Shown: piece after piece, positions 1 to 42,059 of the stretch
Numbering within the stretch: the stretch's first letter is position 1
How the letters are laid out: every line of letters starts with the position of its first letter
Virus record (IMG/VR): IMGVR_UViG_3300012816_000037
Location: 1-42,059 of that record
DNA: 42,059 nucleotides
Reading direction: 5' to 3' (one strand)
Origin: a virus
Lineage: Duplodnaviria; Caudoviricetes
Program-made: the position numbers and the translations under genes
The notes under the pieces: model-generated
The model's input: the letters and a program-made list of their open reading frames with translations, nothing else
Told to the model about the DNA's origin: nothing
Databases searched by the model: none

Positions 1-180
1 TTGCGATCTGGGCCTTAAGCTGATGACGTTTCTTGGATATGATAAGTTCGGTTTGCCGAATGCGGCTGTCGGCATTCTCACTTATTTTCCAGGTACAGGC
101 CACAAGCGCCCGGCCAAGTCAACGAAGGCAGGCGGGCGCCCCTGAGCTTTTCCAATACAGTTAGTGGAGAGATCACCTTG
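1..180 (+). other. Host intergenic region ending in RBS (GGAGAG) and TTG; resembles the Pseudomonas ppsR-ppsA intergenic region and ppsA start
   Basis: gtggagagatcaccTTG matches my recollection of the Pseudomonas ppsA leader, but the sequence after TTG is not ppsA. Recalled, not searched. Confidence 0.5.
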
Positions 181-189
181 TACTCTCCA
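165..189. other. Candidate attL core
   Basis: Inverted repeat TGGAGAG-N11-CTCTCCA at the host/phage junction, followed by arm-like repeats. Confidence 0.5.
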
Positions 190-242
190 GCTCGTGGCGC
201 TTCCCGAGTATACGGGGCTTCGGCATCCAGCTCAATCCCACG

Positions 243-271
243 TCTAACACTTTTCTAACATGGTTCTAACA
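243..271 (+). repeat. Three TCTAACA direct repeats with 11-bp period; putative integrase arm-type sites
   Basis: TCTAACA at 243, 254 and 265; related motifs at 585, 595 and 42013-42053. Confidence 0.7.
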
Positions 272-283
272 CCTCCAGCGCCC

Positions 284-322
284 GCCATTTAATGGGTCGT
301 TACCACTCCACCATTAAATGGC
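284..322. repeat. 12-bp inverted repeat, possibly equivalent to the T7 M-palindrome
   Basis: GCCATTTAATGG (284-295) and CCATTAAATGGC (311-322), about 140 bp before the terminal repeat. Confidence 0.6.
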
Positions 323-457
323 CTGCAAGGCATCTCTTAGTTCTCCATCAGGGTCTTAGTGGTCTCATTAGGTAGGTCCACTTGAGTCTCGCCTAAGTGT
401 AACTTTTGGTGCGCATAAAGAGCCTTTAAGAATCTGGTAGAAAAATCTGAGAGACCA

Positions 458-705
458 TCTCACTGTAACTACCGCAGCATTACCCCCGTATACCCCTCAC
501 GCGCTCACATACAGGCGCATTAAGGACCCCAGGGGTCACTATACGCACACGCTAAGGCCCTGGAGGCCCCGGAATCACTGGGTTTCTAACAGGTTCTAAC
601 ACTGGGTAGACCTATGGATACTCACGGGCTGTAGGCCACCTGGAGAGCCCAGGGGAGGGCATTAGGGCTCACTCTTCGATCATCCAGGTCTCTGTGTCTG
701 TCCCT
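458..705 (+). repeat. Single-copy T7-type terminal repeat (about 248 bp)
   Basis: Left junction AAAAATCTGAGAGACCA|TCTCAC and right junction TCTGTCCCT|ATCTGT resemble the T7 terminal-repeat boundaries as I recall them. Confidence 0.7.
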
Positions 706-712
706 ATCTGTA
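706..712 (+). terminator. Concatemer-junction (class II) pause/terminator-like motif
   Basis: ATCTGTA immediately after the repeat end, versus T7 CJ ATCTGTT. Confidence 0.55.
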
Positions 713-820
713 AGCGCTCCCTAAGTTCTCCTCCTGGTCTCTCCCTGGGAATACATGAGGCGCTATCCCTACTCAGTAGGACCACACTTTGAGCACATGG
801 AATTCTTTTTGAAAAACTTG

Positions 821-848
821 TTGACTTAAACTCTATGGTTGATACGAT
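821..848 (+). promoter_or_regulatory. Strong early host sigma70 promoter (T7 A-like)
   Basis: AT-rich UP element, TTGACT (821-826), 16 nt spacer, TGn-extended TACGAT (843-848); TTGACTTAAA as in T7 A1. Confidence 0.8.
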
Positions 849-894
849 GAGCCAACTCCAGACAGAGACGCTCTTAAAGAACTCTGAAAGGACT

Positions 895-907
895 CGCTCT
901 TTAACAA
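895..907 (+). promoter_or_regulatory. boxA antitermination element
   Basis: CGCTCTTTAACAA matches the boxA consensus; degenerate copy CGCTCTTAAAGAA at 869-881. Confidence 0.75.
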
Positions 908-937
908 CTACAAAGCAACGCAATAGAACGTAACGAC

Positions 938-997
938 AGTGATTCAAGTCGTGAGCCTGTGCCATTAGGCGTCTGCGGGCTCACCGCTGGATTCACT
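938..997 (+). promoter_or_regulatory. Long hairpin, probable RNase III processing site
   Basis: GTGAGCCTG pairs with GCGGGCTCAC, with an extended AGTGA/TCACT stem, before the first gene. Confidence 0.6.
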
Positions 998-1028
998 AAC
1001 GAAACGTAACGCAAAGGAATACAACGCA

Positions 1029-1430
1029 ATGACTCAATTCAATGAAATGCAAGTGGCTCGCTTCACCGCTGGTTACCTGGAGGCTGCTCTATGGGCTTCC
1101 TCGGACACTCACCCTGAGACCCAGGAGCACGTCTGTCTGGATGACTACCAGTGGGCTCCAGGTGAGGCCGCCAAGGCCTGCAAGGATGTCCAGGACTTTA
1201 TGGAGTATGCCGGCGAGCAACTCCTGGAGTACGCCAAGGTGCGTGTATGTCCCAATGAGGACGTATGGGAGTGCGCCGGGCATGACTTCTGGTTGACCCG
1301 TGGTGGCCATGGATCTGGCTTCTGGGATCGTGGCCTGGGCGAGCTGGGTGAAAAGCTCACGGCTGCCACTAAGACCTTCGGCTGCCTGGACCTGTACCTG
1401 GGAGAGGATGAGCTGGTCTATGTAGCCTGA
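1029..1430 (+). CDS. Acidic early phage protein (GHDFWLTR..HG.GFWDR motif), function unknown
   Basis: 133 aa, AAGGA RBS, first gene after the early promoter (0.3 position). Confidence 0.85.
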   Translation: MTQFNEMQVARFTAGYLEAALWASSDTHPETQEHVCLDDYQWAPGEAAKACKDVQDFMEYAGEQLLEYAKVRVCPNEDVWECAGHDFWLTRGGHGSGFWDRGLGELGEKLTAATKTFGCLDLYLGEDELVYVA

Positions 1431-1480
1431 GTGCCACAAGTCGAGCACCTATAGCCTGGGTGCTCCGCTGGTAACACTCA
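1428..1480 (+). promoter_or_regulatory. Hairpin, probable RNase III site
   Basis: TGAGTG..GAGCACC pairs with GGTGCTC..CACTCA. Confidence 0.6.
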
Positions 1481-1525
1481 ATGAAACGCAACGACAACGT
1501 AAAGCAACGTAAAGGAATCACCATA

Positions 1526-1780
1526 ATGCAAGCCATCATCACCAAATACTTCGGGCCTACCAATTTCCGAGGCTCCCGCGTGGTCGCTAAGTGCGAAGCG
1601 GGCTCTATCGCCGTGCCTTACGACGATGCCCTCAATAGCGAGGACAACCACAAGGCAGCCGCTCGGGCTCTGGCTGACAAGCTGGGCTGGAAACCGAACG
1701 GCACCAATCGCTACGCCAAGTTCGTCTCCGGTGGCCTGCCTAATGGCAAGGGCTACGCTCACGTCTTCGTTAACGAGTGA
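1526..1780 (+). CDS. Early hypothetical protein (MQAIITKY.GPTN..GSR type)
   Basis: 84 aa from ATG 1526 after AAGGA; paralog of 2321-2623. Confidence 0.85.
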   Translation: MQAIITKYFGPTNFRGSRVVAKCEAGSIAVPYDDALNSEDNHKAAARALADKLGWKPNGTNRYAKFVSGGLPNGKGYAHVFVNE

Positions 1781-1826
1781 TTCAATTAGAGCCCATGGGT
1801 TAGCTCGTGGGCTCTGGTGGAATCAC
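1777..1826 (+). promoter_or_regulatory. Hairpin, probable RNase III site
   Basis: GTGATTC..AGAGCCCATG pairs with CGTGGGCTCT..GAATCAC. Confidence 0.6.
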
Positions 1827-1858
1827 ACCTCAATGAAACGTAAAGCAAGGTAACGATA

Positions 1859-2317
1859 ATGACTAACGCAATGACTCTCCAAGAACGCCACGCTATCCTT
1901 GACGCCCGTATTGACGCATTGTCGCTGGACTATGTGATTAAGCTGGTGGAGTCCGAGTTGGGCCGCTGGGTACTGAATCCAGAGTTGGCTCGCATGGCCC
2001 TCAGACAGATGCACCCAGATGACCAGGAGCGCCTCCTGGCTCCGGCCACCATCACCATCTCTAAGCTCCGTGTGGCAGACCTCAAGGGCCTGCAGCCTCA
2101 CCGTGAGCAAGCCCAGGCGCGTGACTACTCGACCTCTGAACACTTCGTCCAGGTGACACACAGGGGCCAGACCTATCGGTTCGGTCTCTTCGATTGCTGG
2201 CGTGGTCCGTACTGGATGCACGATCTGGCGTCTGGCTCCGTTTTCACTGGCGACCTGCAGGCCTGTAAGGACTTCGCCAAGCTGTGCACTGAATGTGTCC
2301 TGGAAGGCGAGGCGTGA
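1859..2317 (+). CDS. Early hypothetical protein
   Basis: 152 aa, phage-like codon usage, packed in the operon. Confidence 0.75.
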   Translation: MTNAMTLQERHAILDARIDALSLDYVIKLVESELGRWVLNPELARMALRQMHPDDQERLLAPATITISKLRVADLKGLQPHREQAQARDYSTSEHFVQVTHRGQTYRFGLFDCWRGPYWMHDLASGSVFTGDLQACKDFAKLCTECVLEGEA

Positions 2318-2320
2318 GTC

Positions 2321-2623
2321 ATGTTCGCCATCCATGCGCGGTACATGCCGCAGACCAGGACTAAGGGTGCCCGGCTGAAGCTGGCCGGTGCTGTCACCGA
2401 GCGGGTCTTCCAGTACGACGAGAAGTTGTCCCTGGATGAGAACCTCAAGAATGCCTTCCGTATCTATGCGTCCCTCGAATGCTGGGTCGGTGCCTGGTCC
2501 TATGGCCAGCTACCGGATGGCTCGTGGGTCGCTACCTGTGCCACCTTCGAGCGCGACACCTTCAGCGTAGGGCAGGCAACCATGGCGGAGAGGCTCCATC
2601 AGGTCTGGACGCGGGAGCTATGA
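2321..2623 (+). CDS. Early hypothetical protein, paralog of 1526-1780
   Basis: 100 aa; shared AI..Y..T..G.R, YD..L...N and GxLPxG motifs. Confidence 0.75.
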   Translation: MFAIHARYMPQTRTKGARLKLAGAVTERVFQYDEKLSLDENLKNAFRIYASLECWVGAWSYGQLPDGSWVATCATFERDTFSVGQATMAERLHQVWTREL

Positions 2624-2982
2624 CAGGCCCGTGGCTGCGCCTGCCTGATTACCTGAAGGTGGTCACGACAGACGGTCTCAAGTGGGCGCAGATCCTGGCG
2701 ACATACTCAGTGGCCATTGATGGGGAGCTGATGGACTTCACGCTCCACAAGCATCACAAGGACGCTCGCCTAATGGTCACTGAGTTTCGCACGGGCTCGT
2801 CTATCGGGTGGCTCAAGGGTGCCTGGCAGACTGACCGCAAGATAACCGACAGGTACGCGACTCAGGATCTCCGGCGCTTCCTCCAGGAGCATGTGGAGGC
2901 GAAGAGGCGACAAGTCTCTGACGCCAGAATCCGCTCTACCATAGCGAAACGGCAGGGTGTCAACCACTTGTCGGGTCGGTAG
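2620..2982 (+). CDS. Early hypothetical protein
   Basis: ATGA overlap with the upstream gene, GGGAG RBS, 120 aa. Confidence 0.7.
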   Translation: MTGPWLRLPDYLKVVTTDGLKWAQILATYSVAIDGELMDFTLHKHHKDARLMVTEFRTGSSIGWLKGAWQTDRKITDRYATQDLRRFLQEHVEAKRRQVSDARIRSTIAKRQGVNHLSGR

Positions 2983-3141
2983 TGCACTTTCATTTAACCA
3001 GTTGCAAGCCGCCCCGCGCTGCGTAGAATCAGGCGCCGGGGCTCACCCGCAGAACACGCAAAGAGCCTCAGACTGCAATGGGACTCTTTGCAGGTTGTGT
3101 GCAAGAACGCAACGCAACGTAAACGAACGGAAACAACGAGC

Positions 3142-3888
3142 ATGACGCACGTACTTTTAAAGGCCGGCACGGCCATCCCCTCAAAGGACAAGCTCCATCC
3201 CGAGCTGCGTCCACACATGCCCGCCATCGAGCGCCTCGCTAAGCTGTCTGAGGATCAACACGGGCTCACCTGGGACAAGCTCCTAAGCGGGCCTCCTGTC
3301 CATCACAGCGACCTTGAAGAGCTCAATCGCTCGGTATTTGAGCACGGCCGCTCAGACCGCGCTGGGCGTTACTCCTCTGGCGTCTACTCGATTCCCTTCC
3401 TGCACCCCGAATACGTGGATGACCTGCTGACAGAGATCGCGGCGATGTCCTTCGAGGTCAATGCAGACGAGGAGGCCGAGGTCCAGATCCCAGAGGTCAC
3501 ACTACAAGACCGCTGCCCGTCTCTTCACGCCGCCCTGGCGTCTCTGTTCATGCACGTTGTGGGACCACTGGCCAAGATCCTTTATCAGTTGGACCCGAAG
3601 TTCATCCAGTCCATCCAGTTCGCTCAGTACCGCCCGCAGGAGGTCGCAAAGGGGCATTGGCACCACGACCAGGATTCAGACATCACTCTGGTGGTTGCCC
3701 TATCGGACGATCATAAGGGTGGGGGCACGATGGTTAAGCCGCAGGGCTTTGGGGAGCCTTTCGAGGTCCCACAGTTGCCCTTGGGCCACGCGATGCTATT
3801 CCAGGGGTCGAGGACCCTTCACTATGGAATGCCAGTAACGGAAGGTGCTCGAAACCTTCTGGTCTTCTGGAGCACCTTGAGGAAGTAG
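3142..3888 (+). CDS. 2OG-Fe(II) dioxygenase (prolyl/lysyl-hydroxylase-like)
   Basis: HxD (WHHDQD), GGGT, distal H (TLHYGMPVTEGARNLLVFW) with conserved R. Confidence 0.88.
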   Translation: MTHVLLKAGTAIPSKDKLHPELRPHMPAIERLAKLSEDQHGLTWDKLLSGPPVHHSDLEELNRSVFEHGRSDRAGRYSSGVYSIPFLHPEYVDDLLTEIAAMSFEVNADEEAEVQIPEVTLQDRCPSLHAALASLFMHVVGPLAKILYQLDPKFIQSIQFAQYRPQEVAKGHWHHDQDSDITLVVALSDDHKGGGTMVKPQGFGEPFEVPQLPLGHAMLFQGSRTLHYGMPVTEGARNLLVFWSTLRK

Positions 3889-3892
3889 AGCG

Positions 3893-4075
3893 TTAGTCTT
3901 CTTCGTCCTCGAAGCCTTCGTCCAGGTACAGCTCATCTATAGCGTCCTCATCGGACACCAAGAAATCTGCCTCCAGGGATGGAGTGAAGACAGCATCGAA
4001 TGCCCGCAGCGCAGTGTTAAGGGTCTCATCCGTGACCTTAGCCTGGAGTAGGGTATTGCCTTGCTGGTTTGCCAT
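3893..4075 (-). CDS. Small, highly acidic antisense protein (60 aa); candidate lysogeny regulator or DNA mimic
   Basis: Fills the gap convergent with the oxygenase; tail DEDAIDELYLDEGFEDEED; upstream leftward promoter; weak RBS. Confidence 0.6.
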   Translation of the reverse strand: MANQQGNTLLQAKVTDETLNTALRAFDAVFTPSLEADFLVSDEDAIDELYLDEGFEDEED

Positions 4076-4102
4076 CTGGATCTCACTACTGAGTTGAACG
4101 TC

Positions 4103-4447
4103 ATGAACGCAACGGAATGGAATGCTCCCTCCGCCAGATCCCTGGCACGGGTCATCAACGAGACTGTGCTCGTGGATTCGCAAATTGCGCGCTTAAACGT
4201 GGAATTGCGCAAAACCTACCAGCGCGGAAAGCTCTCGTCAATAAATCCCATAGATTTAGCTGCCGAACGGCGGAATACTCTGCAGTGTCTCAAGCGTCTG
4301 CGGGTTCGAAAGCAAGCTCTAATTGCCGCACTCAAACAGAACGCCTCTCGTTCCTGGACGGAGCGTGGAGACTTCACCCTTCTCATGGCTACAGGAGTTT
4401 ACATCCCATGCGCACACAAGCAGTCCGCTCAATTAAATTCTATGTGA
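4103..4447 (+). CDS. Basic, probably helical hypothetical protein
   Basis: 114 aa ORF, but atypical codon usage and weak RBS. Confidence 0.5.
   Translation: MNATEWNAPSARSLARVINETVLVDSQIARLNVELRKTYQRGKLSSINPIDLAAERRNTLQCLKRLRVRKQALIAALKQNASRSWTERGDFTLLMATGVYIPCAHKQSAQLNSM
4213..4241 (-). promoter_or_regulatory. Leftward sigma70 promoter for the acidic ORF
   Basis: TTGACG (4241-4236), N17, TGn-extended TAGGTT (4218-4213); adjacent inverted repeat TAAATC-N5-GATTTA (4242-4258). Confidence 0.55.
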
Positions 4448-4662
4448 AAGCCCCGTCGATTGGGACGGATGGGCAAATCAGCTACAAGTCCATGTCTACG
4501 TTCTTCAGCGTCGGGCATGAGTACGACAAGGCCACAGTGGAGGGGATCATCATGATCCTTGATGACTCCCTCCTGGAGGTGGCCCTGAAGAGCTCGGCAG
4601 GAACCAAACGCTTCGTTTATCAGATGGCGGACATCCTCGGCCGTATTGAGGTGACTGAGTAG
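4408..4662 (+). CDS. Hypothetical protein
   Basis: 84 aa from ATG 4408 after AGGAG; phage-like codon usage. Confidence 0.7.
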   Translation: MRTQAVRSIKFYVKAPSIGTDGQISYKSMSTFFSVGHEYDKATVEGIIMILDDSLLEVALKSSAGTKRFVYQMADILGRIEVTE

Positions 4663-4684
4663 TGGATGACTCAGGTGGCACCTC
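4648..4684 (+). promoter_or_regulatory. Hairpin (RNase III site or pause) at the end of the early block
   Basis: GAGGTGAC-TGAGT pairs with ACTCA..GCACCTC. Confidence 0.45.
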
Positions 4685-4703
4685 ATGTAAGAGGTCTTCA
4701 GTA

Positions 4704-4723
4704 TACTGGTTGGACATACAGTA
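4704..4723. promoter_or_regulatory. LexA (SOS) box overlapping sigma70 elements
   Basis: TACTG-GTTGGACATA-CAGTA fits TACTG-N10-CAGTA; it sits in the spacer of leftward TTGAAT-N17-TATACT (4728-4700) and just upstream of a rightward TATACT (4731-4736). Confidence 0.75.
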
Positions 4724-4857
4724 TTCAAGCTATACTGCCCTGGCTTCCCGGTGGCACACAACGATAGGACTTTCTACCCAGCGGCTGAGAAGGCCACTCC
4801 CTATGTCCTGCGGGGCATGGGGTAAGACCTCATTAGGCGGTGGAAGAAGGAGGACAG

Positions 4858-4998
4858 GTGCCCTCTGCAGGAGCACGTCTCTGGGATCAACATGCGCTGG
4901 ACATAGCGGGCTTTTGCGTGGGCAAGGACCAAGCTGGACGGGCATTTTACCGGGAGACGACTGCCGCAGCGGTGAGTGAGCGCCTGGCCCAGATTTAA
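4858..4998 (+). CDS. Small hypothetical protein (46 aa, MPSAGARLWDQHALDIAGF...)
   Basis: AAGGAGG RBS and GTG start; stop overlaps the phage promoter; below the ORF-track cutoff. Confidence 0.5.
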   Translation: MPSAGARLWDQHALDIAGFCVGKDQAGRAFYRETTAAAVSERLAQI

Positions 4999-5020
4999 AA
5001 GCCCTCACTACTTAGAGAGA
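4996..5020 (+). promoter_or_regulatory. Phage RNAP promoter upstream of the RNAP gene
   Basis: TAAAAGCCCTCACTACTTAGAG matches the window consensus AAAACCCTCACTAWTAGG. Confidence 0.7.
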
Positions 5021-5072
5021 CCTTTCCGGATCCTCTCAGTCCTCCCTGGTGGTCCAGGTGGGTCCTCTAAGT
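5010..5072 (+). promoter_or_regulatory. Hairpin, probable RNase III site (R1-like)
   Basis: ACTTAGAG pairs with CTCTAAGT in a long stem before gene 1. Confidence 0.6.
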
Positions 5073-5097
5073 TCAACGCAAAGGAACGTTGCAGTAA

Positions 5098-7767
5098 ATG
5101 AGTGTCCTTCTCCCTGAGCAACAAGATTTCTCCGACATCAAGCATTCCCCAAAAGCCTTCGAGACCCTCTCCAGGTTGTACGGGGAGGACCTGGCGGCCC
5201 TTCAGCTCTCCCTTGAGCATGAGGCATACGTCCTGGGTGAAGAGAGGTTCCGTAAGGGCCTGGAGGCTGCCATGGCCTCGGGCGAATATGCAGACACCAC
5301 AACCGCTAAGCCAGTCCTGGAGGCACTGGTCCCTATGTTCGTCGCTCGGTACAACGAGTGGCTCGAACACCAGAACACTAAGGTCCGGCGCAAGCATGTG
5401 GCCATCGACAAGTTCCGCGTACTGAAACCCGAGGTGGCCGCGATTGTTACGATCAAGCGCACCCTCGGGATTCTTGCGTCTACCTCAGGCACTCACACCG
5501 TCCAGCGCGTGGCTATCTCCATTGGCCAGTCCATTGAAGACGAGCTGCGCTTTGGTCGTATCCGTGAGCAAGAGGCCCAGCACTTCAAGCGAGTCATCCG
5601 GCCAGCCCTGGATCGCCGCAATGGCCACCTTTATAAGAAGGAGTTCATGAAGGCGGTGGAGACCAACATGGCCACGGACGGCCAGCTCGACACCTGGCTC
5701 CCTTGGGAGGTCAACCGGGCCGACATCGGCAAGGATGAGCATTTCCAGGTGGGGATCAAACTCATGGAGATCCTTATCGAGTCCTCGGGCTTGATCGAGG
5801 TGGTCCGCGAGAACGCCGGGCACGCAGCAAGTGACTGTGAGGCTGTCCACCTGCATCCAGCGTGGGCCGAGAAGCTCTCGCAGCGCGCCTTCAGCCTGGC
5901 CGGCATCGCCCCAGTCCATCAGCCGTGTGTCGTCCCTCCTAAAAAGTGGGTCGGTGTGCGGGGCGGTGGGTACTGGGCACAGGGCCGTAAGCCTGTAAGT
6001 CTCATCCGGGTCCGCACCAAGCGAGCTCTGGACCGCTACCGGGATGTCCACATGCCGGAGGTGGTGAAGGCCGTTAACCTGGCCCAGGAGTCTGCCTGGT
6101 CGGTGAACCTCAAGGTCCTGGAGGTGGCCAACGCGCTGTCCGAATGGCAAAACGTACCCATTGATGACTTCCCGGCTCTGGCCAAGGAAGAGCTCCCCAT
6201 GCGCCCGGAGGACATCGATGAGAACGAGGCGAGCCTGAAGGTCTGGAAGAAGGACGCCACCAAGGTCTACCGCCGCGAGAAGGCGCGTTCATCTCGCAGG
6301 CTGCGGCTGGAGTTCACCCTGGCCCAGGCCAACAAGTTCTCGGAGTATGAGGCCATCTGGTTCCCCTACAACATGGACTGGCGCGGCCGGGTCTATGCCC
6401 TCCCGATGTTCAACCCGCAAGGGAACGATATGACGAAGGGACTCCTGCAGGCTGCCCACGGGGAGCCTATCGGAGCTGAAGGGAAAATGTGGTTGGCTAT
6501 CCATGGGGCTAACACGGCCGGCGTGGACAAGGTGGGCTTTGCAGAGCGCCTGAAGTGGGTCGAGGACAACCAGGAGCTAATCCTGGCGTGTGCTGCAGAT
6601 CCCCTCACTAATACGGAATGGATGTCCATGGACTCTCCGTTCTGTTTCCTGGCGTTCTGCTTTGAGTGGGCAGGAGTCCAGGAGCACGGCGAAGCGTGGG
6701 TATCGCGACTACCTATTGCTTTCGACGGCTCCTGTTCCGGTATTCAGCACTTCTCCGCAATGCTCCGCGACGAGCGTGGTGGCCGTGCTGTAAACCTCCT
6801 CCCATCCACCGAAGTCCAGGACATTTACCGTCTCGTGGCCCACGAAGTCATCCTGCGGATGCAAGTGGACATGGAGCACGGCACTGAGGACCAGGTGGAA
6901 TTGGTCACGGACGAGAAGACCGGAGAGATCCGGGAGGTCCGCACCATTGGCACCCGAACGCTTGCGAAAGGCTGGGATACCTACGGTGTGACCCGCTCGA
7001 CCACTAAACGTTCCGTGATGACGCTGCCTTACGGATCAAAGGAGTTCGGCTTCGCTGACCAGCTCATGGTGGACATCATCCGTCCAGCCATCGACAGAGG
7101 GCAGGGCCACATGTTCACTCACCCGGACCAGTTTGCTCGCTATCTGGCGAAACACATCTGGGATTCTGTGAGTGTCGTAGTGGTTGCCTCCGTCGAGGCC
7201 ATGGAGTGGCTCCAGCGCGCCGCCAAGCTGATGGCCAGCACCGTCAAGGACAAGAAGACCAAAGAGGTCCTCAAGCCCTGCATGGCGGTCCACTGGATTA
7301 CCCCGGACGGCTTCCCGGTCTGGCAGGAGTACTTCACTCCGGTCAAGCGCCGGGTGGACCTGATGTTCCTGGGTAGCCACAGGATGCAGGCCACGGTCAA
7401 CGTCCGGGACTCTGAAGAGATGGACCCGAGGAAGATGGAGAGCGGGGTGTCCCCGAACTTTGTCCATTCCCAGGATGGTTCTCACCTCCGGAAGACCGTG
7501 GTGAAAGCCCGTGAAGCCTACAGCATCGAGTTCTTCGCCTTGATCCATGACTCCTTCGGGACTATCCCAGCGAAAGCCGGGGGCATGTTCCGGGCAGTTC
7601 GGGAGACCATGGTGGAAACCTACGAAAACAACGATGTCCTGGCGGACTTCCGTGAGCAATTCATGGACCAGCTCCATGAATCCCAGCTCGACAAGATGCC
7701 GCCGCTCCCAGCCTCTGGGTCCCTGGATCTCCAGGAAATCCTCAAGTCTGAGTTTGCTTTCGCTTAA
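5098..7767 (+). CDS. gp1: Single-subunit T7-like DNA-directed RNA polymerase
   Basis: DWRGRVY, AFDGSCSGIQH, RSTTKRSVMTLPYG, PNFVHSQDG, IHDSFGT, C-terminal FAFA. Confidence 0.99.
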   Translation: MSVLLPEQQDFSDIKHSPKAFETLSRLYGEDLAALQLSLEHEAYVLGEERFRKGLEAAMASGEYADTTTAKPVLEALVPMFVARYNEWLEHQNTKVRRKHVAIDKFRVLKPEVAAIVTIKRTLGILASTSGTHTVQRVAISIGQSIEDELRFGRIREQEAQHFKRVIRPALDRRNGHLYKKEFMKAVETNMATDGQLDTWLPWEVNRADIGKDEHFQVGIKLMEILIESSGLIEVVRENAGHAASDCEAVHLHPAWAEKLSQRAFSLAGIAPVHQPCVVPPKKWVGVRGGGYWAQGRKPVSLIRVRTKRALDRYRDVHMPEVVKAVNLAQESAWSVNLKVLEVANALSEWQNVPIDDFPALAKEELPMRPEDIDENEASLKVWKKDATKVYRREKARSSRRLRLEFTLAQANKFSEYEAIWFPYNMDWRGRVYALPMFNPQGNDMTKGLLQAAHGEPIGAEGKMWLAIHGANTAGVDKVGFAERLKWVEDNQELILACAADPLTNTEWMSMDSPFCFLAFCFEWAGVQEHGEAWVSRLPIAFDGSCSGIQHFSAMLRDERGGRAVNLLPSTEVQDIYRLVAHEVILRMQVDMEHGTEDQVELVTDEKTGEIREVRTIGTRTLAKGWDTYGVTRSTTKRSVMTLPYGSKEFGFADQLMVDIIRPAIDRGQGHMFTHPDQFARYLAKHIWDSVSVVVVASVEAMEWLQRAAKLMASTVKDKKTKEVLKPCMAVHWITPDGFPVWQEYFTPVKRRVDLMFLGSHRMQATVNVRDSEEMDPRKMESGVSPNFVHSQDGSHLRKTVVKAREAYSIEFFALIHDSFGTIPAKAGGMFRAVRETMVETYENNDVLADFREQFMDQLHESQLDKMPPLPASGSLDLQEILKSEFAFA

Positions 7768-7786
7768 AAACCCTCACTCTTAGTGA
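7765..7786 (+). promoter_or_regulatory. Phage RNAP promoter (phi1.1-like)
   Basis: TAAAAACCCTCACTCTTAGTG. Confidence 0.85.
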
Positions 7787-7804
7787 CACCCACAACCTCC
7801 CTTT

Positions 7805-7832
7805 GAGCCCGCCACTGCGCGGGCTTCTTTTT
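7805..7832 (+). terminator. Rho-independent terminator after the RNAP gene
   Basis: GAGCCCGC-loop-GCGGGCTT followed by CTTTTT. Confidence 0.8.
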
Positions 7833-7852
7833 GCCTGAAGGAAACCAATCGA

Positions 7853-7990
7853 ATGCAAAGCAACCACGTCGAGCGTCTGTCTCGTCCGACCACCCGTGCC
7901 CGCAATCCTGAGGAGCTCGAAGCGCTGCGCCAACGCAAAGGCAAGCGCAACAAGACCTCCCGAGGGGAGCGCCATGAATGGGTTGGCTGA
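7853..7990 (+). CDS. gp1.1: gp1.1-like small basic protein (45 aa)
   Basis: MQSNHVERLSRPTTRARNPEELEALRQRKGKRNKTSRG; GAAGGA RBS; synteny. Confidence 0.75.
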   Translation: MQSNHVERLSRPTTRARNPEELEALRQRKGKRNKTSRGERHEWVG

Positions 7991-8310
7991 GGGACTTCTT
8001 CACCTGGCCTGAGCCTGGCCCAGTCCTACGGGCGGACCACCCGGTCTACGGGATCCATCCTCGGGGCATGCGCACCCTGGCCACTCTGCAGCTCCCCACG
8101 AACGAGTGGGATCTCCTGGTGGACCACAACGGCAAGTACCTCCGCATTGATCGGGTCCAGCGCGGCTACATGCTCTTCAGCGAAGACCTGGCCCTACTGG
8201 TCGCCTACTGCGGGGAGCCAGTGACCGCCGCTTCGGAGCTCTCCAAGGCGCCGACGATCTCCTGCGACATCGCTTTGAAAACCATCGAATTTCTAAAGGA
8301 AACCATTTAA
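7978..8310 (+). CDS. Hypothetical protein
   Basis: 110 aa, GAGGGGAG RBS, stop overlaps the ligase start. Confidence 0.75.
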   Translation: MGWLRDFFTWPEPGPVLRADHPVYGIHPRGMRTLATLQLPTNEWDLLVDHNGKYLRIDRVQRGYMLFSEDLALLVAYCGEPVTAASELSKAPTISCDIALKTIEFLKETI

Positions 8311-9356
8311 TGGCAGCACAATCCGTAATCCTCGAAACCAATCCAGCCGGTCCTGTGGACTTCTCCGAGAACGCCATCCGTAAAGTCTTCGAGACTACCG
8401 GGTGGGTCATCGCGGACACCAAGGAAGATGGCGTCCAGTTGAACCTGGTGGTAACCGAGGATCGCGCTGTCCAGTTCCTCTCCCGAGCTGGTAAGTTCCT
8501 CCCAGGGATGCAGGCCGGATACAACCGCGACCTTAACGGTCATGGCCGCTTTGCTGACCTCCTCCTGGATGACCAGTGCATCTACCCGAACGGCTTCATG
8601 CTGCAGGCGGAGATTGTGGTCCCTGGACAACCTGCCGAGTTCACTGCCGGCCTCCTGCGCCGCGCCACCGCCAAGCCTGGCAAGCCACTCCTGGAGCTGG
8701 CCGACATCGAAGGTCACGTCTTTGGTGTGGCTCCACTGGATGCCATCCGCGAAGGCCGTGACCTCGAAGTCACCCACGGCATCATGAAGGTCCACTCGGA
8801 GCTCATGGTCGCCCTGCTGCAGAAGCACGTCCCACAGATCAAGTGGAAGATGGTCGAGAGCCTCGATGTCTTCACTTACGAGGGCCTGGCGACTCTCTTC
8901 GAGACCCGTCGAGCCGAAGGTAAGGAAGGCTTGGTCGTTAAAGATCCGAATGCCACCTGGAAGCGCGGCAAGAAGGTTGGCCAGTGGAAGATGAAGCCGG
9001 AAGACACCATCGATGGCACGGTCTGCGGTCTGGTATGGGGCACTCCCTGCCTGGCCAACGAGGGCAAGGTGATCGGCTTCGAGGTTCTGCTGGAGGATGG
9101 CCATGTGGTCAATGCCTGCGGAATCACCAAAGAGCAGATGACCGAATTTACCGACCTTGTAGCAGAGCACTACGGTGTTTCCGTGGACGAGCTGATGCAC
9201 GCAAGTGGGTCGGACTTCGGCAATACGGCGGGAGAAAACCCATTCTACGGTTGGTCCGTAGAGGTCTCCTTCATGGAGCGCTTCGAGGACGGATCCCTGC
9301 GCCACCCTTCGTTCAACCGCTGGCGGGGCATCTCGTCTCCTGAGGTGAAGGAATGA
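8310..9356 (+). CDS. gp1.3: ATP-dependent DNA ligase
   Basis: KEDG adenylation motif, EGLVVKD, WKMKP, GSLRHPSF. Confidence 0.97.
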   Translation: MAAQSVILETNPAGPVDFSENAIRKVFETTGWVIADTKEDGVQLNLVVTEDRAVQFLSRAGKFLPGMQAGYNRDLNGHGRFADLLLDDQCIYPNGFMLQAEIVVPGQPAEFTAGLLRRATAKPGKPLLELADIEGHVFGVAPLDAIREGRDLEVTHGIMKVHSELMVALLQKHVPQIKWKMVESLDVFTYEGLATLFETRRAEGKEGLVVKDPNATWKRGKKVGQWKMKPEDTIDGTVCGLVWGTPCLANEGKVIGFEVLLEDGHVVNACGITKEQMTEFTDLVAEHYGVSVDELMHASGSDFGNTAGENPFYGWSVEVSFMERFEDGSLRHPSFNRWRGISSPEVKE

Positions 9357-9664
9357 GTGCCATTATCGGCGCGGCAGTGGGAGCCTCCATCGGGGCTTCC
9401 ATGAGTCACTCCAGTGGCTCGGCCAGTGACCAGGAGCTATCCATCATCTTCCTGGTAGTCCTCTGGATCCTCCTTTGGATCTACTGCTGGGCGACCCGGA
9501 ATGACTACCTGAATCACTGGGGCTATCTGGGCATCCGGCCATCTAAGCCCATCACCTGGTGGCCGAAGACGGTCATCCACTACGTGAGCTTTGGGCTGGC
9601 CATCGGCTTGCTCATCCTGGGCGTCATCGCCTCGATCTACACACTGGTAAACTCCTCCTGGTAG
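9353..9664 (+). CDS. Small membrane protein (2 TM segments)
   Basis: Hydrophobic stretches IIFLVVLWILLWIYCW and FGLAIGLLILGVIASIY; ATGA overlap. Confidence 0.75.
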   Translation: MSAIIGAAVGASIGASMSHSSGSASDQELSIIFLVVLWILLWIYCWATRNDYLNHWGYLGIRPSKPITWWPKTVIHYVSFGLAIGLLILGVIASIYTLVNSSW

Positions 9665-9686
9665 ACGTTCTCACCAAGGGTTCACC

Positions 9687-9881
9687 ATGTTCCGCACTTT
9701 CGACATCCTCGTTAAGGCCATCCTGATCCTCCTCGTGCTTGCCACCATCCTCATGCTCTCCATCGGAGCCGGATTGAGCGCCTGCACCCCACTGATATTG
9801 CTGGGAGTGGTCATAGCATGGCCTTGGTTCTCCTACCGCAAGCGTAGGCAGCGCCGCTTGGATGCCTCGAAGATCGCGTAA
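9687..9881 (+). CDS. Small membrane protein (2 TM segments, basic tail)
   Basis: 64 aa, hydrophobic, RKRRQRR tail. Confidence 0.7.
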   Translation: MFRTFDILVKAILILLVLATILMLSIGAGLSACTPLILLGVVIAWPWFSYRKRRQRRLDASKIA

Positions 9882-9902
9882 AGAAACCCTGCGTTACCTG
9901 GA

Positions 9903-9935
9903 GGGCTGGCCTGTGATGGGTCGGCCCTTTTTGTT
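9903..9935 (+). terminator. Rho-independent terminator (TE-like)
   Basis: GGGCTGGCCT-loop-GGGTCGGCCC followed by TTTTTGTT. Confidence 0.8.
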
Positions 9936-9942
9936 GCCTGCC

Positions 9943-9964
9943 TAAATCCCCTCACTGATAGGAC
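9943..9964 (+). promoter_or_regulatory. Phage RNAP promoter (phi1.5/1.6-like)
   Basis: TAAATCCCCTCACTGATAGGAC. Confidence 0.8.
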
Positions 9965-9994
9965 ATCCCATTCACCTGCCAAGGAGGCCCAACC

Positions 9995-10267
9995 GTGCCC
10001 GAGACTTTTCTGCACCACAACCGTGGAGTCCCAAAGCTCCGCTTCACCGTCCGAGTGGACCGTGAGATCCGCCACGTCCAGACCAAGCCCTTCAATGGAG
10101 TCCTGGTGAACAAGGACAACAAGGCGACCTTCCTGGTCACCAAAGGCACCTGCGCCAAGGCCGCTCAACTGGGCCGCCTGAAGCTCACCCCATACACCGG
10201 CCGCTGGCCGCGCCTGGTCCTCCTGTGGACCCGCCTGAAGGAGGTCTGCAATGGAATCCGCAAGTAA
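9995..10267 (+). CDS. gp1.6: gp1.6-like protein
   Basis: LHHN.., VTKG.., RWPRLVLLWTRLKEV resemble T7 gp1.6; AAGGAGG RBS. Confidence 0.75.
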   Translation: MPETFLHHNRGVPKLRFTVRVDREIRHVQTKPFNGVLVNKDNKATFLVTKGTCAKAAQLGRLKLTPYTGRWPRLVLLWTRLKEVCNGIRK

Positions 10268-10466
10268 TGACATCGTGGGCAAAGCGCTCGCCAAAGGTGA
10301 CTACGTGGTCTTCGCCAAAGGCGGTAAAGGCGCTTCCGGTATGACCGTGGGTCGTGTCCTGCGAGTTCTCCCGAAGACCGTGGAGATCGAGGTCACCCCT
10401 GGACACTCCCGCCTTCGTGCCTTCGACCAGGTTGTCAAAGTTGACCGCCTGGGAGCTGCAGCATGA
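10251..10466 (+). CDS. Small hypothetical protein (SH3/KOW-like pattern)
   Basis: 71 aa, GDYVVF motif, AAGGAGG RBS. Confidence 0.75.
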   Translation: MESASNDIVGKALAKGDYVVFAKGGKGASGMTVGRVLRVLPKTVEIEVTPGHSRLRAFDQVVKVDRLGAAA

Positions 10467-10861
10467 AGCAGTGCCCCGACTGTCTTAACTCCTGGCAGTT
10501 CTGCGTGTGTCCACCTCGTGGTCCTGCAGATGCCCCAAAGGTGATCGGCACACTGCCAGCCCCAGAGTTCTCTGGTGGCTCCGTGGACTACTACAAGGTC
10601 CGCATTACCCACCCCACCACCAAGCACACCCTTCCGTATACCGCTGAGTGCAACGACATCATCGAGGCGCTCCAGATGAATTACGCCCAAGGGAACGCCT
10701 TTAAGGCCATCTGGCGTCAATGCGCCGCTGCAGCTCTGGACCTCCGCAAGAAAGGCCAGGACGAAGAGGGCCTCTATGACTCCCAAAAGGTGGAGTTCTT
10801 CGGTGCTCGGATGGTGGTCCAGGCGAAAGCTCGCAAGGAGGCGAACAATGCCCAAACGTGA
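10463..10861 (+). CDS. gp1.7/DUF3310-like protein (nucleotide kinase family)
   Basis: ECNDIIEAL..GNAFKAIWR..YDSQKVEFF; position before gp2. Confidence 0.7.
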   Translation: MKQCPDCLNSWQFCVCPPRGPADAPKVIGTLPAPEFSGGSVDYYKVRITHPTTKHTLPYTAECNDIIEALQMNYAQGNAFKAIWRQCAAAALDLRKKGQDEEGLYDSQKVEFFGARMVVQAKARKEANNAQT

Positions 10862-11015
10862 CTACGCAATGAAGCTCTTCAAGGTCCTGGTGACCGTCGA
10901 AGACGAAATCGAGGAGGTCCCTATGTGGGCCTCTTCCTTGGACGAAGCCCACGAAGCCGCTGAGCTGGAGTATGGCGAAGTCCATCGGGTCCGCCCTTCG
11001 GTAACTCCCGAATGA
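10848..11015 (+). CDS. gp2: Host RNA polymerase inhibitor
   Basis: EVPMWASSLDEAHEAAELEY..VHRVRP matches T7 gp2; AAGGAGG RBS. Confidence 0.88.
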   Translation: MPKRDYAMKLFKVLVTVEDEIEEVPMWASSLDEAHEAAELEYGEVHRVRPSVTPE

Positions 11016-11164
11016 AGGCCGGCATCCTGGTCAACTGGCGCTCCCTCTGGGTGGGCGCCCATTACTCAACCTTCAACCGCCGCCTGTGCGTGAACCTGGT
11101 CCCTTGTGTGACCGTCTGGGTTGCGCTGAAGGGCGGAAAGGTTCCACACAAGGACTACCGCTAA
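11012..11164 (+). CDS. Small hypothetical protein (50 aa, MKAGILVNWRSLWVGAHYS...)
   Basis: ATGA and TAATG coupling on both sides. Confidence 0.7.
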   Translation: MKAGILVNWRSLWVGAHYSTFNRRLCVNLVPCVTVWVALKGGKVPHKDYR

Positions 11165-11559
11165 TGCGCAGAGCTCAAGGCAACACCCGCTCCGCTCCAG
11201 ACGGCTTCCTGCACCTCTGGAACTTCGCGGCTACCAAAGGCTCCGGCCTGGCTGGCTGCCTGTTCAACTACGTGATGTCCGCTCGACAGAAGGACATCGT
11301 GGAGTCTGCTTTGCTCGAAATCGCCGATAAGCAGGCCCAGACGGATAGCCCAGAAGGGCGTCCATACGACCCCGAGCTTTACGCCCACTTCAAGCATGAG
11401 ACCTGGCGTTTCCAGAAGGGCTTCCTCCTGGCGAACTTCAAGGCCGTTGTGTACGGGTCCTTCAAGCTCTTCCGGCGCAATGCCAGCGAGCAAATGGCCA
11501 TCGAGATCAATCGCGAGTACCTGCAGACGGAGGTCGCAAAGGTCCGCTTCCCAGCTTAA
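11164..11559 (+). CDS. Hypothetical protein
   Basis: 131 aa from a TAATG-coupled ATG; phage-like codon usage. Confidence 0.75.
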   Translation: MRRAQGNTRSAPDGFLHLWNFAATKGSGLAGCLFNYVMSARQKDIVESALLEIADKQAQTDSPEGRPYDPELYAHFKHETWRFQKGFLLANFKAVVYGSFKLFRRNASEQMAIEINREYLQTEVAKVRFPA

Positions 11560-11585
11560 CCCACATAGACAAGGAGGTCTATTCC

Positions 11586-12296
11586 ATGAGCAATTTCCAA
11601 AAGCGTCCACAAGTCATCACCCCACGCGGCACCGTCGAGCCCTACGCCTACATCGCCAAGGCAGACTTCGGCCGTGACCACTTCGCCACCGAGCGTGGCA
11701 AGTACAAAATCAGCCTGACCATCGAGGCCAACGCTGCCCAGCCGTTCATCGACGCCATCGTGAAGCATCACGAAGAGTCCTATGCGAAGCGCCTGGCCGA
11801 GCACAAGAAGAACCCTCCTCAGGTCCAGCGCGGCAAGAAGCCCCTGGTTCCTTACGAAGGTGACCTGCCGTTCGTGGACAATGGCGATGGCACCGTGACC
11901 TTCCGCATGTCGAGCTATGACCGCTACGACGACAAGAAGACCGGTAAGACCATCATGAAGCCGCTGAAGGTGGCCGACTCGAAGGGCAAGACCATCGTAG
12001 ACGTTCCGAACATCTCGGGCGGCTCGGAGATCAAGGCCAAGGTCACCCTGATGGATTACGGCTGGACGCCAACCACTGGCGCCTCGGTCAAGCTGCAGAT
12101 CGACTCTGTGATGCTGCTGAAGCTGGTCGAGTTCGGCGGTGGCGAAGAGGACTGGGGTGATGAGGTCGAGGAGGACGGCTATGTGGCCGACAACTCCCAG
12201 CCGCGCCGCCAGGCTCCTCAGGATGAGCCGGAAGATGATGGCTTCGGCCCCGCTGATGATGGCTATGAAGTGTCTGATAATGGTGGCGACTTCTAA
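11586..12296 (+). CDS. gp2.5: Single-stranded DNA-binding protein
   Basis: EPYAYIAKADFG, GASVKLQ, acidic tail ending in DF. Confidence 0.96.
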   Translation: MSNFQKRPQVITPRGTVEPYAYIAKADFGRDHFATERGKYKISLTIEANAAQPFIDAIVKHHEESYAKRLAEHKKNPPQVQRGKKPLVPYEGDLPFVDNGDGTVTFRMSSYDRYDDKKTGKTIMKPLKVADSKGKTIVDVPNISGGSEIKAKVTLMDYGWTPTTGASVKLQIDSVMLLKLVEFGGGEEDWGDEVEEDGYVADNSQPRRQAPQDEPEDDGFGPADDGYEVSDNGGDF

Positions 12297-12760
12297 TGGC
12301 CTTCACCGGCCGCCGAGCGTATGCCGCTAAGTCGGCTGCAGGCAAAACCACTGCCTACCGCTCCGGCCTCGAAGAGAAGATCGCCGCTCAGTTGGAGGCT
12401 GCAGGGATTCCTGTGGCCTTCGAGCAGTTCAAGCTGAAGTACACCGTGCCCCAGCGTGAGGCGTCCTATACGCCTGACTTCGTGCTGCGCAATGGGATCA
12501 TCGTGGAGTCGAAAGGGATTTTCGACGTAGACGACCGCAAGAAACACTTGCTGATCCAGGAGCAACACCCGGAGCTGGACATCCGCTTCGTCTTCTCATC
12601 GAGCCGAGCAAAGCTCTACAAGGGCTCCAAGACAACCTATGCCGAATGGTGCGAAAAGAATGGCTTCCAATTTGCTGACAAGCTCATCCCGGCCGCCTGG
12701 CTGAAGGAGAAAGGCCAACCGATCCCAGACGGCATCCTCATTTGCAAAGGAGTGCAATGA
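12296..12760 (+). CDS. gp3: Endonuclease I (Holliday junction resolvase)
   Basis: YRSGLE, YTPDF, ESKG, QHPELDIRFVF. Confidence 0.97.
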   Translation: MAFTGRRAYAAKSAAGKTTAYRSGLEEKIAAQLEAAGIPVAFEQFKLKYTVPQREASYTPDFVLRNGIIVESKGIFDVDDRKKHLLIQEQHPELDIRFVFSSSRAKLYKGSKTTYAEWCEKNGFQFADKLIPAAWLKEKGQPIPDGILICKGVQ

Positions 12761-13200
12761 TGCCGAAGGTTCAATTCAAAAATCGCCTCAAGACGGACCT
12801 CATCGTGGTCCATTGCGCAGCCACTAAGCCATCCATGGACATCGGCCTGCGCGAGATCCGCCAGTGGCACCGCCAGCGTGGCTTCCTGGATGTCGGGTAT
12901 CACCTGATTATCCGTCGAGACGGCTCCGTCGAGCACGGCCGGGAGCTGGGTGTGGTCGGTGCGCATGTTCAAGGCCACAACGCGACCTCCGTAGGCGTCT
13001 GTCTGGTCGGTGGTGTGGACGAGAAGCTGCAGCCAGCCGCGAACTTCACGCCGGCCCAGTGGGACACCTTGAATGCAACCCTAAGGGGCCTGCAACAGGC
13101 TTACCCAGGGGCTCGGATCGTCGGCCACAACGAGCTGGATTCTGGCAAAGCCTGCCCCTCGTTCAACGTCCAGGACTACCTGGCGAAGAGCCTGCTGTAA
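12760..13200 (+). CDS. gp3.5: N-acetylmuramoyl-L-alanine amidase (T7 lysozyme, RNAP inhibitor)
   Basis: VVHCAAT, DVGYH, GAHVQG, GHNEL, KACPSF. Confidence 0.96.
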   Translation: MPKVQFKNRLKTDLIVVHCAATKPSMDIGLREIRQWHRQRGFLDVGYHLIIRRDGSVEHGRELGVVGAHVQGHNATSVGVCLVGGVDEKLQPAANFTPAQWDTLNATLRGLQQAYPGARIVGHNELDSGKACPSFNVQDYLAKSLL

Positions 13201-13274
13201 CCCTCAAGCCCTCCTCAAGGTGGTCCTCACGGCCGCCTCGGGGAGCCTTTTGCCCTGTGAACAAGGAGGTTCAT

Positions 13275-15501
<2,227 letters not shown>

Positions 15502-15513
15502 AGGAGAACCCAT

Positions 15514-15711
15514 ATGTTCGTCATCAAAACCTACCGCTTCATCCTGGCTCGCCTCATCGCTTCGCTGACCAAGGCGGCCGACCAGAAGGCCAAGCAGGCC
15601 GAATGGGCGAAGAACACCGCCGAAGCCATGCGCAAGGCCGAAGAGGGCTTCCGTGCCGATGCCGAAAAGCTGCGCTTCGAGGCCGCCAAGTTCAAGGCGC
15701 TGACCCGCTAA
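15514..15711 (+). CDS. gp4.3-like helical protein
   Basis: 65 aa, AAGGAG RBS, synteny. Confidence 0.7.
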   Translation: MFVIKTYRFILARLIASLTKAADQKAKQAEWAKNTAEAMRKAEEGFRADAEKLRFEAAKFKALTR

Positions 15712-15783
15712 CGGTAATCCCATACCAGTCAACCACTTAGGAGGAAATCCTCACACGACAGCTTGAAGCACAGGAGGGACCCT

Positions 15784-17838
15784 ATGCTCATTTCGGACAT
15801 CGAAACGGACGGCCTTTTGGACACCGTTTCCAAGTTCCACTGCGGGGTCACTATCGACCCTGCCACCGGGGAGACCATCCGTTATCGTCCGGAGGATTTC
15901 CTTAGCTACCTGAAGGCCTTGGAGGCCGAGGCGGCAAAACCTGATGGTCTTCTGGTCTTCCACAACGGGATCAAGTACGACCACCCGGCGCTCGATCTCC
16001 TCAAGCGAAAGCTGACAGGTAAGCGCCTCAACATCCCCCGCCAGAGGGTCTTCGACACCCTCGTAGCTTCCCGCCTGGTCTACGCCAACATCAAGGATCG
16101 AGATGGCGCCCTGATGCGGGCTGGCAAGCTTCCAGGAAAGCTCCACGGCTCTCATGCACTGAAGGCATGGGGTTACCGCCTGGGGATCCTCAAGGGCACC
16201 TACGGCGAAGGTGAGAACGTCTGGGCCTACTTCAACGAGGAGATGCTGGAGTACTGCGTACAGGACGTACAGGTAACCCTGCGACTCTTCGAGAAGCTCG
16301 TCTCTGACGCTCATTACTTCCCGTTTGCGCCCAATGGCGAGCCATGGATGGCCGCCGTTCGCCTGGAACATCAAGCCGCATGGACGCTGGCTCAGATGGA
16401 ACGGAATGGATTCCCGTTCGACCAGGTAGCCGCTGAGAAGCTTTACATGGAGCTGGCAGGACGCCGCTCCGATCTCCTCATGCAGCTCATCGAGACCTTC
16501 GGGTCTTGGTATCAACCTCACGGAGGCACGGAAGCCTTCAAGCACCCGAAGACAGGGAAGCCGCTCCCCAAGTACCCGAAGGTCAAGTACCCGAAGGTTG
16601 GCGGAGTCTGGTGCGGTGAGGGCAAGAAACGCCGGCTGGATAAGCGGGAGACCATGGAAGGTGCTCCCTATAGCCCGGTGAAGCACATCACGTTCAACCC
16701 AGCGAGCCGCGACCACATCATTCGGGTCCTGGAGATCGCTGGGTGGGAACCGCAGGAATGGACTCCTGCAGGTGCCCCAAAGGTGGACGATGAGGTGCTT
16801 GAGCACGTCAAGGTATCCGACCAGAAGGCCCAGGCGGCCATCGACTTGGTTCGTGACTACCTGATGATCCAGAAGCGGATCGGGCAGCTTGCCGAAGGTG
16901 ACAACGCATGGATGCGGAAGGTCGGCTCGGACGGCTGCATGCACGGCTCAGTGAACCCGAATGGTGCGGTAACAGGACGTGCCACCCATTCCTTCCCGAA
17001 CATGGCCCAGGTGCCTTCGGGCACAGCCCCATACGGCCCTGAGTGCCGCTCTCTGTTCGGAGCTGGTCTCCGTGGGTGGATACAGGTGGGTGTCGATGCA
17101 AGCGGCTTGGAGCTGCGCTGCCTCGGTCACTTCGGGTCTCCATTCGACGGAGGCGTCTACGCGGACACCGTGCTTAACGGTGATATCCACTGGGTGAACG
17201 GAATCGCCGCAGGGATTTGTCCAGACGAGACGCGAGACAAACACAGCGAATACCACGAGGCTCGTCGGGCCATCGCTAAGACTTTCATTTATGCGTTCCT
17301 GTATGGAGCGGGTGACGCGAAAGTTGGTGGATTCGTTGGTGGCGGGAAGGCTGAGGGCAAGACGCTCAAGAAGTCCTTCCTGGAGAACACCCCAGCTATC
17401 TCCGCACTCCGTGGCGCCCTGGAAGAGCAACTTATTGCCTCCCAGACGTACAACGGCGTGTTGAAGAAGTGGGATGTCAAATGGAAGCGCCGTTGGATCA
17501 AAGGCCTGGATGGCCGAAAGGTTCACGTCCGCTCTCCCCATAGTGCCCTGAACACTCTCCTGCAATCGGCCGGCGCCCTCATCTGCAAGGCGTGGGTCGT
17601 AGAGATCGAAAGGATTCTTGTCGAGGACCATGGATTGGTCCACGGGTGGGATGGGGACTTCGTTTATATGGCTTGGGTTCACGACGAAGTACAGATCGGC
17701 GCCAAGGATGATGCCACTGCGAAGATAGTCGCTGAAGCCGCACAACAAGCCATGCGCAATGTTCAACTTCAATTTAACTTCCGGTGCCAACTTGATACTG
17801 AGGCCAAGTTCGGTAAGACCTGGAAGGACTGCCACTAA
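15784..17838 (+). CDS. gp5: Family A DNA polymerase with 3'-5' exonuclease
   Basis: SDIETDG, DASGLELR, AKTFIYAFLYG, WVHDE, WKDCH. Confidence 0.99.
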   Translation: MLISDIETDGLLDTVSKFHCGVTIDPATGETIRYRPEDFLSYLKALEAEAAKPDGLLVFHNGIKYDHPALDLLKRKLTGKRLNIPRQRVFDTLVASRLVYANIKDRDGALMRAGKLPGKLHGSHALKAWGYRLGILKGTYGEGENVWAYFNEEMLEYCVQDVQVTLRLFEKLVSDAHYFPFAPNGEPWMAAVRLEHQAAWTLAQMERNGFPFDQVAAEKLYMELAGRRSDLLMQLIETFGSWYQPHGGTEAFKHPKTGKPLPKYPKVKYPKVGGVWCGEGKKRRLDKRETMEGAPYSPVKHITFNPASRDHIIRVLEIAGWEPQEWTPAGAPKVDDEVLEHVKVSDQKAQAAIDLVRDYLMIQKRIGQLAEGDNAWMRKVGSDGCMHGSVNPNGAVTGRATHSFPNMAQVPSGTAPYGPECRSLFGAGLRGWIQVGVDASGLELRCLGHFGSPFDGGVYADTVLNGDIHWVNGIAAGICPDETRDKHSEYHEARRAIAKTFIYAFLYGAGDAKVGGFVGGGKAEGKTLKKSFLENTPAISALRGALEEQLIASQTYNGVLKKWDVKWKRRWIKGLDGRKVHVRSPHSALNTLLQSAGALICKAWVVEIERILVEDHGLVHGWDGDFVYMAWVHDEVQIGAKDDATAKIVAEAAQQAMRNVQLQFNFRCQLDTEAKFGKTWKDCH

Positions 17839-17849
17839 TAGGAGGCCAT

Positions 17850-18233
17850 ATGTCCCGTAGTTTCAAGTGCCGTATCACCTTGGATTTCACTGCAGTGTTC
17901 GGCAAGGAAGTCCTGGCGGAAATCGTCGCGATGCCGGAAGAGATTCGTAAGGTTCTGGAAGCAGAGCCCGGCATGAGCCCGCAGCGCCGTGCCTTGGGTG
18001 AGGCAATGTTGAAAGCCCACAATGAGGGTGGTCTTGAAGGTCTCTGCAAGTTCTTCCTGAGGGACTCCGCTAAGCAAATTCGTGACCTGCTCATGAAGGA
18101 AACCGATCACAACTCGGGCGCTGCCTTCCGTAAGTGGGCGCCGCCGCTAATGGAGATCACCGCGAAGGCTCCGAAAGTTCACCAGTCCGAACCTACCGCG
18201 TTCCTGGACAAGCGATTCAACGCGGTGAACTGA
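17850..18233 (+). CDS. gp5.5: gp5.5-like protein (anti-H-NS in T7)
   Basis: FK..ITLDFTA and GLEGL..F.LR similarity; synteny. Confidence 0.65.
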   Translation: MSRSFKCRITLDFTAVFGKEVLAEIVAMPEEIRKVLEAEPGMSPQRRALGEAMLKAHNEGGLEGLCKFFLRDSAKQIRDLLMKETDHNSGAAFRKWAPPLMEITAKAPKVHQSEPTAFLDKRFNAVN

Positions 18234-18442
18234 TGGATGACTACCTCAAGTTCCTCTACCTCATCAAGATGGAGCCCAAAACCTACAAGTCCAACTTCGC
18301 CCGTGAGTTCGCCCAACTGGCCGCAGAAGCCTCCAGCCGAGGGCATATTACTGCTCTTAACGGTGCTGGGATTATCAGCGGCTATTGGACACTCACTGCG
18401 AGCGGTACTCGCTTACTGAAACAACATGGGAGGATTCAATGA
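18233..18442 (+). CDS. gp5.7: gp5.7-like host transcription inhibitor
   Basis: DYLK..PKTYKSNF..AEASSRGHI..WTLTASGTRLLK. Confidence 0.85.
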   Translation: MDDYLKFLYLIKMEPKTYKSNFAREFAQLAAEASSRGHITALNGAGIISGYWTLTASGTRLLKQHGRIQ

Positions 18443-18720
18443 ATCTCTGCAAGGACTGCAAGCATTACATGCCGGACACGGAAGTCCAGGGCGTTAAGTC
18501 GGCCGCTTGTGCCATTACCGCCCAGTGCCCAGTAAGTGGCTCTCCGCAAGAACCTGATAGTTGCTGGCAGTTACGCCATCGTGGCGCCTGCGGTCTGAGC
18601 GGCGCCCTCTTCGAGCCCGCTAAGAAGACCAAAGCAGTTCCGAAGGCCGCCCCTAAGGAAGTGGTCAAAGAGTCTCCTCAGGAACCGGAAGAGGAGCCTG
18701 CGAATGTCGAAGGCGAATAA
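18439..18720 (+). CDS. Cys-rich hypothetical protein
   Basis: CKDCKH...C...C...C; GGGAGG RBS; 93 aa. Confidence 0.7.
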   Translation: MNLCKDCKHYMPDTEVQGVKSAACAITAQCPVSGSPQEPDSCWQLRHRGACGLSGALFEPAKKTKAVPKAAPKEVVKESPQEPEEEPANVEGE

Positions 18721-19645
18721 GCGGATTGCGCTCCTTCTGGACGGTGACTATCTGATCTTCGAGGCCCTCTCTGCGGCCGAGGAGGAGGTGGACTGGGGTG
18801 AAGATGTCTGGACCCTCCAGTGCGACCACAAGCGCGCCCTGAGCATTCTCCAGGGCAACCTCAAGCACTTCCGTGAGCGCCTGAAGGAGTTCCACAACGC
18901 CGAGCTGGTGATGGTCTTCTCGACCCCGAATGGCGCCGATAACTGGCGGAAGGTCGTCCTACCGTCCTATAAGGCCAACCGGAAAGGTAAACGGAAACCA
19001 GTGGGCTACCCGGAGTTCCTGAAGGGCCAAATGGCCGACACCGAGACCTACTACCGGACCTTCCAATGGTTCGGCCTGGAGGGCGATGATGTCCTTGGGA
19101 TCCTGGCGACCAATCCGGAATTCCTGGATGTCGATGAGGCCATCCCGGTCTCGTGTGACAAAGACTTCAACACCATTCCCGGCCGGTTCTATTGGCTCAC
19201 CCAGAACAAGGTGGTCACCAATACCGAAGCGGACGCCGACCGTTGGCATATGTACCAGACCATGAAAGGTGATGCCACGGATGGTTATGGCGGCATTCCA
19301 GGTGTGGGCGAGATGGTCGGTACAACTCCACTTCTGGAGTGGCTGGACAATCCCACTTTCTTCTTTGAAGTTAGCCGCGTGATGAAGTCTGGTCCTCGCA
19401 AAGGTGAGGAAGTATGGTCCTGGAGTTCGATGCCGGCTGAAGAGGCTGAATGCTCCTTCGAGACCGGAATCACTCTGTGGGATTGCATTGCGTCCCTGGC
19501 ACGTAAACAAGGCATGGCCTACGAGGACCTGGTAGCTCAGGCCCAAGTTGCTCGTATCTGCCGATCTTCTGATTTCAACTGGGAAACCATGAAGCCGATT
19601 CCGTGGCAACCAGTCCGGGAGCCGTTCGACCCAGGCCGAGGCTAA
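18704..19645 (+). CDS. gp6: 5'-3' exonuclease
   Basis: LDGDYL, YKANRK, LEGDDVLGI, DKDFNTIP, GDATDGYGGIPG. Confidence 0.97.
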   Translation: MSKANKRIALLLDGDYLIFEALSAAEEEVDWGEDVWTLQCDHKRALSILQGNLKHFRERLKEFHNAELVMVFSTPNGADNWRKVVLPSYKANRKGKRKPVGYPEFLKGQMADTETYYRTFQWFGLEGDDVLGILATNPEFLDVDEAIPVSCDKDFNTIPGRFYWLTQNKVVTNTEADADRWHMYQTMKGDATDGYGGIPGVGEMVGTTPLLEWLDNPTFFFEVSRVMKSGPRKGEEVWSWSSMPAEEAECSFETGITLWDCIASLARKQGMAYEDLVAQAQVARICRSSDFNWETMKPIPWQPVREPFDPGRG

Positions 19646-19661
19646 TCACTGTGGCACCTCT

Positions 19662-19684
19662 TAGAACTCCTCACTATTAGCGGG
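19662..19684 (+). promoter_or_regulatory. Phage RNAP promoter (phi6.5-like)
   Basis: TAGAACTCCTCACTATTAGCGGG. Confidence 0.75.
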
Positions 19685-19725
19685 GATCCAGGGGTGCCAT
19701 GGGATGACACTTCACAGGAGGCTAT

Positions 19726-19983
19726 ATGCTTGCCGTTATCAAGTATCAATTGGAAAACCCTGAGGATATTCCCTCAATCCCTCATGCTGCAGCCGAATTC
19801 CTTAAAGCCCGGACTAACTTCGCATACCTCACTCGGGTAGGAGCCCTGGACGATTTAAGGCGCGCTGGATGGACCGAAGCGGCCATCTTAGGATTTGCTG
19901 AAGGTGCCCAACTGGTAACCGAGCTCATCGAGCAAATGGATGCAGCACAAATGCAACACCTGGAGGATCAACAAGTGACCTAA
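19726..19983 (+). CDS. gp6.5: gp6.5-like protein
   Basis: NPEDIPSIP, LRRAGWTEAAILGF; synteny. Confidence 0.85.
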   Translation: MLAVIKYQLENPEDIPSIPHAAAEFLKARTNFAYLTRVGALDDLRRAGWTEAAILGFAEGAQLVTELIEQMDAAQMQHLEDQQVT

Positions 19984-19993
19984 GGAGGCGCAA

Positions 19994-20260
19994 GTGTGCT
20001 TTTCAAGCAAAGTGAAGACGCCGAAGGTTAGTTCCGCTATTCCTGCCCCTGAGCCCATTCTTTTAGATAACCCGAAGGGTGTCGAGTATGGGTCCGGTGA
20101 CGGGACTGAGACCAGCACGGATAACGTTGCCAAGGTCGATAAGGACGACACTTCGGCGTCTGTAGGTTCGGCCCTGGATAAACCCAAGGTCACAGCCAAG
20201 CCATCTACCGGCTATTCCACTTCGGCAATCAAGAAGAGCCTCGCAAAGAGGACTTCGTGA
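19994..20260 (+). CDS. gp6.7: gp6.7-like virion protein
   Basis: MCFSSKVKTPK..PAPEP. Confidence 0.85.
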   Translation: MCFSSKVKTPKVSSAIPAPEPILLDNPKGVEYGSGDGTETSTDNVAKVDKDDTSASVGSALDKPKVTAKPSTGYSTSAIKKSLAKRTS

Positions 20261-20715
20261 TGCCTGGGGTGACGTACTCGGTTCATCCCATGGAGGAAGG
20301 AGTGAGTACGCTGGTGAATGGCTTGGTCGTTAATGCAATTGACCACATTCCTGAACTCACCTGGCAATCCAGCCCGGAAGAGGCATTCCGTCGAATCACT
20401 TGGGACATCAAGGCGAATGAACGCTTTGAGATCCTGGCGAAGTCGGAAGAGGGGAGAGTGGTCGGCGCGGTAATTATGACGGCTGATGACGACTGCCATG
20501 TAGGCGAGCTCATTACTGTCCAGTGGTTCTACGTGAATCCTGACTATCGCGGACAAGTCGGTAGGAAACTTGTGAGGCTCTCTCGGGCCATCGCTAAGTC
20601 CACTGACTTCAGGGTCATGGCGTTTACCCATCGGATATCCGAAGGGCGCTATGAGATCAATTACCGCAAACTGGAGGTGTCCAAGGATGGGCAAGAAAGT
20701 AGCGAAGGCCGTTAA
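20257..20715 (+). CDS. GNAT-family acetyltransferase
   Basis: QWFYVNPDYRGQ.VGRKL acetyl-CoA motif A. Confidence 0.75.
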   Translation: MMPGVTYSVHPMEEGVSTLVNGLVVNAIDHIPELTWQSSPEEAFRRITWDIKANERFEILAKSEEGRVVGAVIMTADDDCHVGELITVQWFYVNPDYRGQVGRKLVRLSRAIAKSTDFRVMAFTHRISEGRYEINYRKLEVSKDGQESSEGR

Positions 20716-20941
20716 GAAGGTAGTGGGCGCCACTATCGGCGGGGGCCTACTGGGCGGGGGCGGTGATGACGCTGCCAAGCCTGTAGCCGACCCAACTCCT
20801 GCAGCGGCCGTGGAGGCTCCCAAGGAGACCGCCAACGACGAAGGAAACACCGACACCGAAGCAGCACGTAAGGCCGCCAGAGCGCGGGGCAAGCGTGGTC
20901 TCTCGGTTTCCCGATCTTCCGGGACTGGTCTGAACATCTGA
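20687..20941 (+). CDS. gp7.3: Tail assembly/virion protein gp7.3
   Basis: MGKKVAKAVKK...GKRGLSVSRSSGTGLNI. Confidence 0.9.
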   Translation: MGKKVAKAVKKVVGATIGGGLLGGGGDDAAKPVADPTPAAAVEAPKETANDEGNTDTEAARKAARARGKRGLSVSRSSGTGLNI

Positions 20942-20951
20942 GGAGGCACTA

Positions 20952-22562
20952 ATGGCTGAAGCCCGTACAGGCTTCGGGTCCAATGGTGCCAAGGCGACCT
21001 ATGACAAGCTGGTTAACGACAGAGCCCCCTACGAAACCAGGGCCGAGAACTGCGCGAAGCTGACGATCCCCTCACTGTTCCCGAAGTCTTCCGATAACGC
21101 CTCCACCGACTACACCACACCCTGGCAATCGGTCGGTGCCCGAGGTCTGAACAACATCGCCGCCAAGCTCATGCTGGCACTCTTCCCGCTGGCCCCATGG
21201 ATGCGCTTAACCATAAGCGAGTTCCAGGCCAAGGAAATCATCACCGACAGCGCCCAGCTCGCTCAGATCGACCAGAGCCTTTCCATGGTCGAGCGGATCC
21301 TGATGGCCTTCATGGAATCCAACAGCTACCGGCCGACTCTCTTCGAGCTCATCAAGCAGCTCCTGGTGGCCGGGAATGGGATGCTCTACTTGGCCCCACC
21401 AGAGGCCGACAAGTTCAACCCACCGAAGCTATACAAGCTCTCCAACTACGTGGTCCAGCGGGATCCCTTCGGGAATATCCTACAGCTCATCACCGTGGAC
21501 AAGGTTGCCTATGCGGCCCTCCCGGAGGACGTGAGGAACTCGATAGAAGGCGAGAAGGATCCCGACGAGCTCGTCCAGGTCTACACCCACGTCTACCTGG
21601 ATGACGAATCCGGCGACCAATACCTGAGCTATCAGGAGGTCGAGGGTGAGGAGGTGGACGGCTCTGATGGACAGTACCCTCTGACGGCCTGCCCGTGGAT
21701 TCCTGTGCGCTACGTCAAGATGGACGGCGAGAACTACGGCCGATCCCACTGTGAGGAGTACCTGGGGGACCTTCAGTCCCTGGAGAACCTCACGGAATCC
21801 ATCGTCAAGTTCGCCATGGTGTCCTCGAAGATTGTCGGCCTGGTGAACCCCAACGGCATCACCCAGGTGCGCCGCCTGGTCAAGTCCCAGACCGGCGACT
21901 TCGTGCCAGGCCGTAAGCAGGACATCGAGTTCCTGCAGCTCGACAAGACCGCAGACTTCACCGTTGCCCGGACTGTGGCCGAAGGGATCGAAGCGCGCCT
22001 CTCCTATGCCTTCATGCTCAACTCGGCGGTTCAACGCCAGGGCGAACGGGTGACGGCCGAGGAGATTCGCTTTGTGGCCAAGGAGCTGGAGGACACCCTC
22101 GGCGGTGTCTACTCGATCCTCTCCCAGGAGCTTCAGCTCCCAATCGTCCGCAACCTGATGGTCCAGTTGCAAGCCACCCAGCTCATCCCGGATATGCCTC
22201 AGGAGGCCATCGAGCCAACTGTGAGCACCGGCATGGAAGCCTTGGGGCGCGGCCAGGACCTGGACAAGTTGACCCAGTTCGTCTCCCTCATCGCGCCATT
22301 GAGCCAGGTGCAGGACCCGGACCTCAACGTGGCCAATCTGAAGATCCGTATTGCAAACGCATTGGGCATGGACACTGCCGGCCTACTCCTCACCGAGCAG
22401 GACAAGGCGAAGGCCATGGCAGCCACTGCGATGCAGGAGGGCGTCTCTGCAGGTGCTCAAGGCATCGGCGCAGGCGCAGCCGCTCAGGCAACCGCAAGCC
22501 CGGACGCTATGGCAGGCGCTATGGATTCCATGGGGCTCCAGGCGGCTCCGCTGGGAGCTTAA
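20952..22562 (+). CDS. gp8: Head-tail connector (portal)
   Basis: TPWQSVGARGLNN, ERVTAEEIR, LGGVYSILSQELQLP. Confidence 0.98.
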   Translation: MAEARTGFGSNGAKATYDKLVNDRAPYETRAENCAKLTIPSLFPKSSDNASTDYTTPWQSVGARGLNNIAAKLMLALFPLAPWMRLTISEFQAKEIITDSAQLAQIDQSLSMVERILMAFMESNSYRPTLFELIKQLLVAGNGMLYLAPPEADKFNPPKLYKLSNYVVQRDPFGNILQLITVDKVAYAALPEDVRNSIEGEKDPDELVQVYTHVYLDDESGDQYLSYQEVEGEEVDGSDGQYPLTACPWIPVRYVKMDGENYGRSHCEEYLGDLQSLENLTESIVKFAMVSSKIVGLVNPNGITQVRRLVKSQTGDFVPGRKQDIEFLQLDKTADFTVARTVAEGIEARLSYAFMLNSAVQRQGERVTAEEIRFVAKELEDTLGGVYSILSQELQLPIVRNLMVQLQATQLIPDMPQEAIEPTVSTGMEALGRGQDLDKLTQFVSLIAPLSQVQDPDLNVANLKIRIANALGMDTAGLLLTEQDKAKAMAATAMQEGVSAGAQGIGAGAAAQATASPDAMAGAMDSMGLQAAPLGA

Positions 22563-22581
22563 AACCCTCACTAATAGGGAC
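22559..22581 (+). promoter_or_regulatory. Phage RNAP promoter (phi9-like)
   Basis: TTAAAACCCTCACTAATAGGGAC. Confidence 0.9.
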
Positions 22582-22622
22582 ACACCTCCGTGTCCCATCC
22601 CTATGATTCTTAAGGAGTATCT

Positions 22623-23555
22623 ATGCGAATTGGCATTCTGTCCCTCTCGATGGCCACCCTGGCCGGCGCCCTCTACCGCTCCGCTGATGTCTACGCGAGT
22701 TTCGGTGTCAACAACGCCATCATCTCCTCCAGCGACCCGGCCGAGCACGAGCAGAACATGCTGAAGCTGGATGTCTCCGTCCGAGATGGGGACGACGAAA
22801 TCACTCTGGACCAGGTGACTGGCGAAGAGGCACCCAAGGACAAGCCGGAAGGCGAAGAGGGGGGTGAGCAAGACGCCGACAAGGAAGCCGGCGAAGAGGA
22901 CCAGGACGGTCCAAAAGACGACCAGGAGTTGGAACTACTGGACGAGCCCTCCGATGAGCTCAAGCAGTCCATCCAAGGCCTGGACGAGTATGCGGAGGGC
23001 TTCGACACCCTGCGTCAACAGGCGATCAAGAACGGTCTCACGGAAGAGGCCGCCGCGAACGCTGAAGTGGAATATGAGCGTGACGGCAAGCTGTCCGATG
23101 CGACCTATGAGGCCCTGGCGAAAGCTGGTTACTCGAAGTCGTTCGTGGACTCGTTCATCCGGGGACAGGAAGCCCTGGCTGACAAGTACGCCGCTGCAAT
23201 CGTTTCCTATGCCGGTGGTCAAGACAAGTTCAACGCCATCGTGAGTCACATGCGAGCGAACTCCCCCGAGTCGCTGGCTGCCCTCGAAGCGGCCATGGAG
23301 CGCAAGGACCTGGTGACTGTCCGCTCGATCATCAACCTGGGTGTCCAGAGTCGAGCCAAGAAGCTCGGTAAGGCCCCAGAGCGCAACGTCATGGCGAAAG
23401 CCCCGGCGTCTCCCCAAGGCACCCAGAAGGCTCCCAAGGTGGAACCTTTCGGCTCCCGCAAGGAGATGATCGACGCAATGAACTCCAAGGAGTACCGCCT
23501 GGATGAAGCCTTCCGCCGCCAGGTGGAGGCCCGTCTACTGGCTTCTCCGTTCTAA
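22623..23555 (+). CDS. gp9: Capsid scaffolding protein
   Basis: ADVYASFGVN, AGYSKSFVDSFIRGQEAL. Confidence 0.95.
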   Translation: MRIGILSLSMATLAGALYRSADVYASFGVNNAIISSSDPAEHEQNMLKLDVSVRDGDDEITLDQVTGEEAPKDKPEGEEGGEQDADKEAGEEDQDGPKDDQELELLDEPSDELKQSIQGLDEYAEGFDTLRQQAIKNGLTEEAAANAEVEYERDGKLSDATYEALAKAGYSKSFVDSFIRGQEALADKYAAAIVSYAGGQDKFNAIVSHMRANSPESLAALEAAMERKDLVTVRSIINLGVQSRAKKLGKAPERNVMAKAPASPQGTQKAPKVEPFGSRKEMIDAMNSKEYRLDEAFRRQVEARLLASPF

Positions 23556-23568
23556 CCAGAAGGACCAG

Positions 23569-23591
23569 CAAAACCCCTCACTAATAGGAAC
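23569..23591 (+). promoter_or_regulatory. Phage RNAP promoter (phi10-like)
   Basis: CAAAACCCCTCACTAATAGGAAC. Confidence 0.9.
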
Positions 23592-23683
23592 ACACGACGA
23601 GCCTTTGGGTACATCCCAAGGGTTTGCCGTGCCCGTAAGGAACACCCGGGAAGGATCCTGGGATTGCATAAGGAGATCACAAC

Positions 23684-24691
23684 ATGGCAGGTCAACAAAT
23701 TGGTTTGGATCAAGGTAAAGGCTCGGTAAGCACTGACAAACTGGGTGGCTTCCTGAAGATTTTCGGCGGTGAAGTCCTGGCGGCTTTCGCTCGTCGCGCT
23801 GTAGTCGTCACCCGTCACATGGTCCGCACCATCCAAAACGGTAAGTCCGCGAGCTTCCCAGTCATGGGTCGCACCAAAGGCGTCTACTTGAAAGCCGGCG
23901 AGAGCCTGGACGACAAACGCGGCGAGATCAAGCACACCGAGAAGATCATCCCGATTGACGGTCTGCTGGCCTCGGACGTGCTGATCTACGACATCGAGGA
24001 TGCGATGAACCACTATGACGTGCGTTCGGAGTACTCGACCCAGATCGGTGAAGCTCTGGCGGTTGCTGCAGACGGCGCTGTGCTGGCTGAGATTGCCGTC
24101 CTGAACAACCTCCCGGTTGCGAAGAACGAGAACATTACCGGCCTGGGCGCTCCGTCGATCAAGAAGATCGGCTCGGCTGCCTCGCTGACTGACCAGGCGG
24201 CTCTGGGTACTGCGATCATCAAGGCTCTGACCACCGCTCGTGCGGACTTCACCACCAAGTACGTGCCTACCGGCGACCGCACCTTCTACACCAAGCCGGA
24301 GTACTACTCGGCTGTCCTGGCGGCTCTGATGCCGAACGCTGCGAACTACCAAGCTCTCATCAACCCGGAAACCGGTGCGATTCGCAACGTGATGGGCTGG
24401 GAGATCCTGGAGGTCCCACACCTGACCGCTGGTGGTGCCGGTGACGATATGGACGGCGCCAACCAGAAGCATGGCTTCCCTGCGACCTCCTCGGCCACCG
24501 TTCCGGTTGCTCTGGATAACGTAGTGGGTCTGCTGTCCCACCGTACCGCTGTAGGCACCGTGAAGCTCCGCGACATGGCCCTGGAGCGTGACCGCCGTGC
24601 TTCCCTGCAGGCTGACCAGATCATCGGCAAGTACGCCATGGGTCACGGTGGCCTGCGTCCGGAAGCCGTAGGCGCTCTGGTCTTCGGCTAA
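23684..24691 (+). CDS. gp10: Major capsid protein
   Basis: FLKIFGGEVL, GKSASFPVMGRT, YAMGHGGLRPEA. Confidence 0.98.
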   Translation: MAGQQIGLDQGKGSVSTDKLGGFLKIFGGEVLAAFARRAVVVTRHMVRTIQNGKSASFPVMGRTKGVYLKAGESLDDKRGEIKHTEKIIPIDGLLASDVLIYDIEDAMNHYDVRSEYSTQIGEALAVAADGAVLAEIAVLNNLPVAKNENITGLGAPSIKKIGSAASLTDQAALGTAIIKALTTARADFTTKYVPTGDRTFYTKPEYYSAVLAALMPNAANYQALINPETGAIRNVMGWEILEVPHLTAGGAGDDMDGANQKHGFPATSSATVPVALDNVVGLLSHRTAVGTVKLRDMALERDRRASLQADQIIGKYAMGHGGLRPEAVGALVFG

Positions 24692-24704
24692 GCAACACCT
24701 ATCG

Positions 24705-24743
24705 AACCCCTCGGGTCCCTAACTGGGGCTTGAGGGGTTTTTT
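24705..24743 (+). terminator. Tphi-like phage RNAP terminator
   Basis: AACCCCTCGGG..CTTGAGGGGTTTTTT, close to T7 Tphi. Confidence 0.92.
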
Positions 24744-24766
24744 CGTTTTGACTCAAGGAGGAGCCA

Positions 24767-25360
24767 ATGAACGAATTTACCGAGGACAACCTCAACAGCT
24801 CCGATGAGCTCGATGCTGTGAATGACATCCTGGCAGCTATCGGTGAATCCCCAGTGAACACCCTGGAGGATGGCACCAACGCGGACGTTGCGAACGCTCG
24901 CCGGATCCTCACCAAGGTCAACCGAGAGGTACAGGCCAAGGGGTGGACCTTCAACCGAGAGGAGAGCGTAGAGCTTCTTCCTGACACCTTCTCGCAGCTC
25001 ATTCCCTACGCCCGTGACTACCTGGCTATCTGGGTGTCCGGTTCTGAGACGACCTACGGTAACCGTGGGGGCTACCTGTACGACCGCGCTACCAAGACCG
25101 ACCAGTTCACGGATCCGGTGACTGTAGACCTGGTTCGCCTGCGGTCCTTCTCGGATATGCCCGTCCCGTTCCGCTCTTACATCGTCGCTAAGGCTGCCCG
25201 TCGCTTCAACATCCGGTTCTTTGGGGCCGCTGAGATCGAAGCGACCCTCCAGGAAGAGGAGTCTGAGGCCTGGGCGGCTGTCCAGGAATACGAGCTGGAC
25301 TATGGCGCCTTCAACATGCTGGACGGGGACTCGTGGACCTCCGGCCGTACGAGCCGATAG
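24767..25360 (+). CDS. gp11: Tail tubular protein A
   Basis: ELDAVNDILAAIGESPV, GWTFN. Confidence 0.96.
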   Translation: MNEFTEDNLNSSDELDAVNDILAAIGESPVNTLEDGTNADVANARRILTKVNREVQAKGWTFNREESVELLPDTFSQLIPYARDYLAIWVSGSETTYGNRGGYLYDRATKTDQFTDPVTVDLVRLRSFSDMPVPFRSYIVAKAARRFNIRFFGAAEIEATLQEEESEAWAAVQEYELDYGAFNMLDGDSWTSGRTSR

Positions 25361-25369
25361 GAGGGCGAT

Positions 25370-27727
25370 ATGGGTCTCATCTCGCAATCCATCAAGAACC
25401 TCAAGGGTGGCATCTCGCAGCAACCGGACATCCTGCGTTATCAGGACCAGGGCGCCATCCAGGTCAACGGGTGGTCCTCCGAAACCGAGGGCCTCCAGAA
25501 GCGCTTCCCGTCGAAGTTCATCAAGTACCTGGGGCCAGCCTCCCAGTGGGCGAACAACCCGGCCGTCCACCTCATCAACCGGGATTCCCAGGAGCAATAC
25601 CTGGTCTTCCTGGATGGGACCGGGATTGCCGTCCGGGATCTCCTGGGCAACACCTATACGGTGCGTGGTTATAACGGGTACGCGAACTGCAGCAACCCAA
25701 GGACGGACCTCCGGATGGTCACCGTGGCGGACTATACGTTCGTGGTGAATCGCTCGAAGAAGGTCGCCTTGGGCACCTCCACGACCCAGCCAGGCTACAT
25801 CCCGCTCCGCCGAAGGGCTGTCATCAACGTGCGCGGAGGCCAGTACGGCCGGACCCTCACCGTCGCTATCAACGGGATCCAGTTGGCTACCTTGGCATTG
25901 CCCGATGGCTCCGTGGCCACTCACATCACCCAGATGGACGCCCAGTATATCGCCGGGCAGTTGGCCACCCAGATCAACACCAAGCCAGGCTTCACGGCCA
26001 CCTCCGGACCCGGATGGGTCTGTGTGTCCTCCACCGTGGACATCACCTCGATCACCACGGCAGACGGCTATGCCAACCAGCTCATCTCTGCGTTCATCTA
26101 CCAGGTCCAAACCTTCGCCAAGCTGCCTATCCAGTGTGTGGATGGATACCTGGTGGAGATCACCGGGGAGAATACTGCGAGTAAGGATAACTACTGGGTC
26201 AAGTATGACGCTGCCGGCCTGGTATGGCGGGAGACCGTAGCTCCAGGGATCATCCAGGGTGTGGACGACTCGACCATGCCCCACGCGCTCGTCCGGGCGG
26301 CTGATGGGCAGTTCGATTGGAAGCCGGTGGAGTGGGGTAAGCGGACCTCCGGCGACGACACCACAAACCCAATGCCATCCTTCCTGGATGCAGCCATAAG
26401 TGATGTCTTCTTCTTCCGGAATCGCCTGGGCTTCCTGAGTGGTGAGAACGTCATCATGAGCCGCACGGCGAAGTACTTCGACTTCTTCCCGGCCTCCGTG
26501 GCGGCTCTCTCGGACGACGATCCGATAGACGTCGCCATCTCCCATAACCGGGTGTCCATCCTGAAGTATGCGGTCCCGTACTCGGAGCAACTCCTACTCT
26601 GGAGCGACCAAGCCCAATTTGTCCTGACAGCTAACGGCGTTCTGTCCTCGAAGACCATCCAGCTCGACCTCACCACCGAGTTCGACGTGAGCGACAATGC
26701 GCGCCCCTTCGGCCTTGGCCGTGGCGTTTACTTCGTGAGCCCACGAGCGGCCTTCAGTTCCGTAAAGCGCTACTACGCGGTCCAGGACGTGAGCGACGTG
26801 AAGGACGCGGAGGATATCTCGGGGCACGTCCCGAACTACGTCCCGAACACCGTGTTTGCTATCCATGGGTCCGGCACCGAGAACTTCATCACGGTGCTCT
26901 CGGATCAGGCAAAGCAGTGTGTCTTCATCTACAAGTTCCTCTACGTGGACCAGCGCCTTGCGCAGCAGTCCTGGAGCCATTGGGATCTTGGGGACGGTGT
27001 GGAGGTCCTCTCCGCCCAGTGCATCGGGTCGCTCATGTGGATGGTCCTCCGGCGCCCTGGCGGTATCACCCTGGAGCGCGTGGAGTTCACACGGGAAACG
27101 CTGGACGTACCTACAGAGCCTTACCGTGCCTACATGGATATGAAGGCTTCCGTGGTGGCCAGCTCGTATAACGACGATCTCTTCCGGTCCACCATTAAGA
27201 TCCGGGATGCCTATGGCTTCCTCCCGACCTCAGGGGACTTCTACACCCTCCGGGATGATGGGGTTTACAAGCTCCACAAGTGCCCAGTGGGTGGCTGGAC
27301 GGGGGACGGGGAGCTTTACCTGGACGGGGACCACACTGGCCGCCAGTTCGTCCTGGGGCTGAGCTACGAGCTCCTCTATGTGTTCTCCAAGTTCCTCATC
27401 AAGAACACCGCCCAGGATGGCACCACGGTCACGGAGGACGTAGGGCGCCTACAGCTCCGCCGAGCTTGGGTGAACTACGAGCGCTCTGGGGCTTTCGACG
27501 TGACCGTTTCCAACGGATCCACGGAGTTCGTCTACACGATGCCAGGGGTGAACCTCGGGTCCCACGTACTTGGCAATGCCTCCCTTGGCACTGGCCAACA
27601 CCGCTTCTCCGTAGCCGGCAACGCCCGGAATCAGACAGTAACCCTTTCGTCCTCCTACCCGGTCCCGGTGAACATCATCGGCTGCGGCTGGGAGGGCAAC
27701 TACCTGCGCCGGTCTTCCGGCACCTGA
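25370..27727 (+). CDS. gp12: Tail tubular protein B
   Basis: ISQSIKNLKGGISQQPD, FFFRNRLGFLSGENV, GRLQLRRAW. Confidence 0.97.
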   Translation: MGLISQSIKNLKGGISQQPDILRYQDQGAIQVNGWSSETEGLQKRFPSKFIKYLGPASQWANNPAVHLINRDSQEQYLVFLDGTGIAVRDLLGNTYTVRGYNGYANCSNPRTDLRMVTVADYTFVVNRSKKVALGTSTTQPGYIPLRRRAVINVRGGQYGRTLTVAINGIQLATLALPDGSVATHITQMDAQYIAGQLATQINTKPGFTATSGPGWVCVSSTVDITSITTADGYANQLISAFIYQVQTFAKLPIQCVDGYLVEITGENTASKDNYWVKYDAAGLVWRETVAPGIIQGVDDSTMPHALVRAADGQFDWKPVEWGKRTSGDDTTNPMPSFLDAAISDVFFFRNRLGFLSGENVIMSRTAKYFDFFPASVAALSDDDPIDVAISHNRVSILKYAVPYSEQLLLWSDQAQFVLTANGVLSSKTIQLDLTTEFDVSDNARPFGLGRGVYFVSPRAAFSSVKRYYAVQDVSDVKDAEDISGHVPNYVPNTVFAIHGSGTENFITVLSDQAKQCVFIYKFLYVDQRLAQQSWSHWDLGDGVEVLSAQCIGSLMWMVLRRPGGITLERVEFTRETLDVPTEPYRAYMDMKASVVASSYNDDLFRSTIKIRDAYGFLPTSGDFYTLRDDGVYKLHKCPVGGWTGDGELYLDGDHTGRQFVLGLSYELLYVFSKFLIKNTAQDGTTVTEDVGRLQLRRAWVNYERSGAFDVTVSNGSTEFVYTMPGVNLGSHVLGNASLGTGQHRFSVAGNARNQTVTLSSSYPVPVNIIGCGWEGNYLRRSSGT

Positions 27728-27743
27728 TGAGCAAGGAGGCTCT

Positions 27744-28187
27744 ATGCGATTACACAAGGCGAACTATCTGCACCTGTACCAGGCAGCCCTCAACCTGGCC
27801 CCGAGTGACCGGGAGGAAATGGACCGAGTTAAACCTGGTCGATGCCCCATCCAGGTCCTCACCGCATCCTCGAATGATCCAACGGCCAAAGCCGTCACAG
27901 ACGAGCGGGGCAATGTTCTCGCTGTAGGTGGCACCCCAGGGACCTGCATCTGGTTTGTCCACACGACTCACGCCGAGGCCCTGAGCGCTCGGGACAAGTT
28001 GCGTTTGTTCTGGATCCTGAGGGACTACCTCAAGTCCCTGACGGGGCACCTCCATGTACACGCCTACACCAACATCGTGTCGCTGGCCAACGAGAAGCAC
28101 ATCAAGCTTCTCAATGCCCTGGGCGCTACCTGGGGAGGCTACAAGCGAGCCTACGATGACACCAGGTTCCGCCAGTTCTATTTCTAA
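27744..28187 (+). CDS. gp13: Internal virion/assembly protein A
   Basis: NIV...NEKHIKLLNALGA..FRQF; synteny. Confidence 0.85.
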   Translation: MRLHKANYLHLYQAALNLAPSDREEMDRVKPGRCPIQVLTASSNDPTAKAVTDERGNVLAVGGTPGTCIWFVHTTHAEALSARDKLRLFWILRDYLKSLTGHLHVHAYTNIVSLANEKHIKLLNALGATWGGYKRAYDDTRFRQFYF

Positions 28188-28196
28188 GGAGGCGCC

Positions 28197-28742
28197 ATGT
28201 GTGAACCAGTAAGCATCACTATGGCGGCCGTGGCGCTCGTGGGTGGACTCTCTTCCGCTCACGACCAGGCCAAGGCTGAGGGCCAGGCGGAAGACGCCAA
28301 GCGTAAATCTCAGATCGAGATGGTCCGCCAGATGAACATGGCCAACGCTGACCTAACCCTGGAGAACCGCGACAAGTGGGAGCAGGCCAACCAGGAGCTC
28401 ACCGAGATCAACCTGAAGTCCCTGAAGAACCGAGGGATGGTCACCGCAGCCATCGGGGAGTCCGGTCTATCTGGCAACTCCATGGACCGGATCCAGCGGG
28501 TCACCCAGGCGGAGACCGAGAGGGAGAAGGACAGCGTAGTCACCAACTACCAGCGCGACTACCAGGCCATTTTCGCGAATCAAGTGGGCAATGTGGAGAA
28601 CACCAAGTCCGCAATCCGAGGCGCTGCGCCAGTCATCAAGACCTCCAACCTATCGAAGGCCCTGGGTGTGGCTTCCAGCACTGCCGGAGCTGCAGCCTCG
28701 GGTTACTCCCTGAGTCAGTCTTTGAATGCACCTAAGAAATAA
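28197..28742 (+). CDS. gp14: Internal virion protein B
   Basis: MCEPVSI, AIGESGLSGNSMDRI, NYQRDY. Confidence 0.9.
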   Translation: MCEPVSITMAAVALVGGLSSAHDQAKAEGQAEDAKRKSQIEMVRQMNMANADLTLENRDKWEQANQELTEINLKSLKNRGMVTAAIGESGLSGNSMDRIQRVTQAETEREKDSVVTNYQRDYQAIFANQVGNVENTKSAIRGAAPVIKTSNLSKALGVASSTAGAAASGYSLSQSLNAPKK

Positions 28743-28751
28743 GGAGGGCCA

Positions 28752-30995
28752 ATGGCCAATTCGATCAATGAAGCAGTACAGAACCGGGAGAGTGCTGGTA
28801 TCCAGCGCCTCCGGGACACTGGGCGCCTGGGCTACCGGGCCACCCCAGTGAAAGCTGGCGGCATCTCCCCCAGCGCCTTGTCGGCACTAACAGATTTCGC
28901 CAAGAACGCCACTAAGGCATACGTAGGCTACCGGGCCACCAATGCTGCACTGGCGGACTCTCGATCCGATGAGATCATCCGCAAGCTCACCCCAGAGCAG
29001 CGCCGGGAGGCCCGAGCAAACGGGACCCTTCTGTATCAGGACGACCCGGACACAATGCAAGCGCTGGCCCGCAAGACCGGCCGTAACGCTGCCTATGAGG
29101 TGGACACCTCGGTCCAGGAGTTGATCGGACAGAACAAGTTCAAGACCCCAGACGATCTCCAGGAGTACCTACACACCCGCCGAAATGATGCCGCCAAGGC
29201 ATACGCTGAGGACAACGGGCTCGACCCTGAAGACCAGTTCTTCAAGCAGGGCTTCGACACCAACATCACCGACCGCAACGCTGCCCTGTTCGACACACAC
29301 GCTCGATACCTCTCGGAGCGCTACAAGGCGAACGCCACGATGCAAGCGGCCTCCGACCTGGGGTCTCTCTTGGATGACCCAGAGGTCCTTCAAGGCGAAG
29401 CTGGTCCCGGACATGTGGCGGCCTACCTCAACCAGGGCCTTGCCAGTGGCGAGATCGGGGACGAAGGGATGGCCGTCCGTGTCCTCCAGCAGGCCCTACA
29501 GAACAACGCAAGCCGCCCAGGTGCCGACAGATTCTTTAAGACCATCGGGGACCAGTCTCTCAATCTCTATGGCCAATCCGTCAAGGTGCGAGATGTCATT
29601 GGGGACGCCCAGCTCTCCGCAATGGAGGCTATGTCCGCCAAGGCCACCTTCGACCGCAACCGGGAACTGAAGGACGGCTGGACCAAGGGCCTACAGAACG
29701 CAACGATGCACCCGGATCCCTTTAAGGGCCTGGAGATGCTGGATGGGATGTCCACCAGTCTGAAGGCTGTCCAGGGCACCGATGCGGTAACGGAGGAGTC
29801 CGAGGGTCTCCTGGCAGCCCGCCAGAGGATCTTGGGCAACCTGCAGCAACTCCAGGTCCAGCAAGCCAAGGAGATGACCAAAGCGGCTCAGTCCGACAAC
29901 CGCCAGAGGATCTTCGAGAGCCGCTTCGACCAGAAGAGGGAAGGAGGGATCGTTTCCACTGACTGGAAGACCTTCCAGACGGACACCCAGACCGGCACGT
30001 TCACCAGTGAGGACGCGGCCAACTTCGCGTTCAAGAAGCTCCAGCAGATTGACTCACTGGATATTGACGATGCCGGCAAGACCCGCCTGAAGCTGAGTTA
30101 CCTCAATGCTGACACTGAGGGCGGGCCTTTCCGGGAGCTCTTCAAGAGCGTGGCCCAAGATGCTGCCTCCCAGTATCAGGCCCTGGTCACTTCGGATTCC
30201 ACCGAGCTGTCCAGCGAGAACACCGCCAAGGTTAACCAGTTCATTCAGCTCTACCAGGCTGACCCTGCGACCCTGGCGGCCCTCTACCCGGAGCAGGCGG
30301 CTTTCGCTGAGCGCGCATCCAACATGGCCTCCGCTGGCATGGGGCTGGACGTGATGATCGACGGGGACAGGAAATCACGAGGCGCCTCGAAGGAGACCCG
30401 AGACCTGGCGGACCAGAAGTGGAACGAGCTCCTAACTGGGTCTGATAGCTCCGTCCCGTACATGCCGGGGAACCTCTCGACCGCTGCGCGCAACCTGTAC
30501 GACTCGGAGTTCTTCCGGACAGGCGACGAGCGTAGGGCTAAAGAGGTCGTCAATTCCTGGCTGGACAAGTCCACGGTCACCTTCGGGACCTCCACCAGGA
30601 CAACCGGCGTAGTGCGCAAGCAGACGCTCATGGTGGACCCAGGAAATGCCGCCAGTTGGCAGCAAGGCCGGGACATTCTGGATTCCCACCTCAAGGCCAT
30701 CTCCAAGCAATACCCCTGGATCGACCAAAACGACCTTTCCATCGTGGAGGTGCCAGGTGGTCTCCGCATTACCGACCCTCTCGGGGCCGTGAAGATGGCC
30801 ACCCCGATCACTACCCAGATGCTCCGTGATGAGTTCAAGCACATCAACGGTAAGGCCAGCGATGAGAAGGCCCTGGAGAAGGACCGGAAGATCAACGAAT
30901 ACGACATCGAGAAGTACGAACGCAGCCAGCGGCCATTCAACGGCGCTAACCCCTCCACTGGCACACTGGAGGGCGCTTTCGGCTTCCGCGACTAA
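28752..30995 (+). CDS. gp15: Internal virion protein C
   Basis: EIIRKLTPEQRREA..GTLLYQDDP. Confidence 0.92.
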   Translation: MANSINEAVQNRESAGIQRLRDTGRLGYRATPVKAGGISPSALSALTDFAKNATKAYVGYRATNAALADSRSDEIIRKLTPEQRREARANGTLLYQDDPDTMQALARKTGRNAAYEVDTSVQELIGQNKFKTPDDLQEYLHTRRNDAAKAYAEDNGLDPEDQFFKQGFDTNITDRNAALFDTHARYLSERYKANATMQAASDLGSLLDDPEVLQGEAGPGHVAAYLNQGLASGEIGDEGMAVRVLQQALQNNASRPGADRFFKTIGDQSLNLYGQSVKVRDVIGDAQLSAMEAMSAKATFDRNRELKDGWTKGLQNATMHPDPFKGLEMLDGMSTSLKAVQGTDAVTEESEGLLAARQRILGNLQQLQVQQAKEMTKAAQSDNRQRIFESRFDQKREGGIVSTDWKTFQTDTQTGTFTSEDAANFAFKKLQQIDSLDIDDAGKTRLKLSYLNADTEGGPFRELFKSVAQDAASQYQALVTSDSTELSSENTAKVNQFIQLYQADPATLAALYPEQAAFAERASNMASAGMGLDVMIDGDRKSRGASKETRDLADQKWNELLTGSDSSVPYMPGNLSTAARNLYDSEFFRTGDERRAKEVVNSWLDKSTVTFGTSTRTTGVVRKQTLMVDPGNAASWQQGRDILDSHLKAISKQYPWIDQNDLSIVEVPGGLRITDPLGAVKMATPITTQMLRDEFKHINGKASDEKALEKDRKINEYDIEKYERSQRPFNGANPSTGTLEGAFGFRD

Positions 30996-31007
30996 CAAGG
31001 AGGCTAC

Positions 31008-34000
31008 ATGAAGTTCAACCAGGAATACGCGGCAGTCCAGCAATCTGGCGGCCCATACGACGACCTTATCCAATCCGCCGCAGCCCAATACGGAGTGTCC
31101 TACCCGTTACTCCACAAGCAGCTCTTCATGGAGTCCCGTTTCGACCCGGCCGCTAAGAGTCCCACCGGCCCCCGTGGTATCGGGCAGATGACCAAGGCCA
31201 CCGGACGGGCCTACGGCTTGGTCACAGAGGCTGACTTCTTCAACCCTGCCAAGTCCATCGACGCTGCAGCCCGACACATGCGAGACAACGTGAAGCTGTC
31301 TGGTGGTGATGAGCTCAAAGCGCTCCTCATGTACAACCAAGGGGGCGGTCCCGTGGGGCGCGGCCAGCTCCAGGCGTATGACCAGGGGGATTTCTCCAAG
31401 GTGTCCGAGGAGGGCCTGAAGTACATGGCCCGGATGGCGGACGTTGCTAAGGGATCCCGAGCGGATGCCCTGGCGTCTCTTGCAAAGCCCGTGGGTGGAC
31501 CTGAGGCAACCACCAGCGACGGAAGCGCCTCCTACGCGGCCCCTGACTTCATGCAGCCGATACCTAAGGCCGGCGCAGTGGAGCCAGTCCAGGCCGCTAC
31601 CGGATTGACTGGAGGGCCAGGCTTGGAGGTGGCCACTCCATTCGCCAAGCTCCTGGCAGATACCGGAGCCGATGACACCGAGCCAGGTATCTTCGGGAAG
31701 ACCGGCGAGTCCGTGAAGGCATCCTTGCAGACTTCACCTCTGGGCATGGCCATCCGGGCAGCTATCGGCCACGGAGAGTTTGACCTCACCGAGTCCTATA
31801 CCCGCATGAAGGATGTCTTCAATGATCCGTTCGAGATGGGACGCCTGAGTGATTGGACAGAGGAGGATTACAACAAGCTCCGCTCCAGCCAGCTCGACCC
31901 GTCCTTCTATGACGTGGTGCTGCGGGGCTACCGGAAGAACTTCGATGAGAACCTCCAGCTTGCTCTGGAGAACCAAAAGATGCTTCGGGAGCAGGCCACT
32001 GCCGGTATGGGAGCACAGCTCATCGGCGGGGCTGCAGCGATGTTGGGGGACCCTTGGACCCTGGTGAGTCCGGGGCGTGGGGCTGCAGCCGGCCTTGGGA
32101 GTCGCCTGGTGGGCGGCGCTGTTGCCGGTGGAGCACTGGGCGGCTTGTCTGAGCACACCAACGCCAAGGTTGCCGGCCGGGAGGAGAACCTTGGCATGGC
32201 TATCCTCGGGGGAGCAGCCTTTGGGTCGGCCCTTAATGGCCTCCTTGGGGCTCGCCCTGCCGCAGCCTCCCGTGGCCCCCAGCCTCTTGAAGGGGACTTC
32301 CTGGGTCCAGAGGTGGCCCCTGAGAGCCCCCGAGGTCCTGGGCTGGAGGCTGGCCCCATCGAAGGCGAGTATCAGCCGGTGTCTCTCTTGGAGGGCAGAC
32401 TGAGCCTTCCGGGACCAGAAGGGGACGTATCGGGACCTGCTACCCGTCTCCTGGTGCGCGAGAAGGCTCGCCAGGCTGGCCTCGAAGATGACCCGTCTGC
32501 CATGCCGCACCGTGATGGCGATGAGGTCTTCGAGAACGGCCCGGTGGACTTCACGGACGTTCCATTCGAGCCAGGGGCAGCCCGGACGGCCAATGGTGCC
32601 ATTCATAGTGCCGGCTCTCCGTTGAACCCTCGGACCATCCGAGACTTCGATGAGCTGGACCCATACGACACCAAGGCCAACCTGGGCGTCCGCTTCGGTG
32701 GGATGTCCGAGATTGGCCTGGTACTGGGTCGGTCCACGAATGACGAGCTCCGGACGCTGGCTAATGACCTCTTCCGGTCTCCCACGGGCTACACCAACGG
32801 TTCCAACGGGAAGTTTGGGGTTACAGCCTCGGACCTCCACCAGCGCTTCCATGCGCAGGACAACAAGGCGTACCGGGGATTCCAGACGCTCTTCGATGAG
32901 ATCCACGCGGATCCCTACTGGAAAGCCCAACCACTGACTCAGGCAGGCCGACAGGAGATGGCATCCCGCCGAATCGTGGAAGCGCTGGAGCGAGGGGACA
33001 CCGTAGGTCTTACCCCTGGTGAGGTGAAGATGGTGGGTGCTCTTCAGGAACACCTGGGAGAGAAGCTGGACCGCCTGGTCAATCCGGGGCAGTTCGGCCG
33101 CCTCGACGCCAAGCCACTCCTACAGAACACTCGACACACCAACTCCTACTACCCCAACCGATACTCCACGGCTGCCAAGCAGGGATACATTCGGGAACTC
33201 GGCAGGGACGGTCTGCAGGAAGCCATCAAGCGCTCCTGGCTGGCCAGCTACATGAAACGGCCGGCTGTTAAGGCACGAGTGGACGACATGCTTCAGGAAG
33301 CCCTTCAGGCCCGCCTGGCTGCCATTGCCCCGAAGCCACCGAGAGGAACCAAGGGGCAGAAGAAGGTAGCCCCAAAGGTGGATCCTCAGGTGGAGGCGAA
33401 GATTCTGCAGGAGCTCGTGGAGAAGTACGCCCATGACAAAGCCTATGGAATCTCGCACAGCGAGCAATTCAATCGCAGCTCGTTGATCGAGGAGAACCTG
33501 GACGGACTCACAGGTCTGGAGAACAACGCCTACCTGGAGGCTCGCCAGCTCTTTGATTCGGACGTGTCCATTCAGCTCCCGAGCGGTGACGACTTCGCAG
33601 TCAATGACCTGCGCGAGTTCGACATCATGCGCCTGGTCCCTCAGTACGACCGGAGGACTAACGGTGACGTTGCCCTTATGGCTTCCACTGGCAAAACCAC
33701 CAAGGAGCTGAAGGACCAGGCTATCGCTATTGAGCAGGCGGCAACCCGAGGCGACGAAAAGCAAGACGCCCAGGCTCTCTACGGTGCCCTCAAGATCCTC
33801 ACAGGCCGAGCCCGTCGAGATCCGGACGCAGCCTTCGGGACTTTCGTCCGGGCCTTGAACGACATCGGGTTCACCACGAAGAACGCCTATATGGGCATCC
33901 AGAACTTCGGGGAGGCGGCTAAGTTGGCAGTCAATGGTCACCTCAAAATGCTCCTGAAGGATGTCCCTGTGCTTCGTGAGTGGACCACCGCAGGGACGCA

Positions 34001-35198
34001 CCTGAAGCCGGAGGATATCTCCGCGATGCACGACCTGTTGTTCGGTAAGGAGCTGGACGACCTCATCCGCCCATCCAGGGCTGACATCGTGGACAACCTC
34101 CGCAACCGCACCTCGGGCTTCATGGCGACCCTTGCGGGTAACGTGAAGTGGTTCACCGGGGAGGCCGCAGTCCGCAACCCGTTCACTTGGCTCCTGCAGG
34201 AGTCCTCCAATCTTCTGCTGGACGCTGGCCGGCAGGGGATGATGGTGGACTTGGCCAACCAGGTACTCAATGGGAAGACCAGCTCGCTGTTCACCTCAGA
34301 GCGCCTCCGCTCCGCCTCGATCTCCAAGGAGCAATTCCAGGGGATCTCCGACCTGATTCGTGAGCACTTCACACGGGACTCCTCGGGCAAGTGGTCCCTC
34401 AACGACCGGGAAGGGCTGGCCAAGGATGTCCGCTCGATGGACTTGTGGCGCCTGGGTGACCGGGTGGCCGATGAGACCATCCTCCGGGCTCACAAGGTCT
34501 CCGCCCAGGCGTCCGTCCAGTACGGCCCTGTGGTGGGAGCGGCGATGCAGTTCAAAATGTTCGTTCTCCGCAGTGTGAACGGCCGTATGGTCCGTGGTTA
34601 CTGGGAGGCTCACCGCAACGGGAGCAGGGCGGCGCTCGACCAGGCCGCGCAGGTGGGGGTCTCTCTGGGTCTCGCCACGATGCTCTATGCAGCCTCGGCG
34701 CAGCTCAAGGCTCTGGGACTTCCAGACCGAGCCCGCAAGGACTACCTGGACAAGGCTTTTAGTCTCCCAATGCTGTCCTACGCGGCAATCTCCCGGAGCT
34801 CCCACATCGGCGCTCCTGCTGGTGTGGCGAGCGTAGTGGGTGGGCCTTTGGGGTACGACTGGGCTACTGCAGCGCGGACCTCGATCCTCCCACGGGAGCC
34901 AAGCCCCAAGCGGGCCGAAGGTGCGCCTATGGCTGGGGTGGCCCCGCTGCACTCCAATGGGGTCCAGGACGTTATCTCTAACACGCTCGACCAGATCCCC
35001 GCCGCTGGGGTGCTGGCCAACGCCGGCATGGGGTTCTACTCGGCCGCTCACGTCGCCGCAGATAAACGTGGCGATGACGTTCAAGGGCACCGTACAGCCC
35101 TGTGGAATGCCCTCCGCTTCTTCGTACCGAATGACCCTATGACCCAGAACGTGATGATGCGTATGGCTCAGGACAGCGGCGTCCGGGCGACCCGATAG
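31008..35198 (+). CDS. gp16: Internal virion protein D with N-terminal lytic transglycosylase
   Basis: MESRFDPAAKSPTGPRGIGQ, YNQG; 1396 aa. Confidence 0.95.
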   Translation: MKFNQEYAAVQQSGGPYDDLIQSAAAQYGVSYPLLHKQLFMESRFDPAAKSPTGPRGIGQMTKATGRAYGLVTEADFFNPAKSIDAAARHMRDNVKLSGGDELKALLMYNQGGGPVGRGQLQAYDQGDFSKVSEEGLKYMARMADVAKGSRADALASLAKPVGGPEATTSDGSASYAAPDFMQPIPKAGAVEPVQAATGLTGGPGLEVATPFAKLLADTGADDTEPGIFGKTGESVKASLQTSPLGMAIRAAIGHGEFDLTESYTRMKDVFNDPFEMGRLSDWTEEDYNKLRSSQLDPSFYDVVLRGYRKNFDENLQLALENQKMLREQATAGMGAQLIGGAAAMLGDPWTLVSPGRGAAAGLGSRLVGGAVAGGALGGLSEHTNAKVAGREENLGMAILGGAAFGSALNGLLGARPAAASRGPQPLEGDFLGPEVAPESPRGPGLEAGPIEGEYQPVSLLEGRLSLPGPEGDVSGPATRLLVREKARQAGLEDDPSAMPHRDGDEVFENGPVDFTDVPFEPGAARTANGAIHSAGSPLNPRTIRDFDELDPYDTKANLGVRFGGMSEIGLVLGRSTNDELRTLANDLFRSPTGYTNGSNGKFGVTASDLHQRFHAQDNKAYRGFQTLFDEIHADPYWKAQPLTQAGRQEMASRRIVEALERGDTVGLTPGEVKMVGALQEHLGEKLDRLVNPGQFGRLDAKPLLQNTRHTNSYYPNRYSTAAKQGYIRELGRDGLQEAIKRSWLASYMKRPAVKARVDDMLQEALQARLAAIAPKPPRGTKGQKKVAPKVDPQVEAKILQELVEKYAHDKAYGISHSEQFNRSSLIEENLDGLTGLENNAYLEARQLFDSDVSIQLPSGDDFAVNDLREFDIMRLVPQYDRRTNGDVALMASTGKTTKELKDQAIAIEQAATRGDEKQDAQALYGALKILTGRARRDPDAAFGTFVRALNDIGFTTKNAYMGIQNFGEAAKLAVNGHLKMLLKDVPVLREWTTAGTHLKPEDISAMHDLLFGKELDDLIRPSRADIVDNLRNRTSGFMATLAGNVKWFTGEAAVRNPFTWLLQESSNLLLDAGRQGMMVDLANQVLNGKTSSLFTSERLRSASISKEQFQGISDLIREHFTRDSSGKWSLNDREGLAKDVRSMDLWRLGDRVADETILRAHKVSAQASVQYGPVVGAAMQFKMFVLRSVNGRMVRGYWEAHRNGSRAALDQAAQVGVSLGLATMLYAASAQLKALGLPDRARKDYLDKAFSLPMLSYAAISRSSHIGAPAGVASVVGGPLGYDWATAARTSILPREPSPKRAEGAPMAGVAPLHSNGVQDVISNTLDQIPAAGVLANAGMGFYSAAHVAADKRGDDVQGHRTALWNALRFFVPNDPMTQNVMMRMAQDSGVRATR

Positions 35199-35217
35199 AT
35201 CCCCTCACTATTAGGGC
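35195..35217 (+). promoter_or_regulatory. Phage RNAP promoter (phi17-like)
   Basis: ATAGATCCCCTCACTATTAGGGC. Confidence 0.85.
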
Positions 35218-35264
35218 CTGGCAGGACGCCGGGCCTCTCTTTCCACACGCATGGAGGCCGACCT

Positions 35265-37778
35265 ATGGCTCAAACTTTGACCGTCTACACGTACCCCTTG
35301 GACGGGACGCGGACGGAGTTCCCCATCTCTTTCGAGTACCTGGCGAGACGTTTCGTCCAGATTACCCTGATAGGCCCCACGTCCAGGAAGGTCCTGGCCG
35401 TTACAACTGACTATCGCTTCGTTTCCCCCACGCTCCTGAAGACCACCATCGTCCGTGGTGGCAGCGACGGATACACCTCCATAGAGGTCCGCCGCGTCAC
35501 TTCAGCCACCGATCGAATCGTGGACTTCACCGAGGGCTCGCTCCTGCGGGCTTCCGACCTCAATACCTCCCAGATCCAGGCGATTCATATTGCCGAGGAA
35601 GCACGGGACTTGGCCGATTACGTTGTCAGTGTTAACGGCGATAACACCACGAACGCGAAGAACCGCCGAATTGTCAATGTGGCCCCTGGAGTGGATGGCA
35701 CTGATGCCGTCAATAAGAACCAACTTACAGCGGCTGAGTCGGCAGTAGCCGTGTCCGCCTCTCAGGCTGCGGCAAGTGCCCAAAGGGCTGCGGCAAGTGC
35801 TGCGGCTGCGGCTGCAACGATTGGCGACAGGCTGAACCCACTTAACCCTAAGTATGGGGCGGTGGCGGACGGGGTAGTGAATGACTCCGCAGCCTTCGCC
35901 AAGTTTGAGGCGGAGTTTGTTGGGCGCACGGTGGACTTGGGTGGCGCCATTTTCAAAGTGGACTCGATTCCACGGAAGAACGTCTACATTCACGGTTCTT
36001 GGAAGCTCTCCGGAGTGCCGAACGACTTCACGCGGATAGCCTTCGAGGGCGATTCTGTTTTAAGTCGTCCAGCCTGCTTTACGCCTTTCGGTGGGGGGCT
36101 CAATCGCCTCAAGGCAGCCCTTACCAACATCCTGACCCAGTTCGTGGGTGTCGTCTGGATTGGCGACTCGATAACCTGGGGCTCCGGTAACCAGCCAGAA
36201 ATGGCTATCACGGATCCACGTAATGGGACACTGAAGGACCCCCGCGACTGGTTCGGGACGAACTCCTATGTGAACAATCTGCGGCGCTACTTGATTGAGG
36301 AGTACCTCCCAGGCGCGACGATCACAACCGCGCCTTGGCCCCTCAGTCCCTATGGGGACGCCATCGTCACAGCCACCAAGGACATCCACATCCTGCCACT
36401 GGGTCCCGAGTTCGCACATCGGGTGGTTGGGGCTCCAATCTCGATCACAAACGACGTAGCAAGTGGACTGCCTGGTAAGTGGAGGGTACTGATTACCAAC
36501 CAGAACACCACTCAAGGAGATAACGCCTACGGGGAGATTTCCTTCAAGTTCACCGGGAATTGCTTCCGGTTGCTCTTGGGCTGCATCACGGCGAACGCCT
36601 CGGACTACATCATCTATGTCAACGGGAACTCTATCGGCCGCTTCTCGACCGCTGCCGGAGATCCTGCAGATAACGGGACTGTCTTCGTAGAGGGCGGCCA
36701 CCACACGCGCACCCATACCTTCCCAATGGTTTACAACGGGACTGTGACAATCCGCGCTGTGCGTCCGCTGGTTGCTGGTGGGGATCCATCGAAGGTTCTC
36801 CGGATTAGCTCCCTGATTATCCCGAAGACCCTCCGGCTGACTAACAACGGCATCAACGGATCCTCCCTGTCCACTTACCGCGTGTACAACATGCCGCCGT
36901 CTGGGATTAACTTCAGTGGCTCCGTTGCCGTCAATGCGGGTGACCTGTTCACATTCATCCAGTTGGGGACGAATGATAGGGGGACCATCCGTGGCCCTCA
37001 GACCATCCCGTTCATCCAGCAGGAATGCCGGGCTCTTCTGGACTCCATTCCGTTCTACTCCACCCCAATCCTGATGGCTTCCAACCCGGCAATCCCGGTG
37101 GTGAACCCGGTTCCAGCCAACTTGGATCAATCGGACATCCGTTCGGCCTTGTTCACGGTTGCCAGAGAGCGCGCCATCGACTTCGTAGACAACTACAACG
37201 TGTTTCGGGGCCTGGACCGCCTGGCGTTCGCCAAGGACCAACTTCACCCTAATCAGTGGGGATACAGCGTGGTTTCTTCGAACATCATCAAAGCTATCGA
37301 GTCGTCCATTGATACGAGCGTGGTGCCGCCACCAGCTCCTACGCCTACGTTTGCTATCAGCCCATTTGACGCCAGGTTCGTTCCGACAGTGCAGGCTGGG
37401 TCTCAGATCATCGACAGGGAATCGCTCAACGCATACCTGGGCGTTCAACGCCTATTGCGAACCAACGTAGGGACTGCGGTAACGATTAGCTTCAACGTAA
37501 CAGGCAATGAGTTCGGCCTCGTGTTCTCCTCCCTCGATAACAACATCTCTGACTATGAGCTGTTCGTGGACGGTGTGAGCAAGGGCGTCTTCATCACCAA
37601 GTATCTCGAAGCAAACGGGGGCACTCAGGTTTACAACAACGTCCGTTGGCACACCATTGGGACCGGCAATACAGCCCACGCTGTCCAGCTCAAGACTGTT
37701 CGTAGAGAGGAGTACAGCGCCATCCAGGTAATTTACCTCGAAGCCTTCCTCTACAAAGAGGGCTCCACCATCTCCTAA
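35265..37778 (+). CDS. gp17: Tail fibre/spike: T7 gp17 N-terminal anchor plus SGNH esterase domain
   Basis: FEYLARRFV anchor; GDSITWG, GINGS, LGTND and DQLHPN SGNH blocks. Confidence 0.93.
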   Translation: MAQTLTVYTYPLDGTRTEFPISFEYLARRFVQITLIGPTSRKVLAVTTDYRFVSPTLLKTTIVRGGSDGYTSIEVRRVTSATDRIVDFTEGSLLRASDLNTSQIQAIHIAEEARDLADYVVSVNGDNTTNAKNRRIVNVAPGVDGTDAVNKNQLTAAESAVAVSASQAAASAQRAAASAAAAAATIGDRLNPLNPKYGAVADGVVNDSAAFAKFEAEFVGRTVDLGGAIFKVDSIPRKNVYIHGSWKLSGVPNDFTRIAFEGDSVLSRPACFTPFGGGLNRLKAALTNILTQFVGVVWIGDSITWGSGNQPEMAITDPRNGTLKDPRDWFGTNSYVNNLRRYLIEEYLPGATITTAPWPLSPYGDAIVTATKDIHILPLGPEFAHRVVGAPISITNDVASGLPGKWRVLITNQNTTQGDNAYGEISFKFTGNCFRLLLGCITANASDYIIYVNGNSIGRFSTAAGDPADNGTVFVEGGHHTRTHTFPMVYNGTVTIRAVRPLVAGGDPSKVLRISSLIIPKTLRLTNNGINGSSLSTYRVYNMPPSGINFSGSVAVNAGDLFTFIQLGTNDRGTIRGPQTIPFIQQECRALLDSIPFYSTPILMASNPAIPVVNPVPANLDQSDIRSALFTVARERAIDFVDNYNVFRGLDRLAFAKDQLHPNQWGYSVVSSNIIKAIESSIDTSVVPPPAPTPTFAISPFDARFVPTVQAGSQIIDRESLNAYLGVQRLLRTNVGTAVTISFNVTGNEFGLVFSSLDNNISDYELFVDGVSKGVFITKYLEANGGTQVYNNVRWHTIGTGNTAHAVQLKTVRREEYSAIQVIYLEAFLYKEGSTIS

Positions 37779-37789
37779 AGGGGGACTTA

Positions 37790-37990
37790 ATGATCCAGAT
37801 CGACTTCAACAACGGTGTGGTCCAAGCGACCCCCGTTGCTGGGGCGGCTGCCGCAGACGCTGCGAGTCGCCTCATATTCGGCATGACCATGAACGAATGG
37901 TTTTATGCCTCCGCAATCCTCTATTCCCTCGTGATGACCGGCCTGGCCGTCTATAAGGCTGTCCGCACGACACCACAACAAGGAGGTTGA
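37790..37990 (+). CDS. gp17.5: Class II holin
   Basis: IDFNNGVVQATP, FGMTMNEWFY. Confidence 0.93.
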   Translation: MIQIDFNNGVVQATPVAGAAAADAASRLIFGMTMNEWFYASAILYSLVMTGLAVYKAVRTTPQQGG

Positions 37991-37991
37991 T

Positions 37992-38237
37992 ATGCCTCAG
38001 GACGTGTTACTGCAACTTCTCCAGGCTCTCGATACAGATACCGCCAGGAACATGCTGTCCGATCTTCGGGATCCCGACAGGCGAACCCCGCAGCTTTATA
38101 ACGCCATCGGGAAACTCCTGGAGCGCCATAAGTTCGCCATTCAGCGACTGCAACCGGATGCTGGCCTCCTCGGGGAACTGGCTGCGGCCCTGGACCAAGT
38201 TCCGGAGCTCACAGAAGACGAACTCGTAAGGCACTGA
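37992..38237 (+). CDS. gp18: Terminase small subunit
   Basis: RRTPQLYNAIGKLLERHKF. Confidence 0.95.
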   Translation: MPQDVLLQLLQALDTDTARNMLSDLRDPDRRTPQLYNAIGKLLERHKFAIQRLQPDAGLLGELAAALDQVPELTEDELVRH

Positions 38238-38239
38238 CC

Positions 38240-38704
38240 ATGCAAGTACTTCAAGCCCTCATTGCGAAAGTAGTGGGGGCTTTTTTGTTGCTGGCCCTGG
38301 CGTTCGGTAGTGGATATCTCTACCGGGACAGTGCCGCCACCAAAGAAGCCCTCGAAGACCAACTAACAGCATTCCAAAGAACCGACCAGGTTCGCCAAGG
38401 GATGCAAGGAGAAATCTATGCGATTGCCCAGCGATACGTCGCGCAGCAGGCGGAAAGCTCTGCGACTACTGCCAGCACTATCGGTGCTCTGCATGACGCT
38501 GGTTACAGGCTGCGGATCGAACTTGCCGACGCCAAAGTCGCCGCAGTCACAGGTGACCGTGGACGCGAGCTTGATGGCAAAGCCGAGCTATCAGACCGAT
38601 CTTCTGAATTTCTTATTGGACAAGCCCGAAAAGCTGACGAGCAAGTAACAGCGCTTCAGGACGTGATTCGAGTTCTTCAAGGAGACAATACAACCGACAA
38701 GTAG
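38240..38704 (+). CDS. gp18.5: Rz-like i-spanin
   Basis: N-terminal TM segment, DGKAEL, ADEQVTALQDVI. Confidence 0.9.
   Translation: MQVLQALIAKVVGAFLLLALAFGSGYLYRDSAATKEALEDQLTAFQRTDQVRQGMQGEIYAIAQRYVAQQAESSATTASTIGALHDAGYRLRIELADAKVAAVTGDRGRELDGKAELSDRSSEFLIGQARKADEQVTALQDVIRVLQGDNTTDK
38253..38286 (+). terminator. Intragenic terminator-like hairpin in the Rz 5' end
   Basis: AAGCCCTCATTGC-GAAA-GTAGTGGGGGC followed by TTTTTT. Confidence 0.6.
38418..38648 (+). CDS. gp18.7: Rz1-like o-spanin lipoprotein nested in Rz
   Basis: +1 frame; signal peptide with lipobox LVTGC; Pro-rich. Confidence 0.8.
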   Translation: MRLPSDTSRSRRKALRLLPALSVLCMTLVTGCGSNLPTPKSPQSQVTVDASLMAKPSYQTDLLNFLLDKPEKLTSK

Positions 38705-38713
38705 GAGGTGCCC

Positions 38714-40450
38714 ATGAGCAAGGATGCTCTTAACCTCCAGAGAATGAAGGACAACTTTGTTGCATTCCTCTTCGTCCTCTGGATGGCCCTGAAGTTACCC
38801 AAGCCCACAAAGTGTCAAATTGATATGGCCAGGAAGTTGGCCGCTGGTGATAACCGGCGATTCATCCTCCAGGCATTCCGTGGTATCGGGAAGTCGTTCA
38901 TCACCTGCGCATTCGTTGTCTGGATGCTCTGGAAGAACCCCAACCTAAAGTTCATGATCGTGTCGGCGTCCAAAGAACGAGCGGATGCCAACTCCGTGTT
39001 CATCAAGCGCATTATCGACCTCCTTCCGTTTCTCCACGAGCTCAAGCCTAAGCCTGGCCAGCGGGACTCTACTATCAGCTTCGACGTGGGGCCGGCATCG
39101 CCCGACCACTCTCCATCGGTGAAGTCCGTGGGCATCACTGGGCAGCTCACCGGTTCCCGAGCGGACATCCTAATCGCGGATGACGTGGAGGTCCCGAACA
39201 ACTCGGCCACCCAGCTCGCCCGTGAGCGCCTGTCTGAGCTCGTGAAGGAGTTCGACGCAATCCTGAAGCCTGAGGGCACCATCATCTACCTGGGCACGCC
39301 TCAGACCGAGATGACGCTCTATCGCCTCCTGGAGAAGCGTGGCTACACCACCACCATCTGGCCGGCTCGATACCCGAAGGACGCCAAGGACCTGGAGAGC
39401 TATGGCCATCGCCTGGCTCCGATGCTCATGGCGGAGCTCATGGCGGACCCGGACGGTGTGTATTGGAAGCCCACGGACCCCGTTCGATTCGATGACGAGG
39501 ACCTGCGTGAGCGTGAGCTCTCCTATGGTGCCGGTGGCTTCGCCCTCCAGTTCATGCTCAATCCGAACCTCTCGGATGCCCAGCGTTACCCTCTGAGGCT
39601 GCGAGATTTCATCGTGGCGGCCCTGGAGACGGAAAGGGCACCCCTGAGCTTCCAATGGCTCCCAAACAATGCGAACGAGATCCCTACGCTTCCCAACGTG
39701 GGCCTATCCGGCGACCGCTTCCACCGCTATCAGAGTGTGGACAGTTCGATTGCCGAGTACCAGAGCAAGATCCTGGTGCTGGACCCCTCGGGGCGCGGCA
39801 AGGACGAGACGGGCTATGCGGTTCTCTATCAGCTCAATGGCTACCTCTTCCTGATGGAGTGGGGTGGTTACCGGGGCGGTTATGAGGACTCCACCCTGGA
39901 AGCCCTGGCACGGATCGGGAAGAAGTGGAAGGTCAACGAGGTAGTCATTGAGGGTAACTTCGGTGACGGTATGTATCTGAAGCTGTTCGGCCCTGTGATG
40001 GCCAGGATCCACCCATGCACTATCACCGAGGTGAAGTCCAAGGGCCAGAAGGAACAACGCATTGCGGACGTTCTGGAGCCTGTGATGGGGTCCCACAAGC
40101 TGGTCCTCAATGAGGCCGTTGTGGAGGAGGACTATCGGACCGCTAAGAACCACGAGGGCAACTTTGACCTTTCCTATTGCGGCTTGTACCAGCTCACGAG
40201 GCTCACCCGTGACCGAGGAGCACTCAAGCATGACGACCGCCTCGATGCCCTGGCGATTGGCGTCCAGTTCTTCGTGGAGAGCATGGAGAAGGATTCTGGC
40301 AAGGGATCCGAGGAGATGCTTCAGGAATTCCTGGAGAAGCACATGGAGAACGACCTGGCCGGCTATGAGGATCGTCTGGTCCTGAGCCTGGGAGGGGACG
40401 TTACCATCACATGGGAGGATGAAGGGGGAGGTTCCAACTACATCTTTTAA
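38714..40450 (+). CDS. gp19: Terminase large subunit
   Basis: [32 protein letters not shown]. Confidence 0.98.
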
Positions 40451-40468
40451 AGCCTGTCAAGAGGGGCT

Positions 40469-40490
40469 CAAAACCCCTCACTATTAGGGG
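40469..40490 (+). promoter_or_regulatory. Phage RNAP promoter (phiOR-like)
   Basis: CAAAACCCCTCACTATTAGGGG. Confidence 0.9.
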
Positions 40491-40542
40491 GAGGGGGGGA
40501 TCCCTGAGAGACACTCTTAGAGATTCTCTCAGGTTCCTCCGT

Positions 40543-40562
40543 TTTAAACCCTCACTACAACG
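40543..40562 (+). promoter_or_regulatory. Second phage promoter-like site abutting the integrase stop codon
   Basis: TTTAAACCCTCACTACAACG; binding domain intact, initiation region divergent. Confidence 0.65.
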
Positions 40563-42026
40563 TCATACACCGAAGGAGACCTTGAGCGCCTCTGCCATCT
40601 TACCGACACCCAGGCGAGAGTCCCCACCGTAGAGATCGAAGGTGATGGTTTGTGAACTGTGGCCCAGGATGGACTGGACGATGCTCACCTGAATAGCGTG
40701 GTGCTTCATTAAGCCGGCCAGGGAGTGGCGAAGGGAGTGGTACGTCAAGCCTTCGCCGGAGTCATGCTGCAGGACATCCCTCAAGGTCTCATTGAGAACC
40801 CTGGTGAAGTTGTGGGCCACACGGTCAAAGAGCTTGTCCCCTTCGAGGACCTTCACGTACTCAAGGAATGCCTTGAGGTCAAACCCGAGGGCTCCGTCCG
40901 TGAGAGGGACCACACGCTCCGAGTGTTTATTCTTGAGGGTCTTGTCTTCGTTGGTATTCAGGTCAATGACCCATTCATCGCCAATCCTGCGGACATCCGC
41001 TTTGGTCAACTGATAAATCTCACCGATACGCGCCCCAGTGATAGCCCCGAGGGACATCGCCCAGCGCTTCCACGAGGACACCGGTAGCTCTCCCATAGCC
41101 TTCATCAAGGTAGCCAACTGCGCCTCTGTGAACGCCTTCCGGCCGCTCTCTGCGCCTTTGCTGATCTTCAGGCCCTTGTTGAAAGCCTTCTCAATGTAGC
41201 TGTTGTTCTCTGCCCAAGTGAGAAGGGTCCCCAATCGGGTGAGCAACTTGTTGACCGTGAGAGGCTTGCGGCCGTCCTGGAGGCGCGCCTTGAGCTTCAC
41301 CATATCCGCACGGGTGTGGGTCTTGAGGTTTAGCTCCTTGCCTGTCGAGGGATCCGTGAGGGCCTCTGCCAGGGTCTTGAAGGCGGACTTCATATCCCTG
41401 ATGGATGCCGGAGCGAGCTGGTCCGATTGCTCCTCCAGGTAGAGGACACCCAGAAGGGACACAGTGACAACATCCGGAACACCTTCCTGGGTTTCTTGAG
41501 GCTGGGCTGCAGGGGCACTCACTGGTGCCTTTGGATTCTCCTGGGCCTGGAGCTCCTCGATGATGTTCGCGAGTGGCGTAGGGTCACCCCTGTGGAGTCG
41601 TTCCTGGGCAGCCATGACGATGCGGACACCGGTTTTAATAGCCTTGACACGATCAACGGTCATTGGACTACCTTCCTGAATCATCTGGAGATCCTCCAGC
41701 AATTCAGAGTATTCCAGGCTAATTGCGGTCCTGTCGTCACTGGAAACAAGCTGCCAAAGGAGGCTTTCTGCCAGCTCCCGAAGAGGAACTACCAGGGTCT
41801 CCCATGTGTCTTCAGCGTGCTCTAAATGGAACACTTTGAGGGCGGCCTCGATTCGGCGGCTGTAGCGCATTGCAGTTTCTCGGTGGCGTGTACGTAGTGA
41901 AATCGTCAAAGTCTGCTTAGAGACTCCTGCAGGACGCAGGCGAAGGTAGTAGACTCCTCCCGCTCGGCGGTATACCCACGGGGACGCCAGAGGGCATAAG
42001 ACCTGGTGACAGTTTTCTAACACCAT
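40563..42026 (-). CDS. int: Tyrosine recombinase/integrase (start uncertain, 42026 or 42059)
   Basis: TGARIGE, K(TLKN), YHSLRH, LGHS and DLY give a full R-K-H-R-H-Y set; N-terminal arm-binding-like YRRAGGVYYLR..ISLRT. Confidence 0.95.
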   Translation of the reverse strand: MVLENCHQVLCPLASPWVYRRAGGVYYLRLRPAGVSKQTLTISLRTRHRETAMRYSRRIEAALKVFHLEHAEDTWETLVVPLRELAESLLWQLVSSDDRTAISLEYSELLEDLQMIQEGSPMTVDRVKAIKTGVRIVMAAQERLHRGDPTPLANIIEELQAQENPKAPVSAPAAQPQETQEGVPDVVTVSLLGVLYLEEQSDQLAPASIRDMKSAFKTLAEALTDPSTGKELNLKTHTRADMVKLKARLQDGRKPLTVNKLLTRLGTLLTWAENNSYIEKAFNKGLKISKGAESGRKAFTEAQLATLMKAMGELPVSSWKRWAMSLGAITGARIGEIYQLTKADVRRIGDEWVIDLNTNEDKTLKNKHSERVVPLTDGALGFDLKAFLEYVKVLEGDKLFDRVAHNFTRVLNETLRDVLQHDSGEGLTYHSLRHSLAGLMKHHAIQVSIVQSILGHSSQTITFDLYGGDSRLGVGKMAEALKVSFGV

Positions 42027-42053
42027 CTTAACATCGGCATCGTTTACTAACAG
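42013..42053 (+). repeat. Arm-type repeats near attR
   Basis: TTTTCTAACACC, TCTTAACATC and TTACTAACAG; same motif as 243-271. Confidence 0.6.
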
Positions 42054-42059
42054 ACTCAT

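Follow-up and report, generated by a model that had tools for sequence, protein, structure and literature searches.

A predicted LexA-repressed promoter pair before the RNA polymerase gene of an integrated T7-like prophage

A 42-bp element at positions 4696-4737 of an integrated T7-like prophage, upstream of the phage RNA polymerase gene (gene 1), is quite possibly a LexA-repressed divergent promoter pair that acts as a lineage-specific accessory SOS input priming gene 1, and not as a switch that maintains lysogeny. The DNA analysed, hereafter the window, is the whole of a 42,059-nucleotide stretch (positions 1 to 42,059 of IMG/VR record IMGVR_UViG_3300012816_000037). The element holds a predicted LexA1-type operator, TACTGGTTGGACATACAGTA (4704-4723), which lies 394 bases 5′ of gene 1 and over two predicted back-to-back promoters. 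At the sequence level this reading is supported by the match to the operator, the two promoter patterns, the conservation of all three together in one relative, a remnant of a Bro-N gene, and a phage promoter before gene 1. The initial annotation had proposed an SOS-wired, repressor-less lysogeny switch; what withstood analysis is a LexA1-type operator that is strong, is conserved locally, and overlaps promoter elements facing both ways, whereas LexA as the silencer of the prophage did not.

T7-like phages were long considered strictly lytic. The window is flanked by host genes and the prophage is integrated at a ppsR/ppsA site, with an attL core, TCACCTTG, at 173-180 and the attR copy beyond the right end of the window (42111), at a ppsA-like start codon. 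Gene order is T7-like, with a 498-aa tyrosine integrase on the reverse strand at the right end (40563-42059) and an intact 889-aa T7-like RNA polymerase on the forward strand (5098-7767), as initially annotated; by protein identities, the nearest RNA polymerases are those of Warsawvirus-like Studiervirinae. The absence of a recognisable CI/Cro-like helix-turn-helix (HTH) gene was borne out, as Pfam gave an HTH family (E ≤ 0.02) for 0 of 119 non-core ORFs of at least 30 aa and PHROGs gave no repressor among 55 proteins. These searches likewise recognised no MarR gene and no cognate non-cleavable repressor of the 186/N15/Gifsy type, and several early ORFs belong to no family. An intact integrated prophage with no recognised MarR or CI gene, in which the 42-bp element and a 60-aa leftward ORF can each be mutated, makes induction and immunity directly testable.

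The operator and its overlapping promoter elements

The operator has the CTG-N10-CAG palindrome and TA flanks of Pseudomonas and gammaproteobacterial LexA1 operators, and the first-described match at these positions was confirmed. It scores 20.9 bits on a host-trained matrix, the best of all sites outside the nine training sites, although those nine were seeded by a consensus assumed beforehand, which makes the matrix partly circular. This score falls inside the range of the host's own SOS boxes and above those of recA (15.7 bits) and recN (17.7 bits), both held out of training, with lexA at 18.7 bits by leave-one-out; the host has two lexA genes, and a box of the same type lies upstream of the one on C120. 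The second-highest score within the window is only 9.2 bits. Bare CTG-N10-CAG occurs at chance level (19 in the window, 19.4 expected), and of the 2283 such sites that the host genome contains, only 8, including the operator, deviate at no more than two of the outer 16 positions. As a sequence match the predicted operator is real and exceeds the chance expected of the bare pattern. That it arose by chance in decaying DNA is exceedingly improbable: 2 of 200 Markov shuffles of the whole window attain its score, which leaves some room for such an origin, but its register with the promoters, its local conservation, and its recurrence in relatives all speak against it. A second box at 4733 was rejected on matrix scores and comparison with a related contig, X7, and the LexA2-type pattern has no occurrence in the window.

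The predicted leftward sigma70 promoter, TTGAAT-17-TATACT (4728 to 4700, reverse strand), was recovered exactly as first described, with the operator filling its spacer, and its score of 11.9 is the top sigma70 match in 1-5100 on either strand. The predicted rightward promoter (4710-4736, forward strand) is directed at gene 1 and is weaker, scoring 7.2 against 11.9; its TATACT at 4731-4736 was also correctly noted as having a poor -35, here a TTGGAC within the operator at a 15-nt spacing. This hexamer is part of a CTATACT at 4730-4736, which adjoins the operator, is the sole copy in the window, and corresponds to an RpoS-type -10 motif described in PMC11784136. The overlap of operator and promoters is at the level of pattern. 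When the box was kept and its flanks randomised, an equally good overlapping promoter appeared in 1 of 3000 trials, as did CTATACT beside the box in 1 of 3000 random-flank trials, a motif picked post hoc.

Between the 42-bp block and gene 1 there are no terminator-like sites. The slot (4663-5097) had been described as the largest non-coding stretch before gene 1, and it is the largest internal gap of the window; however, a longer stretch with no recognised gene is found at the left end (181-1028), and the slot holds the decayed 3′ end of a forward Bro-N ('antirepressor'-annotated) gene at 4778-4998, also given as about 4817-5000, which is interrupted by a frameshift and by in-frame stops at 4823-4825 and 4904-4906. 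Intact Bro-N genes occupy the same slot in L011, L015, L016, L017, and phTUNSv, with starts close to the upstream stop codon or at it, and without a box. Alignment of the slot's 5′ part to Bro-N genes was not significant, so the box may or may not descend from Bro-N codons. A predicted phage RNA polymerase promoter (4994-5017, forward strand, CCCTCAC core at 5002) stands directly before gene 1 and is predicted to form a self-amplifying loop; the same arrangement occurs in six ghunavirus-type phages and is not specific to temperate ones. Also before gene 1 is a long forward hairpin (5010-5073), by extension from T7 a candidate RNase III site. Rfam has no matches in 1-5200, and the predicted RNA fold of 4740-5100 is little better than that of shuffles (z -1.75). 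Three small ORFs were rejected as targets of the box: a leftward 85-aa ORF, the only one adjoining the leftward promoter, which loses its ATG in X7 (4685 A>T); a rightward 33-aa ORF with three second-position changes in X7; and a 46-aa ORF (4858-4998) whose ribosome-binding site derives from Bro-N codons.

Conservation and distribution of LexA boxes

Over 4655-4815, contig X7 has 22 differences from the window, of which 19 are listed; none of those 19 falls in 4696-4737, while the immediate flanks are changed at 4 of 11 and 15 of 45 positions. For the elements first described (4700-4736), this invariance has P=5e-4 to 5e-5, or 0.04 at the contig-wide rate. The invariant block extends 9 bases past the leftward -35, through CTATACT, and conservation of the rightward promoter is seen in this one contig at a depth of 4.3. 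In X5 the CTG half is retained and the leftward -10 is altered only to TATAGT; X6 ends at 4724 and has two unlisted differences that may fall in the box. In L013, whose RNA polymerase is 77% identical, a box with 14 of 16 core bases alike directly follows the same small gene, 0 bp after that last early gene compared with 42 bp in the window. Operators with the window's core, CTGGATGGATATACAG, are very frequent in phage contigs (of 122 matches, 45 reach at least 20 bits), so the likeness to the L013 box need not mean shared descent. No good promoter overlaps the L013 box on either strand, and the boxes of L238 and JELG-KS1 likewise have no good promoter overlap. At 670-689 the window also has a site homologous to a left-end LexA box of L013 and L238, of which the CTG half has been lost.

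Among close lineages, 2 of 11 have a box in the slot before gene 1 and 9 do not. Those lacking it include the integrase-bearing 3MF5 as well as L011 and L239, which start at the same att site as the window; the integrase-bearing records phTUNSv, G461, G462, and G465 have no box in the slot either. Since most close temperate relatives are without it, the box is probably an add-on and not the lysogeny switch of the group. Conservation of boxes, a check on the switch model, did not separate integrated from lytic groups (5/15 vs 5/33, Fisher P=0.25). Across T7-like loci, 12 sites were found in 189 kb upstream of gene 1 and 1 in 357 kb downstream, a count that includes the window and JELG-KS1, both chosen for their box (10 vs 0 without them), and an enrichment inflated by the larger share of non-coding DNA upstream. 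JELG-KS1, which has no annotated integrase, carries an identical 22-mer and further sites; four enterobacterial-type loci, again with no annotated integrase, have a box abutting an early TTGAC; in the integrase-bearing G11 a -10-like hexamer is closely followed by a box 1.3 kb upstream of gene 1; the box of G332 is degenerate and precedes a phage promoter by 26 bp; and in L241 a box precedes a leftward 85-aa moron-like gene.

Searches for further members of the lineage were largely negative. Blastn of the slot against phages found only the 22-mer in JELG-KS1, a scan of genome contigs with the RNA polymerase gave two short irrelevant loci, and the integrase had no match among viral contigs. Same-genus searches (400 genomes twice, 150 relatives) yielded T7-like prophages or fragments that are all more distant (G229, G332, G358, G148, G494, G445), and neither of two DNA-pattern scans of viral contigs added a member to the clade, with two already known loci recognised among the 80 listed in one scan.

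Silencing, induction and alternative explanations

The predicted main early promoter, TTGACT-16-TACGAT (821-848), and a second, TTGCAA-16-TAGAAT (3002-3029), both on the forward strand, have no LexA box, and the path from them to gene 1 holds just one terminator-like site, a weak one; LexA bound at 4704 therefore cannot block their initiation. The last early genes are those of a 114-aa basic protein (4103-4447, forward), predicted to form a helical hairpin with no HTH, and a 72-aa product with a weak match to T3 gene 1.05 (4444-4662, forward), which the leftward transcript would meet first, in antisense. The 114-aa protein and a 152-aa protein were considered as regulators and dismissed when no regulator fold was obtained. 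Within the 114-aa gene is a second leftward sigma70-like promoter, TTGACG-17-TAGGTT (4241 to 4213, reverse strand), again without a LexA box and kept in all five relatives having this gene pair. It would serve a 60-aa acidic ORF (3893-4075, reverse strand) from a small, unnamed, conserved family of unknown function, for which a low-confidence structure model gives one helix and a PDB search gave no match; this ORF is a candidate immunity or lysogeny factor.

In the preferred reading, host LexA1 would bind the operator in the lysogen, and DNA damage, through RecA-driven cleavage of LexA, would free the rightward RpoS/sigma70-type promoter. Its transcript would run into gene 1, while the leftward one would be antisense to the last early genes, and the small amount of RNA polymerase made would amplify itself from the phage promoter at about 5000, so that induction would bypass silencing of the upstream early promoters. 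Lysogenic silencing itself would come from a factor common to the box-less relatives, for which the 60-aa ORF and the antisense transcript from 4241-4213 are candidates. A bolder form, in which the group has no DNA-binding repressor, the leftward acidic protein and antisense transcript silence the prophage, LexA gates an RpoS-type promoter priming the polymerase loop in the window's lineage, and induction needs both DNA damage and a stationary-phase sigma factor, is doubtful. If true, T7-like phages, both temperate and lytic, would recurrently have LexA boxes in their early regions, a feature so far unreported.

Only the leftward promoter may matter, with SOS-induced antisense RNA over 4662-4103 and additional 60-aa protein tuning early genes or immunity and no direct effect on gene 1. 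This is unlikely but merits real weight, given that the leftward promoter is the best sigma70 match in the region, encloses the operator in its spacer, and has hexamers kept in X7 and functionally kept in X5; yet a conserved box-free promoter already belongs to the 60-aa ORF, the adjoining leftward ORF loses its start codon in X7, and the invariant block continues beyond the leftward -35 through CTATACT. It is improbable that the operator and promoters are relics with little present function, having formerly driven the Bro-N gene or arrived with an SOS moron. The downstream Bro-N gene is broken, the left-end box has decayed, and this operator type is common in phage morons, as the L241 arrangement illustrates, but the block is invariant in X7 while its flanks change, and the intact Bro-N genes of relatives start upstream and without a box.

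Slightly less probable still is an operator that has no dedicated promoter and acts as a roadblock for host RNA polymerase heading into gene 1 or, during infection, as a sink for LexA. Such a role could also hold for integrase-less T7-like phages and would suit the position of the box in the window and in L013, close behind the last early gene, the boxes of L013, L238, and JELG-KS1 that have no good overlapping promoter, and the enrichment upstream of gene 1; against it, that enrichment is inflated, promoter hexamers are conserved along with the box in the window's lineage, and a single operator is judged weak as sink or roadblock. The model first proposed, in which host LexA is the sole prophage repressor and gates gene 1 alone as in GIL01, draws on the lack of a repressor family in the searches above and on the GIL01 precedent (PMC4551915), but must be considered very improbable, as the box-free early promoters upstream and the nine close lineages with no box in the slot speak against LexA as keeper of silence.

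Comparison with known temperate phages

As described in PMC4551915, GIL01, a Bacillus tectivirus, is also temperate without a stress-sensitive repressor of its own, has a host LexA box in a phage promoter (the P1 switch), and needs small phage proteins for lysogeny, which is counted here as a likeness. However, lysogeny in GIL01 requires the box, which sits in the main early promoter, whereas the main early promoters of the window are box-free and most of its relatives lack the box; GIL01 also has a Gram-positive operator, does not integrate, and has no phage RNA polymerase. Closer in position are 186 (Tum), N15 (AntC), and Gifsy (GfoA/GftA), which, according to PMC3121763, have a LexA box that overlaps a promoter at a distance from any immunity region and beside an antirepressor-type slot. 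Unlike these, the window has a broken Bro-N gene where an intact small antirepressor ORF would immediately follow the LexA promoter, and the searches recognised no cognate repressor.

LUZ100 and other MarR-type temperate T7-like phages resemble the window in having an integrase and a phage promoter directly before gene 1, from which the LUZ100 authors propose a positive feedback loop that a host-RNA-polymerase transcript must prime (PMC10134795). The window differs in having no MarR gene and in its integrase, which lies at the far end on the opposite strand and not upstream of gene 1. The authors only hypothesise the MarR model, no stable lysogen having been obtained, and the main text does not mention LexA, SOS, or mitomycin (PMC10134795). 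A literature search, covering few subscription journals, found no reports of LexA control in a T7-like phage.

Warsawvirus 3MF5 (NC_054890.1) and phTUNSv (PV620260.1) share the layout of the window, with RNA polymerases 70-71% and integrases 65-66% identical to its own and the 2OG-Fe(II) oxygenase gene followed by a small leftward ORF. In contrast with the window, the slot before gene 1 has no LexA box in either, being empty in 3MF5 and holding the intact Bro-N gene in phTUNSv. The Pseudomonas phage vB_PaeM-G11, recovered after UV treatment of a lysogen according to PMC10142737, is likewise an integrase-bearing T7-like phage, and its LexA-like early-region box, previously unreported, was found in this analysis; unlike the window, its RNA polymerase is only 63% identical, its integrase is at the left end, and its box lies before the oxygenase gene.

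The LexA box and the slot upstream of gene 1

The window is an intact prophage with the full T7 gene order, including a T7-like RNA polymerase (RNAP; gene 1, 5098-7767, plus strand) and a tyrosine integrase (40563-42059, reverse strand). A GC content of 62.6%, two lexA genes, and nearest phages that infect Pseudomonas point to a Pseudomonas host. Among phages with a name, Warsawvirus 3MF5 and phTUNSv come closest, with 70-71% identity in RNAP and 65-66% in integrase.

The LexA1-type box (4704-4723) and both promoter patterns of the initial annotation, which lie within a block at 4696-4737, were recovered in place. The bare CTG-N10-CAG pattern occurs in the window at chance frequency, and the box is one of only 8 sites, out of 2283 that share this pattern in the host, whose outer positions depart from a LexA consensus by no more than two mismatches. 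The proposed fit to LexA held when the box was scored with a matrix from nine host sites, a partly circular measure because the matrix was seeded from a preset consensus: it reached 20.9 bits, the best non-training site among 43 scoring at least 12 bits, the second-best score in the window was 9.2 bits, and 2 of 200 shuffles of the window attained the box score. Host recA (15.7 bits) and recN (17.7 bits) boxes, both outside the training set, score lower. Binding of LexA at the box is very likely; in P. putida, LexA1 boxes are distinct from LexA2 boxes.

The leftward TTGAAT-17-TATACT is the top sigma70 site on either strand of 1-5100 (score 11.9, with approximate weights) and was equalled in 1 of 3000 trials with random flanks around the same box. 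Its spacer is filled by the operator, an arrangement that the recA promoter of E. coli shares. The rightward -10, CTATACT, a motif noticed after the fact, occurs once in the window, and its -35 region is covered by the operator; in P. putida this motif has been described as the -10 of RpoS promoters (PMC11784136). A gene at 18237-18442 has a syntenic counterpart in 3MF5 whose annotation is putative sigma-S inhibitor, and the product of the window gene could close the RpoS-type promoter after induction.

The slot between the last early gene and gene 1 (4663-5097) is occupied by an intact Bro-N gene in L011, L015, L016, L017, and phTUNSv. The window retains a remnant with two stops and one frameshift, of which 4817-5000 matches the L016 gene at its 3′ end (alignment score 100.5 versus 48.5 for the best of 200 shuffles) and aligns weakly with the other four. 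Because this 3′ remnant aligns while the 5′ part of the slot, box included, has no significant alignment with Bro-N genes, the block appears to lie where the front of the Bro-N gene had been. After the block come a predicted phage promoter (core at 5002) and then a long hairpin (5010-5073). A phage promoter also precedes gene 1 in all six ghunavirus-type phages fetched, and is therefore not a temperate trait. In a separate, small hairpin (5074-5091) the loop contains the ribosome site of gene 1, which could possibly damp translation.

Related contigs from three public runs bear on conservation of the block. X7, a single contig at a depth of 4.3, covers 4655-4815 with 22 differences, 19 of them listed (4 in 4685-4695, 15 in 4738-4782, and none in 4696-4737); the other three are presumably located toward either end of the aligned piece. 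Invariance of 4700-4736 has P=5e-4 to 5e-5 given local divergence and 0.04 at the contig-wide rate. X6, which stops at 4724, has four differences, two listed outside the block and two unplaced, and the loose end of X5 retains the CTG half, with the leftward -10 changed to TATAGT and one central base altered. A coding explanation of the X7 pattern was rejected, as a leftward ATG is lost and a rightward 33-aa ORF has three second-position changes.

Boxes across T7-like loci

Removal of near-duplicates reduced 142 RNAP-bearing loci to 48. Among 11 close lineages (RNAP identity at least 68%; slot covered in all, some upstream stretches incomplete), a box lies up to 5.2 kb upstream in four: the window; L013, which has three; L238, where it is confined to the left end; and L241, where it precedes a leftward moron-like gene. 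In the slot itself a box occurs in just two of the 11, the window and L013; the L013 box has a common-variant core, and no good promoter was found with it. In the RNAP tree (L263 excluded as too short) the window branches first and L013 falls within an unresolved basal group, so shared ancestry and independent gain may both be compatible with these boxes. No box was found in this slot in the integrase-bearing 3MF5, phTUNSv, G461, G462, and G465. A further four phages, more distant and either integrated or integrase-bearing, include Pseudomonas phage vB_PaeM-G11, with a LexA-like box at 3315-3334 before an oxygenase gene, and G332, with a degenerate one at about 3465458, 26 bp before a phage promoter. 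G11 was recovered after UV treatment (PMC10142737).

Five of the 33 other loci carry a box. One is the Aeromonas T7-like phage JELG-KS1, with no integrase annotated and included because it was selected by box match, which has LexA-like boxes at 92, 198, 215, and 4896, positions that fall at its left end and immediately downstream of gene 1; the main text of its paper (PMC10974468) does not mention these boxes, and a term search of that text found no LexA, SOS, or integrase. The remaining four, in enterobacterial T7-like phages (L045:486, L062:500, L242:438, L243:4425), directly abut the TTGAC of an early promoter; one locus matches Citrobacter phage SH4 without a difference across 201 bases, and another is near Klebsiella phage VLCpiA3a. 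They may be incidental, because a 10-base indel deletes the CAG half in related loci. The conservation expected of integrated over lytic relatives did not emerge (5/15 versus 5/33, P=0.25; P=0.12 with six ghunavirus-type phages added). Boxes overall are enriched upstream of gene 1 (12 versus 1), and literature searches, at the level of their listings, returned no report of LexA control of a T7-like phage.

Control of the prophage

The reported lack of a recognizable HTH repressor was borne out: none of 119 non-core ORFs of at least 30 aa, drawn from 430 of which the rest overlap core genes, matched an HTH family. The 114-aa protein has a predicted helical hairpin fold, and a structural search with the 152-aa protein gave no usable look-alike. 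Something must still silence two predicted early promoters, at 821 and at 3002; neither has a box, and a single weak terminator-like site (2212-2235) stands between them and gene 1. A GCTCTTTAACAA element, which we take to be boxA-like, lies after the early promoter at about 895-907 and also in L013, L011, and L239, and suggests antitermination of the early transcript. For other T7-like phages that are temperate, the LUZ100 paper (PMC10134795) relates a model based on MarR.

The initial annotation had proposed the box itself as a candidate repressor-less switch, which is probably not true given unboxed early promoters and integrase-bearing relatives without a box. The SOS element is nevertheless real and probably functional, and would represent a novel form of LexA-linked control in prophages. 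In the lysogen, LexA1 would most likely repress both block promoters; upon DNA damage the rightward one would prime gene 1, the phage promoter would then amplify it, and the leftward one would oppose the last early genes. This added SOS input is our tentative preference, at a little short of an even chance.

That only the leftward promoter matters, which its top sigma70 rank favours, is a distinctly less likely reading. The block as a relic, beside a decayed Bro-N gene and invariant in X7, is improbable, and slightly more so is an operator serving as roadblock or sink, as the promoter-poor L013 box might suggest and the paired promoters here do not. LexA as sole repressor agrees with the empty HTH search, sits poorly with the unboxed early promoters, and is very unlikely. 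A chance match, for which the two shuffles that attain the box score might speak, is scarcely credible given how the promoters overlap the box, the invariance in X7, and the boxes of relatives.

A conserved acidic mini-protein ORF after the oxygenase gene (3893-4075, minus strand), with two subfamilies across the clade, is the sole clade-wide feature opposing the T7 gene direction; it has no annotation in the 3MF5 or phTUNSv records and was not seen in more distant oxygenase-bearing loci. All five members of the window's subfamily have a leftward TTGAC-17-TAxxTT promoter 137-154 nt upstream, inside the 114-aa gene (at 4241-4213, minus strand, in the window) and on the Ser codon TCA (3.9% of Ser codons here). 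This promoter has no LexA box, so the ORF would be independent of LexA, and it might be considered a candidate immunity factor.

Prophage ends and accessory genes

The att core TCACCTTG lies at 173-180 and, just right of the window, at 42111-42118, between host genes that we take from their translations to be ppsR and ppsA. The point of integration coincides with the ppsA-like start codon, to which the prophage brings a new GGAGG ribosome site, and the same att site is used by L011, L238, and L239, which begin there. In the excised circle only, the leftward TTGAGC-17-TATACT pattern at 235-207 would point toward the integrase gene, so integration may cut int off from its own promoter. Repeats of TTCTAACA at both ends (244-272, 585-605, 42014-42051), conserved in L011, L238, and L239, are probably integrase arm sites. 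Two small hydrophobic ORFs without a firm family, 3′ of the ligase gene (9353-9664 and 9687-9881), are possible superinfection-exclusion genes.
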